A stretch of 64,000 nucleotides of DNA. Source: an uncultured Spirochaetota bacterium. Lineage in GTDB: Bacteria; Spirochaetota; Brevinematia; Brevinematales; JAOACQ01. Location of the stretch: the NCBI GenBank assembly GCA_963783575.1, contig CAWAOD010000003.1, positions 1 to 64,000 of the forward strand, given 5' to 3'. The notes beneath the pieces were generated by a model. The model made no database searches. It saw only the letters and a list, made by a program, of their open reading frames with translations, and was not told where the DNA came from. A program made the position numbers and the translations under genes. Below are positions 1 through 64,000 of this stretch, in pieces; the first letter of the stretch is position 1, and each line of letters begins with the position of its first letter.

Positions 1-690
1 AAGCTTGGCGATTAGTTCCTTTCCTGTGCCGGTTTCCCCCGTTATCAGAATTGGTCTTGATATTAGGACCACCTGGTTTACTTTATCAACAACTTCCTGC
101 ATTTCCTGGCTCCTAAAAACAATGGTGTTTTTATCATCAAGAAGCTTTTCCTGTCTTTGGGATATATGGACAGTCAGTTTTTCCACCTCATCTTCGATAC
201 GGCTTTTAATCGCGTTAGTCCGTTCATACAACCTGGCATTTTCTATGGAGATGGCAGCCTGGTCGTATTCGCTTCCAGAATTTCCACATCCTCGCTTGAA
301 AAAGAGAGAAACGGATAAGGGATTATCAAAATAGCAGACACCTATGATTTTTTCATGGCGCTTGATAGGAATACAGAGGATAGATTTCAGTTCGTACTAA
401 TAACGCTGTTGAATTCCGATAAATTTTCGGCTTTCCCCGCGTTGGCCGAAAGAATAACCTCACCCGTATTGAAAACTTTCTCGACAATATTCATAGAGAA
501 CTGGTCCTGCCGGAAAGGCGGAATGTCTTTGTCCTTGTAATCATGGATATCGGATTTGACGCGCAATTCCAGAATGCCGCTTTCTTCGTTTTTTATGAAC
601 AAGTAACCTCTCTGAGCTCCGATCGTCTCCATAGCCAGGGATACGATATTATTAAGAAGCTGGTCGAGATGAAGGATTGAAACTTACGGT
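1..690 (-). CDS. Frameshifted C-terminal continuation of the 652..4578 kinase: GAF domain followed by start of a sigma-54 activator AAA+ domain (runs off window)
   Basis: Removing one T near 680 joins ...VTQTVS to SILHLDQLLNNIVSLAMETIGAQRGYLF (GAF); further shifted pieces read LKSILCIPIKRHEKIIGVCYFDN, QAAISIENARLY, and SQEMQEVVDKVNQV..RPILITGETGTGKELIAKL (sigma-54 Walker A). Confidence 0.8.
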
Positions 691-3600
691 TTGAGTTACT
701 TTTATTATCGAGGACAATCTTTCTCTATTCTTTAAATGTTGAATGGAATCGACGGCTTCTTCCTCCCGGCCATTTTCACTAATTCCAAGAATATCGGAAA
801 CCCTTTTTAAATAGTCTGCGGACCCGATTTCCTTGAAAAGAATGTAAGCGGATTCAAGGTTTTTTTTGGCTTCCCCGAATTTTCCTGTGTTTTTCAGAAA
901 GAGCGCGTACTCATAATGGCTTTTTCCTGATTCGTATTTTTGGCCCAATCGGTCTGCAAGTTGGATGCTTTGTAAAAATAGTTTTTCTGCTTTCTGTATT
1001 TTTCCGGTCAAAGTGTAATATTTGCCGCTCACTCTCAATGCTTCCGTATAAAGAACCAGCCAGGATTTTGTTTTATGGAGGGCTTTATTAGTGATTTTTT
1101 TTATAGGGATAAGGTTCTCTGTCAAGGCAATCTTTTTGATTGAAGTATCATGATTAAATTCTTTTTTATATTTTTCTATTAAAGTGTCCGCAAGAGAGGG
1201 ATAAACATATTCGGAGTATTGTTTCAGGAAATGGTTCTTCTCGTTGATATTCCTGGATTCATTCAGATACTCGATGGATTTGTCATAATCTTTCATTTCC
1301 TTATAAATTCTTCCAAGATTTAATGTTGTGAAACACTTAACAAAGTCAAATCTGTTTCCCTCAATTATTTTTAATACTTCATCATAGTCATTTATGGCTG
1401 ATTGATAATCTCCCTTAATGTAGTCGATCAGGGAATAGTGATCCAGAACATTGCATTTACCATTATTATCATTCAATTGCCTGCTGATATTAAAGTACAA
1501 TTGAAGAAATTCCATACCTTTACTGCAGTTACCCCGGTAAATATGATTAAGAGACAGCCCGTTATAAACCATACTCAGTTCCCACAAATCGCCTATTCTT
1601 TTAAATATCGTTGCACTTTCTTCGAAATAGCGGCTGCTTGTTTCAAACTCGCCTTTCCATTGGTAACAAAAACCTAACCACATAAGGGATTGGGCACATC
1701 CCCAAGTGTCGTCCATCTCTTTCCTGTACTCCAGGGCCTTATTGTGGAACTTTATCGCCTGCTTAAACAGCGGAACGGCCATACAGACACTGGCGAATCC
1801 GCCAATGCATACACTAAGCTCTGTAGAATTTCCTATTTTACTTTCGGACAGATTCAATATCCTTAAGGTTGTGCTGACTGATTTCAATACATCCGTCAGG
1901 AAGTACATCCAGGTCAGACTCTTATAAAAGCCAATAATCAGTTTATATTTATCTTCTTCAGGGTTTCTTTTTTTTCTGAAGAAGAGTGCTGGAAAGAAGT
2001 TATGTAAATTGTGCAGGATCAATTCCTTTAAAATTCTCAGAATTACGAAAGCATTCCTGATCGGCAGTTTTTCTCCCAGTATGGATAAACCGATCCTTCC
2101 GTATTCTTCGCAATTTCTCCAATCCCCTTTTTTAAAATAGGCTTCGCTTGTCTTTTTGTACACATCAGCAATATCAAGTTTAGTGCTGATAAAAGAAAGT
2201 AATCTGTTATTGATTTCTATAGCTTCATCGTTTTTTCCTATAATCAGGTAAATTTCACTGATATTTTTATTAGTGTTGACCCATAATTTTCTTTCCTCTT
2301 TTATTTTTTTCTCAGCCAGGGTATTAACCTGTAAAAAATATTTTAATGCTTCTTCATAGGCAAAGTTTTCCTTGGCTTTCAGGCCTGCGGGGTATCCGTA
2401 TTCCAGGATCTTCGCATCATTTTTACCTTCAATATAATGATAGATCAAGTCAAAGACAATTTTATCCTTTTCATTCGGATATAAACTTTCCAGCATCATT
2501 CCTATCTGCATATGCAGGCCTTTCTTTTCTTCCTCGCCAAGTTTCCTATAAAACGCTTCCTTTATTCTGTCATGCGCAAAAAGTATTTTCCCATTTTCCT
2601 GCAAATCCTCCTCCAGCAACTGGAGATGAATAGCCCTGTCCACTATCCCGATAATCTCCGATGCTTCGTAATCCAGAAGACGAAACAGCACTTCCACATC
2701 AAACTTTCTTCCGATGACCGCAGCAAAAGACAAAACGCGGGATTCTTTATCACTGAGTAATGAAATCCTCTTCATAACAACATCTAATATCGTGGGAGCT
2801 ATCTTGGTCTTATCCAGAATTTCCTGATCGATTACCCAGCCTTTCTCTTTGTAATAAATCACTTTTTCATCTACAAATTGTTTTAATATTTCAATCGTAA
2901 AGAATGGATTACCTTTACTTTTCTGATAAATAATTCCGGATATTTCATCAATATTTTCTTCTTTTGCGTACAAAAGCGAACTGACAAAACTGTCATTCAT
3001 AGTTTTGTTAAAAGTTTCCAGGTAAATTTCAGTAAAAAGACGCTTGCTTTCCAGCGCTTCCTTCCGATACACGCTTACCCGGTGTTCATAATTAACTTCA
3101 TCGTTCCGGTATGTCCCGACAATCAGGAGCGGGTATTTGCCCATCTCTTCCGATAGCTCGCTTAAGAGATCCATACTTCCATCGTCAACCCATTGCAGAT
3201 CGTCCAGCAATAGTACCAACCCATTTTCTACAATGCTCAGGTTCAATATAAACTGGGCTGCAACCATCAAAAACCGTTTCTTCTCCCTTTCCGCCTCCAG
3301 CCTAACCAATTCTTCGCTGTTTTCAAAGATTACCGAAAACGAGGCACTCAATTGAAGAATAATTCCGCTCAGATTTCCTGTCATTTCGATGAGTTCATTT
3401 TTAATTTTCAGTTTTTTTTCATCAGGGTAGTCCTGGTATATCTTTAAATAGATATTAAGGGCATCTTTTATTGCTCCGTAAGGGGTCTTGCTTTTTCCCG
3501 AAAAACATTTGCCATAAATAAAAAGCCCTCCTATGGAATAAACGAAGCTTCTTAATTCCTCTACGAGTCTTGTTTTTCCTTTACCCGCCTCACCGCTGAT

Positions 3601-4578
3601 CAGGCAGACATTACCTTTATTATCCAGCGCTTTGCCATATAAGCTCATTAGATTTTTTAGTTCCGCTTCGCGGGATATCAGCCCGGTTTTAAACGAAAGC
3701 CTTATCTGTTTGTCATTCAACCCCAGAGGAAAATTATGCATGCCTTTTTGATATTTTTCCAGATCGTCCATTAGTCCTTTAGCGGACAGGTAACGGTTAT
3801 CCGGTTCTTTTTCCAGGAGTTTCAATATAATACTTTCAAGTATTTCAGGAATAACCGTATTGTATTTAGAGGGAGGATCGGGAAGCATGGCAATCTGCTG
3901 GTGGATAATAGAGCTGATGCTCGTTACTTCAAAAGGCAAAACTCCGGTAAAGAGCTGGTATAAAATAATGCCCAGGGAATATAAATCGCTTCTCTCATCA
4001 ATGCTTCTCCTTGTAACACCGAAATGCTCCGGCGACATATAGCTGAAAGTGCCGGCGATCTCTTCCTGTTCCTTTATCGACGAAAACTCTTTTACAAGCG
4101 CCATTCCAAAATCAATGATCGTGATATGGTAATGACCCGCTTCCGCTGGATTGACCATAATATTCCCTGGCTTTAAATCCCTGTGGACAATGTTCATAGG
4201 ATGAATATAGTCCAGTGCCCGGCATATCTGCAGTGTAATTTCAATAATTTCGTTTTCCTTAAACCTATTCCCATTTTGGAGCAGTTTACCCAGGCTTTTC
4301 CCCGGAACATATTCCATTACAATGTAATTTTCACCCTCGTATTCCCCTGTTTCATAAATTTTAACAATGTTCGGGTGGTCCAAACGCGATAATATTGAGG
4401 CCTCATTCCTGAACCGTATAATATCTTCAATCCGGTTGGATATATTTTCTTTCTTTAATGTTCTCAGGACGACTTCCTTTTTATCAACAGAATCAAAAGC
4501 AAGATAGACACGAGATATGCCGCCTTCGTCAATCATCTTTGTCACTTCATAGCGGTTTTGAATTACTTTTCTTATCAA
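652..4578 (-). CDS. Ser/Thr protein kinase - AAA/STAND ATPase - TPR multidomain signalling protein (N-terminal part)
   Basis: HRDLKPGN, DFG, GTFSYMSPE, SDLYSLG kinase motifs; GEAGKGKT Walker A, LLLDDLQW Walker B, KGNPFF, FAHDRI; helical TPR-like repeats; TTG start with AAGGGG RBS. Confidence 0.92.
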   Translation of the reverse strand: MIRKVIQNRYEVTKMIDEGGISRVYLAFDSVDKKEVVLRTLKKENISNRIEDIIRFRNEASILSRLDHPNIVKIYETGEYEGENYIVMEYVPGKSLGKLLQNGNRFKENEIIEITLQICRALDYIHPMNIVHRDLKPGNIMVNPAEAGHYHITIIDFGMALVKEFSSIKEQEEIAGTFSYMSPEHFGVTRRSIDERSDLYSLGIILYQLFTGVLPFEVTSISSIIHQQIAMLPDPPSKYNTVIPEILESIILKLLEKEPDNRYLSAKGLMDDLEKYQKGMHNFPLGLNDKQIRLSFKTGLISREAELKNLMSLYGKALDNKGNVCLISGEAGKGKTRLVEELRSFVYSIGGLFIYGKCFSGKSKTPYGAIKDALNIYLKIYQDYPDEKKLKIKNELIEMTGNLSGIILQLSASFSVIFENSEELVRLEAEREKKRFLMVAAQFILNLSIVENGLVLLLDDLQWVDDGSMDLLSELSEEMGKYPLLIVGTYRNDEVNYEHRVSVYRKEALESKRLFTEIYLETFNKTMNDSFVSSLLYAKEENIDEISGIIYQKSKGNPFFTIEILKQFVDEKVIYYKEKGWVIDQEILDKTKIAPTILDVVMKRISLLSDKESRVLSFAAVIGRKFDVEVLFRLLDYEASEIIGIVDRAIHLQLLEEDLQENGKILFAHDRIKEAFYRKLGEEEKKGLHMQIGMMLESLYPNEKDKIVFDLIYHYIEGKNDAKILEYGYPAGLKAKENFAYEEALKYFLQVNTLAEKKIKEERKLWVNTNKNISEIYLIIGKNDEAIEINNRLLSFISTKLDIADVYKKTSEAYFKKGDWRNCEEYGRIGLSILGEKLPIRNAFVILRILKELILHNLHNFFPALFFRKKRNPEEDKYKLIIGFYKSLTWMYFLTDVLKSVSTTLRILNLSESKIGNSTELSVCIGGFASVCMAVPLFKQAIKFHNKALEYRKEMDDTWGCAQSLMWLGFCYQWKGEFETSSRYFEESATIFKRIGDLWELSMVYNGLSLNHIYRGNCSKGMEFLQLYFNISRQLNDNNGKCNVLDHYSLIDYIKGDYQSAINDYDEVLKIIEGNRFDFVKCFTTLNLGRIYKEMKDYDKSIEYLNESRNINEKNHFLKQYSEYVYPSLADTLIEKYKKEFNHDTSIKKIALTENLIPIKKITNKALHKTKSWLVLYTEALRVSGKYYTLTGKIQKAEKLFLQSIQLADRLGQKYESGKSHYEYALFLKNTGKFGEAKKNLESAYILFKEIGSADYLKRVSDILGISENGREEEAVDSIQHLKNRERLSSIIKVTQTVSFNPSSRPAS

Positions 4579-5161
4579 ATTATTACCCCTTTCAGTAATA
4601 AAGTATAACTTGATTTTGACTCTATGGCAAAATAAGATTCAAAATGTAGGTACAATATTTATTTTAACCTTCACTTCTCCCCTTCTCTGCTATACAAAGT
4701 ATTGTTAGGCAGATTATATCCATAATATTTTAATAATAAATAAATAAGGTTTTTATCAATTGCAATCTACTTTTTAAGAATATTGTATGTGGTAAATAAT
4801 CCATGGATTTCCTTTACTTTTTTCAATGGTATACAGACGTTGGGTAAGGCTTCGGGGCGGGGTTGTCTAAAATAAAAGTGGTAATAAGAATTACCAGTTT
4901 CTTTGATCTTCTCATAACCTGTATGATCCGTTTTTGATGTTTTCAGTATTTCCAATAAATATTTCCTGAATATTTTCGTTGCAACTGCGAAAAAAAGATC
5001 TTCCTTATTTAAAAAATAGATTTTAATGAAAAGATTCTACCGTTTAGCTGCAAGAAAAAACTGTTCTAAAATTCCAATAGAAAAATAAAAACAGTATTGA
5101 ATTCTTTGATGAGTATAAATATCGATTCAAATGCAAACTTAAATGAAAAAAACCAGATGAT

Positions 5162-7168
5162 TTAACGCTGTTCCAAGTTCAGATAATAGGCGGTTAAATA
5201 TAGAATTATATATTTTATGATCGACTCTCGATCTTTAATAACTTTTAATATATCATCAGTTAAAACCATATCCTCAGCCTCTTTTTTAATTGTATCCGCT
5301 GATGGTAGCCGGATGGAACGCATTCTCTTGCTAATCTTTTCATGGACAATTTTAAGGTTTTGTTTGCGGTTTTCTTTGGAAAGAGCCATGTTCCAACGGT
5401 TCTCATAATAATTCATCATTTCGTAAATATCTTTATCGCCAATCAAAGAATTTTTAAATTCCTTCATGTTTATAATAATTGATCCGATATTTTCTTCTTG
5501 AATTCCTTCTTCCGGTTTATTGCTATCAATATTTTTACTATTTTTGACTTTTAAATTATCTTTCTTTTTAACAGTTTTTCTAATTTTATTATCCTTGAAA
5601 TATTTTCCTAAAAACTTTAACAAATCCATAATTGTCTTTAAAATTGAAATGTTTAACTTGAATGGAATTCTTGATTTAGCATCCTCTAAAAATACAATAT
5701 AATCCAGTTTTAAAATATCGCATAATGGTTTGAGAGGAGGTGTGGAAGAAATTTTTATATCATCAACCATAAAAAAACGCCGGATTTGCGGGGCTATCTG
5801 AATATCATGGGAAGCCTGGAATACAAGTTGGGAATAAAGAAATACCGGGTTCTTGAGGATGTAACCAATAATTATGTCTTTAATTGGAAAATTATTTTCA
5901 ATAAACTTACTGAAAGCATCTTTAGATTTCATAAAAGGTTCATTCAAAAACCTCGAAGGGTCCTGATTAAGACGATTAATTAATTCCTGCCTTGTCTGAT
6001 AAGATATTGTATCAATTCTTGTTATAAAATATGCATAAAAATGTTTTTGATGAATATAAAAAGTCTCATCCTGAATCTTTACTGGAATAATAATTTGGGA
6101 ACCATCAAGTTGCGGTATAGAATAATTGAGTAAGAATTTGTCGACAATATCGAAATAATCCTTTTCCGGATATACTTTAAGTAATTGATTTCTTTCCCGG
6201 ATTGCTGACAGATTTTTCTTATCAAAAAAAATCGCATGAGATTCCATTGCGTTTAATAGAATGTCTATTATTTTGTCTATGACAATCTTTTTTTGTTCCT
6301 GTTCGCTTTGAATAACGGATAAAGCTTTAATTATTTCAGTTGCCTGCACTATTACCTGATTTGTTCCTTCCGGATTAAGGTTTAATAATATTTCATTGCT
6401 CAGTGTAGCATAAAATTGTGGCGATCTCTCGACATTGCGGACTAAATCCTCCGGCGAATTGAAGTCAATCATACTCGGGTATTGATGTTTCATCTTCATA
6501 AGTATTTGAGCGGCAAATTCTTTTGAATTAATAATATAACGGCGGATTCTTAAAAATGATTTCTCAAAAAGCCCGGCAATTTTATCTGTGGGAATAAAAA
6601 TAGCTCCCGTCATCGGCAATACTAATTTAATAATTGAACCGCTCTTTGATAATTCCTGAGCTTTTTCCGGAGTTAATTCCTTAATATCTATCTTGGGAAT
6701 ATTATCAGGTAATCCCGCTAAATGCAATCCTTCGGCAAACGGAAAAGGTTTATTTTCGTCTTTGTCCATATCATCATAATCTTTTATAATATTATCGATT
6801 AATTGCTGAACTTTTTCATCACTGATCGCATCAGGATTGATCATGATAATTCCAATAATTTTATTGTCTTTGATATCAATTTTACAATAGTTATATTTAT
6901 ATAAAGCATGGCAAAGCTTATTAACTACTGAAGAAATAGTAGTTTCATTCTTAAGAGAACTATTTTGAATATGCAAGCCGAATTCTTTTATATAATTAAA
7001 AATACCCGGAATCGGTATATAGGATGTGTTGTTTTTTTGAGTGTAATCGATCATAGCGAGAAAAATATCTCTGTCATTATAATCAAAAAAATTTAAATAA
7101 TGTAAAATGTCTATTTTTTTCTTTTCATCATACTTTACCCAATCGGGGATTTTATCATATTCCTCCAT
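5162..7168 (-). CDS. Hypothetical cytoplasmic protein (~668 aa)
   Basis: Long uninterrupted ORF, GGAG RBS before ATG at 7168; no recognisable motif. Confidence 0.75.
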   Translation of the reverse strand: MEEYDKIPDWVKYDEKKKIDILHYLNFFDYNDRDIFLAMIDYTQKNNTSYIPIPGIFNYIKEFGLHIQNSSLKNETTISSVVNKLCHALYKYNYCKIDIKDNKIIGIIMINPDAISDEKVQQLIDNIIKDYDDMDKDENKPFPFAEGLHLAGLPDNIPKIDIKELTPEKAQELSKSGSIIKLVLPMTGAIFIPTDKIAGLFEKSFLRIRRYIINSKEFAAQILMKMKHQYPSMIDFNSPEDLVRNVERSPQFYATLSNEILLNLNPEGTNQVIVQATEIIKALSVIQSEQEQKKIVIDKIIDILLNAMESHAIFFDKKNLSAIRERNQLLKVYPEKDYFDIVDKFLLNYSIPQLDGSQIIIPVKIQDETFYIHQKHFYAYFITRIDTISYQTRQELINRLNQDPSRFLNEPFMKSKDAFSKFIENNFPIKDIIIGYILKNPVFLYSQLVFQASHDIQIAPQIRRFFMVDDIKISSTPPLKPLCDILKLDYIVFLEDAKSRIPFKLNISILKTIMDLLKFLGKYFKDNKIRKTVKKKDNLKVKNSKNIDSNKPEEGIQEENIGSIIINMKEFKNSLIGDKDIYEMMNYYENRWNMALSKENRKQNLKIVHEKISKRMRSIRLPSADTIKKEAEDMVLTDDILKVIKDRESIIKYIILYLTAYYLNLEQR

Positions 7169-7520
7169 AAAAAACTCCAATTTATAATTATTAATAAGAA
7201 AAAATTAAAATCCCACTGGCAGAAATTCTAATCTGCAAGTTAAATATTGTCAAAAAAGGTATCACTTTCAAAATTTCCTGTGAGCATAGCTGCGATGGAT
7301 TGGAATTTAATAATTCTACAAAAAATGCAAATCTGGAAATTGGGTTAGCAGGCTTTTGATGGCCCTGATTGTCTCAATTTTAAATATGGCCAACCCCTAC
7401 CTTTCGGGAATCATTGTTGACAGGGTAATCATCGGCGGGCAGAGGAATCTGCCGGCCATCATACTGTAAGTGATGATCGGAGTAAATGTTATTAAGTTTC
7501 TGCCTATTTTTGCCGCATCA

Positions 7521-9353
7521 TTATGTTTTTGTATTAATTTGGTTTATTATTAACTTAACCCTGAATGTTGTTCCCTCTCCTACTTTGCTTTCAACTTCAA
7601 TAACACCATTATGTTTTTTGATTATTTCATAACACAAACTTAATCCCAGTCCCGTCCCTTTCCCAGCTTCCTTGGTAGTGAAAAAAGGTTCAAAAATATG
7701 CTTCATAACTTCTTCTGTCATTCCTGAACCAGTATCGGATATTTCAATAGCAATTTGCTCTCCGACTTTTTTAGTAATGATTGTGATACTGCCCCCATCC
7801 GGCATAGCGTCAACAGCGTTACTGCATAAATTTACTATTACCTGTTGTATCTGATTTTTATTTGCCATAAAATATGGCAAGTCAGCACCATATGCTTTGA
7901 TGACTTCAACATTCTTCACTTTTGCTTGCGCTTCTATAAATGACAATGTTTCATCAATTGTCTCATTTATTTCTATAAATTCAAACTGGGTTATTCCCTT
8001 TCTTGAAAAAGTCAATAAATCTATCACCAGATTCCTGCAACGTATCGCTTCCCGTTCTATTGTTTTCAAGGGCTTATATAACGGTTCTTCTTCTTTAATT
8101 CGTTTTATAATACTTTGAGCAAATCCCAGTATTACGCCCATGGGATTGTTTATCTCATGAGCCACTCCGCCTGCCAGCTGTCCCACAGCCGCCATCTTCT
8201 CAGACTGAATCAGCATTACCTGAGCTGTTTTCAGTTTGTCATACGCTTCCTGTAACTCCTGTGCCCTTTCATGAAGTGCTTCGGTACGGATTTTCTCGGC
8301 GGCAAGCTCCTTCTCCTTATTCTGTAGCATTAAAATCTCGCGCATATCCCGGGCTACTCCCACAAAGCCTAATAAATTACCCTCTTTATCTTTCATTTTA
8401 GAGACTGAAAGGCTGACAGGAATATCTTCACCATCTTTTGTATGTAAGAAAATATTATGTTTATTGAATGATTCCTTTTCATTAAGAAATTGGATCGCAT
8501 CTTCTTTGAAAAACAACTTTACAGGACCCCCGGTTATTTCTTCCCTAGTATAACCAAGCAATTTCAATGATGCATGGTTTACCTCAATGATCTTTCCTTC
8601 AATGTCTATAAGGATTAAAGAATCACTCATGGTTGAGAGAATATCTGATGCTGCATAGGCGGGGGTAAGAGTCATTAATCTGTATTTTGTTATAGCATAT
8701 ACAATTCCAATTGCCCAGATTAAAGAGAAAACATCCCCTAACTGAGGTATGGAATTTACATTTAAATTTGGAAGCAATATATCAGTAATTGCGCCCATAA
8801 TTATTGGAATGATACCTGTAATAACAATAATAACCGCCTGTTTTTTCTCATAACTATACTTAGCTTTTTTAATGGAAAAATAACCCAAAGAAATTGAAAT
8901 AAACATAAATGAAAAGTAATAAGCATAAAAAATATAGCTCCAGATTGAAGTTAACCAGATATTGCTCCATCCGTAAGGTTCTATGATATTATCATTGATA
9001 AGATATCCTGTCCATTGTTTATAAATAAATGATACCATAATAATCAAAATTATGAGATATAAATACCATTTCTTTAATATTTTTTCTTTTCTGGTAAAAA
9101 CAAGAGCAAACCATAAAGAGAAAGCCGGGAAACTGCACCAGCCAACAGAAGAAATATTTTGCCATAACATGGCTATTTCTTCATTTTTGGCAATATCATA
9201 ATAAGCAGTGGAGAAATTCCAAATAGCAAAACAGCCTAATAGTAAAGAGCAAGTTCTGTTTAGCATAGATTTTGGATTTTTATACAATACATAAATTATC
9301 AAAAATAAAAAAAACATGGAAGATGTATATTGAATTAAAAACAAGATATTCAT
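7521..9353 (-). CDS. Membrane sensor histidine kinase (HisKA_7TM-type N-terminus, PAS, HisKA, HATPase)
   Basis: ~7 hydrophobic helices; PAS (LIDIEGKIIEVNHASLKLLGY); AHEINNP H-box; NLCSNAVDA, DTGSG, FFTTK, GTGLGL. Confidence 0.93.
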   Translation of the reverse strand: MNILFLIQYTSSMFFLFLIIYVLYKNPKSMLNRTCSLLLGCFAIWNFSTAYYDIAKNEEIAMLWQNISSVGWCSFPAFSLWFALVFTRKEKILKKWYLYLIILIIMVSFIYKQWTGYLINDNIIEPYGWSNIWLTSIWSYIFYAYYFSFMFISISLGYFSIKKAKYSYEKKQAVIIVITGIIPIIMGAITDILLPNLNVNSIPQLGDVFSLIWAIGIVYAITKYRLMTLTPAYAASDILSTMSDSLILIDIEGKIIEVNHASLKLLGYTREEITGGPVKLFFKEDAIQFLNEKESFNKHNIFLHTKDGEDIPVSLSVSKMKDKEGNLLGFVGVARDMREILMLQNKEKELAAEKIRTEALHERAQELQEAYDKLKTAQVMLIQSEKMAAVGQLAGGVAHEINNPMGVILGFAQSIIKRIKEEEPLYKPLKTIEREAIRCRNLVIDLLTFSRKGITQFEFIEINETIDETLSFIEAQAKVKNVEVIKAYGADLPYFMANKNQIQQVIVNLCSNAVDAMPDGGSITIITKKVGEQIAIEISDTGSGMTEEVMKHIFEPFFTTKEAGKGTGLGLSLCYEIIKKHNGVIEVESKVGEGTTFRVKLIINQINTKT

Positions 9354-9842
9354 AATTTCCCTGAATTTAAGATTTTCTAACAATGCTATTATTATATAAA
9401 GCAGTAGGTGCAGGCGGGCGATAACCAAGAGAGCTATACAACCTACATAATTATATTCCTTCCTTCATCTGTCTGTCAATATTTTTGCTTTCAAGGGTAT
9501 CAAACAGCTCCATATTAAGCGGTTTAATATAAAGAGCTAACAATAACTCTTTTTAGCCATTTCCATAGCACCTTGGCTTAAAATTTCGAAAACGTTGTCA
9601 CTTTGTATATTCCAGTGGTCCTTGTTCTATTAAAAGCTCCGATAATCGGTCAATTACATATGTAAAGGAATTATAATAGACTCCCAATCAGTTCAACACA
9701 AAATTACAATCTTCGCATATGACTCCAAAATATCTTTATAAAAACAGCATATGGGATTTGTATAGTGTCGAAAACACTTCGGATTTCGCACCAAACATCC
9801 ACTCCTAATATTAATACTGACTAAAATATTCCAAAAAGACTA

Positions 9843-9888
9843 TTGACAATTTGAAACTCTTGATTTAAAATAATGTAAACGCTTAACA
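9843..9888 (+). promoter_or_regulatory. Sigma-70 promoter with LacI-type operator for the FGGY/gatD/gatZ/fucU operon
   Basis: TTGACA 9843-9848, 17 bp, TAAAAT 9866-9871, then TGTAAACGCTTAACA 9874-9888. Confidence 0.8.
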
Positions 9889-9944
9889 TAATAGGTTTAT
9901 TATATAACATTTACTTTATAAAATAAAATAGGGAATGATTGTAA

Positions 9945-11444
9945 ATGAAAGATTTTATTTTGGGAATCGATCTTGGAACTTCAGGGTGTAAGGCTGTGCT
10001 TTTTGATTTAGACCTTAAAATTGTTTGCAGCTCAAACAGCGCTTTCCAGACTACCTATCCTCAAAAAGGATGGGCTGAGCACAATACAGGTCAATGGTGG
10101 CAAGGAGTGCTTAAATCTATTAAAGAAATTATATCAAAAAGTAAGATCAATCCTGGAAATATAGCCGGAATAGGTTTTGATACTATGTCACCCGTAGTAT
10201 TACCGGTTGATGATAAAGGCAACGCATTAACTCCGGCGTTGATCTGGATGGACAGAAGAGCCGAAAAACAGGCTCATTGGCTTGAGGATAATTTGAAAGA
10301 ATCCATATTAAAAATAAACGGCAACCATATAGATCCCTCTTTTATGGCTTCAAAAGTTCTATGGATTAAGGAGAATGAACCTGAGATTTATAAAAAAACG
10401 CGTTTTTTCCTTCATGCGAATGGTTATCTTGTTCATAAATTAACGGGTCAGTTTAGCATGGACCGTTCCCAATGCGGTTTAAGCCAGCTATGTGATACGG
10501 CGAAGGGTGAATGGTCTGAAGAACTGATCAGGAATTGCGGATTGGATATTGAAAAAATGCCGCCGATGTTTGATAGTTTTGATATTGTAGGGAAAATAAC
10601 CGGAAAGGCCGCAAAAGAATCCGGATTAAAAGAAGGAACCCCTGTGGTAGCCGGGGCAATGGATAATGTGGCAGCCGGTTTAGGCGCTGGCGTTTATAAA
10701 AAGGGGCAAGTTTATGTATCCGCCGGTACTGTGACCAATGCGGGCGTTTGTATTGACAAACCCGTTTACAAAGAAGAGATGCATATTTATCATCATATTG
10801 TACCGGGGATGTGGCTTACCGTCGGCGGAGTTGATTATGGCGGCGCGGGTATAAAGTGGTTTAATGAAATCCTTGGAGAAAAAGATTATATTGAAATAAC
10901 AAAGCTTGCTAACACTTCTTCTTATAATGAAGATCCGTTGATTTTTTTACCGTATATGGTTGGGCAGAGAGCCCCAATATGGAACAATAATACCCGCGGA
11001 GTGATATTCGGATTAAGCCCTTCGACAAATAAACAAAATCTTGTTCGTATGCTGATGGAAGGTACTGCTTATGGTACAAGAAAAATTCTGGAGATTGTTG
11101 AAAAAGAAAAAATAGAGATAAATCAGATAAAGATGACTGGCGGCAGTACCAATATTGAAGCCTGGGTACAATGCTTTGCGGATATTAACAAAAAGGAGAT
11201 TGAAGTCCCCGGTGAAATGGATGTTGCTCCTCTTGGCGCTGCTATAACGGCGTGTTATGGGGTAGGAATCAATAGGAATTTTGAAGATTTGATTGGAAAA
11301 ATTACTGTGAGCGGGAATTATAAGCCGAAACCCGGTAGAACGGATTATTATGATAAAATGTTCCAGATTTTTTCCCGGCTGTATGACAATGTCCTCCCGG
11401 TTTATGAAATGCTTACCGATTTGAATCAGACAAATAAAATGTAA
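9945..11444 (+). CDS. FGGY-family carbohydrate kinase (xylulokinase-like)
   Basis: GIDLGTSGCK, PQKGWAEH, LIWMDRRA, FLPYMVGQRAP, TGGST motifs. Confidence 0.92.
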   Translation: MKDFILGIDLGTSGCKAVLFDLDLKIVCSSNSAFQTTYPQKGWAEHNTGQWWQGVLKSIKEIISKSKINPGNIAGIGFDTMSPVVLPVDDKGNALTPALIWMDRRAEKQAHWLEDNLKESILKINGNHIDPSFMASKVLWIKENEPEIYKKTRFFLHANGYLVHKLTGQFSMDRSQCGLSQLCDTAKGEWSEELIRNCGLDIEKMPPMFDSFDIVGKITGKAAKESGLKEGTPVVAGAMDNVAAGLGAGVYKKGQVYVSAGTVTNAGVCIDKPVYKEEMHIYHHIVPGMWLTVGGVDYGGAGIKWFNEILGEKDYIEITKLANTSSYNEDPLIFLPYMVGQRAPIWNNNTRGVIFGLSPSTNKQNLVRMLMEGTAYGTRKILEIVEKEKIEINQIKMTGGSTNIEAWVQCFADINKKEIEVPGEMDVAPLGAAITACYGVGINRNFEDLIGKITVSGNYKPKPGRTDYYDKMFQIFSRLYDNVLPVYEMLTDLNQTNKM

Positions 11445-11495
11445 ATTAAGCAAAATTTTGGGATCACTCATTATAAAAAAATGGAAGGTATTAAA

Positions 11496-12545
11496 ATGAA
11501 AGCGGCTTTAAGAGTAAAACCAAAGTCGGTTAACTGCGTAGAGATTCCCGAACCGGAAATCAAACCCTATGAGGTATTGATAAAAGTGGATTCGGTTGGG
11601 ATTTGCGGATCGGATATTAACCGCATAGCTGAAGATAATGAAAAGTGGAATAAGGTGGTTTTAGGACATGAATTTGCCGGAATTGTAATAAAAACAGGCT
11701 CAAATGTAACAAATATTAAAGTAAAAGACAGGGTTTCCGCAGCTCCCCTAATCCCCTGTCATGTCTGCGATAAATGCCGTCAGGGGCTTTTCTCGCTCTG
11801 CAAAAATTATACATTTATAGGTTCCAGGCTGAATGGCGCAATGGCTGAATATGTTGCTGTACCGGAAGAAAATGTATTACCATTACCGGGCAATTTATCT
11901 TTTGAAAACGCGGCTTTGATTGAACCTATTGCAGTTTGCCTGCATCCAATATTACCCCTCAAAAACATGCTGGGAAGGGATGTCCTGATCACCGGAGCCG
12001 GAACAATAGGCTTGCTCGCCCTTCAAATATTTAAGGTAATGGGAGCAAGGCATGTGATTGTTTCAGATATTGTTGAAAATAAATTGAATATAGCAAAAAA
12101 ACTTGGCGCGGATATAACAATAAATGTGATGAAAGAGCCTTTGAAAAACGCCTTGAAAAATTCTTTAGAAAATAACACTGGGGGAGAAGTAGACCTGGTT
12201 TTTGAATCTTCCGGAAGTAATCCAGCAAAGAAATCCGCCATCGAGGCTGTTAAAGGAAAGGGACTGATTTTACAGGTCGGCACTTCACCGGCAGATATAA
12301 CATTTGAGGCTAATCTCTACGAACAGATAACCAGGAAAGAACTGGAAATAAGGGGAAGCTGGATGAATTACTCGGCGCCATTCCCGGGTCCGGAATGGAC
12401 TCTGGCGGTATGGCTGCTTCAATCCGGCTTGATTAAAGTGAAGGAATTGATTACGCATTATTATCCACTAAGCGAAATAGGAAAAGCTTATGACATGATT
12501 TTTGGGAATAAAGAAGAATTTATTAAAGTTATTATTAAACCATAA
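11496..12545 (+). CDS. gatD: Zn-dependent polyol(-phosphate) dehydrogenase, galactitol-1-phosphate 5-dehydrogenase-like
   Basis: GICGSD, LGHEFAG, CxxCxxCx7C structural Zn, GAGTIG, and RKELEIRGSWMNYSAPFPGPEW typical of GatD. Confidence 0.8.
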   Translation: MKAALRVKPKSVNCVEIPEPEIKPYEVLIKVDSVGICGSDINRIAEDNEKWNKVVLGHEFAGIVIKTGSNVTNIKVKDRVSAAPLIPCHVCDKCRQGLFSLCKNYTFIGSRLNGAMAEYVAVPEENVLPLPGNLSFENAALIEPIAVCLHPILPLKNMLGRDVLITGAGTIGLLALQIFKVMGARHVIVSDIVENKLNIAKKLGADITINVMKEPLKNALKNSLENNTGGEVDLVFESSGSNPAKKSAIEAVKGKGLILQVGTSPADITFEANLYEQITRKELEIRGSWMNYSAPFPGPEWTLAVWLLQSGLIKVKELITHYYPLSEIGKAYDMIFGNKEEFIKVIIKP

Positions 12546-12566
12546 AGAAAAGTGAAGGTTGATCTT

Positions 12567-13883
12567 ATGTTAAAGTCAAGCGGAGCATTTTTAAAAATTT
12601 TAAATGACAACCGGATTGGAAAACCCAAGGGTATCTATTCAGTTTGTTCTGCCCATCCTGCGGTTCTGGAAGCGGCTATGCTTCAGGCAAAAGAGGATGG
12701 CTCCATTCTCCTGATTGAATCGACATCCAATCAGGTTGACCAATACGGCGGTTATACAGGTATGAAACCGGCTGATTTTATTCTGTATGTTCACCATGCC
12801 GCTAAAAGAGTTGATTTTGATGAAAATAATATCCTTTTCGGAGGGGATCATCTTGGTCCGAACTCATGGCAGAAAGAAAATGCTGAAGAAGCTATGATCA
12901 AGGCGAAAGAATTAATAAAAGCCTATGTGGCCGCTGGCTTTGAGAAAATCCATCTCGATGCGAGTATGTTTTGCGCAGATGATGCCGGCGACAGGCACAA
13001 ACCGCTGAAAGACAGCATTGTGGCTGACAGGGCAAGCGAACTTTGTATGGCGGCTGAAGAAACATGGAAGGAATTAAGGTATAATAATCCTAAACCTTTC
13101 TATATAATCGGTACCGAAGTACCTGTACCGGGGGGAGCCCGGGAGAAAGAAGAAGGTGTTAATGTGACAGAACCTGAGGCTGTTAATCAAACTATTGAAA
13201 TTACAAAAGATTATTTTAAAATGAAAGGCCTGGAAGATGCATGGAACAGGGTTTACGGTATTGTTGCCCAGCCGGGTGTAGAGTTTGGAAATGACCAGAT
13301 CTTTGATTATAACAGGGAGAAGACAATAAAGTTAAGCAAAAATATCGAAACACACAGGAATCTTGTTTATGAAGCCCATTCGACGGATTACCAGACAATG
13401 AAAAATCTCAGCGAAATGGTGAAAGACCATTTCTGCATATTAAAAGTCGGCCCCTGGCTGACGTTTGCCTACCGTGAGGGCATTTTTGCTCTGACAGATA
13501 TAGAGAAGGAATATCTTGGTAAGAATAAAAATATAAAATTATCCGATTTGAAAGAAACTCTTGAGAAAGTGATGTTAAACAATGATGTATACTGGAAAAG
13601 ATATTATCCCGGAAATGAGGATGAGCAGTGTTTTGCCAGAAAATACAGCCTAAGCGACCGCTCGCGCTATTACTGGGTTGACAGTTTATTACAGCAATCG
13701 GTAGAGAGGCTTTTAAGCAATTTATCCGGGTATCCGATCCCGCTGCCGCTGGTGAGTCAATATCTACCGGAACAATATTATGCGGTAAGGGAAGGAAGGA
13801 TCGATAACAGCCCTAAAAGTCTGATTTTAGATAAAATCCGCGGGGTACTCCGGATTTACTCAAAGGCTAGCGGTCTGAGTTAA
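12567..13883 (+). CDS. gatZ: GatZ/KbaZ-family protein (tagatose-6-phosphate 4-epimerase / tagatose-bisphosphate aldolase non-catalytic subunit)
   Basis: SVCSAHP, IESTSNQVDQYGGYTGM, GGDHLGPN, KIHLDASM, GTEVPVPGG, EAHSTDYQ, LKVGPWLTF, SDRSRYYW. Confidence 0.92.
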   Translation: MLKSSGAFLKILNDNRIGKPKGIYSVCSAHPAVLEAAMLQAKEDGSILLIESTSNQVDQYGGYTGMKPADFILYVHHAAKRVDFDENNILFGGDHLGPNSWQKENAEEAMIKAKELIKAYVAAGFEKIHLDASMFCADDAGDRHKPLKDSIVADRASELCMAAEETWKELRYNNPKPFYIIGTEVPVPGGAREKEEGVNVTEPEAVNQTIEITKDYFKMKGLEDAWNRVYGIVAQPGVEFGNDQIFDYNREKTIKLSKNIETHRNLVYEAHSTDYQTMKNLSEMVKDHFCILKVGPWLTFAYREGIFALTDIEKEYLGKNKNIKLSDLKETLEKVMLNNDVYWKRYYPGNEDEQCFARKYSLSDRSRYYWVDSLLQQSVERLLSNLSGYPIPLPLVSQYLPEQYYAVREGRIDNSPKSLILDKIRGVLRIYSKASGLS

Positions 13884-13912
13884 TTGTTATTACATTTATT
13901 AGAGAGGCATAT

Positions 13913-14347
13913 ATGTTAAATGGAATTCCTGTTATATTAAACCCGGATTTATTGAAGATTATGATGGAAATGGGCCATACTGATGAAATAGTTTTAGCCG
14001 ATGGAAACTTTCCGGGTGCGAGCAACGCAAAACGTCTTGTTAGATGTGATGGGAACGGCATCGCCGAGATTCTAGAAGCCTTTTTAAAGTTTTTTCCTCT
14101 GGATGGTTATGTGGAATGCCCGGTTTCCCTGATGGCCGTGGTAAAAGGAGACCCATATAAACCGGTAATCTGGGAGGAATACAAAAAGATAATCGCAAAA
14201 TACGAACCCAGAAAAAATATTTATGAAATGCTTGAAAAGCACGATTTTTATGAAAGGACAAGGCTTGCATACGCTGTTGTAACAACCGGCGAGACGGCTC
14301 TTTACGCGAATATAATTCTAAAGAAAGGTGTTGTGATTGAGAAATAA
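13913..14347 (+). CDS. fucU: RbsD/FucU-family mutarotase (L-fucose mutarotase-like)
   Basis: MGHTDEIVLADGNFP and TGETALYANIILKKGV motifs. Confidence 0.88.
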   Translation: MLNGIPVILNPDLLKIMMEMGHTDEIVLADGNFPGASNAKRLVRCDGNGIAEILEAFLKFFPLDGYVECPVSLMAVVKGDPYKPVIWEEYKKIIAKYEPRKNIYEMLEKHDFYERTRLAYAVVTTGETALYANIILKKGVVIEK

Positions 14348-14380
14348 TACCTCGCAGCAAATACATGGCAGGTTGTTACT

Positions 14381-14992
14381 CTATTGATTGATATCATTCA
14401 TGTAATAATGAGATATTAATGAGTATTTTCTCCCTAGCCCTTCATAATCGACTTCCCAGATTTCACCGTTGCCCGGTAAAGCTTCAGGATAAAGCGGGAG
14501 AGTATTTTCAAGATGCCCTTTAATAAGCCGCATGGCTACCGCATGTGTTACAACAAGGATTTTTTCTTTTTTATCCAGAAATCCCATATCAGATAAAAAA
14601 GGCTTAACCCTTTCAGCTACCATTTTGTATGACTCTCCGCCGCCGATTGGAACCCAATCCCACCTTTTTGTCTTATCCCACTGGTAATCAGGATTATCCT
14701 TCAGTTCGTCAAAAGTCTTTCCGGAAAAACTTCCTACATGCTGTTCTATCAAACGATTGTCTGTTTCAATTTTTATTTTAAAAATATCAGAAAATGACGC
14801 CGCGGTCTGCAATGTCCTGAGTAATGGAGAAGAGATTATTCTATTAATATGAAATTCTTTTGTGAAATTGGCGGCTATGTGTTTTGCGTCAATAAATCCC
14901 TTTTCCGATAAAGGATAATCAATTTGACCGGCAAGAATATTTTTTGAATTTGCTTCACTTTTACAGTGACGGATAAAAAATAGTTTAGGCAT
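14381..14992 (-). CDS. Histidine phosphatase (phosphoglycerate mutase-like) family protein
   Basis: FIRHC (RHG variant), SSPLLRTLQTA, GGES, LVVTHA. Confidence 0.88.
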   Translation of the reverse strand: MPKLFFIRHCKSEANSKNILAGQIDYPLSEKGFIDAKHIAANFTKEFHINRIISSPLLRTLQTAASFSDIFKIKIETDNRLIEQHVGSFSGKTFDELKDNPDYQWDKTKRWDWVPIGGGESYKMVAERVKPFLSDMGFLDKKEKILVVTHAVAMRLIKGHLENTLPLYPEALPGNGEIWEVDYEGLGRKYSLISHYYMNDINQ

Positions 14993-15088
14993 AAAAAGAA
15001 ACTCATATTTTGTATTTTATATTAATAATAAATTTACATAAAATCCGGATTAAAGTCAAAAAACAGTTTATGCTAATTGATTTCTATA

Positions 15089-15117
15089 AAAACCCCTGTA
15101 TTATTTACAGGGGTTTT
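15089..15117 (-). terminator. Intrinsic terminator after the aldo-keto reductase
   Basis: AAAACCCCTGTA-N5-TACAGGGGTTTT perfect 12 bp inverted repeat, T-run on both strands. Confidence 0.75.
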
Positions 15118-15143
15118 GTAGGAGGGAATATGAGGGTTATTTA

Positions 15144-16181
15144 TTAAAAAACGTTAATATTACCATCCATATCCCATAAGTCTTTCCAGTCATTTGCACC
15201 TTTCCATAAAAATACCTGTCCTTTAATTAGACGGCAATTCTTATCTGCTTTGGCCAGTTCTTTCATTTCTTCGGCAGTCAGTGGATCTTCCACTGTAGAT
15301 TTAAGGTTGCTGACATATTCATTGCGGTAAATAGAGAATGGAATCGGTATTTGCCCGCGCTGAACAGCCCATTTAATACAGATTACAGCAGGATGAACAC
15401 CATGATTTTTAGCGATTTTTACTACTATGGGGTCCTGAATGTCTACCGTATCTTCGGGAGTTTTATCGCGATCGGGACGCGTCGGAGAGCCTATCGGGCA
15501 GAAACCGATCGGTTGTATGCCGTTATCTATACAATAATTGAATAATTCCGGCTGCTGGAAATTGGGATGAAGCTCCATTTCATTACATACAGGCATAATC
15601 TCCGCATTATGGAGGACCAGTTTCAATTTAGGAATAGTCATATTGGAGGTTCCGATATTTCTGACTAATCCCATTTTAACCAGCTTTTCCATCTGGCGCC
15701 AGACCATCATATAGTCTTCATGAATGTAATGCTTTGCATTTGGATCGCGTGAAGACACATCAACACCCTTAGCATGAAAATTCGGGAAAGGCCAGTGAAT
15801 AAGGTACAAATCAAGATAGTCTAACTGCAGGTCCTTCAAGGTCTGTGCACAGGAAATAAGCACATCGCCTTTGCCATGCATATTGTTCCATAATTTGGAT
15901 GTAATGAATAATTCTTCACGTTTTATGCCTGTTCCTAAAATTTCTTTAAATACTTTTCCTATTAAATTCTCGTTTCCATAAACAGAGGCGCAATCAAAAA
16001 GCCTGTAGCCGACTTCCGCAGCCCCGTTAACCGCCGCAGCAATATCTTCAGCCGAGAAACGATCGGAGCCGAATGTCCCCATACCTATCCCTGGGATCTT
16101 TTCGCCGGTTCTTAAAGTCCTTTGGGGAATCTTTTTTGGATCAATGGAATCACCCTTGCTGACTTCCTTCATTTTAACCAT
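15144..16181 (-). CDS. Aldo/keto reductase
   Basis: GMGTFG, FDCASVYGNE, FITSKLW, LDYLDLYLIHWP, IGTSN, NEMELHP; GGAGG RBS. Confidence 0.92.
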   Translation of the reverse strand: MVKMKEVSKGDSIDPKKIPQRTLRTGEKIPGIGMGTFGSDRFSAEDIAAAVNGAAEVGYRLFDCASVYGNENLIGKVFKEILGTGIKREELFITSKLWNNMHGKGDVLISCAQTLKDLQLDYLDLYLIHWPFPNFHAKGVDVSSRDPNAKHYIHEDYMMVWRQMEKLVKMGLVRNIGTSNMTIPKLKLVLHNAEIMPVCNEMELHPNFQQPELFNYCIDNGIQPIGFCPIGSPTRPDRDKTPEDTVDIQDPIVVKIAKNHGVHPAVICIKWAVQRGQIPIPFSIYRNEYVSNLKSTVEDPLTAEEMKELAKADKNCRLIKGQVFLWKGANDWKDLWDMDGNINVF

Positions 16182-16217
16182 GATATCCTCCAAAATAATA
16201 TATTAATCCTTACACGT

Positions 16218-16324
16218 ATAACGTTTACATTATAGATTATTTTATATCTGTTTGTCAAGAAAATAAATATTCGTAAAGTTGACAATTGATGAGTTAAATT
16301 CTATAATTGTTTAAGCGTTTAAAT
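16218..16324. promoter_or_regulatory. Divergent sigma-70 promoters (AKR and lacI), each followed by a LacI-type operator
   Basis: Minus strand TTGACA (16258-16253), TATAAT (16234-16229), then GTAAACGTTAT; plus strand TTGACA 16279, 17 bp, TATAAT 16302, then TTTAAGCGTTTAAA 16310-16323. Confidence 0.75.
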
Positions 16325-16344
16325 AGGTATTTGGAGTTGAATTG

Positions 16345-17349
16345 ATGAATAAGATAACAATAGAAACAGTGGCTAAAAAAGCCAATGTTTCGGTGGCAGC
16401 GGTATCATATGCCATATCCGGTAAAAAGAAAATCAGCAAAGAGGTAACTGAAAGAATCATGAAAGTGATTGAGGAACTGGACTATAAACCGAGTATTATT
16501 GCCAGAAATCTGGCCAGCAGTAAAACATGGACTGTCGGACTTTATACCTCGCCGACCAAAAATATTAAGGAAGATTATTTTTTCAATACTTTTTTAGCTG
16601 GAATTCTGGATGAGCTCCATCAAAAAAAGTATCAACTGCACCTCTATGCGGATTATCTGAATGAAAACCATGAAGAACATCCGGATTTAAGCATGACCCA
16701 GCCGATTGACGGGGCGCTGATTATGAACCCGCGCGTCAACGATGTTTATCTGGATTATATCAAAAAACAGGGTATTCCTTTTGTCGTCATCGGAACTCCA
16801 GCCGATCCTGAAAAAATATTTTATATTGATGTGGAAACAACTGCAGGCGCTTATTCGGCTACTAAATATTTGATTTCAAAAGGTCATCATAAGATACTGT
16901 TTATTGACAGCCTGTCCGAATATATGCATAGTATTCAGCATCTGCAGGGAAGCAGGATGGCTTTTGAGGAAAATGGGCTGGAATGGGATTTAAATAACGT
17001 TATACATATTAATATGACGGAAGAAGACGCTTATAATGTTCTTGCGGAAAAAGGGAACCTGCTGAAAAATTATACCGCAATCCTGGCTTATCATGATGTA
17101 TTCAGTATAGGAATTATGCGGTATCTAAAAGAACAGAAAATTCTTGTACCGAATGATATTGCTTATATTTCTATAGGGAATACTCTGTTTTGCCGCATTC
17201 ATTCGCCTGCGCTGACTTCGGTAGATATGGCACCTTATGAAATGGGCTATTCGGCGGCGGAAATGCTGATTGATGTGATTGAAAAACGTAGAATACAGCC
17301 TTCGCATACCATTATTCCGGTAAAGCTGATCGAAAGAGAATCGGTTTAA
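16345..17349 (+). CDS. LacI-family transcriptional regulator
   Basis: TIETVAKKANVSVAAVSYAI HTH, LDYKPSIIARNL hinge, PALTSV..LIERES C-terminus. Confidence 0.93.
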   Translation: MNKITIETVAKKANVSVAAVSYAISGKKKISKEVTERIMKVIEELDYKPSIIARNLASSKTWTVGLYTSPTKNIKEDYFFNTFLAGILDELHQKKYQLHLYADYLNENHEEHPDLSMTQPIDGALIMNPRVNDVYLDYIKKQGIPFVVIGTPADPEKIFYIDVETTAGAYSATKYLISKGHHKILFIDSLSEYMHSIQHLQGSRMAFEENGLEWDLNNVIHINMTEEDAYNVLAEKGNLLKNYTAILAYHDVFSIGIMRYLKEQKILVPNDIAYISIGNTLFCRIHSPALTSVDMAPYEMGYSAAEMLIDVIEKRRIQPSHTIIPVKLIERESV

Positions 17350-17391
17350 TACCTTGTAATAAAAAGAATTAAAAAATAGATAAAATTTATG

Positions 17392-17467
17392 TTGACAAAG
17401 ATCATAACTTTATTATATAATTTAAGCGTTTAAACATTTATACATCTATTATTAATTAAACGCTTAT
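17392..17467 (+). promoter_or_regulatory. Sigma-70 promoter and two LacI-type operators for the CUT1 ABC/glycosidase operon
   Basis: TTGACA 17392, TATAAT 17416, TTTAAGCGTTTAAA 17421-17434 (identical to 16310-16323), inverted partial copy TTAAACGCTTAT 17456-17467. Confidence 0.78.
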
Positions 17468-17535
17468 CTTATTATTTATCCATTATATTGAAATTATAGG
17501 GTTTTAATCCCGAAAATATTAAAGGAGGATTCATC

Positions 17536-18813
17536 ATGAGGAAAATTGCGATTGGTATTTTGACGGCAATGGTTTTATCGGTGTTGTCGGTAACCGCTTT
17601 TGCAAAAGACCCGGTTACCATAACTATCTGGGATTTCAAGTATGGTGATGCGGGTATCGCTCCGGCCATGAAAAAAATCGACGATATGATTATGCAGCAA
17701 TATCCAGGCATCAAGATCAATCACGTAGCTCAGCCGAACAATAACTATTATGATCTTGTCCGCGCTGCAGTACAGGCAAATGACGGGCCCGATATCATTA
17801 TGTTCCATGGCGGGAAACAGGCATACGAATTCGACGAATATACCGTTGCCCTGGACAGCTACATCAAGTCCTGGAGAAACGAGATATCCGAGTACAGCTG
17901 GTCGTTCTGCTCTGAAGGCGGGGACGCCAAAAAGCCGGTACACCTTGTTCCTATGACAATACAGGGATTCGGCATCTACTACAATAAGGCCTATTTTAAG
18001 AAAGCAGGTCTGGATCCGGAAAAAGCCCCATCCGATTACGCTTCTTTTATGGCGGCATGCGAAAAACTGAAAAAAGCCGGTATAGCGCCTATTGTCGGCG
18101 GTTTGAAGGACAATCCGTTTACACTTGACTTCCTGATGAGAGACCTGGTTGCCAATATTTACGGACCCAATGTAAAAGACCTGGTTACAGGAAAGCAGAG
18201 TTTCAAAAACAATAAAGCATTTACAAAGGCTGTGGAAATAATAAAAGAATTATTCGATAAAGGCTATTTTGATGATGCTGCGACATCGACGCCCTATTTT
18301 ATGGACGGGATCAATAATTTTGGTGCCGGCAAAGGCGCAATGTTCATCGGTCTTTTATCGGATGTCGGACATTGGAAATTCTTCTGTGATTCTCTTGGAA
18401 AGGATAATATCGGTTACTTCCCTACGATTAATTTCACAGAAGCGAAATATAAAAATATCCAGGTTCTTCAGCCCTGCGGTATAGGTTATTCTATTATGAA
18501 ATGGTCAAAGAACCAGGCTGAGGCAGCAAAGGTAATCGAAGGCTACGCCAGGGGAGAAGGAAACGCTACCTGGATGAGTATGACCGGCGCTTTATCACCG
18601 AACAAGAATATGGACATCAAGAAACTGGGATATCCTCTAGTTGGACAGATCCTGAAACAAACTTTTACTTCTGATTTCAACACATTGCTTAACAACGCTG
18701 ATGCTAACCAGAATATGGACAGATATCTTGCTCAATTCTATGTTTCGAAGGAAATTTCCGAGGATCAGTTAATCACATCATTCCAGGGAATGCTGGATAA
18801 TGCTAACAAATAA
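17536..18813 (+). CDS. CUT1 carbohydrate ABC transporter substrate-binding protein
   Basis: Signal peptide (..TAFA), GPDII, IYYNKAYFKKAGLD, KLKKAGIAPI; followed by two permeases. Confidence 0.9.
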   Translation: MRKIAIGILTAMVLSVLSVTAFAKDPVTITIWDFKYGDAGIAPAMKKIDDMIMQQYPGIKINHVAQPNNNYYDLVRAAVQANDGPDIIMFHGGKQAYEFDEYTVALDSYIKSWRNEISEYSWSFCSEGGDAKKPVHLVPMTIQGFGIYYNKAYFKKAGLDPEKAPSDYASFMAACEKLKKAGIAPIVGGLKDNPFTLDFLMRDLVANIYGPNVKDLVTGKQSFKNNKAFTKAVEIIKELFDKGYFDDAATSTPYFMDGINNFGAGKGAMFIGLLSDVGHWKFFCDSLGKDNIGYFPTINFTEAKYKNIQVLQPCGIGYSIMKWSKNQAEAAKVIEGYARGEGNATWMSMTGALSPNKNMDIKKLGYPLVGQILKQTFTSDFNTLLNNADANQNMDRYLAQFYVSKEISEDQLITSFQGMLDNANK

Positions 18814-18834
18814 AAAGTAATACAAATAACAAAT

Positions 18835-18868
18835 CCGGATATCCTGAGTTTCTGCTCAGGATATCCGG
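18835..18868 (+). repeat. Intra-operon hairpin after the binding-protein gene (probable mRNA-stabilising stem)
   Basis: CCGGATATCCTGAG-N6-CTCAGGATATCCGG, 14 bp perfect stem, no U-tract. Confidence 0.7.
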
Positions 18869-18892
18869 CAAATATCATCTTAGGGAAAAAAC

Positions 18893-19783
18893 ATGAAATC
18901 AAAAGCAATGAGATTCAACCGGGAAGCAATGGATTCCTATATTTTAGTTCTGCCTTTATTGCTTCTCCTGGCCGTCTTTATTTTATATCCGGTGCTTTCA
19001 AATTTTTATTACAGCCTAACAAAATGGAAGGGCATCGGCAACGAAACATATATAGGACTGGAAAATTACCGGACCATGATGAAGGACAAAATATTCTGGA
19101 CGGCTATTTATAATACAGGGATTCTGATTCTTTTCATTCCGCTGGGAGTGTTTCTTCCGCTTATTCTTTCCGCAATATTAAGAACCGGATTGAAAGGATG
19201 GTCTATTTTCAGAGCCATAATTTATCTGCCGAATATTCTGGGATACGTTATCATTGGCCTCATTTTTAATCTTCTGCTTAGAAACAACGGCCCGCTTAAT
19301 GCCGCACTGAACTTTTTAGGACTGAACTTTTTGGCCCATGACTGGCTGATAAGGTCCGATTCGGCAATTGCCTGCCTTGGTATTATATTCGTCGGCTGGG
19401 TGAAACTCGGTTTCGGCTGCATTTATTTCCTGGCCTCCATGAGCGGCATTGATGAGAACCTTTATGACGCGGCGAAAATCGACGGGGCCGGATGGTGGGC
19501 AATGTTCTGGAATGTCACGGTCCCTTCCATCCGGTTTTCAATTGAATTCTTTATTGTTCTGTCTTTTATTGAGGTATTCGCCAGGGCATTTCCCTTTGTC
19601 TGGACCTTTACACGAGGCGGGCCCGGGTTCGGGACATATACGCTTGAATACGGAATCTACTCCACGGGTTTTGTCGGTTTCAACGCGGGTTACGCAAGCG
19701 CATGGGCCGTGGTGCTGTTTTTCTTCTGTTCTATAATAGCTATAGCTCAGATAAGACTGATGAGGAGCAATATCAATGAATAA
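18893..19783 (+). CDS. Carbohydrate ABC transporter permease (MalF/UgpA-like)
   Basis: YIGLENY, EAA motif LYDAAKIDGAG, TRGGPG, GYASA. Confidence 0.92.
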   Translation: MKSKAMRFNREAMDSYILVLPLLLLLAVFILYPVLSNFYYSLTKWKGIGNETYIGLENYRTMMKDKIFWTAIYNTGILILFIPLGVFLPLILSAILRTGLKGWSIFRAIIYLPNILGYVIIGLIFNLLLRNNGPLNAALNFLGLNFLAHDWLIRSDSAIACLGIIFVGWVKLGFGCIYFLASMSGIDENLYDAAKIDGAGWWAMFWNVTVPSIRFSIEFFIVLSFIEVFARAFPFVWTFTRGGPGFGTYTLEYGIYSTGFVGFNAGYASAWAVVLFFFCSIIAIAQIRLMRSNINE

Positions 19784-20618
19784 ATTAAACAATAAGGAAA
19801 CCCTTTTTTATAATGTTATATTGTATTTTATTTTAATTGTTTTTGCCTTTATTGCTCTTTATCCCATCTTCCATATATTGATAACGAGTTTGAAAAGTAT
19901 AAAGGAATATGTAAACAATAAGCTGTTCTGGCCTGTGACGCCGACGCTTGAAAATTATAAATATGCGCTTTTCCAGGGCAAAATGCTAAAATATTTCTTA
20001 AATAACTGCATCATTATGCCGGTTGCAATACTCGGATATATATTTGTATGCATAACTGCAGGATTTGCTTTCGGAAGACTGCGTTTTCCTTTCCGCCTGC
20101 CTATTTTTCTGGTTGTACTTTTCCTGATGATTTTTCCCCAGCTCCTTCTTGCCCTCCAGATATTCCAGATTTGCAGGTTCTTACATTTAATAAATAATTA
20201 TTTCGGGGTGGTCCTGGTATGGATCGCTTATTTTGCACCATTCGGAGCATACATTATGTCAACATATTATTCCACGGTGCCTTACGAGCTTATTGAATCC
20301 GCAAAGATAGACGGTGCGGGAACCTGGAAGGTCCTTTTCTATATTATGATACCGGTATCTACTCCGATGATCGGCGTCATCCTTATCATCGGTTTTCAGT
20401 CAATGTGGAATGAGCTTATTTTTTCACTTCTACTGCTCCAGAATGATGCGATGAGAACCATAACTCTCGGCATCAGCCAGATGCAGGGTCAGTATGGCCT
20501 GGATGATACCAGGCTGACAGCGGCGGTTATGACCGCCTCCATAATTCCCCTGCTGCTTTTCCTTTTCTTCCAAAAGTATATATCGATGGGCGCATATGCC
20601 GGAGCTGTGAAAGGATAA
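19776..20618 (+). CDS. Carbohydrate ABC transporter permease (MalG/UgpE-like)
   Basis: PTLENY, ELIESAKIDGAG, WNE, FQKYISMG..GAVKG. Confidence 0.92.
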   Translation: MNKLNNKETLFYNVILYFILIVFAFIALYPIFHILITSLKSIKEYVNNKLFWPVTPTLENYKYALFQGKMLKYFLNNCIIMPVAILGYIFVCITAGFAFGRLRFPFRLPIFLVVLFLMIFPQLLLALQIFQICRFLHLINNYFGVVLVWIAYFAPFGAYIMSTYYSTVPYELIESAKIDGAGTWKVLFYIMIPVSTPMIGVILIIGFQSMWNELIFSLLLLQNDAMRTITLGISQMQGQYGLDDTRLTAAVMTASIIPLLLFLFFQKYISMGAYAGAVKG

Positions 20619-20785
20619 ATTCATATTTTAAATATAACTTTCTGTTTGTAGACTTTATTCTTCTTCAATATAAGCGAATGTGGAATTTTAATTTTTTTAT
20701 TAATTTGAACGCTAATATGTTGAAAAAACTTGGTTGAATTATCTGGAATTGCAATAATTATTAAAAGAACTGGAGGATAGAATTA

Positions 20786-22627
20786 ATGGATAAAGGGAAA
20801 TCTGTATTTACTATAATACCTTTTCCATTTCATCAGGTCAAACTAAATAAAGGCGTTTTTCGTTCGGCTTTGGAGTTAAACCGGGAATATCTTAATGAAA
20901 TCCCCGAGGAGAGGCTTTTATATTCATTTAAGGTAAATGCCGGGATTGAAACAAGTGCGGAGCCTTTAGGCGGTTGGGAAAAACCGGACTGTAAGATTAG
21001 AGGCCATTTTTTGGGGCATTTTCTTACAGCATGCGCCCGGTATTTCGCGATTGAAAACGATACAGTATTAAAAGAAAAAGCGGAAAGGATCATAGAAACA
21101 CTCGCTTTTTGCCAGGAAAAGCTTGGAGGAAGCTATTTAAGCGCTTTTCCTGCATCAGAGCTTGATTTATTGGAAAAATATGAAGATCATGACGTTTGGG
21201 CGCCATACTATACTATTCATAAAATAATGCAGGGCTTGCTTGACTGCTTTCTGTTTTGCGGCAGTAATAAAGCTCTTGAAATAGTCAAAAAAATGGCTGA
21301 CTATATAATAGGCCGTTTTTCAAAGCTGTCTTTCTGGAAGATTGACGGTATTTTACGGTGTACCAGGACCAATCCTAAAAACGAATTCGGCGGAATGAGC
21401 GATGTTCTGCATAAACTTTATTTAGTGAGCGGAGAAGATAAACACCTGGAAATCGCTCATCTGTTTGACCGCCCGTATTTTTTAGAAAATCTTAAAAACG
21501 GGAAAGACATTTTAACCAATCTTCACGCAAATACACATATACAAATTGTTATCGGTGCTGCCGCTCATTATGAAACGACAGGAGATATTAATTATAGAAT
21601 CGGTGTTGAAAACTTTTACAAATACCTGACAGGAAGAACCTATGTCAATGGAAACAGCAGCGGCCCGTCCGCCCAGCCGGATGGAGGAACTTCCGATAAA
21701 TCGGAACATTGGGGTGAATATGAAAAATTATCTGTGGCGCTGGCTGGCGGTGAATGTGAATCCTGCTGCGGACATAATACGCAAAAAGTACTTGGACATC
21801 TTTTACAATGGACAGGAGAAGCCGGGTATGGGGATCATATTGAACGGCTTATGTATAATTCAGTCCTGAACGCGACAAGCAGAAAAAGCGGTATGACCCA
21901 GTACCATCAGCCTTTAGGGATAAGCGCTCACAAAAATTTCGGATCAAAATATAATGATTTCTGGTGTTGTACCGGTACAGGCGTAGAAGCGATGAGCGAG
22001 CTTTCAAAGAATATATACTATCATAACGAAGAAGCGCTTTTTATTAACCTTTATATTTCTTCCAGCGTCCGCTGGCCTGAAAAAGGGTTACTGCTGGAAC
22101 AGAAAACAGATTTTCCGGTATCGGAACAAAGCACAATAATATTAAAGCTGGAAAAACCGGCAAGCTTTACCATTAAACTAAGAACAGGTTACTGGATGCG
22201 CCGGGGAATAAAAGTAAGAATAAATGGGGGATTTGTTCCGATCGAATATAAAGCGTCGGCGTTCGCGGCAATTAACCGTTTATGGAGCGATAATGACAGA
22301 ATAGAAATAGAAATACCGATGGATTTCCATATCCATAGAATGCCTGATAATAATGATATCGGCGCAATCATGTTCGGCCCGGTTGTCTTGGCGGCATTAA
22401 CCGGTGATGAGCCTGAAATCAATCTTAATGAGCGGAACCTCGGCGCCATGATTAAAAGAAATAACCCAAGCAGTCTTGAATTTACTATTTCAAACAACAA
22501 AGCATTGGTGTTGATTCCATTATACGAGGTTGAAGAACAATCTTATTGCGTATATATGGATTTAAACGGTGGAAAAAAAATAAATATAGTTTCACAAAAT
22601 GTAGCGGATGGAGAAATGGCTTACTGA
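20786..22627 (+). CDS. Glycoside hydrolase family 127/146 (beta-L-arabinofuranosidase-like)
   Basis: GGWE..RGHFLGHFL, WAPYYTIHKIMQGL, EFGGM, HANT, CESC, FWCCTGTG Cys/Zn motifs. Confidence 0.88.
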   Translation: MDKGKSVFTIIPFPFHQVKLNKGVFRSALELNREYLNEIPEERLLYSFKVNAGIETSAEPLGGWEKPDCKIRGHFLGHFLTACARYFAIENDTVLKEKAERIIETLAFCQEKLGGSYLSAFPASELDLLEKYEDHDVWAPYYTIHKIMQGLLDCFLFCGSNKALEIVKKMADYIIGRFSKLSFWKIDGILRCTRTNPKNEFGGMSDVLHKLYLVSGEDKHLEIAHLFDRPYFLENLKNGKDILTNLHANTHIQIVIGAAAHYETTGDINYRIGVENFYKYLTGRTYVNGNSSGPSAQPDGGTSDKSEHWGEYEKLSVALAGGECESCCGHNTQKVLGHLLQWTGEAGYGDHIERLMYNSVLNATSRKSGMTQYHQPLGISAHKNFGSKYNDFWCCTGTGVEAMSELSKNIYYHNEEALFINLYISSSVRWPEKGLLLEQKTDFPVSEQSTIILKLEKPASFTIKLRTGYWMRRGIKVRINGGFVPIEYKASAFAAINRLWSDNDRIEIEIPMDFHIHRMPDNNDIGAIMFGPVVLAALTGDEPEINLNERNLGAMIKRNNPSSLEFTISNNKALVLIPLYEVEEQSYCVYMDLNGGKKINIVSQNVADGEMAY

Positions 22628-22656
22628 TAAATCAATTTTCAAGAGAGGAATCGAAA

Positions 22657-25005
22657 ATGCATTTATTTAAAACATCTGATAAATATTTTAAAGTCGACCC
22701 CTGGATGGTAGTGGAAGAAGGCTTTAATCCCGAAAAGCAAAGGCTGTCGGAATCCATTTTTTCTTTAGCCAATGAATTTATGTGTGTCCGAGGTTATTTT
22801 GAGGAAGGTTATTCCGGCGATCATCTGCTGGGAAGCTATTTCAGCCAATTGTATGATATGATGGATATCCGGTACCCTCAGATTTTCAAGGGATTTATCA
22901 CCGAAGGCGCCACAATGATCAATGCGGTGGACTGGCTTTACACCAGGATCAGCCTTGACGGGGAAGAGCTGGACCTCTCAAAATCAAAATTTTCCGATTT
23001 TAAGAGGACACTTGATTTAAAAAACGCGACCCTGCAGCGTGAATTTGTCTGGGCCACAGCCGGCGGTAAAAAGCTAAAGATAACCTTTCTGCGTTTTACC
23101 GATATAGTGAACACTTCCGCAGGCTTTCAGCGTGTGTCGTTTGAACCGCTGAATTTTTCCGGTGAAGTAAAAATCATCGCAGGTCTGGATTTTGATACCA
23201 TATACGAACTGGCCGCCGGTTGGGACCAGACCCGGGGAACGGGATCCAGCAGTGAAAAAAAGGAAGACCTCAATTTCTGGACCTGTGAAAAGAAACAGAA
23301 AAACGGAGATATCTTCGCTATCCAGGCGCGTACCAGAAAAAGCGGTATCAGTCTCTTTTCCAGTTTCATGCTTTCATCGGAGCAGAAACCCGTTCTAAAA
23401 ACCCTGGAAAGAGAAAAATTCATCGGTGCGGAATTTAATTTGAAGCTTCAGCAGAACCTTACCGCATCCTTCGATAAGATTGCCGTAAATCATTGGGAAC
23501 AGACCGGGGATGTGGAACTGGTATGGAAAAACGGGTGCCGTCTTGCGGAAAAATATTCCCCGCTGAATTTTGATCACGAGCTGGAAAAACACATTAGCGC
23601 CTGGGCCGATTACTGGTATCGGATGGATGTTGAAATTGATGGTGACCCTGAACTCCTGCAGGGTATCAGATATTCCCTTTATGTGATGTTTATCAACTAC
23701 CATGGTGAAAGCGAACACCGGAATGTCATCTGCAAACTTGGAGGAGAGGTATACAACGGAGTCAATTTCTGGGATACTGAAATATACTGTCACAGGATGT
23801 TTCTGTTCCTGAACCCTGAAATTGCAAGAAAACTGCTAATGTACCGATATCACCATCTGTCTAAAGCACTGGAAAACGCGAAAAGGGTAGACCTGGACGG
23901 GGCCCGTTATGCTTTTTCCACAATAACAGGTTCTGAGGAAATGGGAACCTGGCAGCATGTCGATCTGGAAATTCACCAGAATGAGGCCATTTATTATGCG
24001 ATCTGGCATTATGATAAAGTTTGCGGAGATAAACAGTTCCTTTACAACGAAGGTATAGAAATGCTTCTTCAGATGTGCCGGTGTATGGCGAGCTGGGGCG
24101 GATGGAGCCCGAAAAACGGCGATTTCGGCTTTTACGGGGTAATGGGGCCTGATGAGTTCCACATGATGGTAAACCATAACTGTTACACCAACTACATGGG
24201 TAAGAAGATGTTCCTTTACACACTGGATGTCCTGGAAGAAATGAAAAAAAAAGAGCCCGCTCTTTATAAAAAAGCCCTGGACAAAGTCCGGTTACGATCT
24301 GAAGAACCAGTTGAATGGCGCCGGATGGCCGATAAGATGAGGATATTAAAGGATGAAAAGACAGGGATTTATGAACAGCATTACGGATATTTCGACCTTC
24401 CTCATATAGATGTGAAAAGCATTCCTATGTCGCAGGTCCCGATCTACAAACACTGGGCATATATTAGAATTTTCCGCTACAATATGATTAAACAGCCGGA
24501 TTTTCTGAATCTGCCTTTCTTTTTCAGCCGCGATTTCACTATGGATGAAAAACGGGCGAATTATGAGTTCTACGAGGCCAGGACCAGTCATGAGTCGTCT
24601 TTATCGCCGTCCTTACACGCTGTTTTAGCCGCAGAACTGGGAAAAATGGAAGAAGCGTATCAATTCCTTGCCTATGCGTCGAGACTGGACCTGGATAATT
24701 ATAACCGAAACACGGAGCAGGGACTGCATTCTTCCTCGGCATTCGGCGTCTGGGCGAGCATAGTTTCGGGGTTTGGCGGACTCAGGACAGATTCCGATAC
24801 GCTTGTGTTCAACCCATCGATTCCGAAGCAGTGGAAAGCATACCGGTTTAAAATCGCTTATCATGGTTCATTGTTAGCGGTTGAGGTAAATAAGCAGAAC
24901 GCTTTTTTCAGGCTGGAGAACGGCTCACCGGTAACAATAGAGATTTTCGGTAAGCTGAAAAAAATAAACGCTAAAGGAATCACTTTAAAGTTAACGGCAT
25001 ACTAA
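22657..25005 (+). CDS. Glycoside hydrolase family 65 (disaccharide phosphorylase-like)
   Basis: SESIFSLANE, FWDTE, GPDEFH catalytic loop, IKQPD, HESSLS; ATG 22657 after GAGG RBS. Confidence 0.9.
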   Translation: MHLFKTSDKYFKVDPWMVVEEGFNPEKQRLSESIFSLANEFMCVRGYFEEGYSGDHLLGSYFSQLYDMMDIRYPQIFKGFITEGATMINAVDWLYTRISLDGEELDLSKSKFSDFKRTLDLKNATLQREFVWATAGGKKLKITFLRFTDIVNTSAGFQRVSFEPLNFSGEVKIIAGLDFDTIYELAAGWDQTRGTGSSSEKKEDLNFWTCEKKQKNGDIFAIQARTRKSGISLFSSFMLSSEQKPVLKTLEREKFIGAEFNLKLQQNLTASFDKIAVNHWEQTGDVELVWKNGCRLAEKYSPLNFDHELEKHISAWADYWYRMDVEIDGDPELLQGIRYSLYVMFINYHGESEHRNVICKLGGEVYNGVNFWDTEIYCHRMFLFLNPEIARKLLMYRYHHLSKALENAKRVDLDGARYAFSTITGSEEMGTWQHVDLEIHQNEAIYYAIWHYDKVCGDKQFLYNEGIEMLLQMCRCMASWGGWSPKNGDFGFYGVMGPDEFHMMVNHNCYTNYMGKKMFLYTLDVLEEMKKKEPALYKKALDKVRLRSEEPVEWRRMADKMRILKDEKTGIYEQHYGYFDLPHIDVKSIPMSQVPIYKHWAYIRIFRYNMIKQPDFLNLPFFFSRDFTMDEKRANYEFYEARTSHESSLSPSLHAVLAAELGKMEEAYQFLAYASRLDLDNYNRNTEQGLHSSSAFGVWASIVSGFGGLRTDSDTLVFNPSIPKQWKAYRFKIAYHGSLLAVEVNKQNAFFRLENGSPVTIEIFGKLKKINAKGITLKLTAY

Positions 25006-25079
25006 ACCAGTTGTCGGATGTGATAGATAAAATGAGCTTATGAACTAAAAAATAAATGGTAACCCAGAGAGAGGTTGAG

Positions 25080-26624
25080 ATGAAGTATGTCGCTATTTTT
25101 CATGGAAATTTAAATTATGCATACCTGACCCCCGACAAATATGAATTTGTTATCCGTAAGAGCTATGAACTCATTTTCGATACCTTAAGAGAGGAATTTC
25201 CCGGTACAAAATATGTGTTTGAGGCGTCGGGTTACACCCTCGAACAGATTGCCTTACTTACTCCGGATGTGCTGGAAAAGTTAAAAGCGGCAATCAGCTC
25301 GGGACAGTGCGAATTTATGGGTTCACCATATGCACATCCGATGCTGCCGAATTTCCCAAAAGAAGACGGGAAATGGTCCATCCGGTTTTCGAATGAAATT
25401 TACAAAAAGTACCTTGGCATTGTTCCTAATAGTTTCTGGAATCCCGAATGCGGATGGAGAAGTTATTTACCGGAACAGGCTGCCGAAGAGGGCTATACGA
25501 ATTTAATCGGGGATTTTGAGGCTTACAGTCGCTCACTTGGAGTGGATGGCAAGCCGCAAAGGCCGGAAATATACGAGAAGGAGTTCAGCAAGGATCCGGC
25601 ATTTTATAATTTTGCTTTTAGATACGACCTCCCCGGAAGTGAAAAAGCAATCCATTTCCCATTTCAGCATATAGCCGGCATACCTGACGGAAGGCTTCAT
25701 ATGTTTTTGCGAACGGACCGGGTGGCGCAATTTGCCGTCAGGTTTTTCATGGGAATGGAAGGCTATTCATTTGAGAAATATATGGGTCTTATCAGGCAGT
25801 ACTCCGAACAAAAAGACGGTGAGCCAGAAGGCGCCCTGATTATTTTTGCGGATGACGCGGAATATATCGGAACAAACGGATGGTTCCGGCTGAAATTTCA
25901 GAACAAACCGGATAATGTGTTTGAGGAAACCCCTGAATCGAAGGAAAATCTGATCAACCTGATTAAGGAAGTAAAAAAACTGGGCGAGTTTATCACTTTT
26001 GACGATGCATGCAATAAAATACCAGCATTACCGGAAACAATAACATTTGACAATGACGCCGCCTGGCATGGCGCGAAGGCATCAACCTGGGCCAATACCC
26101 CAATGGCAAGGCTAATGCGTCCCTGGCAGGACCTGGTAAGGGAAAAACTCCATAACCTGGCTTACGTGATGGATCAGGAGATTTTAAAGAAAGCCTGGTA
26201 CCATCTTACCAATTCCTACAACTCTGACGGACAATGGCCTCCGACATTACCCGATGCCCCGCATATTATTCACCCGTTTAATTACGGTTACTGCTTTGAA
26301 AACCTGTTGAAAGCGGAATTGCTTGCCGGAGGAGTAGACAGGTCGAGACTTAGCGCCAATCCTGCTGATACGATGAAGGAGATATTGTCGATACAGCAGA
26401 ACCTGGTTTCTGAAAAAGCGGAAAGTCTGCTTCAGAGCGGGTCTGAAAAGGAGAAAACCACAGCGCGGCTTGCAAAAGAACTTATTATAAAATCAAAGGA
26501 TTTAACCTCCATAGAGCATTCGGGCAGCCATGTTCTATATTCCGAAGAATACAGGATCAGGGCTGAGCTGTTGGTGGAAGCAAGACGGCTGGTTGGCGGC
26601 GTGGTACTGGAAAAAGCGGAATAG
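25080..26624 (+). CDS. Glycoside hydrolase family 57, alpha-galactosidase-like branch
   Basis: FHGNLNYA, EFMGSPYAHPMLP, FWNPE (nucleophile region), ADDAEYIG (acid/base region), NSDG. Confidence 0.72.
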   Translation: MKYVAIFHGNLNYAYLTPDKYEFVIRKSYELIFDTLREEFPGTKYVFEASGYTLEQIALLTPDVLEKLKAAISSGQCEFMGSPYAHPMLPNFPKEDGKWSIRFSNEIYKKYLGIVPNSFWNPECGWRSYLPEQAAEEGYTNLIGDFEAYSRSLGVDGKPQRPEIYEKEFSKDPAFYNFAFRYDLPGSEKAIHFPFQHIAGIPDGRLHMFLRTDRVAQFAVRFFMGMEGYSFEKYMGLIRQYSEQKDGEPEGALIIFADDAEYIGTNGWFRLKFQNKPDNVFEETPESKENLINLIKEVKKLGEFITFDDACNKIPALPETITFDNDAAWHGAKASTWANTPMARLMRPWQDLVREKLHNLAYVMDQEILKKAWYHLTNSYNSDGQWPPTLPDAPHIIHPFNYGYCFENLLKAELLAGGVDRSRLSANPADTMKEILSIQQNLVSEKAESLLQSGSEKEKTTARLAKELIIKSKDLTSIEHSGSHVLYSEEYRIRAELLVEARRLVGGVVLEKAE

Positions 26625-26641
26625 GCTAAGGAGAAGAAGCT

Positions 26642-27661
26642 GTGTTGTATTCTGGCGAACGGAATTACGGCTGCAGGTTTCTGGAGATATCCATTTTCGG
26701 ATACAGGGCCGTCATCCTGGAAAATGAAAAAATAAGAATAACTTTCCTGCTGGATAAGGGAACTGAAATCATAGAATTCAATTATAAGGAAACCGACACA
26801 GATTTTATATGGAGATCACCGCAGGGGCTGAGCTGTCTTGAAAAGATCAAGTTTGCGAAAAAAGATGAGCAGATACTGACAGACAGCTATACCGGGGGAT
26901 GGTTTGAGTGCTTTCCTAATATCGGGGAAGCCTGTATTTACAAAGGCGCGAAAATTCCCCACTATGGAGAAATTTGCTATCTTCCCTGGGAATATGTGGT
27001 TTTAAAAGATGATCCTCAGGAAGTATCGCTGCAATGCTTCGTTCAGACAACCAAAACCCCTTTTGTGGTGGAAAAGGTTTTTACAGTAAAGTCGGGGATA
27101 GCTTCCCTGTTCATTGAAGAAAAAATCACCAATACCGGCAGAGAGGACATGGCTTTTCAATGGGGGCACCATCCGAATTTCGGCGCTCCATTTATAGACG
27201 AGAGCTGCATTATAGATATACCGCCGGCTGAGGGAACCATCAGTTATTCCGGACAGGGGTCAAGGTTTATTCCGGGAACAAAAGGTATATGGCCGTTCTT
27301 TAAGGATAAGAATGGAAACGAAATAAACGCCGGCATAGTACAAAAAAAGTTTTCCGGAATATGCGAGGAGATAGATCTCTTCAACTTGAAAGAAGGCAGG
27401 ATCGGCGTCAGAAATCACCGGAAAAAATTAGGGATCGAACTGCTATGGGACCTTCAGGCATTCAGGCATGTTACCGTCTGGAACATAGCCAACGGCGATA
27501 CAGGCTATCCCAGATACGGAAATACCTATGTCCTCGGTTTTGTCGTTAAAAACGACGTTATCAGAGAGCTCGAAAAATCTTCCAATAACGGGAAATGCCC
27601 AGTGATCCGGAAGGGTGAAACGAAAAATGCCTGGTTTACCGCTTCTGCTGTTCAGTTTTAA
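26642..27661 (+). CDS. Galactose-mutarotase-fold protein (DUF4432 / aldose 1-epimerase-like)
   Basis: LENEKIRITFLLDKG, YTGGWFECFP, YGE...PW, WGHHPNFGAPF. Confidence 0.75.
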   Translation: MLYSGERNYGCRFLEISIFGYRAVILENEKIRITFLLDKGTEIIEFNYKETDTDFIWRSPQGLSCLEKIKFAKKDEQILTDSYTGGWFECFPNIGEACIYKGAKIPHYGEICYLPWEYVVLKDDPQEVSLQCFVQTTKTPFVVEKVFTVKSGIASLFIEEKITNTGREDMAFQWGHHPNFGAPFIDESCIIDIPPAEGTISYSGQGSRFIPGTKGIWPFFKDKNGNEINAGIVQKKFSGICEEIDLFNLKEGRIGVRNHRKKLGIELLWDLQAFRHVTVWNIANGDTGYPRYGNTYVLGFVVKNDVIRELEKSSNNGKCPVIRKGETKNAWFTASAVQF

Positions 27662-27729
27662 AAATATCATCCAAGCAGTTAGAAAAAGTACTCAAAATTG
27701 ACTCAAAGGTGGTTCCAAAAATAATTTCG

Positions 27730-27900
27730 GCCCGGCTGCTTTCAAACGACGACAAAACCAGGAACAACCTGCCGCAATATTTTGTACGAACGCCCTATTC
27801 TCTCAAGAAAATCCACTACATCAAGGTCTCTACCTGACTTAATACACCAGTATACCAGCGACAATATCAAGTTCTTTCCGGTACTGGATTTCATCATCGA
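27730..27900 (+). mobile_element. Degraded IS91-like (Y2/HUH) transposase fragment
   Basis: Reads ARLLSNDDKTRNNLPQYFVRTPYSLKKIHY then NIKFFPVLDFI, resembling the LARYIxRxPxSLxR / LDFIA blocks of IS91-family transposases; stops and frameshifts. Confidence 0.5.
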
Positions 27901-27979
27901 AGAAAAAACAGTGTTTTTTGTTTTTTCTCAGCGTTTATTTGCTGTTTTTCTTACCTCTAAATATAATTCATCCTATCCG

Positions 27980-28093
27980 CACCTCCAGCGGTTTCGGATT
28001 CGGGCTGGTAAAAATACTAACAAAACAGTTAAATGGTTCCATACGAATAGACATGAAAATGGAAGCAGTATTATTCTGGAATTTGAGAATTAA
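27980..28093 (+). pseudogene. C-terminal remnant of a histidine-kinase HATPase domain
   Basis: TSSGFGFGLVKILTKQLNGSIRID then (shifted) NGSSIILEFEN*, matching a G2-box tail; no upstream part. Confidence 0.5.
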
Positions 28094-28377
28094 ATAATTT
28101 GGCGAGCAGAAGCGCCTTTAACAAAATCAAATTACATAATGTTTTCAATAATCATATCGTTATAGAAAAAGGCTTTACCCTGCTTAATCAGGTTTATATA
28201 TTTGTTATAGCAAAATTACTTTTAACCTAGTTGTATCAACCGATTGAAATCAGAGATAAAAAGCGATTTTCAATCTTTTTTTTGCTCTATTTATTACATT
28301 AGATTATAATTTTTTAATGTAAGTTTATCCGGCATTTGCGAATTAGAAGCGGTGATGTTTTTAATGGGGGCGTAAAT

Positions 28378-30078
28378 ATGCGGATCAATTCAATAACGAC
28401 AAAGATAGTTTTAATTGTGGTTACCATAATAACTTTAACTATGACAATATTGGGTATTATTGATTTTTTAGGTGAAAGATCAAGACTATATAAATTGTTA
28501 AATGATAAATCCAAAATACTTCCTTTAAGGGCTTCCATCACATTAGCCGATCCTTTCTGGAATATTGACATACCGTTAATCAAACAATTAACTTCCTTTG
28601 ATATGACTGATGATGAGATATATGCCATTATTATCGCGGATAAGAATGGAAAAGTTTTTTATCAGGTAAAAAGGGATAAAGATTGGAAAGCGGTTGAATC
28701 TGAAGTGGAAAAGACTGAAAGGTCCCGGTATCAGCTCATATCTTCCACAGGAGAATTGAAGAACGATAATCAGGTTGTTGGAAAGGTTGAATTCCTGATA
28801 TCAAAAAAATTCCTTAATCAATCTCTGCAGTCTGTTATTATAGGTACAAGTATTAAAACAGTTATTATCTCAATTCTAATCATATTTTTAATGATTATTA
28901 TTCTGGACAGAATTTTGATCGTACATATAAAAGAGCTGGGATTAAAGTTCAAGGAAATGTCAGAAGGAGAAGGTGACTTAACAAAGAGGCTTGAAATAAA
29001 ATCCGCTGATGAGATCAGCCAGCTTGCCGGCCATTTTAATAAGTTCATTGTCACACTAAATGGTATTATCAGGGATGTTAAAACATCAGTCAAAGATACA
29101 TACAATGTTAGTGATGAATTAACAAATATTACAGCAAATTCAACTTCGGCGGTGATAGAAATATCATCTGGTATTAAGTCCATTACCAACCAGATAAAAA
29201 ACCTGGATATTAATATTGAAAACTCATCAAAGAAATCAGACCAGATAATGTCCATATCAAATACAATGGAAGAACGTGTAACACGGCAGAGGCAAAGCCT
29301 GGAAGTATTCTCCTTATCAATAGATAAAATGGTTCAATCCATTTCAAAAATCGCTGCGACAATAGAAAGCATTCAGAAATCTTCGGAAATGCTGATAGAT
29401 TTATCAAAAGTCGGCGACACAAACATTCAATCAACAAATATCAATATTGATAAGGTGTCATCTGATGTTAAAAGTATCCTTGAAATCATTCAGGTCCTGG
29501 ATGATATATCCAGCCAGACAGGCATTTTATCACTTAACGCATCGATTCAGGCTGCCCATGCCGGCGGCTTCGGAACCGGTTTTGCGGTTGTTGCACATGA
29601 AATTCGTGAACTGGCTACTTCAACCAAAGAAAAGTCAGAAGAAATACAAAAGTTCATCAAATCTATCGTAAATCTTATTCAGGTCGCTTCTGATTCCAGT
29701 ATTAAAAGTAAAGATTCTTTCGGGAAAATTTACTCCGAACTTAATAATTTTATAGCGTCTTTACAAAATATTTATATGTCAATCAGGGAAATAAAAAAAG
29801 AAAGCGATGAAACCAAAAATACAATTAATATGTTGAATACATTAACATACGGTGTTAATGACATTTCAAATGAATCAATCGGAAGCGCAAGGGATATCAC
29901 TGAAATAATGAAGAACGGTATTTTGATATCAAAGGAAGTTAACAGTGCTATCGGTGAAATAGATATCAACAGTAAAAACATTACCAGCGGTATGCAGCAT
30001 GTTCTTGACCTCAATGTTAATACAAAAAACAGCCTTGAAAACCTTCTTAAGCAGATAGAAAAGTTTAAGATTGAATAA
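28378..30078 (+). CDS. Methyl-accepting chemotaxis protein (2 TM, HAMP, signalling domain)
   Basis: GEGDLTKRL..DEISQLAGHFN HAMP; QTGILSLNASIQAAHAG..GFAVVAHEIRELA. Confidence 0.92.
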   Translation: MRINSITTKIVLIVVTIITLTMTILGIIDFLGERSRLYKLLNDKSKILPLRASITLADPFWNIDIPLIKQLTSFDMTDDEIYAIIIADKNGKVFYQVKRDKDWKAVESEVEKTERSRYQLISSTGELKNDNQVVGKVEFLISKKFLNQSLQSVIIGTSIKTVIISILIIFLMIIILDRILIVHIKELGLKFKEMSEGEGDLTKRLEIKSADEISQLAGHFNKFIVTLNGIIRDVKTSVKDTYNVSDELTNITANSTSAVIEISSGIKSITNQIKNLDINIENSSKKSDQIMSISNTMEERVTRQRQSLEVFSLSIDKMVQSISKIAATIESIQKSSEMLIDLSKVGDTNIQSTNINIDKVSSDVKSILEIIQVLDDISSQTGILSLNASIQAAHAGGFGTGFAVVAHEIRELATSTKEKSEEIQKFIKSIVNLIQVASDSSIKSKDSFGKIYSELNNFIASLQNIYMSIREIKKESDETKNTINMLNTLTYGVNDISNESIGSARDITEIMKNGILISKEVNSAIGEIDINSKNITSGMQHVLDLNVNTKNSLENLLKQIEKFKIE

Positions 30079-30274
30079 CATAAAAGAAATGACTTAACGG
30101 TCGCTATGGATTTGGCTGGCTGGTTGATGATTGATGAGGTTTTTCCTGGTCAAAAAAATAAATTTGCAAGCGATGAAATACATCCATTCAGCGTCTCTCC
30201 CTGGAAAAAAACACCGGCAAAATCCCCAAAACTTCTACCAGACCGAACTATGAAAAAAAAGAAGAAAGCAAATA

Positions 30275-30465
30275 GTGCCCATGCATGATTTGCTTTCTTC
30301 TTTCTTTATTTCCAGGCTCTTTTCTTTCTCGGGAACATCCTGAGCTGTATCCTCCGCTTTAAATTTCTTCAGTTTTATTTCCATTGCGTTTCCCCCGGGA
30401 GTCCGGCTGGAATATAAGCCGTAATAGCTGATCAGGTAATGCCCTTTATTGATGTTCGAGCAAAT
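30275..30465 (-). mobile_element. Degraded IS91-like transposase C-terminal fragment
   Basis: NKGHYLISYYGLYSSRT resembles the HxxRYYGLYSxR motif; later frame reads KKKANHAWA (cf. ..WARL motif). Confidence 0.55.
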
Positions 30466-30485
30466 CATTAAAGACATTAATTTGT

Positions 30486-31247
30486 CTACTTCTCACCCAA
30501 TTGTTTTCTACTTAATTTATCAATTAAATTTAATCCTATATTAGGTAAAAACTTTTGGAACAATTTAAAAAGAAAAACATTTTCTCCTGGTGCATATTCG
30601 ATCTTTCCCTTTTTGATATTATTTATCACACTAATTGCAAAATAATTGGGGTTTACAAGCTTCCCTGTATTATTTAATTGTTTTGGCATATCGGTATCAA
30701 TGCTTGGCGGAAGTATTTCTATAACTTTAAATTTAGTGTTTTTTAATTGAATCCGCAAGGATTTAGTAAATACACTTAATCCTGTTTTTGAAGCTGAATA
30801 AAGCGGCATAATAGGTATAGGCATAAATGCAATTTCTGAAGTATTATTAATAATCAAATTTTCATCTGATTGATTAGCCTGATTAATAAAGTGCTGTGTT
30901 ACCGCTATTGCTCCTGCAAAATTAGTGTTTGCTTTTTCAAATATTTCTTTTGAAGTAAGTTTATTTCTGTTCAAATCCCATTTCTCCACAACACCGGCAT
31001 TATTAAAAAGTACATTTAAAACAATTTTCTTTTCTTTTAATGAAGCAAATAATTTATCAATTGAATGATAATCAGAAATATCTGTCACTTCATAAGAAAT
31101 GTTTTTATTTTTTGAAGACACCATTTTCAATTTATCTTCATTTCTGCCACAAATAATAACTTTATTATCATTAGCTAATTGCAGTGCTAGTGCTTCTCCA
31201 ATACCTGACCCCCCACCTGTAATAAGAACTCTACTGTTTTGTAACAT
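30486..31247 (-). CDS. Short-chain dehydrogenase/reductase (DltE-like)
   Basis: ITGGGSGIG, NNAG, YSASK, VIEILPPSIDT. Confidence 0.92.
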   Translation of the reverse strand: MLQNSRVLITGGGSGIGEALALQLANDNKVIICGRNEDKLKMVSSKNKNISYEVTDISDYHSIDKLFASLKEKKIVLNVLFNNAGVVEKWDLNRNKLTSKEIFEKANTNFAGAIAVTQHFINQANQSDENLIINNTSEIAFMPIPIMPLYSASKTGLSVFTKSLRIQLKNTKFKVIEILPPSIDTDMPKQLNNTGKLVNPNYFAISVINNIKKGKIEYAPGENVFLFKLFQKFLPNIGLNLIDKLSRKQLGEK

Positions 31248-31531
31248 AAAATTCTCCTTCGAAATTTTTTATGTCTCAACAATTACCCTTTCTCTAGAAA
31301 GTATTTTTTAATGAAAGATTTTTTTTATTGACAAAAAGAATTATAATAAAATGACTAAAAAACTGCAATAAAAAATTGAAAAATGTAGACAGAAACTCCC
31401 GGCTTAACTTCACGCTCGCGAAATTAAAGCCGATTTTTTGCAGTTTTATTTACCCCAATGTACAATATCTCGCTGTGGGAATAATAAATTTTCCTATCAT
31501 TATCTGTCAGGTTTAAAATCGGAGGTAAAGA

Positions 31532-32506
31532 ATGAAGGTTATAATTAAATCTCTTATTATAATTTATTTTCTTTCCTTAAGTTGCTGCACATCGCAACAA
31601 AAAGTGTACCATGTGGGTATTCTTTGCGGCGCGGCTTTTTTCAACGGAATAACTGAAGGCTTTAAGGAAAAAATGACCGAGCTGGGTTATGTTGAAGGTA
31701 CGAACATAATTTATGACATATACAATGCTATGGCTCCGGTTGGGAACCAGGACGTCATTAAAAAATTCATAGCTGAAAAGGTAGATTTAATTGTCGTTTA
31801 TCCCACAGAGGCATCAATAGAGGCAAAATCAGCTGTTCAGGGTTCAGGTATTCCAGTGGTTTTTGTCAATGCTTTTACCGAAGATACCGGCCTTGTTAAC
31901 AGCATCCGGGAGCCGGGCGGGAACATCACTGGCGTGAGATGGCCTGGTCCTGATGGAGTAGTTCAGCATTTTGAAATCATGCGTGAGATTTTGCCAAAAA
32001 TCAAGAGTATATTGACACCATCACAGAAAGATTATCCTATCACAAAAAGTCAGCTGGATGTCTTGCGAATGGCGTGTAAAAACGCTGACTTGAAATTGAT
32101 TGAGATGCCTGTCAATAATATCATAGGGCTTCAAGCGGGACTTAAAGAACTGGCCCGTTCTAACACTATTCCCGATGTAATATTTACCATAGCAGACCCC
32201 ATCTGTGTGATGCCTGACTCATATATTACTATAGCCAAATTCGCGGATGAACATAAAATTCCGGTTACCGGCGGTTATGTATCATTAGGAAATTATGGTT
32301 CAATTTTTGTTTATATACCCGAATCCGTACCCCAGGGAAAACAGGCTGCGTTTCTGGCCGACAAGATATTAAAAGGAACGCCAGCGGGGACCATCCCGGT
32401 CATCTCTGCCGAGAGTTATCTGAAGATTAATTACAAGGTCGTTAAAAAATTGGGATTGAAGGTTCCTGAAGACTTGTTAAGCAGGGCCGATGAGATAATA
32501 AAATAG
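31532..32506 (+). CDS. ABC-type substrate-binding lipoprotein (ABC_sub_bind family), orphan
   Basis: Lipobox-like LSCC; GFKEKMTELGYVEG, GLVNSIREPGGNITGV, KILKGTPAGTIPV, LLSRADEII. Confidence 0.85.
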   Translation: MKVIIKSLIIIYFLSLSCCTSQQKVYHVGILCGAAFFNGITEGFKEKMTELGYVEGTNIIYDIYNAMAPVGNQDVIKKFIAEKVDLIVVYPTEASIEAKSAVQGSGIPVVFVNAFTEDTGLVNSIREPGGNITGVRWPGPDGVVQHFEIMREILPKIKSILTPSQKDYPITKSQLDVLRMACKNADLKLIEMPVNNIIGLQAGLKELARSNTIPDVIFTIADPICVMPDSYITIAKFADEHKIPVTGGYVSLGNYGSIFVYIPESVPQGKQAAFLADKILKGTPAGTIPVISAESYLKINYKVVKKLGLKVPEDLLSRADEIIK

Positions 32507-32533
32507 ATCAGCTTAAATTTCAAGGATTCTAAA

Positions 32534-33315
32534 ATGACTAAATCTATTGATGTATCTGTAAGTATAATTTCTACGAATGAACGGCATTACATTGAAAAAC
32601 TTCTTCCTACTCTATATGATGCGGCAGATGGGATTTCTATGGAGGTAATTTTAATTGACAATAACTCCGACGATCATCTTGAGGAATTGAAAAATAAGGG
32701 TTATCCGAATCTCTATATTATACGAAATTTAAAAAGATTGGGGTTTTGTAAAAATCATAATATCGGTATTGAGAATTCAAATGGCCGGTATATTTTAGTT
32801 TTAAATCCGGACATACTTTTCGAAAAAGGAGAATCCTGTATAGCGAAAATGGTTCAATTTATGGATAGTCATGGTAATCATGCGGTGTCAGCGGATGCCG
32901 GGAATATAATTTTCAAAAAAAATTTGCTTATCCTGCTAGAAGATTTCTTAATTTTCATACGATACTGGTCCGCCGTTTACCCCAATTATTTTATTCGGAA
33001 AAAGTAATGATTAGTTTTTTTTATAAAGACCGGGATATCTATAGTACTTTTGAATGTGACTGGCTGCATGGCTGTTTCCTCTTTTTCAAGAAGGATGCCG
33101 TAAAACAAATCGGCGGATTTGATACGGGTTATCAAAAATATTTTGAAGATGTGGATGTCTGCAACCGTATCCATAAGGCAGGCTGGGATGTTTGCTTTTA
33201 TGGAAACACATATTATTATCACCTTGAACAGAGGGCAAGTAAGAAATTATTTTCTAAAGATGCAATTTTACATATACAAAGCTATTTAAGATGGATTAAA
33301 AAACGTGACGCTTAA
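32534..33315 (+). CDS. Glycosyltransferase family 2 (one frameshift near 32878)
   Basis: LIDNNSDD, GFCKNHNIG, LNPD; bridging frame CGVSGC..YPARRF joins to DWLHGCFL, GGFD..YFEDVDVC. Confidence 0.85.
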
Positions 33316-33344
33316 CCCAAGAACTACCTGGGGCAAGCGGCTTG

Positions 33345-35197
33345 TTAGTTAACCGGGAGAGATATTATAAACCTGCAGCCGTTCTTTTTTAAATTCTCTA
33401 CCTTGATATTTCCATTATACTTTGTGATAATACCGTATGATACCGATAAACCTAAGCCAAGATTGTCTTTACTGCCTTTTTTTGTTGAATAAAATGGCAG
33501 GAATATATCATTGATATTTTCCAGTTCTGATTCCTTTTCCTGTATCCTGGAAAATGATTTCAATTTCATTCTTATCAATTGCCTTAATGAGGTTAGTCTG
33601 AATGGTTAGAGACCCTCCTTCCGGCATGGCTTCAAAGCTGTTTTTTATTAAATTGAGCATAACCTGGCGGATTTCGGTTTTATTTGTTTTAATTCTCAGC
33701 GGATCGGCTTTTTTAATGTGATTCAGGGTTATATTTCTGTGGATGGCGTCATGTCCTGACGAGAGAAATCATATTATCCAGTAATTCATTGATATCTACA
33801 GCCTCGGATATGTCCGATTTATTGCTGCTGAAGGATATCAAGTTACTGATTATATGCTTAATAGACCCTATTTCCTCCTCCAGATTTTGAACTGTCTCAA
33901 TCAAATTACTATTTTTCATTTTGATTTTTAAATAGTCGAGGTAATTATAGATAATTTCAAGAGGGTTATTAATTTCATGGGCTACTCCAGCCGCGAGTAA
34001 TCCGATGGATGCCAGTTTTTCCGAGAGTATTACTTTTTCACGGAGCTTTTCCTGTTCCGTTACATCCTCTACAATAATCATATTTCCAATATCAATAAAA
34101 CCGTCGCTCAGCGGATAGGTAATTATATTGGTTTTATAAATAAAATTCTCCAGCCTGATAGGCTGGTTGATAAAAGTTTCTTTAATATTCTTTTGAACGG
34201 CGGTTTCTATTAATTTTAGTATCTGTCTATTTTCTTTATTGAATAATCTTTCAATAGGCATATCGATGGAGAATGTCTGTTCTATTTTAAAAAATTCTTT
34301 GGCATAATCATTCATCAGTTTTATTTTATTATTTTTATCAATAACAATCAGGTTGGCAGGGAAAGTTTCCAGAATTGCCTGATTGTATTTTAAAAGCTGG
34401 TAGAATTCCTCATTGTTTTCTTTAAATCTTTCTTCCTGGTTGATTTGAGTATAAGCCAGGCGGATAATGTTGATTTTATCTATATTTTTTATTGAATCGG
34501 TTACTAAAACCTCTCCGTTTCTAATAATAGTAACACGGTCGGCTAATTCAAAAAGCTTATCTATACTATGGGAAATAAACAGGATTGATAAGCCTTCATC
34601 CTTAAGTTTCTGAAGCAGCGTAATGATTCTTCTCAAATGAAACTCCGTCAGCTTTTCCAGAACCTCATCCAGTATCAGCAATTTCGGTTCCGTGAAAATA
34701 TTTCTCAGGATGTCAATAAGCACCGTTTCAGGAATCGACAGGTTCATAACGAGAGTTTCGGAATTATAGTCAAAACCGCATTTTTTTAAAAATTCATTAA
34801 CCTGTTCAACTATTATGGATTTATTTTTCAGTAAAATATTCGGGTTTAATTTTTTATTGTAAATCAGGAAATTATTAGCAATGGATAAATGTTTGCATAG
34901 CTGTGTGTGCTGCATTACCATCTGAATCCCTAATTTTTGGGCCATTTTCCTGGGGAAATAACCGCAAGACTTTTTATCCCATAAAATATTCCCTGACTGG
35001 GGAAATAGAAAACCGCTTAAGACTAAGCCCAGAGTAGATTTTCCAGAAGCATGTTCACCGACGACCGCATGGATTTCAGAAGGATAGAGCTCAAATGAAA
35101 TATTCTTCAGCGCTGAAACAGCGCCATATTTGACATTTATTCCATCCAGAACCATTAATGGCGTTTTTTTATTTGTTTCTGTCAATTGGTATGCCAT
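33345..35197 (-). CDS. Histidine kinase with N-terminal sugar-ABC ATPase-like domain and PAS domain (two +1 frameshifts, ~33753 and ~33530)
   Basis: HAVVGEHASGKSTL, LLILDE, FISHS, LADRVTIIRNG; PAS; AHEINNP; restored frame gives QVMLNLIKNSFEAMPEGG, DTGKGI, PFYSTK, GLGLS. Confidence 0.88.
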
Positions 35198-36527
35198 ATT
35201 TTTCCAGCTTGTTATAAAGAGTCGCCCTACTCATTGATAAAATACCGGCTGTTTTTTTCTTATTAAACCCGGTCTCATCTAAGGTTTTCAAAAGAAGTTT
35301 TTTTTCAATTCTTTCCCTGACATTACTTTCCGTATTGCTAATTTTATCGTTAATTATATATGCAGGCAAATTTTCAAGCTCGATCTTATCCTCATCGGAA
35401 ACGGCGAGCGCATATTGAACAAAATTCTTCAATTCCCTTACATTTCCAGGCCAATCATAATCTAAAAAAATTTTTTTTACTTCTTCTTTAATTTCAATAT
35501 CTGTTTTATTCTTTTCTTTTTTAAATTCATGAATAAAATAATTAACCAGTAAAACAATATCTTCTTTTCTATCCCGCAGTGATGGTATGTTTAATACGGC
35601 GGAATTTAATCGGTAAAACAGGTCTTCCCTGAAAGTTTTATTTTCGATTAATGTTTTTAAATTTTTATTTGTCGCTGTTATAAAACGGACATCGACTTTT
35701 ATATTTTCTTTTCCTCCCAATCTCCTGATTTCATGGTTCTGTATGGTGCGTAGTATTTTAGCCTGGATGGATAATGGCATATCACCCAGTTCGTCTAAAA
35801 ACAAAGTGCTGCCGTCTGCCTGTTCAAATACACCTTTATAAGTATTATTAGCGCCTGTAAACGCGCCTTTATCATGACCGAACAGTTCATTATCAAGGAG
35901 AGATTCGGGAAAAGATGCGCAGTTTATTTTTATCATTTCTTTATATGCCCTTGAGGAATTGGCATGAATAAAGTCGGCCAATACTTCTTTTCCTGTGCCG
36001 CTTTCCCCCGTAATCAGAATAGGCAGATCGGATTCAGCGATTTTAGCTGCCTTTTTACAGATATTTTTCATATCAATGTTATCTGTAATGATAGTTGAAG
36101 AATAATCGATAATCCTTTTTTTTAATTGACTGTTCTCGTTTTCTAATTTTTTTACCCGGGTCGCGTTTTCAACAACTGTCAATAATTTTTCGAATTTAAC
36201 AGGTTTATTAAGGTAATCGTATGCCCCCAGTTTTATGGATGTAACTGCTGTTTCAATAGTTCCATAACCTGTAAGCATTATAACCGGTGTTTTCTTTATT
36301 TCTATTAACTTTTGCAGTACATCAATACCGTTTTCCGATCCCAGTTTAACATCAAGAATTACCGCATAATAATTATTTTTTTTATAGTGTGATAAAGCAT
36401 CCTGACCATTCAAAGCATATGAAACCATGTATCCCCTTTCGATAAAACTCTGCCGAAGGCTTGCGCATAGCTTTTCGTTGTCATCGATTATAAGAATTGG
36501 TATCTTTTGTGTATGATTATTTGACAT
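35169..36527 (-). CDS. Sigma-54-dependent response regulator (NtrC/AtoC family)
   Basis: REC (IIDD, LDVKL, KP), GESGTGKE, GAFTGA, FLDE, WPGNVREL, Fis-type HTH; overlaps the kinase start. Confidence 0.95.
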   Translation of the reverse strand: MSNNHTQKIPILIIDDNEKLCASLRQSFIERGYMVSYALNGQDALSHYKKNNYYAVILDVKLGSENGIDVLQKLIEIKKTPVIMLTGYGTIETAVTSIKLGAYDYLNKPVKFEKLLTVVENATRVKKLENENSQLKKRIIDYSSTIITDNIDMKNICKKAAKIAESDLPILITGESGTGKEVLADFIHANSSRAYKEMIKINCASFPESLLDNELFGHDKGAFTGANNTYKGVFEQADGSTLFLDELGDMPLSIQAKILRTIQNHEIRRLGGKENIKVDVRFITATNKNLKTLIENKTFREDLFYRLNSAVLNIPSLRDRKEDIVLLVNYFIHEFKKEKNKTDIEIKEEVKKIFLDYDWPGNVRELKNFVQYALAVSDEDKIELENLPAYIINDKISNTESNVRERIEKKLLLKTLDETGFNKKKTAGILSMSRATLYNKLEKYGIPIDRNK

Positions 36528-36665
36528 AGGCTAAAACCCCAGTGTTTAATTATTGTACACTTTTATTATTTTGTCAAGCTTAATTCATTGAATAATTCTT
36601 TTTATAAATATCTATTCTATTATCAATTATATAAATAATTAATATTATAAATAAAACCTGGTATA

Positions 36666-36681
36666 TGGCATAAATATTGCG
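36666..36681 (+). promoter_or_regulatory. Sigma-54 (-24/-12) promoter motif pointing at the rbsACB-like operon
   Basis: TGGCATAAATATTGCG: GG-N10-GC spacing, close to TGGCAC-N5-TTGC consensus; next to a sigma-54 activator gene. Confidence 0.7.
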
Positions 36682-36912
36682 AATCTCATCCAAATGTATT
36701 GTTATTTTGAATGAAGCTCTGGCAACATTCACTAATATTTAATCCATTGTCAATTCTATAATAACCTTCTAAGAACAGGGAAAAGGGTATTTTCAGCACA
36801 CTATTTAATATATAATTGAGCTACCCAACGCTATAAGGAATGAAAGCAGAATTTGAAAATAATTATACGATAATAATATTTATCACTAAATAAAATATCC
36901 CTAAAAAAACTA

Positions 36913-36958
36913 TTGACAATCGGAAGCTCATGATATAAAATAATGTAAGCGCTTAACA
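36913..36958 (+). promoter_or_regulatory. Sigma-70 promoter with LacI-type operator for the rbsACB-like operon
   Basis: TTGACA 36913, 17 bp, TAAAAT 36936, TGTAAGCGCTTAACA 36944-36958. Confidence 0.8.
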
Positions 36959-37017
36959 TAATAGGTTTATTATCCAACTGAGTATAAAAATAAGATTATT
37001 CGGAGGAAGCAAAGGCT

Positions 37018-38513
37018 GTGGAACAGTTATTGATAAAAGTTGAAGATATTGTAAAGGAGTTTCCCGGTGTTACGGCTTTGTATAAAATGAATATGGATCT
37101 CCGGAAGGGGGAAGTTCATGCCATTGTCGGTGAAAACGGAGCCGGTAAATCGACGCTTATGAAAATATTAGGCGGCGTTTATCAGCCTGATGAAGGCAGG
37201 ATCTTTTACAAGGGTAATGAGACAAAGATTGAAGGCCCTCATGATGCTCAAAAGAAAGGGATCAGTATTATTTATCAGGAATTAAACCTAGCGCCCCATT
37301 TGACTGTTGCGCAGAATATTTTTCTTGGCAGGGAACCTGTTTTTTATGGCGGAGTGCTTAATAAAAACAGGCAAAATGAACAGGCTGTGAAGATTTTGAA
37401 ATCACTTAATTTAGATATTGATCCCGATACAATTGTGAAAGATCTTGGAGTCTCAAAGCAGCAGATGGTTGAAATTGCCAAGGCTTTATCAATTAAATCG
37501 GAAATCCTGATAATGGATGAACCCACATCCGCTTTAAGCGAATCTGAAATAGATGAATTATTTAAGGTTATCCATAACCTTAGAAACGAGGGTGTCGGAA
37601 TATTTTATATTTCACACCGTCTTGAAGAATTAAAGCATATTGTAGACCGGATAAGTATAATGAGAGACGGTAAATTGATTGGGACTTATGATTATGGAAC
37701 ATTGACGCTTGATAGTATTATTGCAAAAATGGTCGGCAGGGAATTAAAGGATAAATTTCCAGCCAGAGATATCAGTTTAGGAGAAAAAGTCCTGGAAGTT
37801 AAAAATCTGTCCAGGAAAGGTGTTCTGGAAGATATCAGCTTTTCATTAAATAAAGGAGAAATATTTGGGAGTAGCCGGATTAATGGGCTCCGGGAGGACA
37901 GAGCTGGCGAGGGCTTTGTTTGGTGCCGATAAGATCGATCATGGTAAGATTTATATTGACAGAAAAGAAGTCTCTATCAAAAGCCCGAGGGGTGCCATTA
38001 AAGAATACATAGGATTTATCACTGAAGATAGAAAAAAAGACGGATTGGCTTTAACCCTTCAGGTTGATGATAATATAGTTTTAGCCAGTGTGAAAAATGT
38101 ATCAAACGCATTGGGTATTGTATTGGATGGGAAAAAAAGGAAAGTCGCTGAAAAATTTGTTTCTGACTTAAAAATAAAAACTCCCAGCCTGCAGCAGAAA
38201 GTAAATAAGCTGAGCGGAGGAAACCAGCAGAAAGTTGTCCTGGCAAAATGGCTTAGCAGGAAAACAAAAATCCTGATTATGGACGAACCAACCCGCGGTA
38301 TTGATGTCGGAGCCAAGTTCGAGGTTCATGAATTAATGAATTCCCTGGTTAGAGAAGGAATGTGTATCATTATGATATCTTCCGAATTACCTGAAATTCT
38401 CGGGATGAGTGATAGAATTCTTGGTATTGCATGACGGCAGGGTTTTCGGAATATTAGATAAAAATGAGGCAACTCAGGAGAAGATTCTGAGTCTGGCTAC
38501 CGGTTTAGTATAA
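37018..38513 (+). CDS. CUT2 monosaccharide ABC transporter ATP-binding protein, RbsA-like (two +1 frameshifts, ~37864 and ~38423)
   Basis: GENGAGKST, MDEPTSAL, ISHRL; GLMGSGRTE, EDRKKDGL, LSGGNQQK, DEPTRGIDVGAK; restored tail VLHDGR..ATQEKILSLATGLV*. Confidence 0.9.
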
Positions 38514-38536
38514 AATAATTAAGAGGTAATGTTGAT

Positions 38537-39520
38537 ATGAGTCCAAATGAATTAACGAAAAAAGAGGCCGTTACTCCAAAAAAAGCTGTTTTTAAAGGGA
38601 ATTTCCTGGAGCAAATAGGGCCATTTGCGGCGCTGATAATAATGTTTATTGTTTTTTCAATCATTTCCAATCATTTCTTTACCCTGCCGAATCTTTTAAC
38701 GGTCGCTTTGCAGACAAGTATTATCGCTTTTATTGGCATCGGTGTTACATTCTGCATTATCACAGCTGGGATAGATTTGAGCATCGGTTCCGTCCTTGCT
38801 TTCAGCAGTGTATGCGGCGGCCTGGCCATGAAAGCCGGCATTCCTGTGCCTATCGCTGTTTTATTAGCTTTATTAGTAGGAATGGCTTGCGGTTTATTCA
38901 ATGGTTTTATCATCACGAAAGGGCATCTTCCCCCTTTTATCGCAACCCTTGGAATGATGTCGATCGCAAGAGGCGCCGGGCTTTTTATCACGAATGCCGC
39001 TCCGATTATGGGTTTTCCCAATTCCTTCGAATTTCTGGGAGGAAGGATTTATAACATCATTCCTGTACCTGTAATTATAATGATCATTGTCGCGTTGATA
39101 TTCGGTTTTATACTGACAAAAACAAGGCTCGGTCTTTATGCCTATGCGATTGGATCTAATGAAGAGGCTGCGAGACTATCCGGTATCAATATAGACCTGG
39201 TTAAGTTCTCGGTCTACGCAATATCCGGAATTCTTGCCGCAGTAGCGGGAATAGTGCTTGCATCCCGTCTTGCCACCGCACAGGCAACAGCTGGTGTAGC
39301 GTATGAACTGGATGCGATAGCGGCCGCCGTTATCGGCGGGACCAGTTTGATGGGAGGAGTTGGCACCATAACAGGTACCCTGATCGGGGCTTTTATTATC
39401 GGAATTATGAGAAACGGTTTAAATATGATGGGTGTTTCCAACTTTATTCAGCAAATGATTATAGGACTTGTTATTATTGGTGCGGTTTATATCGATCAAT
39501 TAAGGAATAGAAAAAAATAA
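38537..39520 (+). CDS. CUT2 ABC transporter permease, RbsC-like
   Basis: GIDLSIGS, PPFIATLGM, YAIGSNEEAARLSGI, YELDAIAAAVIGG. Confidence 0.93.
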   Translation: MSPNELTKKEAVTPKKAVFKGNFLEQIGPFAALIIMFIVFSIISNHFFTLPNLLTVALQTSIIAFIGIGVTFCIITAGIDLSIGSVLAFSSVCGGLAMKAGIPVPIAVLLALLVGMACGLFNGFIITKGHLPPFIATLGMMSIARGAGLFITNAAPIMGFPNSFEFLGGRIYNIIPVPVIIMIIVALIFGFILTKTRLGLYAYAIGSNEEAARLSGINIDLVKFSVYAISGILAAVAGIVLASRLATAQATAGVAYELDAIAAAVIGGTSLMGGVGTITGTLIGAFIIGIMRNGLNMMGVSNFIQQMIIGLVIIGAVYIDQLRNRKK

Positions 39521-39558
39521 AAAACTGTTTTAAACAGTAATAAATAAGGAGGAAAACT

Positions 39559-40518
39559 ATGGTTAAGTTCTTTAAGGGAAAGAACTGGTTAGTCAGTCTT
39601 GCTGTCGCTGCTGTGTTTAGTTTTGTGTGCGCGATTCTATATGCCGAAGATGTTGCAGTAATTGTGAAAACCGCTAATTCAGATTACTGGCAGGTGGTCA
39701 ACAAAGGAGCTATGCAGGCTTCTAAGGATTTCGGCTTTACGTTTACCTATGATGGCCCGTCTGCCGAAACCGCTATTAATGAAGAAGTATCATTGGTAGA
39801 AAACGCGATCAACAGAAAGGTTAAAGCGATTGTACTGGCTCCTTCTGATCCGCAGGGATTGGTATCTGTCGTGAAAGCTGCAGTTGCTGCTAAAATCACT
39901 ATAATCGGAATAGACTCGGCTCTTGCCGACAATAATCTTTTCGATGCCTTCCTGACAACCGATAATGTCGCGGCAGGTAAAAAAGCGGCCGATGAATTGA
40001 TCAAAAGGATGGGAAAGACTGGAAAAGTGGCTTTAATGCTTTATGTTGCCGGCGCAGGCAGCTGTGTTGACAGACAAAAAGGATTTACCGATGAAATTAA
40101 GAAAATGGCGCCTGGAATCAAAATTGTTGGACCTTACTATTCCGATGCAGATTCCGCAAAAGCTTTGAATCAGATGACTGATGTTTTAGCATCCAACCCC
40201 GACCTCAAAGGCGTATTCGCTGCTAATGAACCGACCGCTATCGGCGTAGGCCGTGCTATCCAGGAACAAGGCAAAGCCGGAAAGCTGGTTGCAATCGGTT
40301 TTGACGGAACTCCGCAGTTACAGGAATTTGTCAAGAGCGGCGTTTATCAGGCTATTATGGTTCAGAGTCCTTTTAATATGGGATACCTGGGCTTACAGGC
40401 TGCTATGGACAAGGTAAAAGGAAAAACTATTAAGAAATTCATTGACACCGGAGTATTTTCAGTAACAACAGAAAATATTGCTTCTGATGAAGCTCAGAAA
40501 GCATTGGGCAACAAATAA
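39559..40518 (+). CDS. CUT2 ABC transporter substrate-binding protein, RbsB-like
   Basis: Signal peptide; IVKTANSDYW, TDNVAAG, FAANE, GFDG, QSPFNMGY, IDTG. Confidence 0.92.
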   Translation: MVKFFKGKNWLVSLAVAAVFSFVCAILYAEDVAVIVKTANSDYWQVVNKGAMQASKDFGFTFTYDGPSAETAINEEVSLVENAINRKVKAIVLAPSDPQGLVSVVKAAVAAKITIIGIDSALADNNLFDAFLTTDNVAAGKKAADELIKRMGKTGKVALMLYVAGAGSCVDRQKGFTDEIKKMAPGIKIVGPYYSDADSAKALNQMTDVLASNPDLKGVFAANEPTAIGVGRAIQEQGKAGKLVAIGFDGTPQLQEFVKSGVYQAIMVQSPFNMGYLGLQAAMDKVKGKTIKKFIDTGVFSVTTENIASDEAQKALGNK

Positions 40519-40564
40519 AAGGAAAGTAGTTTAAAACTAATTGTGAAAATTAGTTTGGGCAAAA

Positions 40565-40599
40565 GGTCTGTGTAATAGCACTAGTCTATTACACAGACC
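40565..40599. terminator. Hairpin between convergent rbsB-like and lacI genes (probable terminator)
   Basis: GGTCTGTGTAATAG-N7-CTATTACACAGACC 14 bp perfect stem; T-run follows on the minus strand. Confidence 0.7.
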
Positions 40600-40708
40600 G
40601 GATAATAAAATTGAAAAGAAAATTTGGTTTTCTAAGAAATGTTAAATGAAAAATTCATATAAAGCAAGTTTTTACTTTGATTTAATGAGGATCAATCCAC
40701 AAGGTAAT

Positions 40709-41743
40709 TTATCCCTTTGTGGATTTTCTGGTTACGAGTGAACAGGAGATTTTTATCTGCTTCTGTTGAATGGGTTTACCTTCAATCAGCTGCATCAAAA
40801 TATTAAAAGCCATTGAGGCTATGGTTTCAACATGCTGATCGACGGTCGTCAGAGGCGTCTTGAAATACCGAAGATATTTGTTATTACCATAACCCGCCGT
40901 CATGATATCTTCAGGGACATTGATTTTATACTCATCCAGAGCTTCCAGGATTCCCATGGAAACATAGTCGTTAACCCCAATGACGGCGTCAATGGATTTT
41001 ATTTTACCGCTCTGTATCAAATTGCTGGTCACTTTATATCCATCTTCCTGAAAATAACTGCTTTCTAAAATCAGGCTGTCATCCATTAGGATTCCTTTTT
41101 CATTATATGCCTTCCGATATCCCTCAATTCTTTCTATGCTAACGCTGGTTTCCCTGCTTCCAGCAATAAAAGCGATTCTTTTCGCCCCTTTGTCTAAAAT
41201 ATGGCTGACTAATTGATAAGAGCCGTCTACATCGTCCGTTGTTACACAATTAAAATTCTTATTATTTTTAAAATAACGGTCGACAAGGACCAGAGGAATT
41301 TTTTGCTTTTGTATGTTTTCAAGAAATTCTATGTTTTCATCATTCATGGCGGGAGCGAGTATAATACCGTTAACCCTTCGTGAAATCATAGTTTCCAGGG
41401 CTTTTCTTTCAGCATGGGTATCCTCGTAACTATGGGATAAAAAAATGCTGTAATTCATGTCCACCGCTCTTTTACTGACTTCATAACAGAGTTCATTGAA
41501 AAAAAGCTGCATGATATCTGGAATAATCAGGCCGATAGCCATGCTATTCCGAAGGGAAAGTGCTTTCGCGGCAAAATTCGGGACATAACCCAATTCTTTA
41601 GAGGCCGCTAATACTTCATCCTTTGTCTTTTTACTGATGGGTATTCCCTTCTGATCTATGCCATTTAATACCCTTGAAACGGTTGCAATGCTTTTTCCCG
41701 TTTTTTTGGCGATATCCTCGATTGTGGGATATTGTTTAATCAT
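40709..41743 (-). CDS. LacI-family transcriptional regulator
   Basis: TIEDIAKKTGKSIATVSRVLN, LGYVPNFAAKAL, PLTTVDQ, LVTRKST. Confidence 0.93.
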   Translation of the reverse strand: MIKQYPTIEDIAKKTGKSIATVSRVLNGIDQKGIPISKKTKDEVLAASKELGYVPNFAAKALSLRNSMAIGLIIPDIMQLFFNELCYEVSKRAVDMNYSIFLSHSYEDTHAERKALETMISRRVNGIILAPAMNDENIEFLENIQKQKIPLVLVDRYFKNNKNFNCVTTDDVDGSYQLVSHILDKGAKRIAFIAGSRETSVSIERIEGYRKAYNEKGILMDDSLILESSYFQEDGYKVTSNLIQSGKIKSIDAVIGVNDYVSMGILEALDEYKINVPEDIMTAGYGNNKYLRYFKTPLTTVDQHVETIASMAFNILMQLIEGKPIQQKQIKISCSLVTRKSTKG

Positions 41744-41773
41744 AATATTATTCCTTTTCTTTTCATTTGTTAA

Positions 41774-41794
41774 TATTAAACGTTTACTATTATA
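41774..41794 (-). promoter_or_regulatory. -10 box and probable autoregulatory LacI operator
   Basis: Minus strand TATAAT-AGTAAACGTTTAATA, similar to GTAAACGCTTAACA at 9875. Confidence 0.6.
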
Positions 41795-41926
41795 AAATTT
41801 CATTTTGAAATAAACAAGTTTTTCATGTTCTAGGAACTTAAAAAGGGGGCGGTAAAACCTTCTTTTATTTCCTTGACAGAATATTGTAAAAATAATTATA
41901 ATATTGAATAATTACCGGAGAGTTTC

Positions 41927-44403
41927 ATGCTATCAAAAACTGCTGCTATCATAAACACTATTCACCGTAAGAAAAAGAGTTTAGAAAAAAAAGAGACACA
42001 AACCCTTGAATCCAGTAATTTTAATAACAACTGGCCGACTTATATCGGCTTTTTTCTTATATCGATGGCGGTTCTTTCTTACGAAGTTGTAATCAACCGG
42101 ATGTTTGCCTTCACTTACTGGTATCATTTTGCCTTTATGATTATATCCATAGCGCTTTTTGGAATCGGATTCGGCGGTCTGCTGGTTTATTTTACAAACA
42201 AGTTTTTAAAAGACAATATGCCGATAGTCCTTACAATGCTATCGCTTGGTATGGCCGTTTCTTTTCCTCTGGTACTTCTAAAAGTCAACACCATCCCGTT
42301 GATAATGGACCAATTAGGAAAAGACCCGGTACAGGATCAGTTTTTTATTCAGATCTTTTTGACAATGTCTATCCCATTTATTTTTTCCGGTTTTATCTTC
42401 TCATTTGTATTTACAAATTTTAAAAAAGATATCAACCGGATATATTTCTTCGACCTTCTTGGCGGAGGAGTGGGCTGCATATTCGCGTTAATCATTTTCG
42501 AGGGCCGCGGTCCTCTTTTAACGTCATTCATCCTGTCCATTCTTGTCATTGTAGCGGCAGCCGCTTTTGCTTTCAAACAGAGCAAAATTCTTGCTCTAAT
42601 TCTCATACCTGTGGTATCATTCGGAATGTTGTATTACGTTTTTCCCCAAATCCAGAATACAGATATCCGCCTGGCTAAGGGTTTCCAGGTTGTCGAAATT
42701 GATAAATCTGGCAAGGGAGAAAAATTAATGAGCATTTATGGAAAACGAGTCTATTCCTACTGGGATAATTTCGCTTTTGTCGCTGTCCACGAAACACAGC
42801 AGGGAGTGTCTCATTCCGTCGATGAAGACGGCGAGGGAACTTATGCCATTCACGCAGATTACTTCTGTTCGACGCCGCTGATGAAAATCGATAATAACTT
42901 AGACCCGGTTAATTACCAGTTTAAATATTTCTCCGGAACATGATTATCCCTATATTATCAGGAAAAACCCGGAAACAGTCGGGATAATCGGTGTGGGAGG
43001 CGGTAAAGACGTGATACAGGCGCTTGGCCGGGGAGCTAAAGAGGTTTACGGAGCGGAAATCAATAAAACCATATACAACATTTTCTCAAATGTTTACGAT
43101 GATTTACTTGGTAATCTGTCTAAACGCGCAAATGTTCACATTTTTAACGCTGAAGGTCGATTTTTTATCCGCTCATCCGGCAGAAAATATGATGTTATTG
43201 TCTTTGACAATGCCATTTCACAGTTAGCGGTATCAAGCGGAGCTTTTACTCTGGCGGAAAGTTATCTCTATACTCAGGAAGCAATGGAAGATTACATAAA
43301 ACATCTGAAAACAGACGGGGTTATCTATTTTTCAGGCCCAATTACGGATGCAACCCGTTACGCTACAGAATTAAGAGCAGCGTTTCAAAGCCTTCATTTG
43401 AATTTTGATTTCTCCAATTCGATATTTATTGCAGACAATCAATCACGCATATACCAGAAATGCAAGGTTATTGTAAAGAACGGCGCTTTTACCCGGGAAG
43501 AATCCGAAGCGCTCGTCAATCAGGCAAAAAGCGTTCATCATCTGGTCCTTTATGTTCCATATCATGAAAATAAATCGACTGTAGCCCATTTGATTACAAC
43601 TCCCGATATAGAAAGAGAGTACAGGATTAGTACGATAGAAATACGCCCTTCTACTGATGACTGGCCATTTTTTACACAGCGCCTGAAACCGGATATGGAA
43701 AAAGTGAATGACAAAGTTAAAGCCGCAATAAGGTTCCGTCCGGAACCCTTTCTTATGCTCCGGAATGCGACACAACAGGTTTCGGTTTTTGCATGCCTTT
43801 TTCTACTTCTTCCGCTTATCTTTCTTAATCTGAAGGGCTTCTCTGAGCTGAAAAATAAACTAGGATGCATTATTTATTTTGCATCTCTGGGAATGGGCTT
43901 TATGCTTATCGAAGTAGTCCTCATACAGAAGTATCAGCTTGTTCTTGGGCATCCTATTTATGCTTTTTCCATCGTACTGGCAGGACTTTTAATCAGTTCC
44001 GGCGCCGGTAGTCTCTTCTCCGAAAGGTTCAAGGATCCCTATCGGGCTATCCTTACCGGGGTAGCTGGGATAATCGTGGCAACGGCATTATCCTATCTTT
44101 TTTCCAGATTCCTCGCCCCATCAATTGTCGGCTATGCTTTCGGAATCCGGGTTGCTATTATTCTAGCCCTGGCTAGTACAAACGGTTTCTTTATGGGATT
44201 TTTAATGCCTTCGGGTATTCGCGCAGTTTCCAAAGTGGAAGAATCTATTTCCATGGATGTGGGCAATTAACAGTGTTTTTTCAGTATTTGCGAGTTTTCT
44301 ATCGATCTATATCTCAATAATCTTCGGCTTTTCATTTGTGCTTGCAATAGCTGTAGTAATTTATATAATAGGCTCATTGTTCATTATTTTAAGAAGGGTA
44401 TAA
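41927..44403 (+). CDS. Multi-pass membrane protein with central spermidine-synthase-like SAM-binding domain (two +1 frameshifts, ~42938 and ~44250)
   Basis: 7 TM N-part (YFFDLLGG), IIGVGGGKD, AEIN, EGRFFI, YDVI, PSTDDWPFF, TM C-part ending PWMWAINSVFSV. Confidence 0.82.
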
Positions 44404-44466
44404 ATTCAGCAGTTATGATGTAAAAATCGGTTTTTTAATAAAAATGATATTTATTGTAAAATATTA

Positions 44467-44868
44467 TTAGAGTCTTCCTGAAATCTTTTCGATTGTCCCA
44501 GGTTTGTCTGCCTTGAGCTGCCTGGCAAAGTTTTTCGCCGCCTCAGAAATATCAAGGTATTTATCGCTCCAGAGGATAATCTCCGCCAGTAACGGTAATA
44601 AATCTTTTCCTTTCTGAGTTAGCTGGTATAAGAATTTCGTTTTATTCTCCGGGTGTGTTTTTTTACTGATTATTCCGGCTTTTTCCAGGTTGGCCAGGCG
44701 TCCGGCCAGGATATTAGTGGCGATTTTTTCTTCCGATTTCAAAAAATCACCGTAGGAATTTTTACCCCAGAACATAATATCCCTGATAATAAGCAGGGAC
44801 CATTTATCACCAAGAATGTCAAGGGCTGAACTCACAGCGCAGAATGATCTTCTTTTTATTTCTTTCAT
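44467..44868 (-). CDS. HxlR-family winged-helix transcriptional regulator
   Basis: RSFCAVSSALDILGDKWSLLIIRD, YQLTQKG. Confidence 0.9.
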   Translation of the reverse strand: MKEIKRRSFCAVSSALDILGDKWSLLIIRDIMFWGKNSYGDFLKSEEKIATNILAGRLANLEKAGIISKKTHPENKTKFLYQLTQKGKDLLPLLAEIILWSDKYLDISEAAKNFARQLKADKPGTIEKISGRL

Positions 44869-44916
44869 AACAATAATATAAGGATAAATATTTATTAAAT
44901 CAAATTTTTAAATAAA

Positions 44917-44970
44917 TACTTGCATAATAAAAGTAGTTATTATATAATATTACTTGCAATATGCAAGCAA
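44917..44970. promoter_or_regulatory. Two tandem palindromic boxes, probable HxlR operators
   Basis: TACTTGCATAATAAAAGTA (44917-44935) and TACTTGCAATATGCAAGCA (44951-44969). Confidence 0.6.
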
Positions 44971-45173
44971 CATATAAGAAAGACAACTTGGACAAATTAC
45001 AGGTTTTGTTACAGTAATGGCAGAGCTACCTCTTATATTCCGTTGTTCTGTTCTACCGGGAATTTTGAAAAATTGGAGAATCTCTTAATGGAAATAAAAA
45101 AATATAAAACAACGGATATTCCCGGTTAAATCATTAGGTCATAAAAGTTTAAGTTTTAAAGAAGGAGAAAGAT

Positions 45174-45617
45174 ATGGATTACAAAACAATGACGGCACCG
45201 TGCGGATTGGACTGTTTCAATTGCCCGTTATATATCGCCGGTACCAATGATGATTTCAGGAAGCAGGTTGCCGAAAAGATGGGAATTCCTTTCGAAAAGG
45301 CGCAATGTAAAGGTTGTCGAAATGAAAAAGGAATCATTCGGGCCATCGGGAATAAGGAACCATGTAAAACATATGAATGTATCAAAGAAAAAAATTTGAG
45401 CTTCTGCTTTGAATGCTCCGATTTCCCCTGCAACAATTTACATCCATTTGTGCCCAGAACCGCCGATATCGAGCCGAACAATATCAAAGTTTTCAACTTG
45501 TGTCTGATTAAGAAGATGGGTTTGGAAAAATGGGCTGAAGAAAGCTCAAAGCAGGTACGGGATACTTATTTTAAGGGCAAAAGATTTATATTTAGAAACA
45601 ATGCACAACGGGTATAA
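45174..45617 (+). CDS. DUF3795-family Cys-rich (metal/Fe-S binding) protein
   Basis: APCGLDCFNC, CKGCR, C..YEC, FCFECSDFPC. Confidence 0.82.
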   Translation: MDYKTMTAPCGLDCFNCPLYIAGTNDDFRKQVAEKMGIPFEKAQCKGCRNEKGIIRAIGNKEPCKTYECIKEKNLSFCFECSDFPCNNLHPFVPRTADIEPNNIKVFNLCLIKKMGLEKWAEESSKQVRDTYFKGKRFIFRNNAQRV

Positions 45618-45759
45618 AGAAAAGACAATTTTTGATAAAAAGCTAAAAATTAACTTCTTATATAATATCAAATTACAAATACATAATTTTATTGAAAATG
45701 ACCTTTTCAGAAGACTCAATTGTTAAATTTAATATAACAATAAAAAAGGAGATAGAGAA

Positions 45760-46230
45760 ATGAGAAGAACAGACAGAGAACTGAAATCAAAAGAGGAATT
45801 GAAAAATGTATTGAATGATGGAAAAATCATACAAATTGCTTTTATTGACGAAAATGAACCTTACATTGTAACATTAAATTACGGTTATATCTGGGATGAA
45901 GAAAAAATTAAATTCTATTTTCATTCAGCAACTGATGGACGAAAAATAAATTGTATAAGAAACAATCCCAGAGTATGTTTTTCAATCTCAATCTGCGATC
46001 CTTTTATTCAAGGTGAAAAAGCTTGTAATTATGGGATGAAATATCGAAGTATAGTAGGTTATGGCCGAATGAAGATTGTTGAAAGTGATGACGAAAGAAT
46101 CTTTGGTTTGAATTTATTAATGAAACAATATACCGGAAAAGATAATTGGATATACGATGATAATATAATTAAAATAACAACAGTAAGCAGCCTAGATGTT
46201 GAAAAAATGTCGGGTAAGAGGAGGAAGTAA
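45760..46230 (+). CDS. Pyridoxamine 5'-phosphate oxidase-like FMN-binding protein (NimA/NimC-like)
   Basis: MRRTDRE, PYIVTLNYG, YFHSATDGRK, NPRVCF, YRSIVGYG, MSGK. Confidence 0.87.
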   Translation: MRRTDRELKSKEELKNVLNDGKIIQIAFIDENEPYIVTLNYGYIWDEEKIKFYFHSATDGRKINCIRNNPRVCFSISICDPFIQGEKACNYGMKYRSIVGYGRMKIVESDDERIFGLNLLMKQYTGKDNWIYDDNIIKITTVSSLDVEKMSGKRRK

Positions 46231-46296
46231 AAAAAATCAATACAATTAACTTGACATTATCAATTAATATGAATATTATTAAATAAGAGGTTAAAA

Positions 46297-46557
46297 ATGA
46301 AAATTTATGCAGGAAATCTATCGTTTAATGTTACCGATGCAAGTTTGAATGATGTTTTTAAGGCTTTTGGAAATGTTAGTGAAGCTACAGTTGTTATTGA
46401 TCGCGGATCGGGCAAGTCGAAAGGTTTTGGGTTTGTAGAAATGCCAAACAATGCTGAAGCTGAAGAAGCTATAAAACAACTGGATGGCAAGGAAATCGAT
46501 GGAAGGAACATTAAAGTAAGTATTGCAAAGCAGAGAGAAGATCACCCTCGCCGATAA
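46297..46557 (+). CDS. RRM-domain RNA-binding protein
   Basis: RNP2 IYAGNL, RNP1 KGFGFVEM; TTGACA-17-TATTAT at 46251-46279. Confidence 0.93.
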   Translation: MKIYAGNLSFNVTDASLNDVFKAFGNVSEATVVIDRGSGKSKGFGFVEMPNNAEAEEAIKQLDGKEIDGRNIKVSIAKQREDHPRR

Positions 46558-46596
46558 AAATCCTATATATTAAAACTGAACAACTGATATATTTTA

Positions 46597-49500
46597 TCAG
46601 AAAATATAAGTTTTTATTGGAAGTGTTATAATAAACTTTGTTCCTTTTCCTAATATACTTTCCAGCCTGATTGTTCCTCCATGTCTTTCCGTGATTTTTT
46701 TACATACGGCTAGGCCAATACCGCTGCCTTCATATTCATCTCTTCCATGAAGACGCTGAAACATCTTGAATATTCTGTCATAATGCTTCTCATCTATTCC
46801 GATGCCATTATCTTCCACCGCCATCATGTGATATCCCTCTGGAGCTTCCTCTAAAGCATAAATTCTTATCACCGGAGGTTCATCCGGCTTATGGAATTTT
46901 AAAGCATTAGCGATGAGATTCTTGAAATAACTGGCGCATCTGGGTCGGATCAGCTTCTATCGTGGGCAGGGAATCCGCTTCAACCCTGCCGGAAATCAAT
47001 TCTATCTTTAATTCCAGATCAGATATGACATCTTTTACTGTTTGATTAAGATCAACAGAAGAATAAGGTTTTGCTTGAGTTGTTACCCTTGAATAAGTAA
47101 GAAGGTCATCAATTAAAGCCTGCATCCTTAATGATGCGTTCCGTATCCTGTTAAGGTAGTCGCGTCCCTGTTCTTCCAGGGTGGGATAATATTTTTTATT
47201 CAATTGTTCACCAAAAGCAATTATTTTCCGTAAAGGTTCCTGTAAATCATCAGACGCGATATATGCGAATTGTTCCAATTCAGTATTCGATCGTTCCAAT
47301 TTCTTATTCATGTTAAATAACTCGGCTGTGCGTTCTTTAACTTTCAATTCAAGTTCTTCATTCAATTTTTTCATTTCGTCGTATAATCTGGCATTCTCAA
47401 GTGAAATGGCGGCCTGAGACGATAAGAGATTTAATACTTCAAGTCTCTCCGGTGTAAAAGCATCGGGTAACAGATTATTCTCAAGATATAGAATACAAAC
47501 CATTTCGCTTTGTCTGAAGACCGGCGTGCAAAGCACTGATTTTATCTTATTATTTAAAATATATGGATCCGAAACAAATAAACCTTCCTCTGACGCGTCT
47601 CTAAGCACAATATTTTCTTTTGTCCTTTTCACATATAGTATGATAGCGGGTGAGAGTTTTTGAGATTCTGAAACAGGAATGGTTCTAAAGCCGCCTTTGT
47701 TAATTTTTTCCAATGCCCCTTCGGCTTCAACAAAAAGATTATTATTATGTTCTAAAATAAGAAAACCTTTTTGAGCGCCTGCATTTTCTACTACAATATT
47801 CATCAGTATATTTAAAAGCTTTTCCCTCTCTATTTCCTGTGAAATTGCCTGTGACGCTTTTAAAATGGTCGATAAATCAAGACTAATAAAAGGAATTTCA
47901 CCTTTAGAAGCTTTTTTACCAGTTTCATAGTATTCTATTACCAAATGAGGGTATTTTTTTTCAATATCTTTTACCTTGGCTGTGGCCCCCCATTTCATAT
48001 AGCAGTGGTAAGCTTCCAGCATATATTTTTTCATATTTTCCAGATTGCCGGTATTTTGCATTAATAATGAGGCCCGTTCATTGGCAATCGCTTCATTCTG
48101 CTTATATCCATTTTCACGAGCGGAATTAATCGCCTGGTCGTAAAGATTTTTTGCTTTTTTAAATTGCCCCTTGATACCGGCCAGTTCGGCTTCGACTATT
48201 AAGTACTTGTGGAGAAAGTTCTCAGGGCAGTTATTTGCCCAAAGCTTCATCTGTTGCTGGTTTCGTTTGATGAAATGCATATATTTTCCATGCTCCCACC
48301 ATTTTGCTTGCCGGTAACAGGCAGTTATGGATAGGGAAGAATAAAAATTCGCCTCGGTTATGTGAAGATATCCCTTGGCGATGTCTTTTTTGACAACCAA
48401 ATTATATAATTCGGCAGAAATGGGGATACAATCCGCATATTCCCCGAAAAGGTAGTGGATTTTTATCTTAACCAGTAATAAAAAGAAAACCCCGATCAAT
48501 ATGCCTGATTTCTGGTAATCATTCATAACCTCTTGTTCATTAAAATCCATAGTGTCCAGTTTACCCCTGGCATCGGTATGCCCCTTTAAGCAGAGCAGCA
48601 TCTGGGCATTGACTCTATAATTCAGCGCGACAAATGGGTCCTTACTCCCGATCTGAAAATTTCTATAAATTTCATTTTCTTTCATAACTTCATCTATATT
48701 ATCTCCCAGTATAATGCGTGTAGCGCAGAGGAGATTTATTGAGTGATGGGCAAAAATTAAATTTCCCACTTCAATGTTGTTTTTATAAGCCTCTCGAAGA
48801 AGATCAAGATTGTATTTCGCATGTTTCATCCAGTGCTGGACAAAACCCGCGAATGACCAGACGGATAAGCCGATACTCTTTTTACTGGCAAGCTTTTCAA
48901 TAATCTTCAAACCCAATAAGCCGAATTTGTAACCCTGTTTATAAAAACCGAGCCCGCTTCCCAATATAGAACCGAAAAGGCTTAAAGTTAGACCTGAATA
49001 TTCATAATGTCCGTATTTAAGGATATGAAATGCACCTTCTATTATTATGTATGTCCAGATATTGGTATCAAAAAGGTAAGCGACTGTGCCTATGTTTATC
49101 GCTAATAAATGCCTTGTAATAATATCAGGATTTACCGCCATAGGAAGATCAATAATATCTTCAATTTTTATTTTTAATTTTTTAAATTGGAAATAAAACT
49201 GGAGCAGTTTTGAAACGATCATTCCCCTGGTCACGTGTTCCGGCAGGCATGATTCTAACCAATCGCATAGCCTCGATACCTTTCATAAGCGATTCTTTAT
49301 ATTTAGCCATATTGCCGTAAAGCAATATTATTAAAACATAAGCGCTGGCTTTTTCATTGCTGGTTTTCGCGTTTCGAAGGATTTCATTAAATATCCTTTC
49401 TGCCTCTATAAAATTGAGGGTTAAATATTCACATTCCATCCTTTCTTTGTATAGAAAATAGGTCAATTCATACTGGCTCTCCCAGCTATCATTTTCTAGA

Positions 49501-51776
49501 AGCCGCATTCCCGCTTTAAAATAATTATTGGCCGATTCAAAAGCAACGGATGTTTTAGCCTTTTGTCCTACCTCGAAATTCAACCGGGCTAATTCCAGTT
49601 TTTCTTGAGGGTTGTTTATTATCGGTATAGCTCGATTCAGTTGATCAACAGCGGTAAACATCTTTTCGGTTACTTCTCTTTTGTCCCCGGTTTTAGCTAA
49701 TATGATATGACCTATTCTGTAATGCATTTCAATTTTGCTTTCATCCGGAATGAGGCTATAAACCGCCTCCTGTATCCGGTCATGAACAAATTGATACTGG
49801 TTTCCCGATATAAAAATAAAGCCTTCACTTTCAACCTCGGTAAATGCTTTATAAATTTGACCCATATTATCATTATCTTTTAATAAACTAATGATAATTT
49901 CTTTATCAAACCTGTTACCTATGCAGGATGCGGTTTTAAGAATCCTCAGTTTTATTTCTGAAAGTTTTTCTATTTTTCCTCTCATCAGCTCAATCACATT
50001 GTTGGTCATCTGCGTCTGTTTGATTTTCTCAATATCCCATTGCCAGCCACTATTAAAATCAAAAAACACTATTTGTTCTTTATAAAGGTTCATTATAAAT
50101 TGTTTCAGAAAAAATGGATTACCTCCCGTTTTATCATAAATAAGCTGTGTTAAAGATTTTGTTTTTTCTTCCGGATAATGAAGGGTATCTGAAAGCAGCC
50201 TGTTTATATTCAAACTACCCAGCCCGGAAAGCGAAATAGAATTGATGATTACGTTTTCATTTTTCATCTTCTCAAATTCAATCAACAATGAATTATGAAT
50301 GTTCGATTTCTCCTGCCGAAAGATGCCTATGAAAAGAAAATAACCGGTATAAGAAGCAGTCAGCAATTTGATTAGATTAAAACTCGCAGCATCTATCCAT
50401 TGCAGATTATCAAGGAATAAAACCAATGGATGATCTGCCTCTATAAAAACTTCAGTGAATTTTCTGAAAAACAGATTAAATCGGTTCTGTGCTAGAATAG
50501 AATCAAGTTCGGGAATTTCCGCCTGTTTGCCTATAATCAATTCAACTTCCGGGATTACATCTGTAATTAGTTTCCCGTTATTTCCTAATGCCTCTAATAT
50601 TTTATTTTTCCAGGCCTGAATTTTTTCTTCACCTTCTACTAATAATATTTTTATTAATCCCTGAAATGCTGTAATTATACCGCTATATGGAATGTTTTTC
50701 GTAAATTGATCATACTTGCCCGATATAAAATAACACTTCTGATGAATTATCAATTTATGAAATTCATTAATAAGGGTTGACTTTCCTATTCCAGGTTCGC
50801 CGTTTATAAGCATTACTTCGTTTTTTCCATTACATACCCGTTCAAACGCCGCCAGCAGCGCTTCTATCTCCTTTTCTCTGCCGTATAATTTTTCAGGGAT
50901 ACTGAATTTTTCCGATATGTCTTTTTTACCCGGTAGAAATCCTTCAATTTTTCCGTTTTCATTCAACTGCCGCATACACTCTTCCAGATCCGCCTTTAAT
51001 CCTCCGGCGCTTTGGTAACGGTCTTCCGCTCCCTTCGACAATAGTTTCATGGTGATATCCGAAACCATTCCAGGGATATCCTGTTTCAATTCCCGTGGAG
51101 TTTTGGGCATTTTTGCGATATGAGCATGGATCAGTTCAAGAGGGTCACCGGATGAAAAAGGAAGGATGCCGGTCAGCATTGTATAAAATACTGTTCCGAG
51201 CGAATAAAAATCTGTCCGATAGTCCACAGACCGGTTCATTCGGCCGGTTTGTTCCGGCGAGATAAACGGCAGTCGATTTTCAATTACATCTTTATCATAA
51301 AAAGATCCCAATTCTTTTGTTTCAAGAAAAGATAACCCAAAATCCCCTGTTTTTATTAAGCTGCTGTCTTTATCAATGAAAATCGAAGTTAAACTGATAT
51401 TTCCATGATAGATATTATAAGAATGAATTTCTTTCAGCGCTTCCGATAGCTGAACAGCCATTGAAAGAAATGTCTTCAGGTTAATTTCTTCTCCTTTTAA
51501 AAATTCCTTCAATGGAATTCCGTTAAAATCTTCCTGGATCAACACAACACCCTCGATCGAACTTTGAATGTCGAATATTTTAATGATCCGATCTGATTTT
51601 ATATTGAACATCGCTCCATAAACCGATTTAAACCGGGCGATATTTTCAGGCGTGTTATATAAATCTTTATATATCTTAAATAATAAAGGCTTTCTGTTTT
51701 TATCCAGATTGGAATATCCATGGTATAAACCTAATGTTTCATTAAACTCTATCGTATAGTCCGGTAAATTAATCAT
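46597..51776 (-). CDS. Kinase-like - AAA/STAND ATPase - GAF - histidine kinase fusion (two +1 frameshifts, ~49250 and ~46920)
   Basis: SPEQTGRMNRSVDYRTDFYSLG, GEPGIGKS, GGNPFF, FVHDRIQEA, CPENF, GAF (ENAGAQKG..QAAISLENARLY), DLQEPLRKI, DNGIGI, FQRLH, GSGIGLA; AGGAGG RBS before ATG 51776. Confidence 0.88.
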
Positions 51777-51872
51777 ACCAGCCTCCTGATAAAAAATAGC
51801 AATAGTTTTTCCGGAGATCAATCCTTAATTTGTTTCAAAGGCAGCCCGATTCCTTTTTAATTTGCTAGAATC

Positions 51873-53648
51873 CTACTCCTTTTTTATTAACTGTAAACCT
51901 ATTCCCATTCCATTTTTTTCCTTTATTAATAAATCTTCCGCTTTTTCGACAGGAAAAGGCCGGCTTAACAAATAACCCTGAATGGTATCACAGTTATTCT
52001 TTTTCAAAAAATAAAGCTGTTCCTCATTCTCCACACCCTCTGCCAGAATTTCCATATTTAATCCATGGCCCATAGTGATAATTGATTGGATGATAATATC
52101 ATTCGAGTCTTTTTTATGGATATGATCGATAAATGATTTATCAATTTTTAAAATATTGCATGGGATTTCTTTCAGCCTGTTCAGGGAGGAAAAACCTGTT
52201 CCGAAATCATCTATGGAAATCCGGTATCCCAGAGCCTGAAGTTCATTCAACTTTAAATTTGTAGACATCATATCGTCCATAAAGATGGATTCCGTAACTT
52301 CCAGTTCGATTAATTTTGGGGCAACATTATTAGACGATGTTATTTTTGATAAATATTCCACAAAATCGGGTTTTTTAAATTGATTAATGGGCAGATTAAT
52401 TGAAATTGGAAGTACAGGGATTTTTATTTGTTGCCATTTGTTGAATTGTTCGCAAATATTATGGATTACCCAATCTGTGATAAATGAAATCAAGTTATTC
52501 TCCTCAGCAAATGGGATAAAATTTATAGGAGAGATGATCTTTTCCCCGTCTTGATTCCACCTGATCAGTGCCTCGAATCCTGTAATTTCTCCGGTTTGAA
52601 GTTTCATCTTTGGTTGATAATAAAGAATAAATTCATTCTGATCCACCGCCTTCCTGATTTTGCGGATCATATTCATTTTCTCGTTCACATTAATATTCAT
52701 GGATTTCTGATAATATTCAAAGTTGTTTTTACCATGTTTTTTTGTAAAATACATGGCGTTATCTGCATATTTTAAAAGGATTTCTGCATCAACAGAATCC
52801 AAGGGACAAAGTGAAATACCGATACTTACCCCGCTGAAGATTTCATGATTTTCTATATTGAACGGTTCATTGATGGAATTTATAATCCTGTTGGCAACTA
52901 TAGACGCGTCCTCATAAGTATTGATTTCCGTGAGAGATATCGAGAACTCGTCTCCGCCAAGCCGGGCTACGGTATCAATCGATGTTTTTAAACTGTTTCT
53001 TGATATGATGTCGCCTTTCCTGACCGATGAAAAAAGCCGTTTCGCGACTTCATTTAACAAAAGATCCCCGATATAATGCCCCAGAGAATCATTAATTACT
53101 TTAAAATTATCCAGGTCGAGAAATAAAACCGCAAGCATTCTTTTATAACGAATCGCATGCGACAGTGCATAATTCAACTGTTCTTTAAAAAACACCCGGT
53201 TAGGGAGGTTTGTAAGCTGGTCATAATATGCGAGGTACATAATTTGATTTTCCTTTGCTTTTTTATCTATCGCATACCGGATAGACCGTTCCATAAGATC
53301 CGGATCAACTTTACCCTTAACCAGGTAATCGCAGGCTCCATTTTTCATAGCAAGTATATCAATCTCACGGTTATTCTGGCCTGTCAGCATTATCACAGGA
53401 ATGTTTTTGTTTTTTCTCATTATCTCATTCAACAAGTCCAGGCCTGATTTCTCGCCTAAATTATAATCCAACAAAAACAAATCATAATAGTCTTTTTGAA
53501 TTTCGTCTTCCGCTTTCTCAAAATTGGGAATCCATTCAATTGAATATTTTTGGTTCACAATATTAGACAGGATATCCTTTGTAATAATAAAATCCTCTTC
53601 ATCATCGTCAACCATTAGGATTCGTATTTTTTCCTTTAGATCGGCCAT
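51873..53648 (-). CDS. Response regulator with GGDEF and EAL domains (c-di-GMP turnover)
   Basis: REC (MVDDD, LLDYNL), RLGGDEF, FEALIRW, DDFGTGFSS, AEGVE, QGY. Confidence 0.95.
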   Translation of the reverse strand: MADLKEKIRILMVDDDEEDFIITKDILSNIVNQKYSIEWIPNFEKAEDEIQKDYYDLFLLDYNLGEKSGLDLLNEIMRKNKNIPVIMLTGQNNREIDILAMKNGACDYLVKGKVDPDLMERSIRYAIDKKAKENQIMYLAYYDQLTNLPNRVFFKEQLNYALSHAIRYKRMLAVLFLDLDNFKVINDSLGHYIGDLLLNEVAKRLFSSVRKGDIISRNSLKTSIDTVARLGGDEFSISLTEINTYEDASIVANRIINSINEPFNIENHEIFSGVSIGISLCPLDSVDAEILLKYADNAMYFTKKHGKNNFEYYQKSMNINVNEKMNMIRKIRKAVDQNEFILYYQPKMKLQTGEITGFEALIRWNQDGEKIISPINFIPFAEENNLISFITDWVIHNICEQFNKWQQIKIPVLPISINLPINQFKKPDFVEYLSKITSSNNVAPKLIELEVTESIFMDDMMSTNLKLNELQALGYRISIDDFGTGFSSLNRLKEIPCNILKIDKSFIDHIHKKDSNDIIIQSIITMGHGLNMEILAEGVENEEQLYFLKKNNCDTIQGYLLSRPFPVEKAEDLLIKEKNGMGIGLQLIKKE

Positions 53649-54098
53649 AAAACCTCCTGGAATTGTTTATATAGATATTCAGTAAAAATTCAATCTAATT
53701 ATTATTATTATATAGTTTTTGCAAAAAAAAGCAATGATATTTCAGACTAATTTGCTATTTATTTGTTTAATAAATCTTTGCATCAGAAACAATAATTTTA
53801 TAGATGCTAATATACAAATAACCTTTATGCAAATTTTATCCTAAAGATATGTGGAATTTAAATAACAATTTCAAAAGCACGCGGAGAATAATTATTGGAC
53901 TAAAGTCACCGGTGGAATTCCTGACCGGCTTCCGCTTTTAAAGGTCTTTTATCTCAATTGTTATTTTGCAGTTTTCTTTTTCTTGATTTTTTCTCATAAT
54001 AATTTATAATAAACAACCACGCAGCAAGACTGTACGCAACTTTGTTGCGTAAGGAATCTAAACCGGCTCAAGCGTCACGCTTATTAAAGGAGGTTTGA

Positions 54099-54698
54099 AT
54101 GAAAGATAAGACAGAGAAGCAAAAAATGCTCAACAATGAACTTTATTGTCACCAGGATCTTGAACTGACCCGCGAGAGAAATATGGCTTACTCAATGATT
54201 ACCCATTATAACCGGACAAAAGATCACCAGTACAAAAAACGCTACCAGCTCCTCGAGAAACTTCTCGGCGAACTCGGCAAAAATATAGTTATCAAGCCTC
54301 CGTTTGTTTGCGATTACGGGTATAATATATGTCTTGGCGACAATGTCTTTGTCAATTATGGCTGTACTATCCTGGACTGCAACAAGGTATATATCGGTAA
54401 TAATGTACTGATCGCTCCCCAGGTACAGATATACACAGCCTATCACCCTACCGATTATCGGATAAGGCTCCAGAATCTGGAATATGCACAACCTATCAGA
54501 ATCGGAAATAATGTCTGGATCGGTGGAGCTGCCGTTATCTGTAATGGTGTAACCATCGGTGACAATACCACAATTGGAGCCGGCAGCATTGTCGTCAGCG
54601 ATATTCCAGCCAACTGCGTTGCCGTAGGAAATCCCTGCCGTGTAGTCAAAAAGCTGGATACCGGTACGCAAATTGCCGGAAATGGACCGGCCATATGA
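54099..54698 (+). CDS. maa: Maltose/galactoside O-acetyltransferase
   Basis: PPFVCDYGYNI, IYTAYHP, IGNNVWIGG hexapeptide repeats, AVGNPCRV. Confidence 0.88.
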   Translation: MKDKTEKQKMLNNELYCHQDLELTRERNMAYSMITHYNRTKDHQYKKRYQLLEKLLGELGKNIVIKPPFVCDYGYNICLGDNVFVNYGCTILDCNKVYIGNNVLIAPQVQIYTAYHPTDYRIRLQNLEYAQPIRIGNNVWIGGAAVICNGVTIGDNTTIGAGSIVVSDIPANCVAVGNPCRVVKKLDTGTQIAGNGPAI

Positions 54699-55333
54699 CA
54701 AATAAGTTTGATGCACAAAAGACCGTGCCGGAATTGGTTACTGATGGGAATGGATTGAAAATCATCGGGCTCGGACACATAAATATTGTCGTTGATGAGA
54801 TAAATGAAGCAACTGAGTTTTACAAAAAACTCTTTGGGGCAGTTCCTTTTCAGGAATTCCCTCATTTTAAAAACAGGGGATTTGCACTGTCCGCAGGATT
54901 CCTGGAGGATCCAGAGTCGGTGGAGGCCAGCATAAGATTCCTGAAAATACCCGGCTGCCCTTTAGTCCTGGAATTGATGGAATATCATAATCCGGCCGGA
55001 AGTAAAACCGAACTTCCAAAATCCGTCGCCGATCAGGGCGGGGTCAGGCATGTAGCACTCAGCATTGAAGGTATTGATGAGGCTTTTCAATTTGTCAAAC
55101 AAATATGCGGAGTAAATTTGATAAATAGTTCAAAGAACTATTTTCCTCATAATATCGATAATATCTATCCAGATGAATTCCATTTCTTTGACAGAGACTT
55201 AGAAGCAGATTCGGAAGCCAAGGAGGAAGTCTGCAGTATGGTAGGCACGATCAGGTATTTCTATTTTACCGATAGGTACGGAGTCCAATGGGAATTGGAA
55301 CAGGGACATAATGATACCAGTAAACGACCATGA
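54695..55333 (+). CDS. VOC (glyoxalase/epimerase) family protein
   Basis: GHINIVV..FY..LFG, LELMEY, RHVAL, YFTDRYGVQWELE metal ligands. Confidence 0.82.
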   Translation: MTNKFDAQKTVPELVTDGNGLKIIGLGHINIVVDEINEATEFYKKLFGAVPFQEFPHFKNRGFALSAGFLEDPESVEASIRFLKIPGCPLVLELMEYHNPAGSKTELPKSVADQGGVRHVALSIEGIDEAFQFVKQICGVNLINSSKNYFPHNIDNIYPDEFHFFDRDLEADSEAKEEVCSMVGTIRYFYFTDRYGVQWELEQGHNDTSKRP

Positions 55334-56145
55334 AATATAGATTAATCGCTCTGGACCTTGATGATACCCTTTTACGAGAAGATCTGACCATATCCGAAAG
55401 AACCTGCTCAGCTTTATTAAGTGCCCAGGCTCAAGGTGTTACCATAGCCCTTGTATCAGGACGTCCAACCGGATCAATATTGAAATACGCGCAACAATTA
55501 AGGATGGATGAGTTCGGCGGTTATATCATTTCATTCAATGGCGCAATGGCAACTGAGTGTACCACGGGGAATATTTTTTTTGAACGCTGCCTGACACGGG
55601 ATAATATTCACCTTCTTTACGACCTGAGCGTCGCTTATGGCGTTTACATACATTCCTATCTCGATGATAATATAATTACAGCAAAATCGAATCCTTATAC
55701 CGCAATCGAATGCAAACTCACTGGCATGAACATCATTGAAACCGATGACTTCAAGTCTTCCATGAACCGTGATGCTATCAAGGTGATTTTGCTCGAGACT
55801 CCGGAGATTTTAAAGGATCTTTCAGTCAAACTCGCGCCGGTAATAAACGGGCGCATGAATATGAGCATCACCAAACCGTACTTCCTGGAATTCATGGACA
55901 ATGGAATTGACAAAGGACACGGATTGAGATTGTTGCTGGAATGGCTCAAGATTTCAAGTGAAGAGACCATCGCCATCGGTGACAGCTATAATGACATTGA
56001 GATGCTTAGGCTTGCGGGATTAGGTATATGTATGGCGAATGGTCCCGATGAAGTCCGGGCTGTCGCTGATCATATAACGGCCAGCAACATGGAAGACGGA
56101 GTTGCTAAAGTAGTGGAACAGTGTATACTAAAAGTCGGTAATTGA
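55330..56145 (+). CDS. Cof-type HAD-IIB hydrolase
   Basis: ALDLDDTL, SGR, DKG, IGDSYNDIEM, MAN, EDGVA. Confidence 0.92.
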   Translation: MKYRLIALDLDDTLLREDLTISERTCSALLSAQAQGVTIALVSGRPTGSILKYAQQLRMDEFGGYIISFNGAMATECTTGNIFFERCLTRDNIHLLYDLSVAYGVYIHSYLDDNIITAKSNPYTAIECKLTGMNIIETDDFKSSMNRDAIKVILLETPEILKDLSVKLAPVINGRMNMSITKPYFLEFMDNGIDKGHGLRLLLEWLKISSEETIAIGDSYNDIEMLRLAGLGICMANGPDEVRAVADHITASNMEDGVAKVVEQCILKVGN

Positions 56146-56343
56146 AGATTTAAACTGCGAAATTTTTATTTGCGTTAAAATCAGTAACTATCTATAATAT
56201 ATAATAAATATCTCTTATTTTATCTTATAAAATCATTTAATGATATTAAAAATTTAAAAAGTAAACAATCAACTATCGAAAACTTTTATTTGATTCTTTT
56301 ATTATTTTTCTAATAATATATAAAAGCTAAATGGGAAGTTGCA

Positions 56344-59300
56344 ATGATAAAGCAAAAAAATGCCACCCTATTTCCGATAGCTGCTTTTGTTTTAATAATC
56401 CTATTCTCTTGCAGTCTTGATATTACTTTAAAGGACAGGAACAATCCTTATGACAATTCCGGCGACAACTACGGCGGACAGCCCCCTAATATATCTATAA
56501 TCTCGCCGACAAACGGGCAGATCATAGCGCCGAGTTTTACTTTAAATGGTTCGGCCTCCGATGATATAGGACTGACATATGTCTATGTAAATATTAACAA
56601 CGGCGATTTCATAGCCATACCGCTGAAAGGCACGAACACAAACTGGAGCTATAGCTTTGTCGCAATACCATTTGGGAACACCGTCATAAAGGCTTTTTCA
56701 AAAGATATCGGATCCAAGACAAGCACTACCGTTAATATCAATGTAGTTGTTGACGCTTCACTTCCCGGCATCGGTATAAACAGCCCTGCAAGCGGAGTAT
56801 TAACGAATATAAACACAGTAACCCTGAGCGGACCGGCTTCGGTCAGTTCAATATATTCCATAAACAAAATCGCCGTCGAGAACTCCGGTGGAATCTGGAA
56901 TACGGCGGCCTTCAGCGGTTCGGGAGGCAACTATTCCTGGACATACAGCGTGGCATTGTCCGAAGGTACGAACACATTCATGGCGATGGCCGTAACATCG
57001 GCGTCGAAGACAAATTACTCAGCTTACACTGTTATAATCCTTGATACGACGGCTCCGATGATAAGTCTTACGAATCTTACCAATTACCAGATATTCGGCG
57101 ACGGTTTCCAGTTTTCCGGAACGGTTTACGACCAGTACGCGGGTGGAAGCAGGGTATTTATAAAGCTCGATAATTCAATGTTCAGCGAGGTTTCAGTATC
57201 AAGCAATACCTTCAATACAAATATATCTTTGATCGCATGGGAAGGGCTCCATACAAACTATTATTATACGATGGACGCGCTTGGCAATACCTCTGCGACA
57301 AACTCCCTCATAGTCGTATTCTCATCCAGGATGCCGATGATTTATATCACAAGCCCCGCGAACTATTACATTACCAATTCGCTTACAATGCCCGTATCCG
57401 GGAGCAACACCATCGGAGTATTCTATACGATCACAAACCTTCAGGCGAGGGCAAACGGCGGCGCATAGAACCCAGTCGATATTAAGGACCTTGCGCTGAA
57501 ATACTGGACAAATACTACAACCCTGACCGCCAATACAACGAATACAGTTACAATCCTGGCATCGGCGTCAAGCGGTTTGTCAAACTCAAATTCCGTCAGT
57601 ATAATATGCGATGTTACCGCTCCGGTAATTACATTGAATTCGTTAATACCGGCATATACAAACTTAACGGCCTTCAATATAGCGCTTTCATCATCCGACA
57701 ACCTGTCGGGAATCAAAACCAATCTTTACCAGGTAAACGGAAATACGGCAGCCGGCTTCTCAGGCACGAACGCCAATATCAGCATATCGGGGTTGACGAA
57801 CGGCCCGAATACTTTTAAAATATGGGCTATTGATAACGCGGGAAACACAAGCCTGACACAGGCAGTAAATATTTATGTCGATCCGGTAATACCCTCTTTA
57901 TCCATTACATCACCTTCAAACATGTCGGTCTGGAATACTACTGCGCTGACAATTACCGGTACAACGAATGACGCGCCGCCTTCGAGCGGGATAAAAACCT
58001 TCTGGATCAGCAATAACGGCGCGGATGTAACATCGTACTTCAACGGGAGCGCTTATACATTCACCGCGAACGCGACAAATACAATCATATCTTACATAGA
58101 GGATAATGCGGGGAATAAATACGCTGTGACGAATAAAGCCATCGTAGATACGACGGCGCCGGTTATATCAAACATCAGCCCCACGAACGGGCAGAAACTG
58201 GCAACGAACATTACCGTAACGGCGAATGTTTCCGACAACCTGTCGGGTGTAAAACAGATTGACCTGCAGGTCATACAGACTAACGGGGCGAATTTCAGTG
58301 CATATTCCATTACACCAGGCACTTCAATATCAACAAATATTTTTGTTACAAATTTAGCGAATTATTATATCTGGTTCCGGGTTATAGATAACGCCGGGAA
58401 CACCAATACCACATCGAGCAATATCATATACATAAGCGACATACCGGCATTAAGCTTCACCTCTCCCGCGGTAAACGGAAGCACTATCATTACAAACGGC
58501 TTATCTGTTACGGTGAGCGGAACATCGTCCAGCGGCTGGAATTCAATAGCGTCCAATATTATCATCCTGAACAATAAGCAGACAAATTCCGTAACGGGAA
58601 CAACCTGGAATTGTACTTTAACGTTGAGCAACAATTACACCAATACGATCCTGGCTTATGCGGTCAACAATAATGGCGACATCGGTAACGCGCAGTATCT
58701 TTATATTATCGCGGACACGAATGCCCCGGTAATATCGTCCGTATCGCCGTCGAACTGCTTTACAAACATAAACAATTTTATTTTTACATTGAATGAAAAC
58801 AATAATTTCTCCGGCATACAGAGCAATTACATAATAATCGACAGTAATCCCTGGCTGGCCTTTACTGCAACAAATTATAGCATAACATCATTGACCGACG
58901 GGTATCATACGATAAGCATATATGCTGTGGACAACGCGGGGAACCACAGCCTTACGGACACCGTTTATATCACAAACGATTCCGCAATTCCTACCCTTTC
59001 GCTGACTAACCCGGCAAATGGATTGATCACCAATACGGCATCGTTAATCATCGGCGGAAAGACAAATGACACATCGCCTTCGAGTGGAATTAAAACCTTC
59101 TGGATCAGTAATAACAGCGTGTCCGTGAATACAACAACATTCTTCAACGGGAGCGCTTATAACTTTACAGCAAACACGACAAACACACTCATCGCATACA
59201 TCGAGGACAACGCGGGGAATATGAGCGCTGTTACAAATACAATCGTGATTGACACAAACGCCCCGGTGATATCGTCCGTATCGCCGACGAACTGTGTTAC

Positions 59301-62300
59301 GAATACAGGAAATTTTACTTTTACATTGAGCGAAAGCGACAACTTCTCAGGTATAATGAGCAATTATATCAATATTGACGGTACATTGCTGTCGTTTACC
59401 GGGACGACTTACAGTATAACATCATTGACCGACGGGTATCATACAATAAGCATATATGCGATGGACAAGGCGGGAAATTACAGTCTTACGGACACCCTGA
59501 GCATTACAAATGACACGCTGCCGCCTTCATTAAGCATAGGTTCGCCTTCGGCCGGATTGATTACAAACACCGCTTCATTATTTACATATATATATACAAA
59601 TGACACAACAACTCCTTCGAGCGGAATCAAAACATTCTGGGTCAGTAATAACGGTACGGATGATGTGACGCCGGATTCCGGCGGGGCAAATCATAATTAT
59701 ACCGTAAACGCGACGAACAAGCTCATCGCTTACATTGAAGACAACGCGGGAAATAAAAAGTCTATTACAAATACAATTGTTGTCGATATGGCGGCGCCAG
59801 TGTTAAGTATATCGAATATCACAAGCAATATGATTATAACAAACGCTACACCAATCAATGGGAACGCCGCGGACAGCCTTTCAGGGATTCGGAACGGCAG
59901 GGTATCGGTTTATACAAACGGCGTATTAGCGGCCAGCCCCTCTTTATCAGGGACTAACTGGGTGTCCGGAATTACCGCTGCCGAAGGCGCTATGAATATA
60001 AGCGTTGTAGCAATCGATAACGCCGGTAACACAAATACATTGAGCATACCGGTCTCAGCTTTATTCAACAGGGTATGCGTCGCTTCTACCGGGAACGACG
60101 CTAACGTTGGCAATCCGTCCAGCCCCATGCAAAGCATACAGTCGGCAATAGCGAAAGCCGTTTCGTACGGCTTAAGCGACATCTGGCTTGACGCTTCCAC
60201 GTTTACGCCATCTGCCGGTCTGAATCCGAATTCAAGCGGCTTTGGAATCATCATCACAAATAGCAACATCAGGATAACCGGAGGATTTAACGGGAGTTTC
60301 ACGGCCTCTAACTCGATGACTATCCTGAACGCAGGAGGAACGCTCAATAACGCAGTCTTTATTTCCAACGCCGTAAATGTCTCGCTGAAAAATGCCGCGG
60401 TAATAAACGCGACTAATTCCGGGATTTACATTTATAAAGCGACAAACTGTGTCATATCAAACTGTGTTATTTCCAACAATTCAGCGGTAACCGGCGGAGG
60501 GCTGGCTCTTTATTCCGCTGTTTCCAACACGCTATCCGCCTGCGTCATTTTAAATAATACGGCTTCTCAAAACGGCGCGGGGATTTACTTAGAAACTTCA
60601 ACCAACAGCACAATATCTGCCTGCATTATTTCAAATAACCAGTCTCAACAGGGAGGCGGTATCTTTTCCACATCTTCACCCGGTAGCATTTTCACCGGTT
60701 GTTATATATGCTATAATACAGTCACCTCAGCTGCCGGCGGAATATATTTATATCAATACAACGATTATGATATAATAACAAACTGTTTTATATTTAATAA
60801 CACAAGCCCGGGCAATGCGGGCGGTATCTGGTTATATGGTAATACCGCTAATTATATCAAAATTTCCGGATGCAATGTTTACAGTAATTCAGCTCAAACA
60901 GGCGGGGGAATTTATTTGTTCTCTGCGAATTATAATATTATTTCTAACAACAATATATTCAACAATACCGCGGCAAACGGGGGAGGGATTTATTTAAAAA
61001 ACGCCAATAACAACACGTTTTCCGGCTGCATTATTTCAAACAATACGGCCTCCGATTCCGGCGGAGGGATTTATATGACCAATTCCGGTTTGAACACGGT
61101 TTCATACTGCCCTGTTTACTGCAATACGGCCGCAAACTACGGAGGAGGAATTAATTTGAACGTAGTCGCCGGTAATGTAATTTTAAACTGCGGCTTCTTT
61201 AATAATACTGCGTCAGTACATGACGGCGGCGGGATTTGTCTGATAACGTCCAGCTTAAACACGATTTCCAACTGCTTTATATCAAATAATTCATCGCCTG
61301 AAGGAGCGGGTATATATTTGACTGGTTCGCCGAATAATCTTATCGCAAGCAACAGTATATGCTATAATCAAAATATGGGTGTTTACCTGTATACCGCCGT
61401 CAGCAGCAATAATATCATTTCAAACTGTAATATATTCAATAACTCGCATACAAGCGGAAATGGGGGCGGTATTTTATTCTCCAGCAGTTTCAACCAGTTA
61501 TTGAGCTGCAATGTTTACAGTAATTACGCTTCCGGCCAGGGCGGCGGAATAGCTTCATGGAACAACTCCAATATAATTTCCCTATGCAATATATATAGTA
61601 ATTCGGCTTCCCAATACGGCGGCGGAATTTATATTTCAGCCAATTACAACACGGTTACTAACAGCAGCATATATAATAATACCGCCTCGAACGGCGGAGG
61701 GTTGTATTTCACAAACGCCAGCTACAATACAATATCCAATTGCATTATATCAAATAATACTGCTTCCCAATATGGCGGAGGCCTATATCTCTACTATGCA
61801 AATAATAATACGATCAACGGCGCGGTTTATGCTAATAGAACTACAGCATACAACGGCGGCGGTCTCTATCTGGCATCTTCCACTAATAATACAATAAACA
61901 GTATCATTTATAATAACACAGCTGCAGTCAACGGCGGCGGTGTGGCTCTATCTTATTCCAGCACTAATATTATCAACGGCGCGGTCTTCAGCAATACAGC
62001 CACCAGCGGCTCAGGCGGAGGCGGCGGCGTGTATCTAATTTATTCCAGTAATAATTTAATCGTCGGCGCGGTATACAATAATACAGCGGCTGGATGCGCC
62101 GGTATTTATCTTTATAGCAGCACCAACAATAAAATACTAGGCCCTATACACAATAATACAGCTACAGTCAGCGGCGGCGGTATAGAAATGGCATATAATT
62201 CCATGTTTAATACCGTCAGCGGCGAGGTTTACAGTAATTCGGCCATGTATGGCGGCGGCCTGTTTCTTAGTACATCCAGCTACAATACAAACACAGGAAT

Positions 62301-62568
62301 GGTTTATAATAATACAGCTTCTCAAGTCGGTGGCGGTATTTGGATTGAATTTTCCAGAAATAACATATTCAGCGGAGCGGTTTCCAATAATATAGCACTT
62401 ACAGCCGGCGGCGGCATTTATTTAAGGTCTACTACTAATAATACAATCAGCGGGACAATATCTTTTAATACGAACTACGGTGTGGTGACAAATAACAGCT
62501 GTTCCGGGAACTCATTCCCGTCTATTATGAGTAACTACCCGGGACCGGTCACGAACGGTTCTTATTGA
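56344..62568 (+). CDS. Very large surface lipoprotein with bacterial Ig-like repeats and C-terminal right-handed beta-helix; one in-frame TAG at 57466-57468
   Basis: Lipobox LFSC, NNPYD; repeated D.TAP / DNAGN Ig-like units; N.A..GGGIY repeats; ORFs 56344..57468 and 57577..62568 are in the same frame with open sequence between. Confidence 0.85.
58710..59790 (+). repeat. Intragenic tandem repeat, about 534 bp period (third related copy ~57600-58160)
   Basis: ATAACATCATTGACCGACGGGTATCATAC at 58882 and 59416; PSSGIKTFW.SNN and YIEDNAGN occur three times. Confidence 0.8.
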
Positions 62569-62632
62569 CGACTATGCCCGGCAGTGCCGGCTCACCGTTG
62601 GATCTGGGCAGGGAATATTGAAGTGGTTCCCT

Positions 62633-62689
62633 CGTGGTGCTGCAAAGCGAGAAGCGGTGGACTCGGGAACCGGCGTGGTGCTGCAAAGC
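62633..62689 (+). repeat. 16 bp direct repeat in a GC-rich intergenic spacer
   Basis: CGTGGTGCTGCAAAGC at 62633-62648 and 62674-62689. Confidence 0.75.
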
Positions 62690-62733
62690 AGGGAGGCTCA
62701 GAATAAACTCCGACGAAACAAAAGGAGTAATTT

Positions 62734-64000
62734 ATGAAAATATTAAAACAAGTATTTTTTATCTTATTTTTTATCATTATCTCCACAACAGCTTATTCCG
62801 ATGGGAAACTGATCGCTGTAGCCGGTTTTATAAACCTCGGCGCGGCGAAGGACAACAATTTGAATATGGTCATAACGAAATCTCTTATTTTATATCTTTC
62901 AAAGATACCGAATATAACAGTGATCCAATACGACGCTGTAGCAAAATCCGCGCTTAAATCCGGACTGTGGGCTCAAACTAATATAAACATGGAAGAAGCC
63001 CTGTCTCTAGGGCAGGAATTCTCCTGCGACAAGGTGGTAATTGGAGAATATAATGCAGATGATAAAAACAACCAGATCACGATTAATGTTTATGCCTACG
63101 ATGTTGTAACTGCGGAGCTGAAGATGAAAAGGACGTACACAGGCACCACAGGCCTTGAGTTGTTTGATAATATAGATAATATGATCAAAAATGTCACGGG
63201 AGTTCTAATTGGCAGGAATATTTCCTTCGGAAAGGCAGTTTTTAATATAAATAACAGCGATGAAAACTATAAGATAGTGTTGAACGGATCTACAGCCGGT
63301 TACGCTTCGAAAAACGCCCCGCTAACAATAGATGTTCTCACAGGTGAAAGCTCTGTCGCGCAGATACATCTTTCCAATAGTGACGAGCTTTTATTCCAGA
63401 CGTCCGTAAATGTAAACGCGGGAGAAACGGTTGAAATCGAATATGTGCCTATGGGAAAGGCCATTGCGAAGCTAGGGAAAAACGATGCTAAGGTTTATGT
63501 AGACGGTGAGTTCTTTACAAACGCATTGAAAGGAGAGTCAATAGATATAACTAATCTTACAGCCGGAACTGATCATAAAATAAGTATCAAAAAGGCTTCA
63601 GGAAATCCTGAGGTCAAAATGGTTAATCTCAAAGAAGCTGAGACAGTTGTGCTTATTTTTGATGAGTTTAAGTTCCCATTCAGAATAAGCGGCTTTGTGT
63701 CATTAGGCCTGTCTCTGGCAGCGCTGGGCGGAGGCTTCTATTTCAATAATGAAATGAACTCAGACTTGAAAAACGCCGAGAAGAATTATGAAATATATGA
63801 AAACAGCACAACCGATCTTGATACTAAATGGAAAGCTTATACCGATATGGTGGCAGCCGCGAAGAACAGCTCGACAATGTCTTCAGCGTTCTTTATATCA
63901 TCGGGCATTCTTTTTACATATGGCGTCATAACAGGCTTCCTGATAAATGAGGAAGGCAATATATTCGTTGGCGTGGCGCCTAATAAGCTTTATATAATGT
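62734..64000 (+). CDS. Secreted/membrane protein with TolB-N/CsgG-like N-domain and PEGA-like region (truncated by window end; absent from the ORF track)
   Basis: AAGGAG RBS, ATG 62734, MKILKQVFFILFFIIISTTAYS signal, IAVAGFINLG, DKVVIGEY, AKVYVDGE, C-terminal hydrophobic segments. Confidence 0.72.
   Translation, partial: MKILKQVFFILFFIIISTTAYSDGKLIAVAGFINLGAAKDNNLNMVITKSLILYLSKIPNITVIQYDAVAKSALKSGLWAQTNINMEEALSLGQEFSCDKVVIGEYNADDKNNQITINVYAYDVVTAELKMKRTYTGTTGLELFDNIDNMIKNVTGVLIGRNISFGKAVFNINNSDENYKIVLNGSTAGYASKNAPLTIDVLTGESSVAQIHLSNSDELLFQTSVNVNAGETVEIEYVPMGKAIAKLGKNDAKVYVDGEFFTNALKGESIDITNLTAGTDHKISIKKASGNPEVKMVNLKEAETVVLIFDEFKFPFRISGFVSLGLSLAALGGGFYFNNEMNSDLKNAEKNYEIYENSTTDLDTKWKAYTDMVAAAKNSSTMSSAFFISSGILFTYGVITGFLINEEGNIFVGVAPNKLYIM

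Follow-up and report, generated by a model that had tools for sequence, protein, structure and literature searches.

What does a histidine kinase sense if its input domain looks like the motor of a sugar importer? A gene for such a kinase was found in a 64-kb stretch of DNA (the window) from an uncultured Spirochaetota bacterium, next to a gene for an NtrC-type activator and opposite to rbsACB-like genes. To understand this arrangement, the genes and sites of the locus (Table 1) were analyzed together with related loci of other genomes.

Domains and reading frames of the kinase gene

In a 482-aa ORF on the reverse strand (33749-35197), Pfam detected ABC_tran (residues 30-179, E 6.6e-21) and HisKA (residues 399-459). 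PAS matches at residues 273-380 were weak and under Pfam's cut-offs, and the pieces of the HATPase_c domain occupy two extra frames (33508-33768 and 33345-33605). The initial annotation had described NBD, PAS, HisKA and HATPase_c in one kinase. These domains were recovered, but they are distributed over three frames instead of a single open one. The best NCBIfam matches of the NBD were the CUT2 ATPases AlsA, YtfR, GguA, AraG and RbsA, all under the cut-offs. The motifs quoted in the initial annotation are all present in the translations of the kinase (GEHASGKST, LLILDE, ISH and DEVLEKL) and of RbsA (GENGAGKST, DEPTSAL and QQMVEIAKAL).

Table 1. Positions of genes, domains and putative promoters at the kinase locus (numbering of the window).
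Feature	Position	Strand	Evidence
Sensor kinase gene, NBD-PAS-HisKA-HATPase_c	33345..35197	-	ORFs, Pfam, tblastn; read through two single-base insertions
N-terminal ABC-type nucleotide-binding domain (NBD) of the kinase, residues 1-250	34448..35197	-	Pfam ABC_tran, NCBIfam, tree
PAS (residues ~273-380) and HisKA/DHp (399-459), as far as the first frameshift	33749..34381	-	Pfam
HATPase_c catalytic domain, in two frames	33345..33768	-	Pfam, profile positions 3-51 and 52-109 separate
First kinase frameshift, extra base, frame -1 to -2	~33754	-	tblastn with P0001, DNA read
Second kinase frameshift, extra base, frame -2 to -3	~33527	-	tblastn with P0001, DNA read
NtrC-type sigma-54 activator (receiver, AAA+, HTH_8)	35169..36527	-	Pfam Response_reg, Sigma54_activat, AAA_lid_14, HTH_8
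Sigma-70-like promoter candidate of the ntrC-kinase operon, TTGACA-17-AATAAT	36549..36577	-	11/12 positions match
Sigma-54 promoter-like element TGGCATAAATATTGC, oriented toward rbsA	36666..36680	+	TGGCAC-N5-TTGC search
Further sigma-70-like promoter candidate, 77 nt ahead of rbsA	36913..36941	+	11/12 positions match
rbsA-like CUT2 ATPase, two NBDs, three frames	37018..38513	+	Pfam, tblastn
rbsC-like CUT2 permease	38537..39520	+	Pfam BPD_transp_2; NCBIfam best match ribose permease, under cut-off
rbsB/alsB-like periplasmic sugar-binding protein	39559..40518	+	Pfam Peripla_BP_4; NCBIfam AlsB and RbsB, under cut-offs
LacI-family regulator, convergent with rbsB	40709..41803	-	Pfam LacI and Peripla_BP_3

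Residues 1-616 of an intact homologue of the kinase (P0001, 90% identity) are covered in tblastn by frames -1, -2 and -3, joined at ~33754 and ~33527. Likewise, rbsA is split over frames +1, +2 and +3 at ~37866 and ~38420. The initial annotation had passed over these frameshifts. The order of the frames and the DNA at all four breaks fit one inserted base each, as would be expected from a systematic error, and the two insertions in each gene are probably due to sequencing or assembly. A neighbouring glycosyltransferase gene is split, too. If the frameshifts were real, the kinase and rbsA would be a recently inactivated pseudogene pair, an alternative that concerns the window copy alone and is independent of the mechanism discussed below. 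It would account for four breaks within ~5 kb, two per gene, and for the split glycosyltransferase gene. We regard it as somewhat unlikely, though, since the kinase frames past the shifts remain open with 93% and 95% identity to P0001 (87% ahead of the first shift), ntrC, rbsC and rbsB are intact, the breaks are consistent with one-base insertions, and splits are scattered across the genome, where 4 of 26 other NtrC-type loci are also divided over frames.

A membrane segment was sought by 19-residue hydropathy means in P0001 and 120 family members, and none was found. The highest mean was 1.41 in P0001 and did not exceed 1.82 in the family, compared to 3.06 for RbsC, and the peaks of the five top-scoring members fall in core segments of the PAS domain or the NBD. 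The kinase is a soluble protein without membrane or periplasmic sensor, as already stated in the initial annotation. In an AlphaFold2 model of P0001 (mean pLDDT 79.3), the NBD was placed at residues 13-249, followed by a linker (250-271) of low model confidence that is nevertheless conserved in sequence, a helix, the PAS domain (282-378), the DHp helices (380-457) and the CA domain. The PAS-DHp-CA part of the model matches the YF1 kinase (4gcz).

The kinase family, its gene neighbourhood and promoters

The kinase belongs to a large and apparently unstudied family of proteins with ~615 residues, mostly from Spirochaetota and Moduliflexota. All 120 homologues among the matches listed have 566-642 aa and combine PF00005 (ABC_tran), PF00512 (HisKA) and PF02518 (HATPase_c). 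A profile built from 35 of these 120 matches yielded, among its best 150 representatives at 50% identity, at least 124 single-stretch full-length matches (585-646 aa), and even the last of the 150 (E 1e-103) was full-length. The fused ORF was present in 79 of 80 loci, the remaining one ending at the end of its contig. Since the architecture is recurrent, the fusion is genuine and does not stem from a chimeric contig. A literature search for a characterized example of the family revealed no description, in line with the initial annotation, whose author knew of none.

The neighbourhood is conserved as well. An ntrC-type gene lies directly upstream of the kinase gene in all 76 assessable loci (80 fetched), and a CUT2 permease and a two-NBD ATPase are encoded within 6 kb of the kinase in 44 of the 47 loci whose flanks both extend for 6 kb or more. 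The other three still carry CUT2 parts, namely permease and binding protein (L108), permease and single-NBD ATPase (L170), or permease and split ATPase (L171). In most loci the transporter genes are located divergently upstream, in others downstream, indicating that the linkage survives rearrangement. The genome containing the window (4.9 Mb) has seven CUT2-like permease genes, and each of its three kinase paralogues adjoins one.

Within the window, the NtrC-type gene overlaps the start of the kinase gene by 29 nt. Its product contains the GAFTGA motif, and its best NCBIfam match is AtoC, under the cut-off. This overlap and the position of a sigma-54 motif between the divergent transcription units agree with the initial annotation. 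The motif, TGGCATAAATATTGC, is the sole match to TGGCAC-N5-TTGC with at most one mismatch in the window (34 matches with up to two mismatches), and an rpoN gene was found in the genome. Among the related intergenic regions, 40 of 68 assessable ones have a sigma-54 site directed toward the transporter and none has one toward the opposite strand, while the background rate (0.037 per kb-strand) predicts ~1.2 sites for the scanned 32 kb. The evidence for the two sigma-70-like candidates is weak, because the region is AT-rich (27 sites found, 17.4 expected). A second control of the locus by the LacI-family regulator is possible. LacI-type genes occur in 9 of 80 related loci, as judged by a blast-based classification, not by Pfam.

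The nucleotide-binding domain and its putative partner

In a tree, 82 kinase NBDs and the truncated NBD of L173 formed one clade (SH-like support 95), and the sister group of this clade comprises the 80 CUT2 N-halves (support 97). By this phylogeny, the kinase NBD goes back to the N-half of a CUT2 ATPase, the origin from an RbsA/MglA-type protein that had been suggested initially. The residues of the ATP site are well preserved: the Walker A Lys in 82 of 82 kinase NBDs, the Q-loop Gln in 81, Asp and Glu of Walker B in 82 and 80, the H-loop His in 73 and an aromatic A-loop residue in 79. This conservation supports the assumption that the domain still binds Mg-ATP. In an alignment of 35 sequences (A1), however, Ala replaces the catalytic Glu in three and Arg the H-loop His in three, so that some lineages can do without hydrolysis. 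The mean column identity of a further NBD alignment (A3) was 50%. Where CUT2 N-halves have GENG in Walker A (Asn in 80/80), the kinases have GEHG (His in 79/82). The LSGGQ-type signature is replaced (Leu at the first position in 77/82; Ser, Asp and Arg as the commonest residues thereafter, in 40-46/82), and the PT of the D-loop has given way to the consensus ALEKL. For the window copy, the initial annotation had likewise noted retained Walker motifs and H-loop, a lost D-loop and a degenerate QQMVEIAKAL segment. Directly behind the Q-loop Gln, 76 of 80 CUT2 N-halves have Glu, but the kinases vary (Q21, E16, H14 and N11 of 82); by analogy with other importers, this position may face the permease. 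Among the CUT2 C-halves (81), Arg takes the place of the Walker A Lys in 76, Glu that of the Q-loop Gln in 77 and Ser that of the H-loop His in 79, while LSGGNQQ is invariant (81/81). Thus, CUT2 ATPases hold one consensus site, composed of the catalytic residues of the N-half and the signature of the C-half.

On this basis we propose, with a probability of about one half, that kinase and activator form a two-component circuit by which an ABC importer for sugars, of the CUT2 (ribose/allose) type, is switched on, and that the NBDs of the kinase engage this transporter. The kinase would phosphorylate the NtrC-type activator encoded directly upstream in the same operon, and the activator would drive the divergent rbsACB-like operon from the sigma-54 promoter. 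The input would be the single CUT2-derived NBD, whose conservation suggests retained ATP binding. Both NBDs of a kinase dimer may engage the adjoining transporter, most likely at the cytoplasmic face of the permease dimer, the normal place of the motor domain, or possibly by pairing with the C-half of the ATPase. How the ATP-loaded NBDs approach each other might depend on the transporter state, e.g. on the docking of a sugar-loaded binding protein, and their movement could reach the DHp/CA core by way of the conserved linker helix and then the PAS domain, in the manner of YF1 and other PAS-linked kinases.

When the NBD was modelled in complex with two copies of RbsC, a check envisaged in the initial annotation, the score was 0.53 (best of three controls 0.00) and the verdict 'weak support'; the runs agreed in at least 61% of contacts, and the partner had a pLDDT of at least 76. 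During calibration, 116 of 157 solved complexes and 2 of 215 mismatched pairs had passed the mark; those passing with 0.60 or less comprised only 18 of the 157 solved complexes, together with both passing mismatches. No match for RbsC was found by a sequence search of PDB chains, which makes memory of a solved CUT2 complex unlikely. The NBD was on average no more similar to the N-half of its own neighbour (29.8% identity) than to other N-halves (29.5%), the cognate value being higher in 38 of 72 loci. Tight co-diversification was seen among NBD, kinase core and NtrC (Spearman 0.83-0.87, 61 loci). Their correlation with the permease (0.21) and ATPase (0.13) next to them was weak, and the NBD followed the transporter no better than NtrC did (0.19). 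Moreover, the neighbouring ATPases are complete two-NBD proteins, so that the permease has no obvious vacant site, and the variable residue behind the Q-loop Gln also counts against engagement. Synteny, motif retention and the complex prediction point weakly to a docking of the NBD on the permease or RbsA by which transport might be read, and on this circumstantial support we prefer the reading that the kinase engages the transporter directly. The initial proposal that flux is sensed found no backing over the sensing of occupancy or state.

It is conceivable that the NBD makes no transporter contact and is a free cytoplasmic nucleotide sensor, which binds ATP or ADP and dimerizes according to the energy charge. 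Importer genes would then be turned on only if the cell is able, or forced, to bear the cost of uptake. Conservation within the NBD is strongest at the ATP-binding residues, the NBD-NBD interface formed by signature and D-loop has been remodelled, co-adaptation with the adjacent transporter was not seen in the two sequence tests, and conservation has been lost at the position behind the Q-loop Gln. We nevertheless consider this reading unlikely. An energy sensor would not need any link to one particular ABC subfamily, from which the NBD itself derives and which adjoins it almost throughout, even the three exceptions retaining parts of it; several paralogues per genome, each by its own CUT2 transporter, would be redundant for a global signal; and the nearly invariant Q-loop Gln is the residue that couples NBDs to membrane domains.

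Less probable still is that the partner is the RbsA-type ATPase rather than the permease, with the kinase NBD pairing with its C-terminal NBD and reporting the ATP cycle, which would be genuine flux sensing. The motifs are complementary, as the kinase NBD keeps exactly the share of the N-half in the consensus site (Lys, Gln, Asp-Glu and His) and has diverged in the contribution of the N-half to the degenerate site (signature and D-loop). A canonical signature is beyond the reach of a kinase homodimer, and the frequent retention of the catalytic Glu and the H-loop His suggests a continuing need for a complete catalytic site. However, a separate protein should lose out to the N-half of RbsA, which is covalently tethered to the C-half; the ATPase of L170 has one NBD instead of two; the distances of NBD and ATPase correlate at only 0.13; and hydrolysis is dispensable in some lineages, judging from the members of A1 with Ala or Arg at the catalytic positions.

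Finally, the PAS domain could be the real sensor, e.g. of a cytoplasmic sugar metabolite, and the NBD an inherited module for ATP-dependent dimerization or stabilization, but although a PAS fold lies between NBD and DHp throughout the family and PAS-linked kinases such as the structurally matching YF1 signal from PAS, this is quite improbable given the weak PAS scores of the window copy, an NBD conserved as much as the kinase core, the LacI-type cytoplasmic sugar sensor already present here and in some related loci, and the exclusive CUT2 link, which would be left unexplained.

Relation to known systems

The CUT2 ATPases (TC 3.A.1.2) RbsA, AlsA, AraG, XylG, MglA and YtfR are the best NCBIfam matches of the input domain (residues ~10-260, E 1e-36 to 5e-42), even though the scores of the NBD are far under the family cut-offs. 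Common to their N-halves and the kinase NBD are the Walker A Lys, the Q-loop Gln, Asp-Glu of Walker B, the H-loop His and the A-loop aromatic residue. By contrast, the kinase possesses one NBD, not two, fused to PAS-HisKA-HATPase_c, and has other residues in place of the signature and D-loop. For the kinase core (P0001 residues 268-616) and the regulator, NCBIfam gave AtoS (E 1.8e-66) and AtoC (E 1.1e-124) as best matches, with scores far under the equivalog cut-offs (225 vs 646 bits and 417 vs 714 bits). AtoS is a membrane protein, whereas the window kinase lacks a transmembrane segment. In the MalK-MalT system, the NBD of an importer is the contact point with gene regulation. MalK and MetN NBDs are working transporter subunits, their extra domains hang from the C-terminal end, away from the membrane, and MalT is a separate one-component activator, unlike the NBD described here, which is fused to the kinase. 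Foldseek aligned ~400 columns of the P0001 model to MetN, MalK, FbpC and PotA chains.

The regulator of the BceAB-BceS system of Firmicutes is not known to be sigma-54-dependent. BceS is a kinase without a sensor of its own, which receives its signal via an ABC transporter and in turn induces the transporter genes (PMC6978683, PMC4513084, PMC10314905). The circuit proposed here resembles it in the sensor-less kinase, but BceAB and BceS are separate membrane proteins of a BceAB-type resistance system, whereas our locus encodes an importer and a soluble kinase containing the motor domain. In PstSCAB-PhoU-PhoR, the state of an ABC importer is likewise reported to a kinase without periplasmic sensor, with contact via the ATPase subunit PstB (PMC6978683). 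That system requires the adaptor PhoU, and PhoR is membrane-anchored without NBD fusion, unlike the window kinase. CbrA and CrbS (MxtR) combine a transporter domain of the SSS family with PAS-DHp-CA in one polypeptide, and the partner of CbrA, CbrB, is a sigma-54-type activator as here (PMC7918813). There, the membrane domain of a secondary transporter is connected via STAC, while our kinase is fused to a soluble domain, the ATPase of a primary ABC transporter. If the preferred reading, engagement of the transporter by the kinase NBDs, is true, the cell would read the sugar transporter itself through a copy of its motor domain carried on a soluble kinase.

Reading frames, domain structure and family of the kinase

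In the window, the kinase gene does not form one continuous reading frame. Its 482-aa ORF stops right after HisKA and gave PAS matches at residues 273-380 that were weak and under Pfam's cut-offs, while HATPase_c lies outside this ORF, in two pieces. The parts were put in order by means of P0001, an intact homologue of 617 aa with 90% identity and the closest among the protein matches listed. By tblastn, P0001 follows the window in frame -1 from 35197 to approximately 33755, in frame -2 from 33753 to 33526 (93% identity) and in frame -3 from 33527 to 33348 (95% identity). Reading the DNA against this protein, each junction, at approximately 33754 and 33527, contains one extra base. The ATPase gene rbsA is likewise broken, its coding sequence passing from frame +1 to +2 near 37866 and on to +3 near 38420. 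It is probable that the breaks in both genes are assembly errors, since the frames behind the breaks remain open, since these parts resemble an intact homologue at least as closely as does the sequence preceding the break, and since a one-base insertion fits all four sites. Frame breaks also affect 4 of 26 NtrC-type loci in the remaining genome (contigs C5, C7 and C10). The breaks beyond kinase and rbsA suggest an assembly with frequent single-base insertions.

The initial annotation had described the protein as an ABC-type nucleotide-binding domain (NBD) followed by PAS, HisKA and HATPase_c. All of these domains were found, but they are joined only across two frameshifts; the frame breaks in kinase and rbsA had gone unmentioned, whereas the description was otherwise right. 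The motifs quoted in it are all present in the window translations, and no transmembrane segment was detected in the kinase. The HisKA-class boxes (H407; N515/N519; D551/G553; F565; G580/G582) are invariant in the alignment of 35 full-length kinases (A1), and the window kinase possesses the H-box His and the N, G1, F and G2 boxes across its three frames. The NtrC-type gene does overlap the kinase gene, by 29 nt, has the expected Pfam domains and encodes a complete regulator with a receiver domain, a sigma-54 AAA+ domain containing GAFTGA in its translation and a Fis-type HTH. In NCBIfam, the transporter parts were closest to ribose/allose CUT2 systems and the regulator to AtoC, all under the curated cut-offs.

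Features of the window and of related loci (L-numbers)
Feature	Coordinates	Strand	Remarks
Methyl-accepting chemotaxis protein gene	28336-30078		a few kb from the kinase gene
ABC_sub_bind-type binding-protein gene	31532-32506		a few kb from the kinase gene
GT2 glycosyltransferase gene	32534-33315		just downstream of the kinase gene; split into two ORFs
HATPase_c pieces of the kinase	33508-33768 and 33345-33605	-	two other frames
Kinase ORF, 482 aa	33749-35197	-	Pfam ABC_tran, residues 30-179 (E 6.6e-21); HisKA, 399-459
NtrC-type ORF, 452 aa	35169-36527	-	Pfam Response_reg, Sigma54_activat, AAA_lid_14, HTH_8
Sigma-70-like promoter candidate	36549-36577		before ntrC; weak
AT-rich direct repeat	36582-36653		29 nt, two copies, 76% identical, 43 nt apart
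Sigma-54 element	36666-36680		sole site with at most one mismatch in 64 kb
Sigma-70-like promoter candidate	36913-36941		77 nt before rbsA; weak
rbsA, two overlapping ORFs	37018-37932 and 37865-38434	+	Pfam ABC_tran in each
Permease ORF (rbsC)	38537-39520	+	Pfam BPD_transp_2
Binding-protein ORF (rbsB)	39559-40518	+	Pfam Peripla_BP_4
LacI gene	40709-41803		
Adjacent genes, 338 and 425 aa	41927-42943 and 42993-44270		divergent from the LacI gene; no Pfam family; only NCBIfam matches faint, to polyamine aminopropyltransferase (E 0.001 and 0.006)
Lone permease	L096:11835-12902	-	L096/L110/L111/L119 group
Lone permease	L110:11842-13014	-	L096/L110/L111/L119 group
Lone permease	L111:11820-12902	-	L096/L110/L111/L119 group
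Lone permease	L119:8216-9589	-	L096/L110/L111/L119 group
Lone permease	L121:11819-12781	-	L121/L144 group
Lone permease	L144:11849-12841	-	L121/L144 group
Two back-to-back kinase/NtrC pairs	L158:1293-15949		both pairs complete
Transporter and sugar genes	L170:12458-18054		Desulfobacteraceae bin; single-NBD ATPase of 276 aa, not of the two-NBD type; FGGY sugar kinase

The fusion recurs as a large family, as all 120 protein matches listed (566-642 aa) contain PF00005, PF00512 and PF02518. The family is nameless in Pfam and NCBIfam. NCBI calls its members 'ATP-binding cassette domain-containing protein', and the few named matches among the 120 bear either this name or 'histidine kinase'. The window kinase fits the common layout of approximately 600-640 aa with one N-terminal ABC NBD, then PAS, HisKA and HATPase_c. 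A profile of A1, made from 35 of the 120 listed matches, was searched in a library clustered at 50% identity. Its best 150 representatives comprised 124 full-length matches in a single stretch (585-646 aa), a further 24 shorter fragments and two odd cases, the last of the 150 still being full-length (E 1e-103). In at least 124 clusters at 50% identity, what was a motor domain of an ABC importer now serves as the input module of a histidine kinase. A Protein Atlas search with residues 1-275 (kinase families excluded), aimed at this NBD joined to other kinds of output domain, gave only generic single-NBD clusters.

Eighty related loci were drawn from one-genome-per-species contigs with an alignment of the NBD plus linker (A2). 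P0001 alone yielded only four ABC ATPases of Exiguobacterium, and the full-length A1 mostly generic histidine kinases with about six true members among 80 loci. The A2 loci belong to 65 Spirochaetota and two Thalassospirochaeta, five Moduliflexota and four KSB3/UASB bins, two Thermodesulfobacteriota, one Bacillota-labelled bin and one unplaced contig. The distribution is patchy since none of 40 class-level relatives of the window genome had a full-length match; the window's own genome carries two more paralogues, on contigs C2 and C14. A chimeric contig is ruled out, as the fused ORF recurs in 79 of 80 independent loci, the exception (L173) being cut by the contig end.

Origin and motifs of the nucleotide-binding domain

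A FastTree phylogeny was calculated from 258 NBDs, namely 82 of kinases, 80 N-halves and 81 C-halves of the neighbouring two-NBD ATPases (the window's included) and 15 of single-NBD proteins. The kinase NBDs and the truncated one of L173 formed a single clade of 83 rows (SH-like support 95), whose sister group was the CUT2 N-halves (support 97) and within which the window kinase sits in a set of 61 (support 100). The derivation of the domain from the N-terminal half of a CUT2 ATPase, as supposed earlier, is borne out by this topology. It can be concluded from the single clade that the fusion happened once, and a repeated recent capture of the neighbour's NBD is ruled out. The window kinase has only one NBD (residues ~13-249) while CUT2 ATPases contain two in tandem (~500 aa); against the NCBIfam ATPase equivalogs, its best match was AlsA with 144 bits versus a cut-off of 772.

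Motif residues in kinase NBDs and in N-halves of CUT2 ATPases
Residue	Kinase NBDs	CUT2 N-halves
Walker A Lys	82/82	80/80
A-loop aromatic	79/82	80/80
Q-loop Gln	81/82	80/80
Walker B Asp	82/82	80/80
Catalytic Glu	80/82	80/80
H-loop His	73/82	80/80
Last signature Gln	commonest V28, T15, A11, H9 of 82	76/80
D-loop Pro	commonest A36, I10, T9, S9 of 82	79/80

The window kinase reads GEHASGKST (Walker A), MQH (Q-loop), LLILDE (Walker B) and ISH (H-loop). Its degenerate signature and lost D-loop are typical of the kinase NBDs, in which the signature of the N-half type (L-S-x-[AG]-x-Q-Q) and the P-T of the D-loop have changed. In the signature, the first Leu is kept in 77 of 82 and thereafter Ser, Asp and Arg are merely commonest (40-46 of 82). 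A stretch with the consensus ALEKL takes the place of the D-loop. The 81 C-halves, including that at 37865-38434 of the window, diverge in other positions. The Walker A Lys is Arg in 76, the Q-loop Gln is Glu in 77 and the H-loop His is Ser in 79, with the LSGGNQQ signature invariant in 81/81. This degeneracy beside an intact signature indicates that CUT2 ATPases have a single consensus ATP site, composed, as judged from the alignments, of the catalytic residues of the N-half and the signature of the C-half; the single site is probably already known for these ATPases. The kinase NBD retains exactly the N-half's share of the consensus site and has given up its share of the degenerate one. In A1, Ala replaces the catalytic Glu in three sequences and Arg the H-loop His in three while the binding residues never vary, from which it follows that hydrolysis is dispensable in some lineages.

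The pattern of kept and lost motifs bears on the partner of the domain. Pairing with the C-half of the RbsA-type ATPase is a live alternative, for which the retained share of the consensus site speaks and which provides a concrete, testable alternative partner. The same pattern is also compatible with an ATP-binding, hydrolysis-poor homodimer of the kinase NBDs.

Gene neighbourhood and promoters

The ORFs of each locus were called and classed by blastp against the window's own proteins. In all 76 assessable loci the kinase gene begins where an NtrC-type gene ends. Of the 47 loci with 6 kb or more of sequence on either side, 44 have a CUT2 permease together with a two-NBD ATPase within 6 kb, so that the predicted linkage to both partners was recovered. 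The three exceptional loci keep CUT2 parts. In L170, the Pfam matches are to a binding protein, a permease and an ATPase with a single NBD; genes for D-lyxose isomerase and a sugar kinase come next. The transporter is divergent and upstream in most loci and downstream in others; due to this varying order and orientation, the link between kinase and transporter is not a frozen accident. The window genome has only seven CUT2-like permease genes in 4.9 Mb, and its three kinases each adjoin one. Each of the two kinase/NtrC pairs of L158 faces its own CUT2 transporter, and one Vecturithrix contig carries three kinase loci (L101, L103 and L107). Paralogues within one cell imply some means of keeping the systems apart.

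A sigma-54 motif between ntrC and rbsA had been noticed in the initial annotation and was confirmed. With TGGCAC-N5-TTGC as the element (at most one mismatch, GG and GC intact), sites directed toward the transporter were detected in 40 of 68 assessable intergenic regions, and none faced the two-component operon. At the background rate of 0.037 per kb-strand, approximately 1.2 sites would be expected in the 32 kb scanned. RpoN is encoded in the window's genome. This conservation lends good support to a circuit in which the kinase would act through NtrC on the sigma-54 promoter of the CUT2 operon.

The distance from the element to rbsA in the window, 340 nt (36680-37017), is unusually long, as it is often 36-87 nt in related loci. 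An Rfam scan of 33000-41000 (E up to 0.1), aimed at a leader RNA in this gap, gave no match. The gap contains one of the two sigma-70-like candidates, both rated weak because the region is AT-rich. Together, the long gap, this candidate and the LacI gene hint at a dual control of the locus. The direct repeats immediately preceding the sigma-54 element may be sites at which the activator binds, or may have arisen by chance in the AT-rich sequence.

Proposed coupling of the kinase to the transporter

The initial annotation had proposed that the kinase docks on the transporter by its ATPase-like domain and reads its activity. For complex prediction, the NBD (alignment A3) was combined with two copies of RbsC (A4), each alignment comprising the window and 56 loci, out of 82 scanned, in which the NBD was matched in full and a permease lay no more than 7 kb away; in A4, the operon permease was substituted for a lone permease in six loci. 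The prediction scored 0.53, classed as weak support, compared to 0.00 for the best of three controls. In the calibration of this score, 116 of 157 solved complexes and 2 of 215 mismatched pairs attained the mark; among these, only 18 of the solved complexes, but both mismatches, scored 0.60 or less. In the NBD-RbsC runs at least 61% of the contacts agreed and the partner pLDDT was at least 76. By sequence, RbsC had no match in the PDB, so that the score is unlikely to be a memory of a solved CUT2 complex; the general ABC architecture is known to complex-prediction models.

Tests for co-evolution were flat. The kinase NBD is no more similar to the N-half of its own neighbour (29.8% identity) than to others (29.5%), the cognate identity being higher in 38 of 72 loci. 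Across 61 loci, the NBD, the kinase core and NtrC agree in their pairwise distances (correlations of 0.83-0.87); their correlations with the adjacent permease are 0.14-0.21 and with the ATPase 0.12-0.14. Hence, the two-component module has re-associated with different CUT2 subfamilies, and any interface must be a generic CUT2 one. The position after the Q-loop Gln is occupied by Glu in 76 of 80 N-halves but varies among the kinases, which may argue against a permease interface that has stayed the same. A kinase NBD that works as a free nucleotide sensor, with no contact to the transporter, is likewise a live alternative.

A lead in favour of docking comes from the lone CUT2 permease genes which lie convergent, right behind the kinase, in four loci and independently in two others. 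They are apart from the transporter operon and have neither an ATPase nor a binding-protein gene of their own. In the L096 group they form an orthologous group (lone-lone 71-90%, operon-operon 80-96%, lone versus operon permease of the same locus 69-74% identity); in L121/L144, the values are 61%, 76% and 46-51% (lone-operon). The lone permease of L096 is the last gene of a sugar-catabolic operon. These proteins may be second transporter subunits or permeases kept for the kinase, as putative docking partners.

An AlphaFold2 model of P0001 with A1 (mean pLDDT 79.3, pTM 0.44) placed the NBD at residues 13-249 (pLDDT about 90). It is followed by a low-confidence linker (250-271), a helix (261-278), a PAS fold, long DHp helices (380-457) and the catalytic domain. 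The linker is nevertheless among the most conserved stretches, with Y249, Q251, F265, L269, Y271 and N272 invariant in this region of A1. In Foldseek, no solved chain spanned both NBD and kinase part of the full model; the NBD matched LptB, MJ1267 and similar chains (TM 0.8-0.88), and PAS-DHp-CA the engineered PAS-linked kinase YF1 (4gcz, TM 0.64 on target). The kinase part extends from the C-terminal end of the NBD, the end that points away from the membrane in importers such as MalK and MetN. By analogy and from the model, it would thus be geometrically plausible for a kinase dimer to sit beneath a permease dimer.

Engagement of the transporter by the NBD is the best explanation of sensing, with a probability of roughly 0.5. 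A more specific version, in which the ABC importer serves as a transmembrane receptor, is tentative. The NBDs of the kinase dimer would replace the motor on the CUT2 permease dimer or, in some lineages, on the dedicated permease paralogue behind the kinase, and docking of the sugar-loaded binding protein would close the ATP-loaded, hydrolysis-impaired NBDs and switch the kinase on. If true, external sugar would be sensed via transporter mechanics without a transmembrane kinase.

We class the kinase-NtrC-CUT2 circuit as a form of transporter-coupled two-component sensing, of which MalK-MalT is a known analogue. Bce modules consist of an intramembrane-sensing kinase with two transmembrane helices and a BceB-type permease with a large extracellular domain, whereas the kinase studied here has no transmembrane segment and its permease is of the BPD_transp_2/CUT2 type. 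As further analogues, BceAB-BceS and PstSCAB-PhoU-PhoR appear in a passage of PMC6978683, and the SSS-domain kinases CbrA and CrbS, with the sigma-54 activator CbrB, in one of PMC7918813. The Bce, Pst/PhoU/PhoR and CbrA systems sense via separate proteins or a fused membrane domain; here, by contrast, the NBD itself is fused to the kinase. In the open-access full texts searched, no histidine kinase was found described that takes an ABC NBD as its input domain, in line with the initial annotation, which knew of no characterised example. The phrase 'ABC-type ATPase domain' never co-occurred there with histidine kinases, and a domain-architecture paper containing both Pfam names lists them, in the relevant passage, merely as abundant domains (PMC2788356).

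If the NBD docks, the family would offer a compact, soluble and genetically tractable handle on the signalling of substrate occupancy across the membrane by ABC importers, and a modular biosensor design of binding protein, permease and NBD-kinase. Docking would also explain the induction of sugar uptake in many spirochaetes and Moduliflexota.
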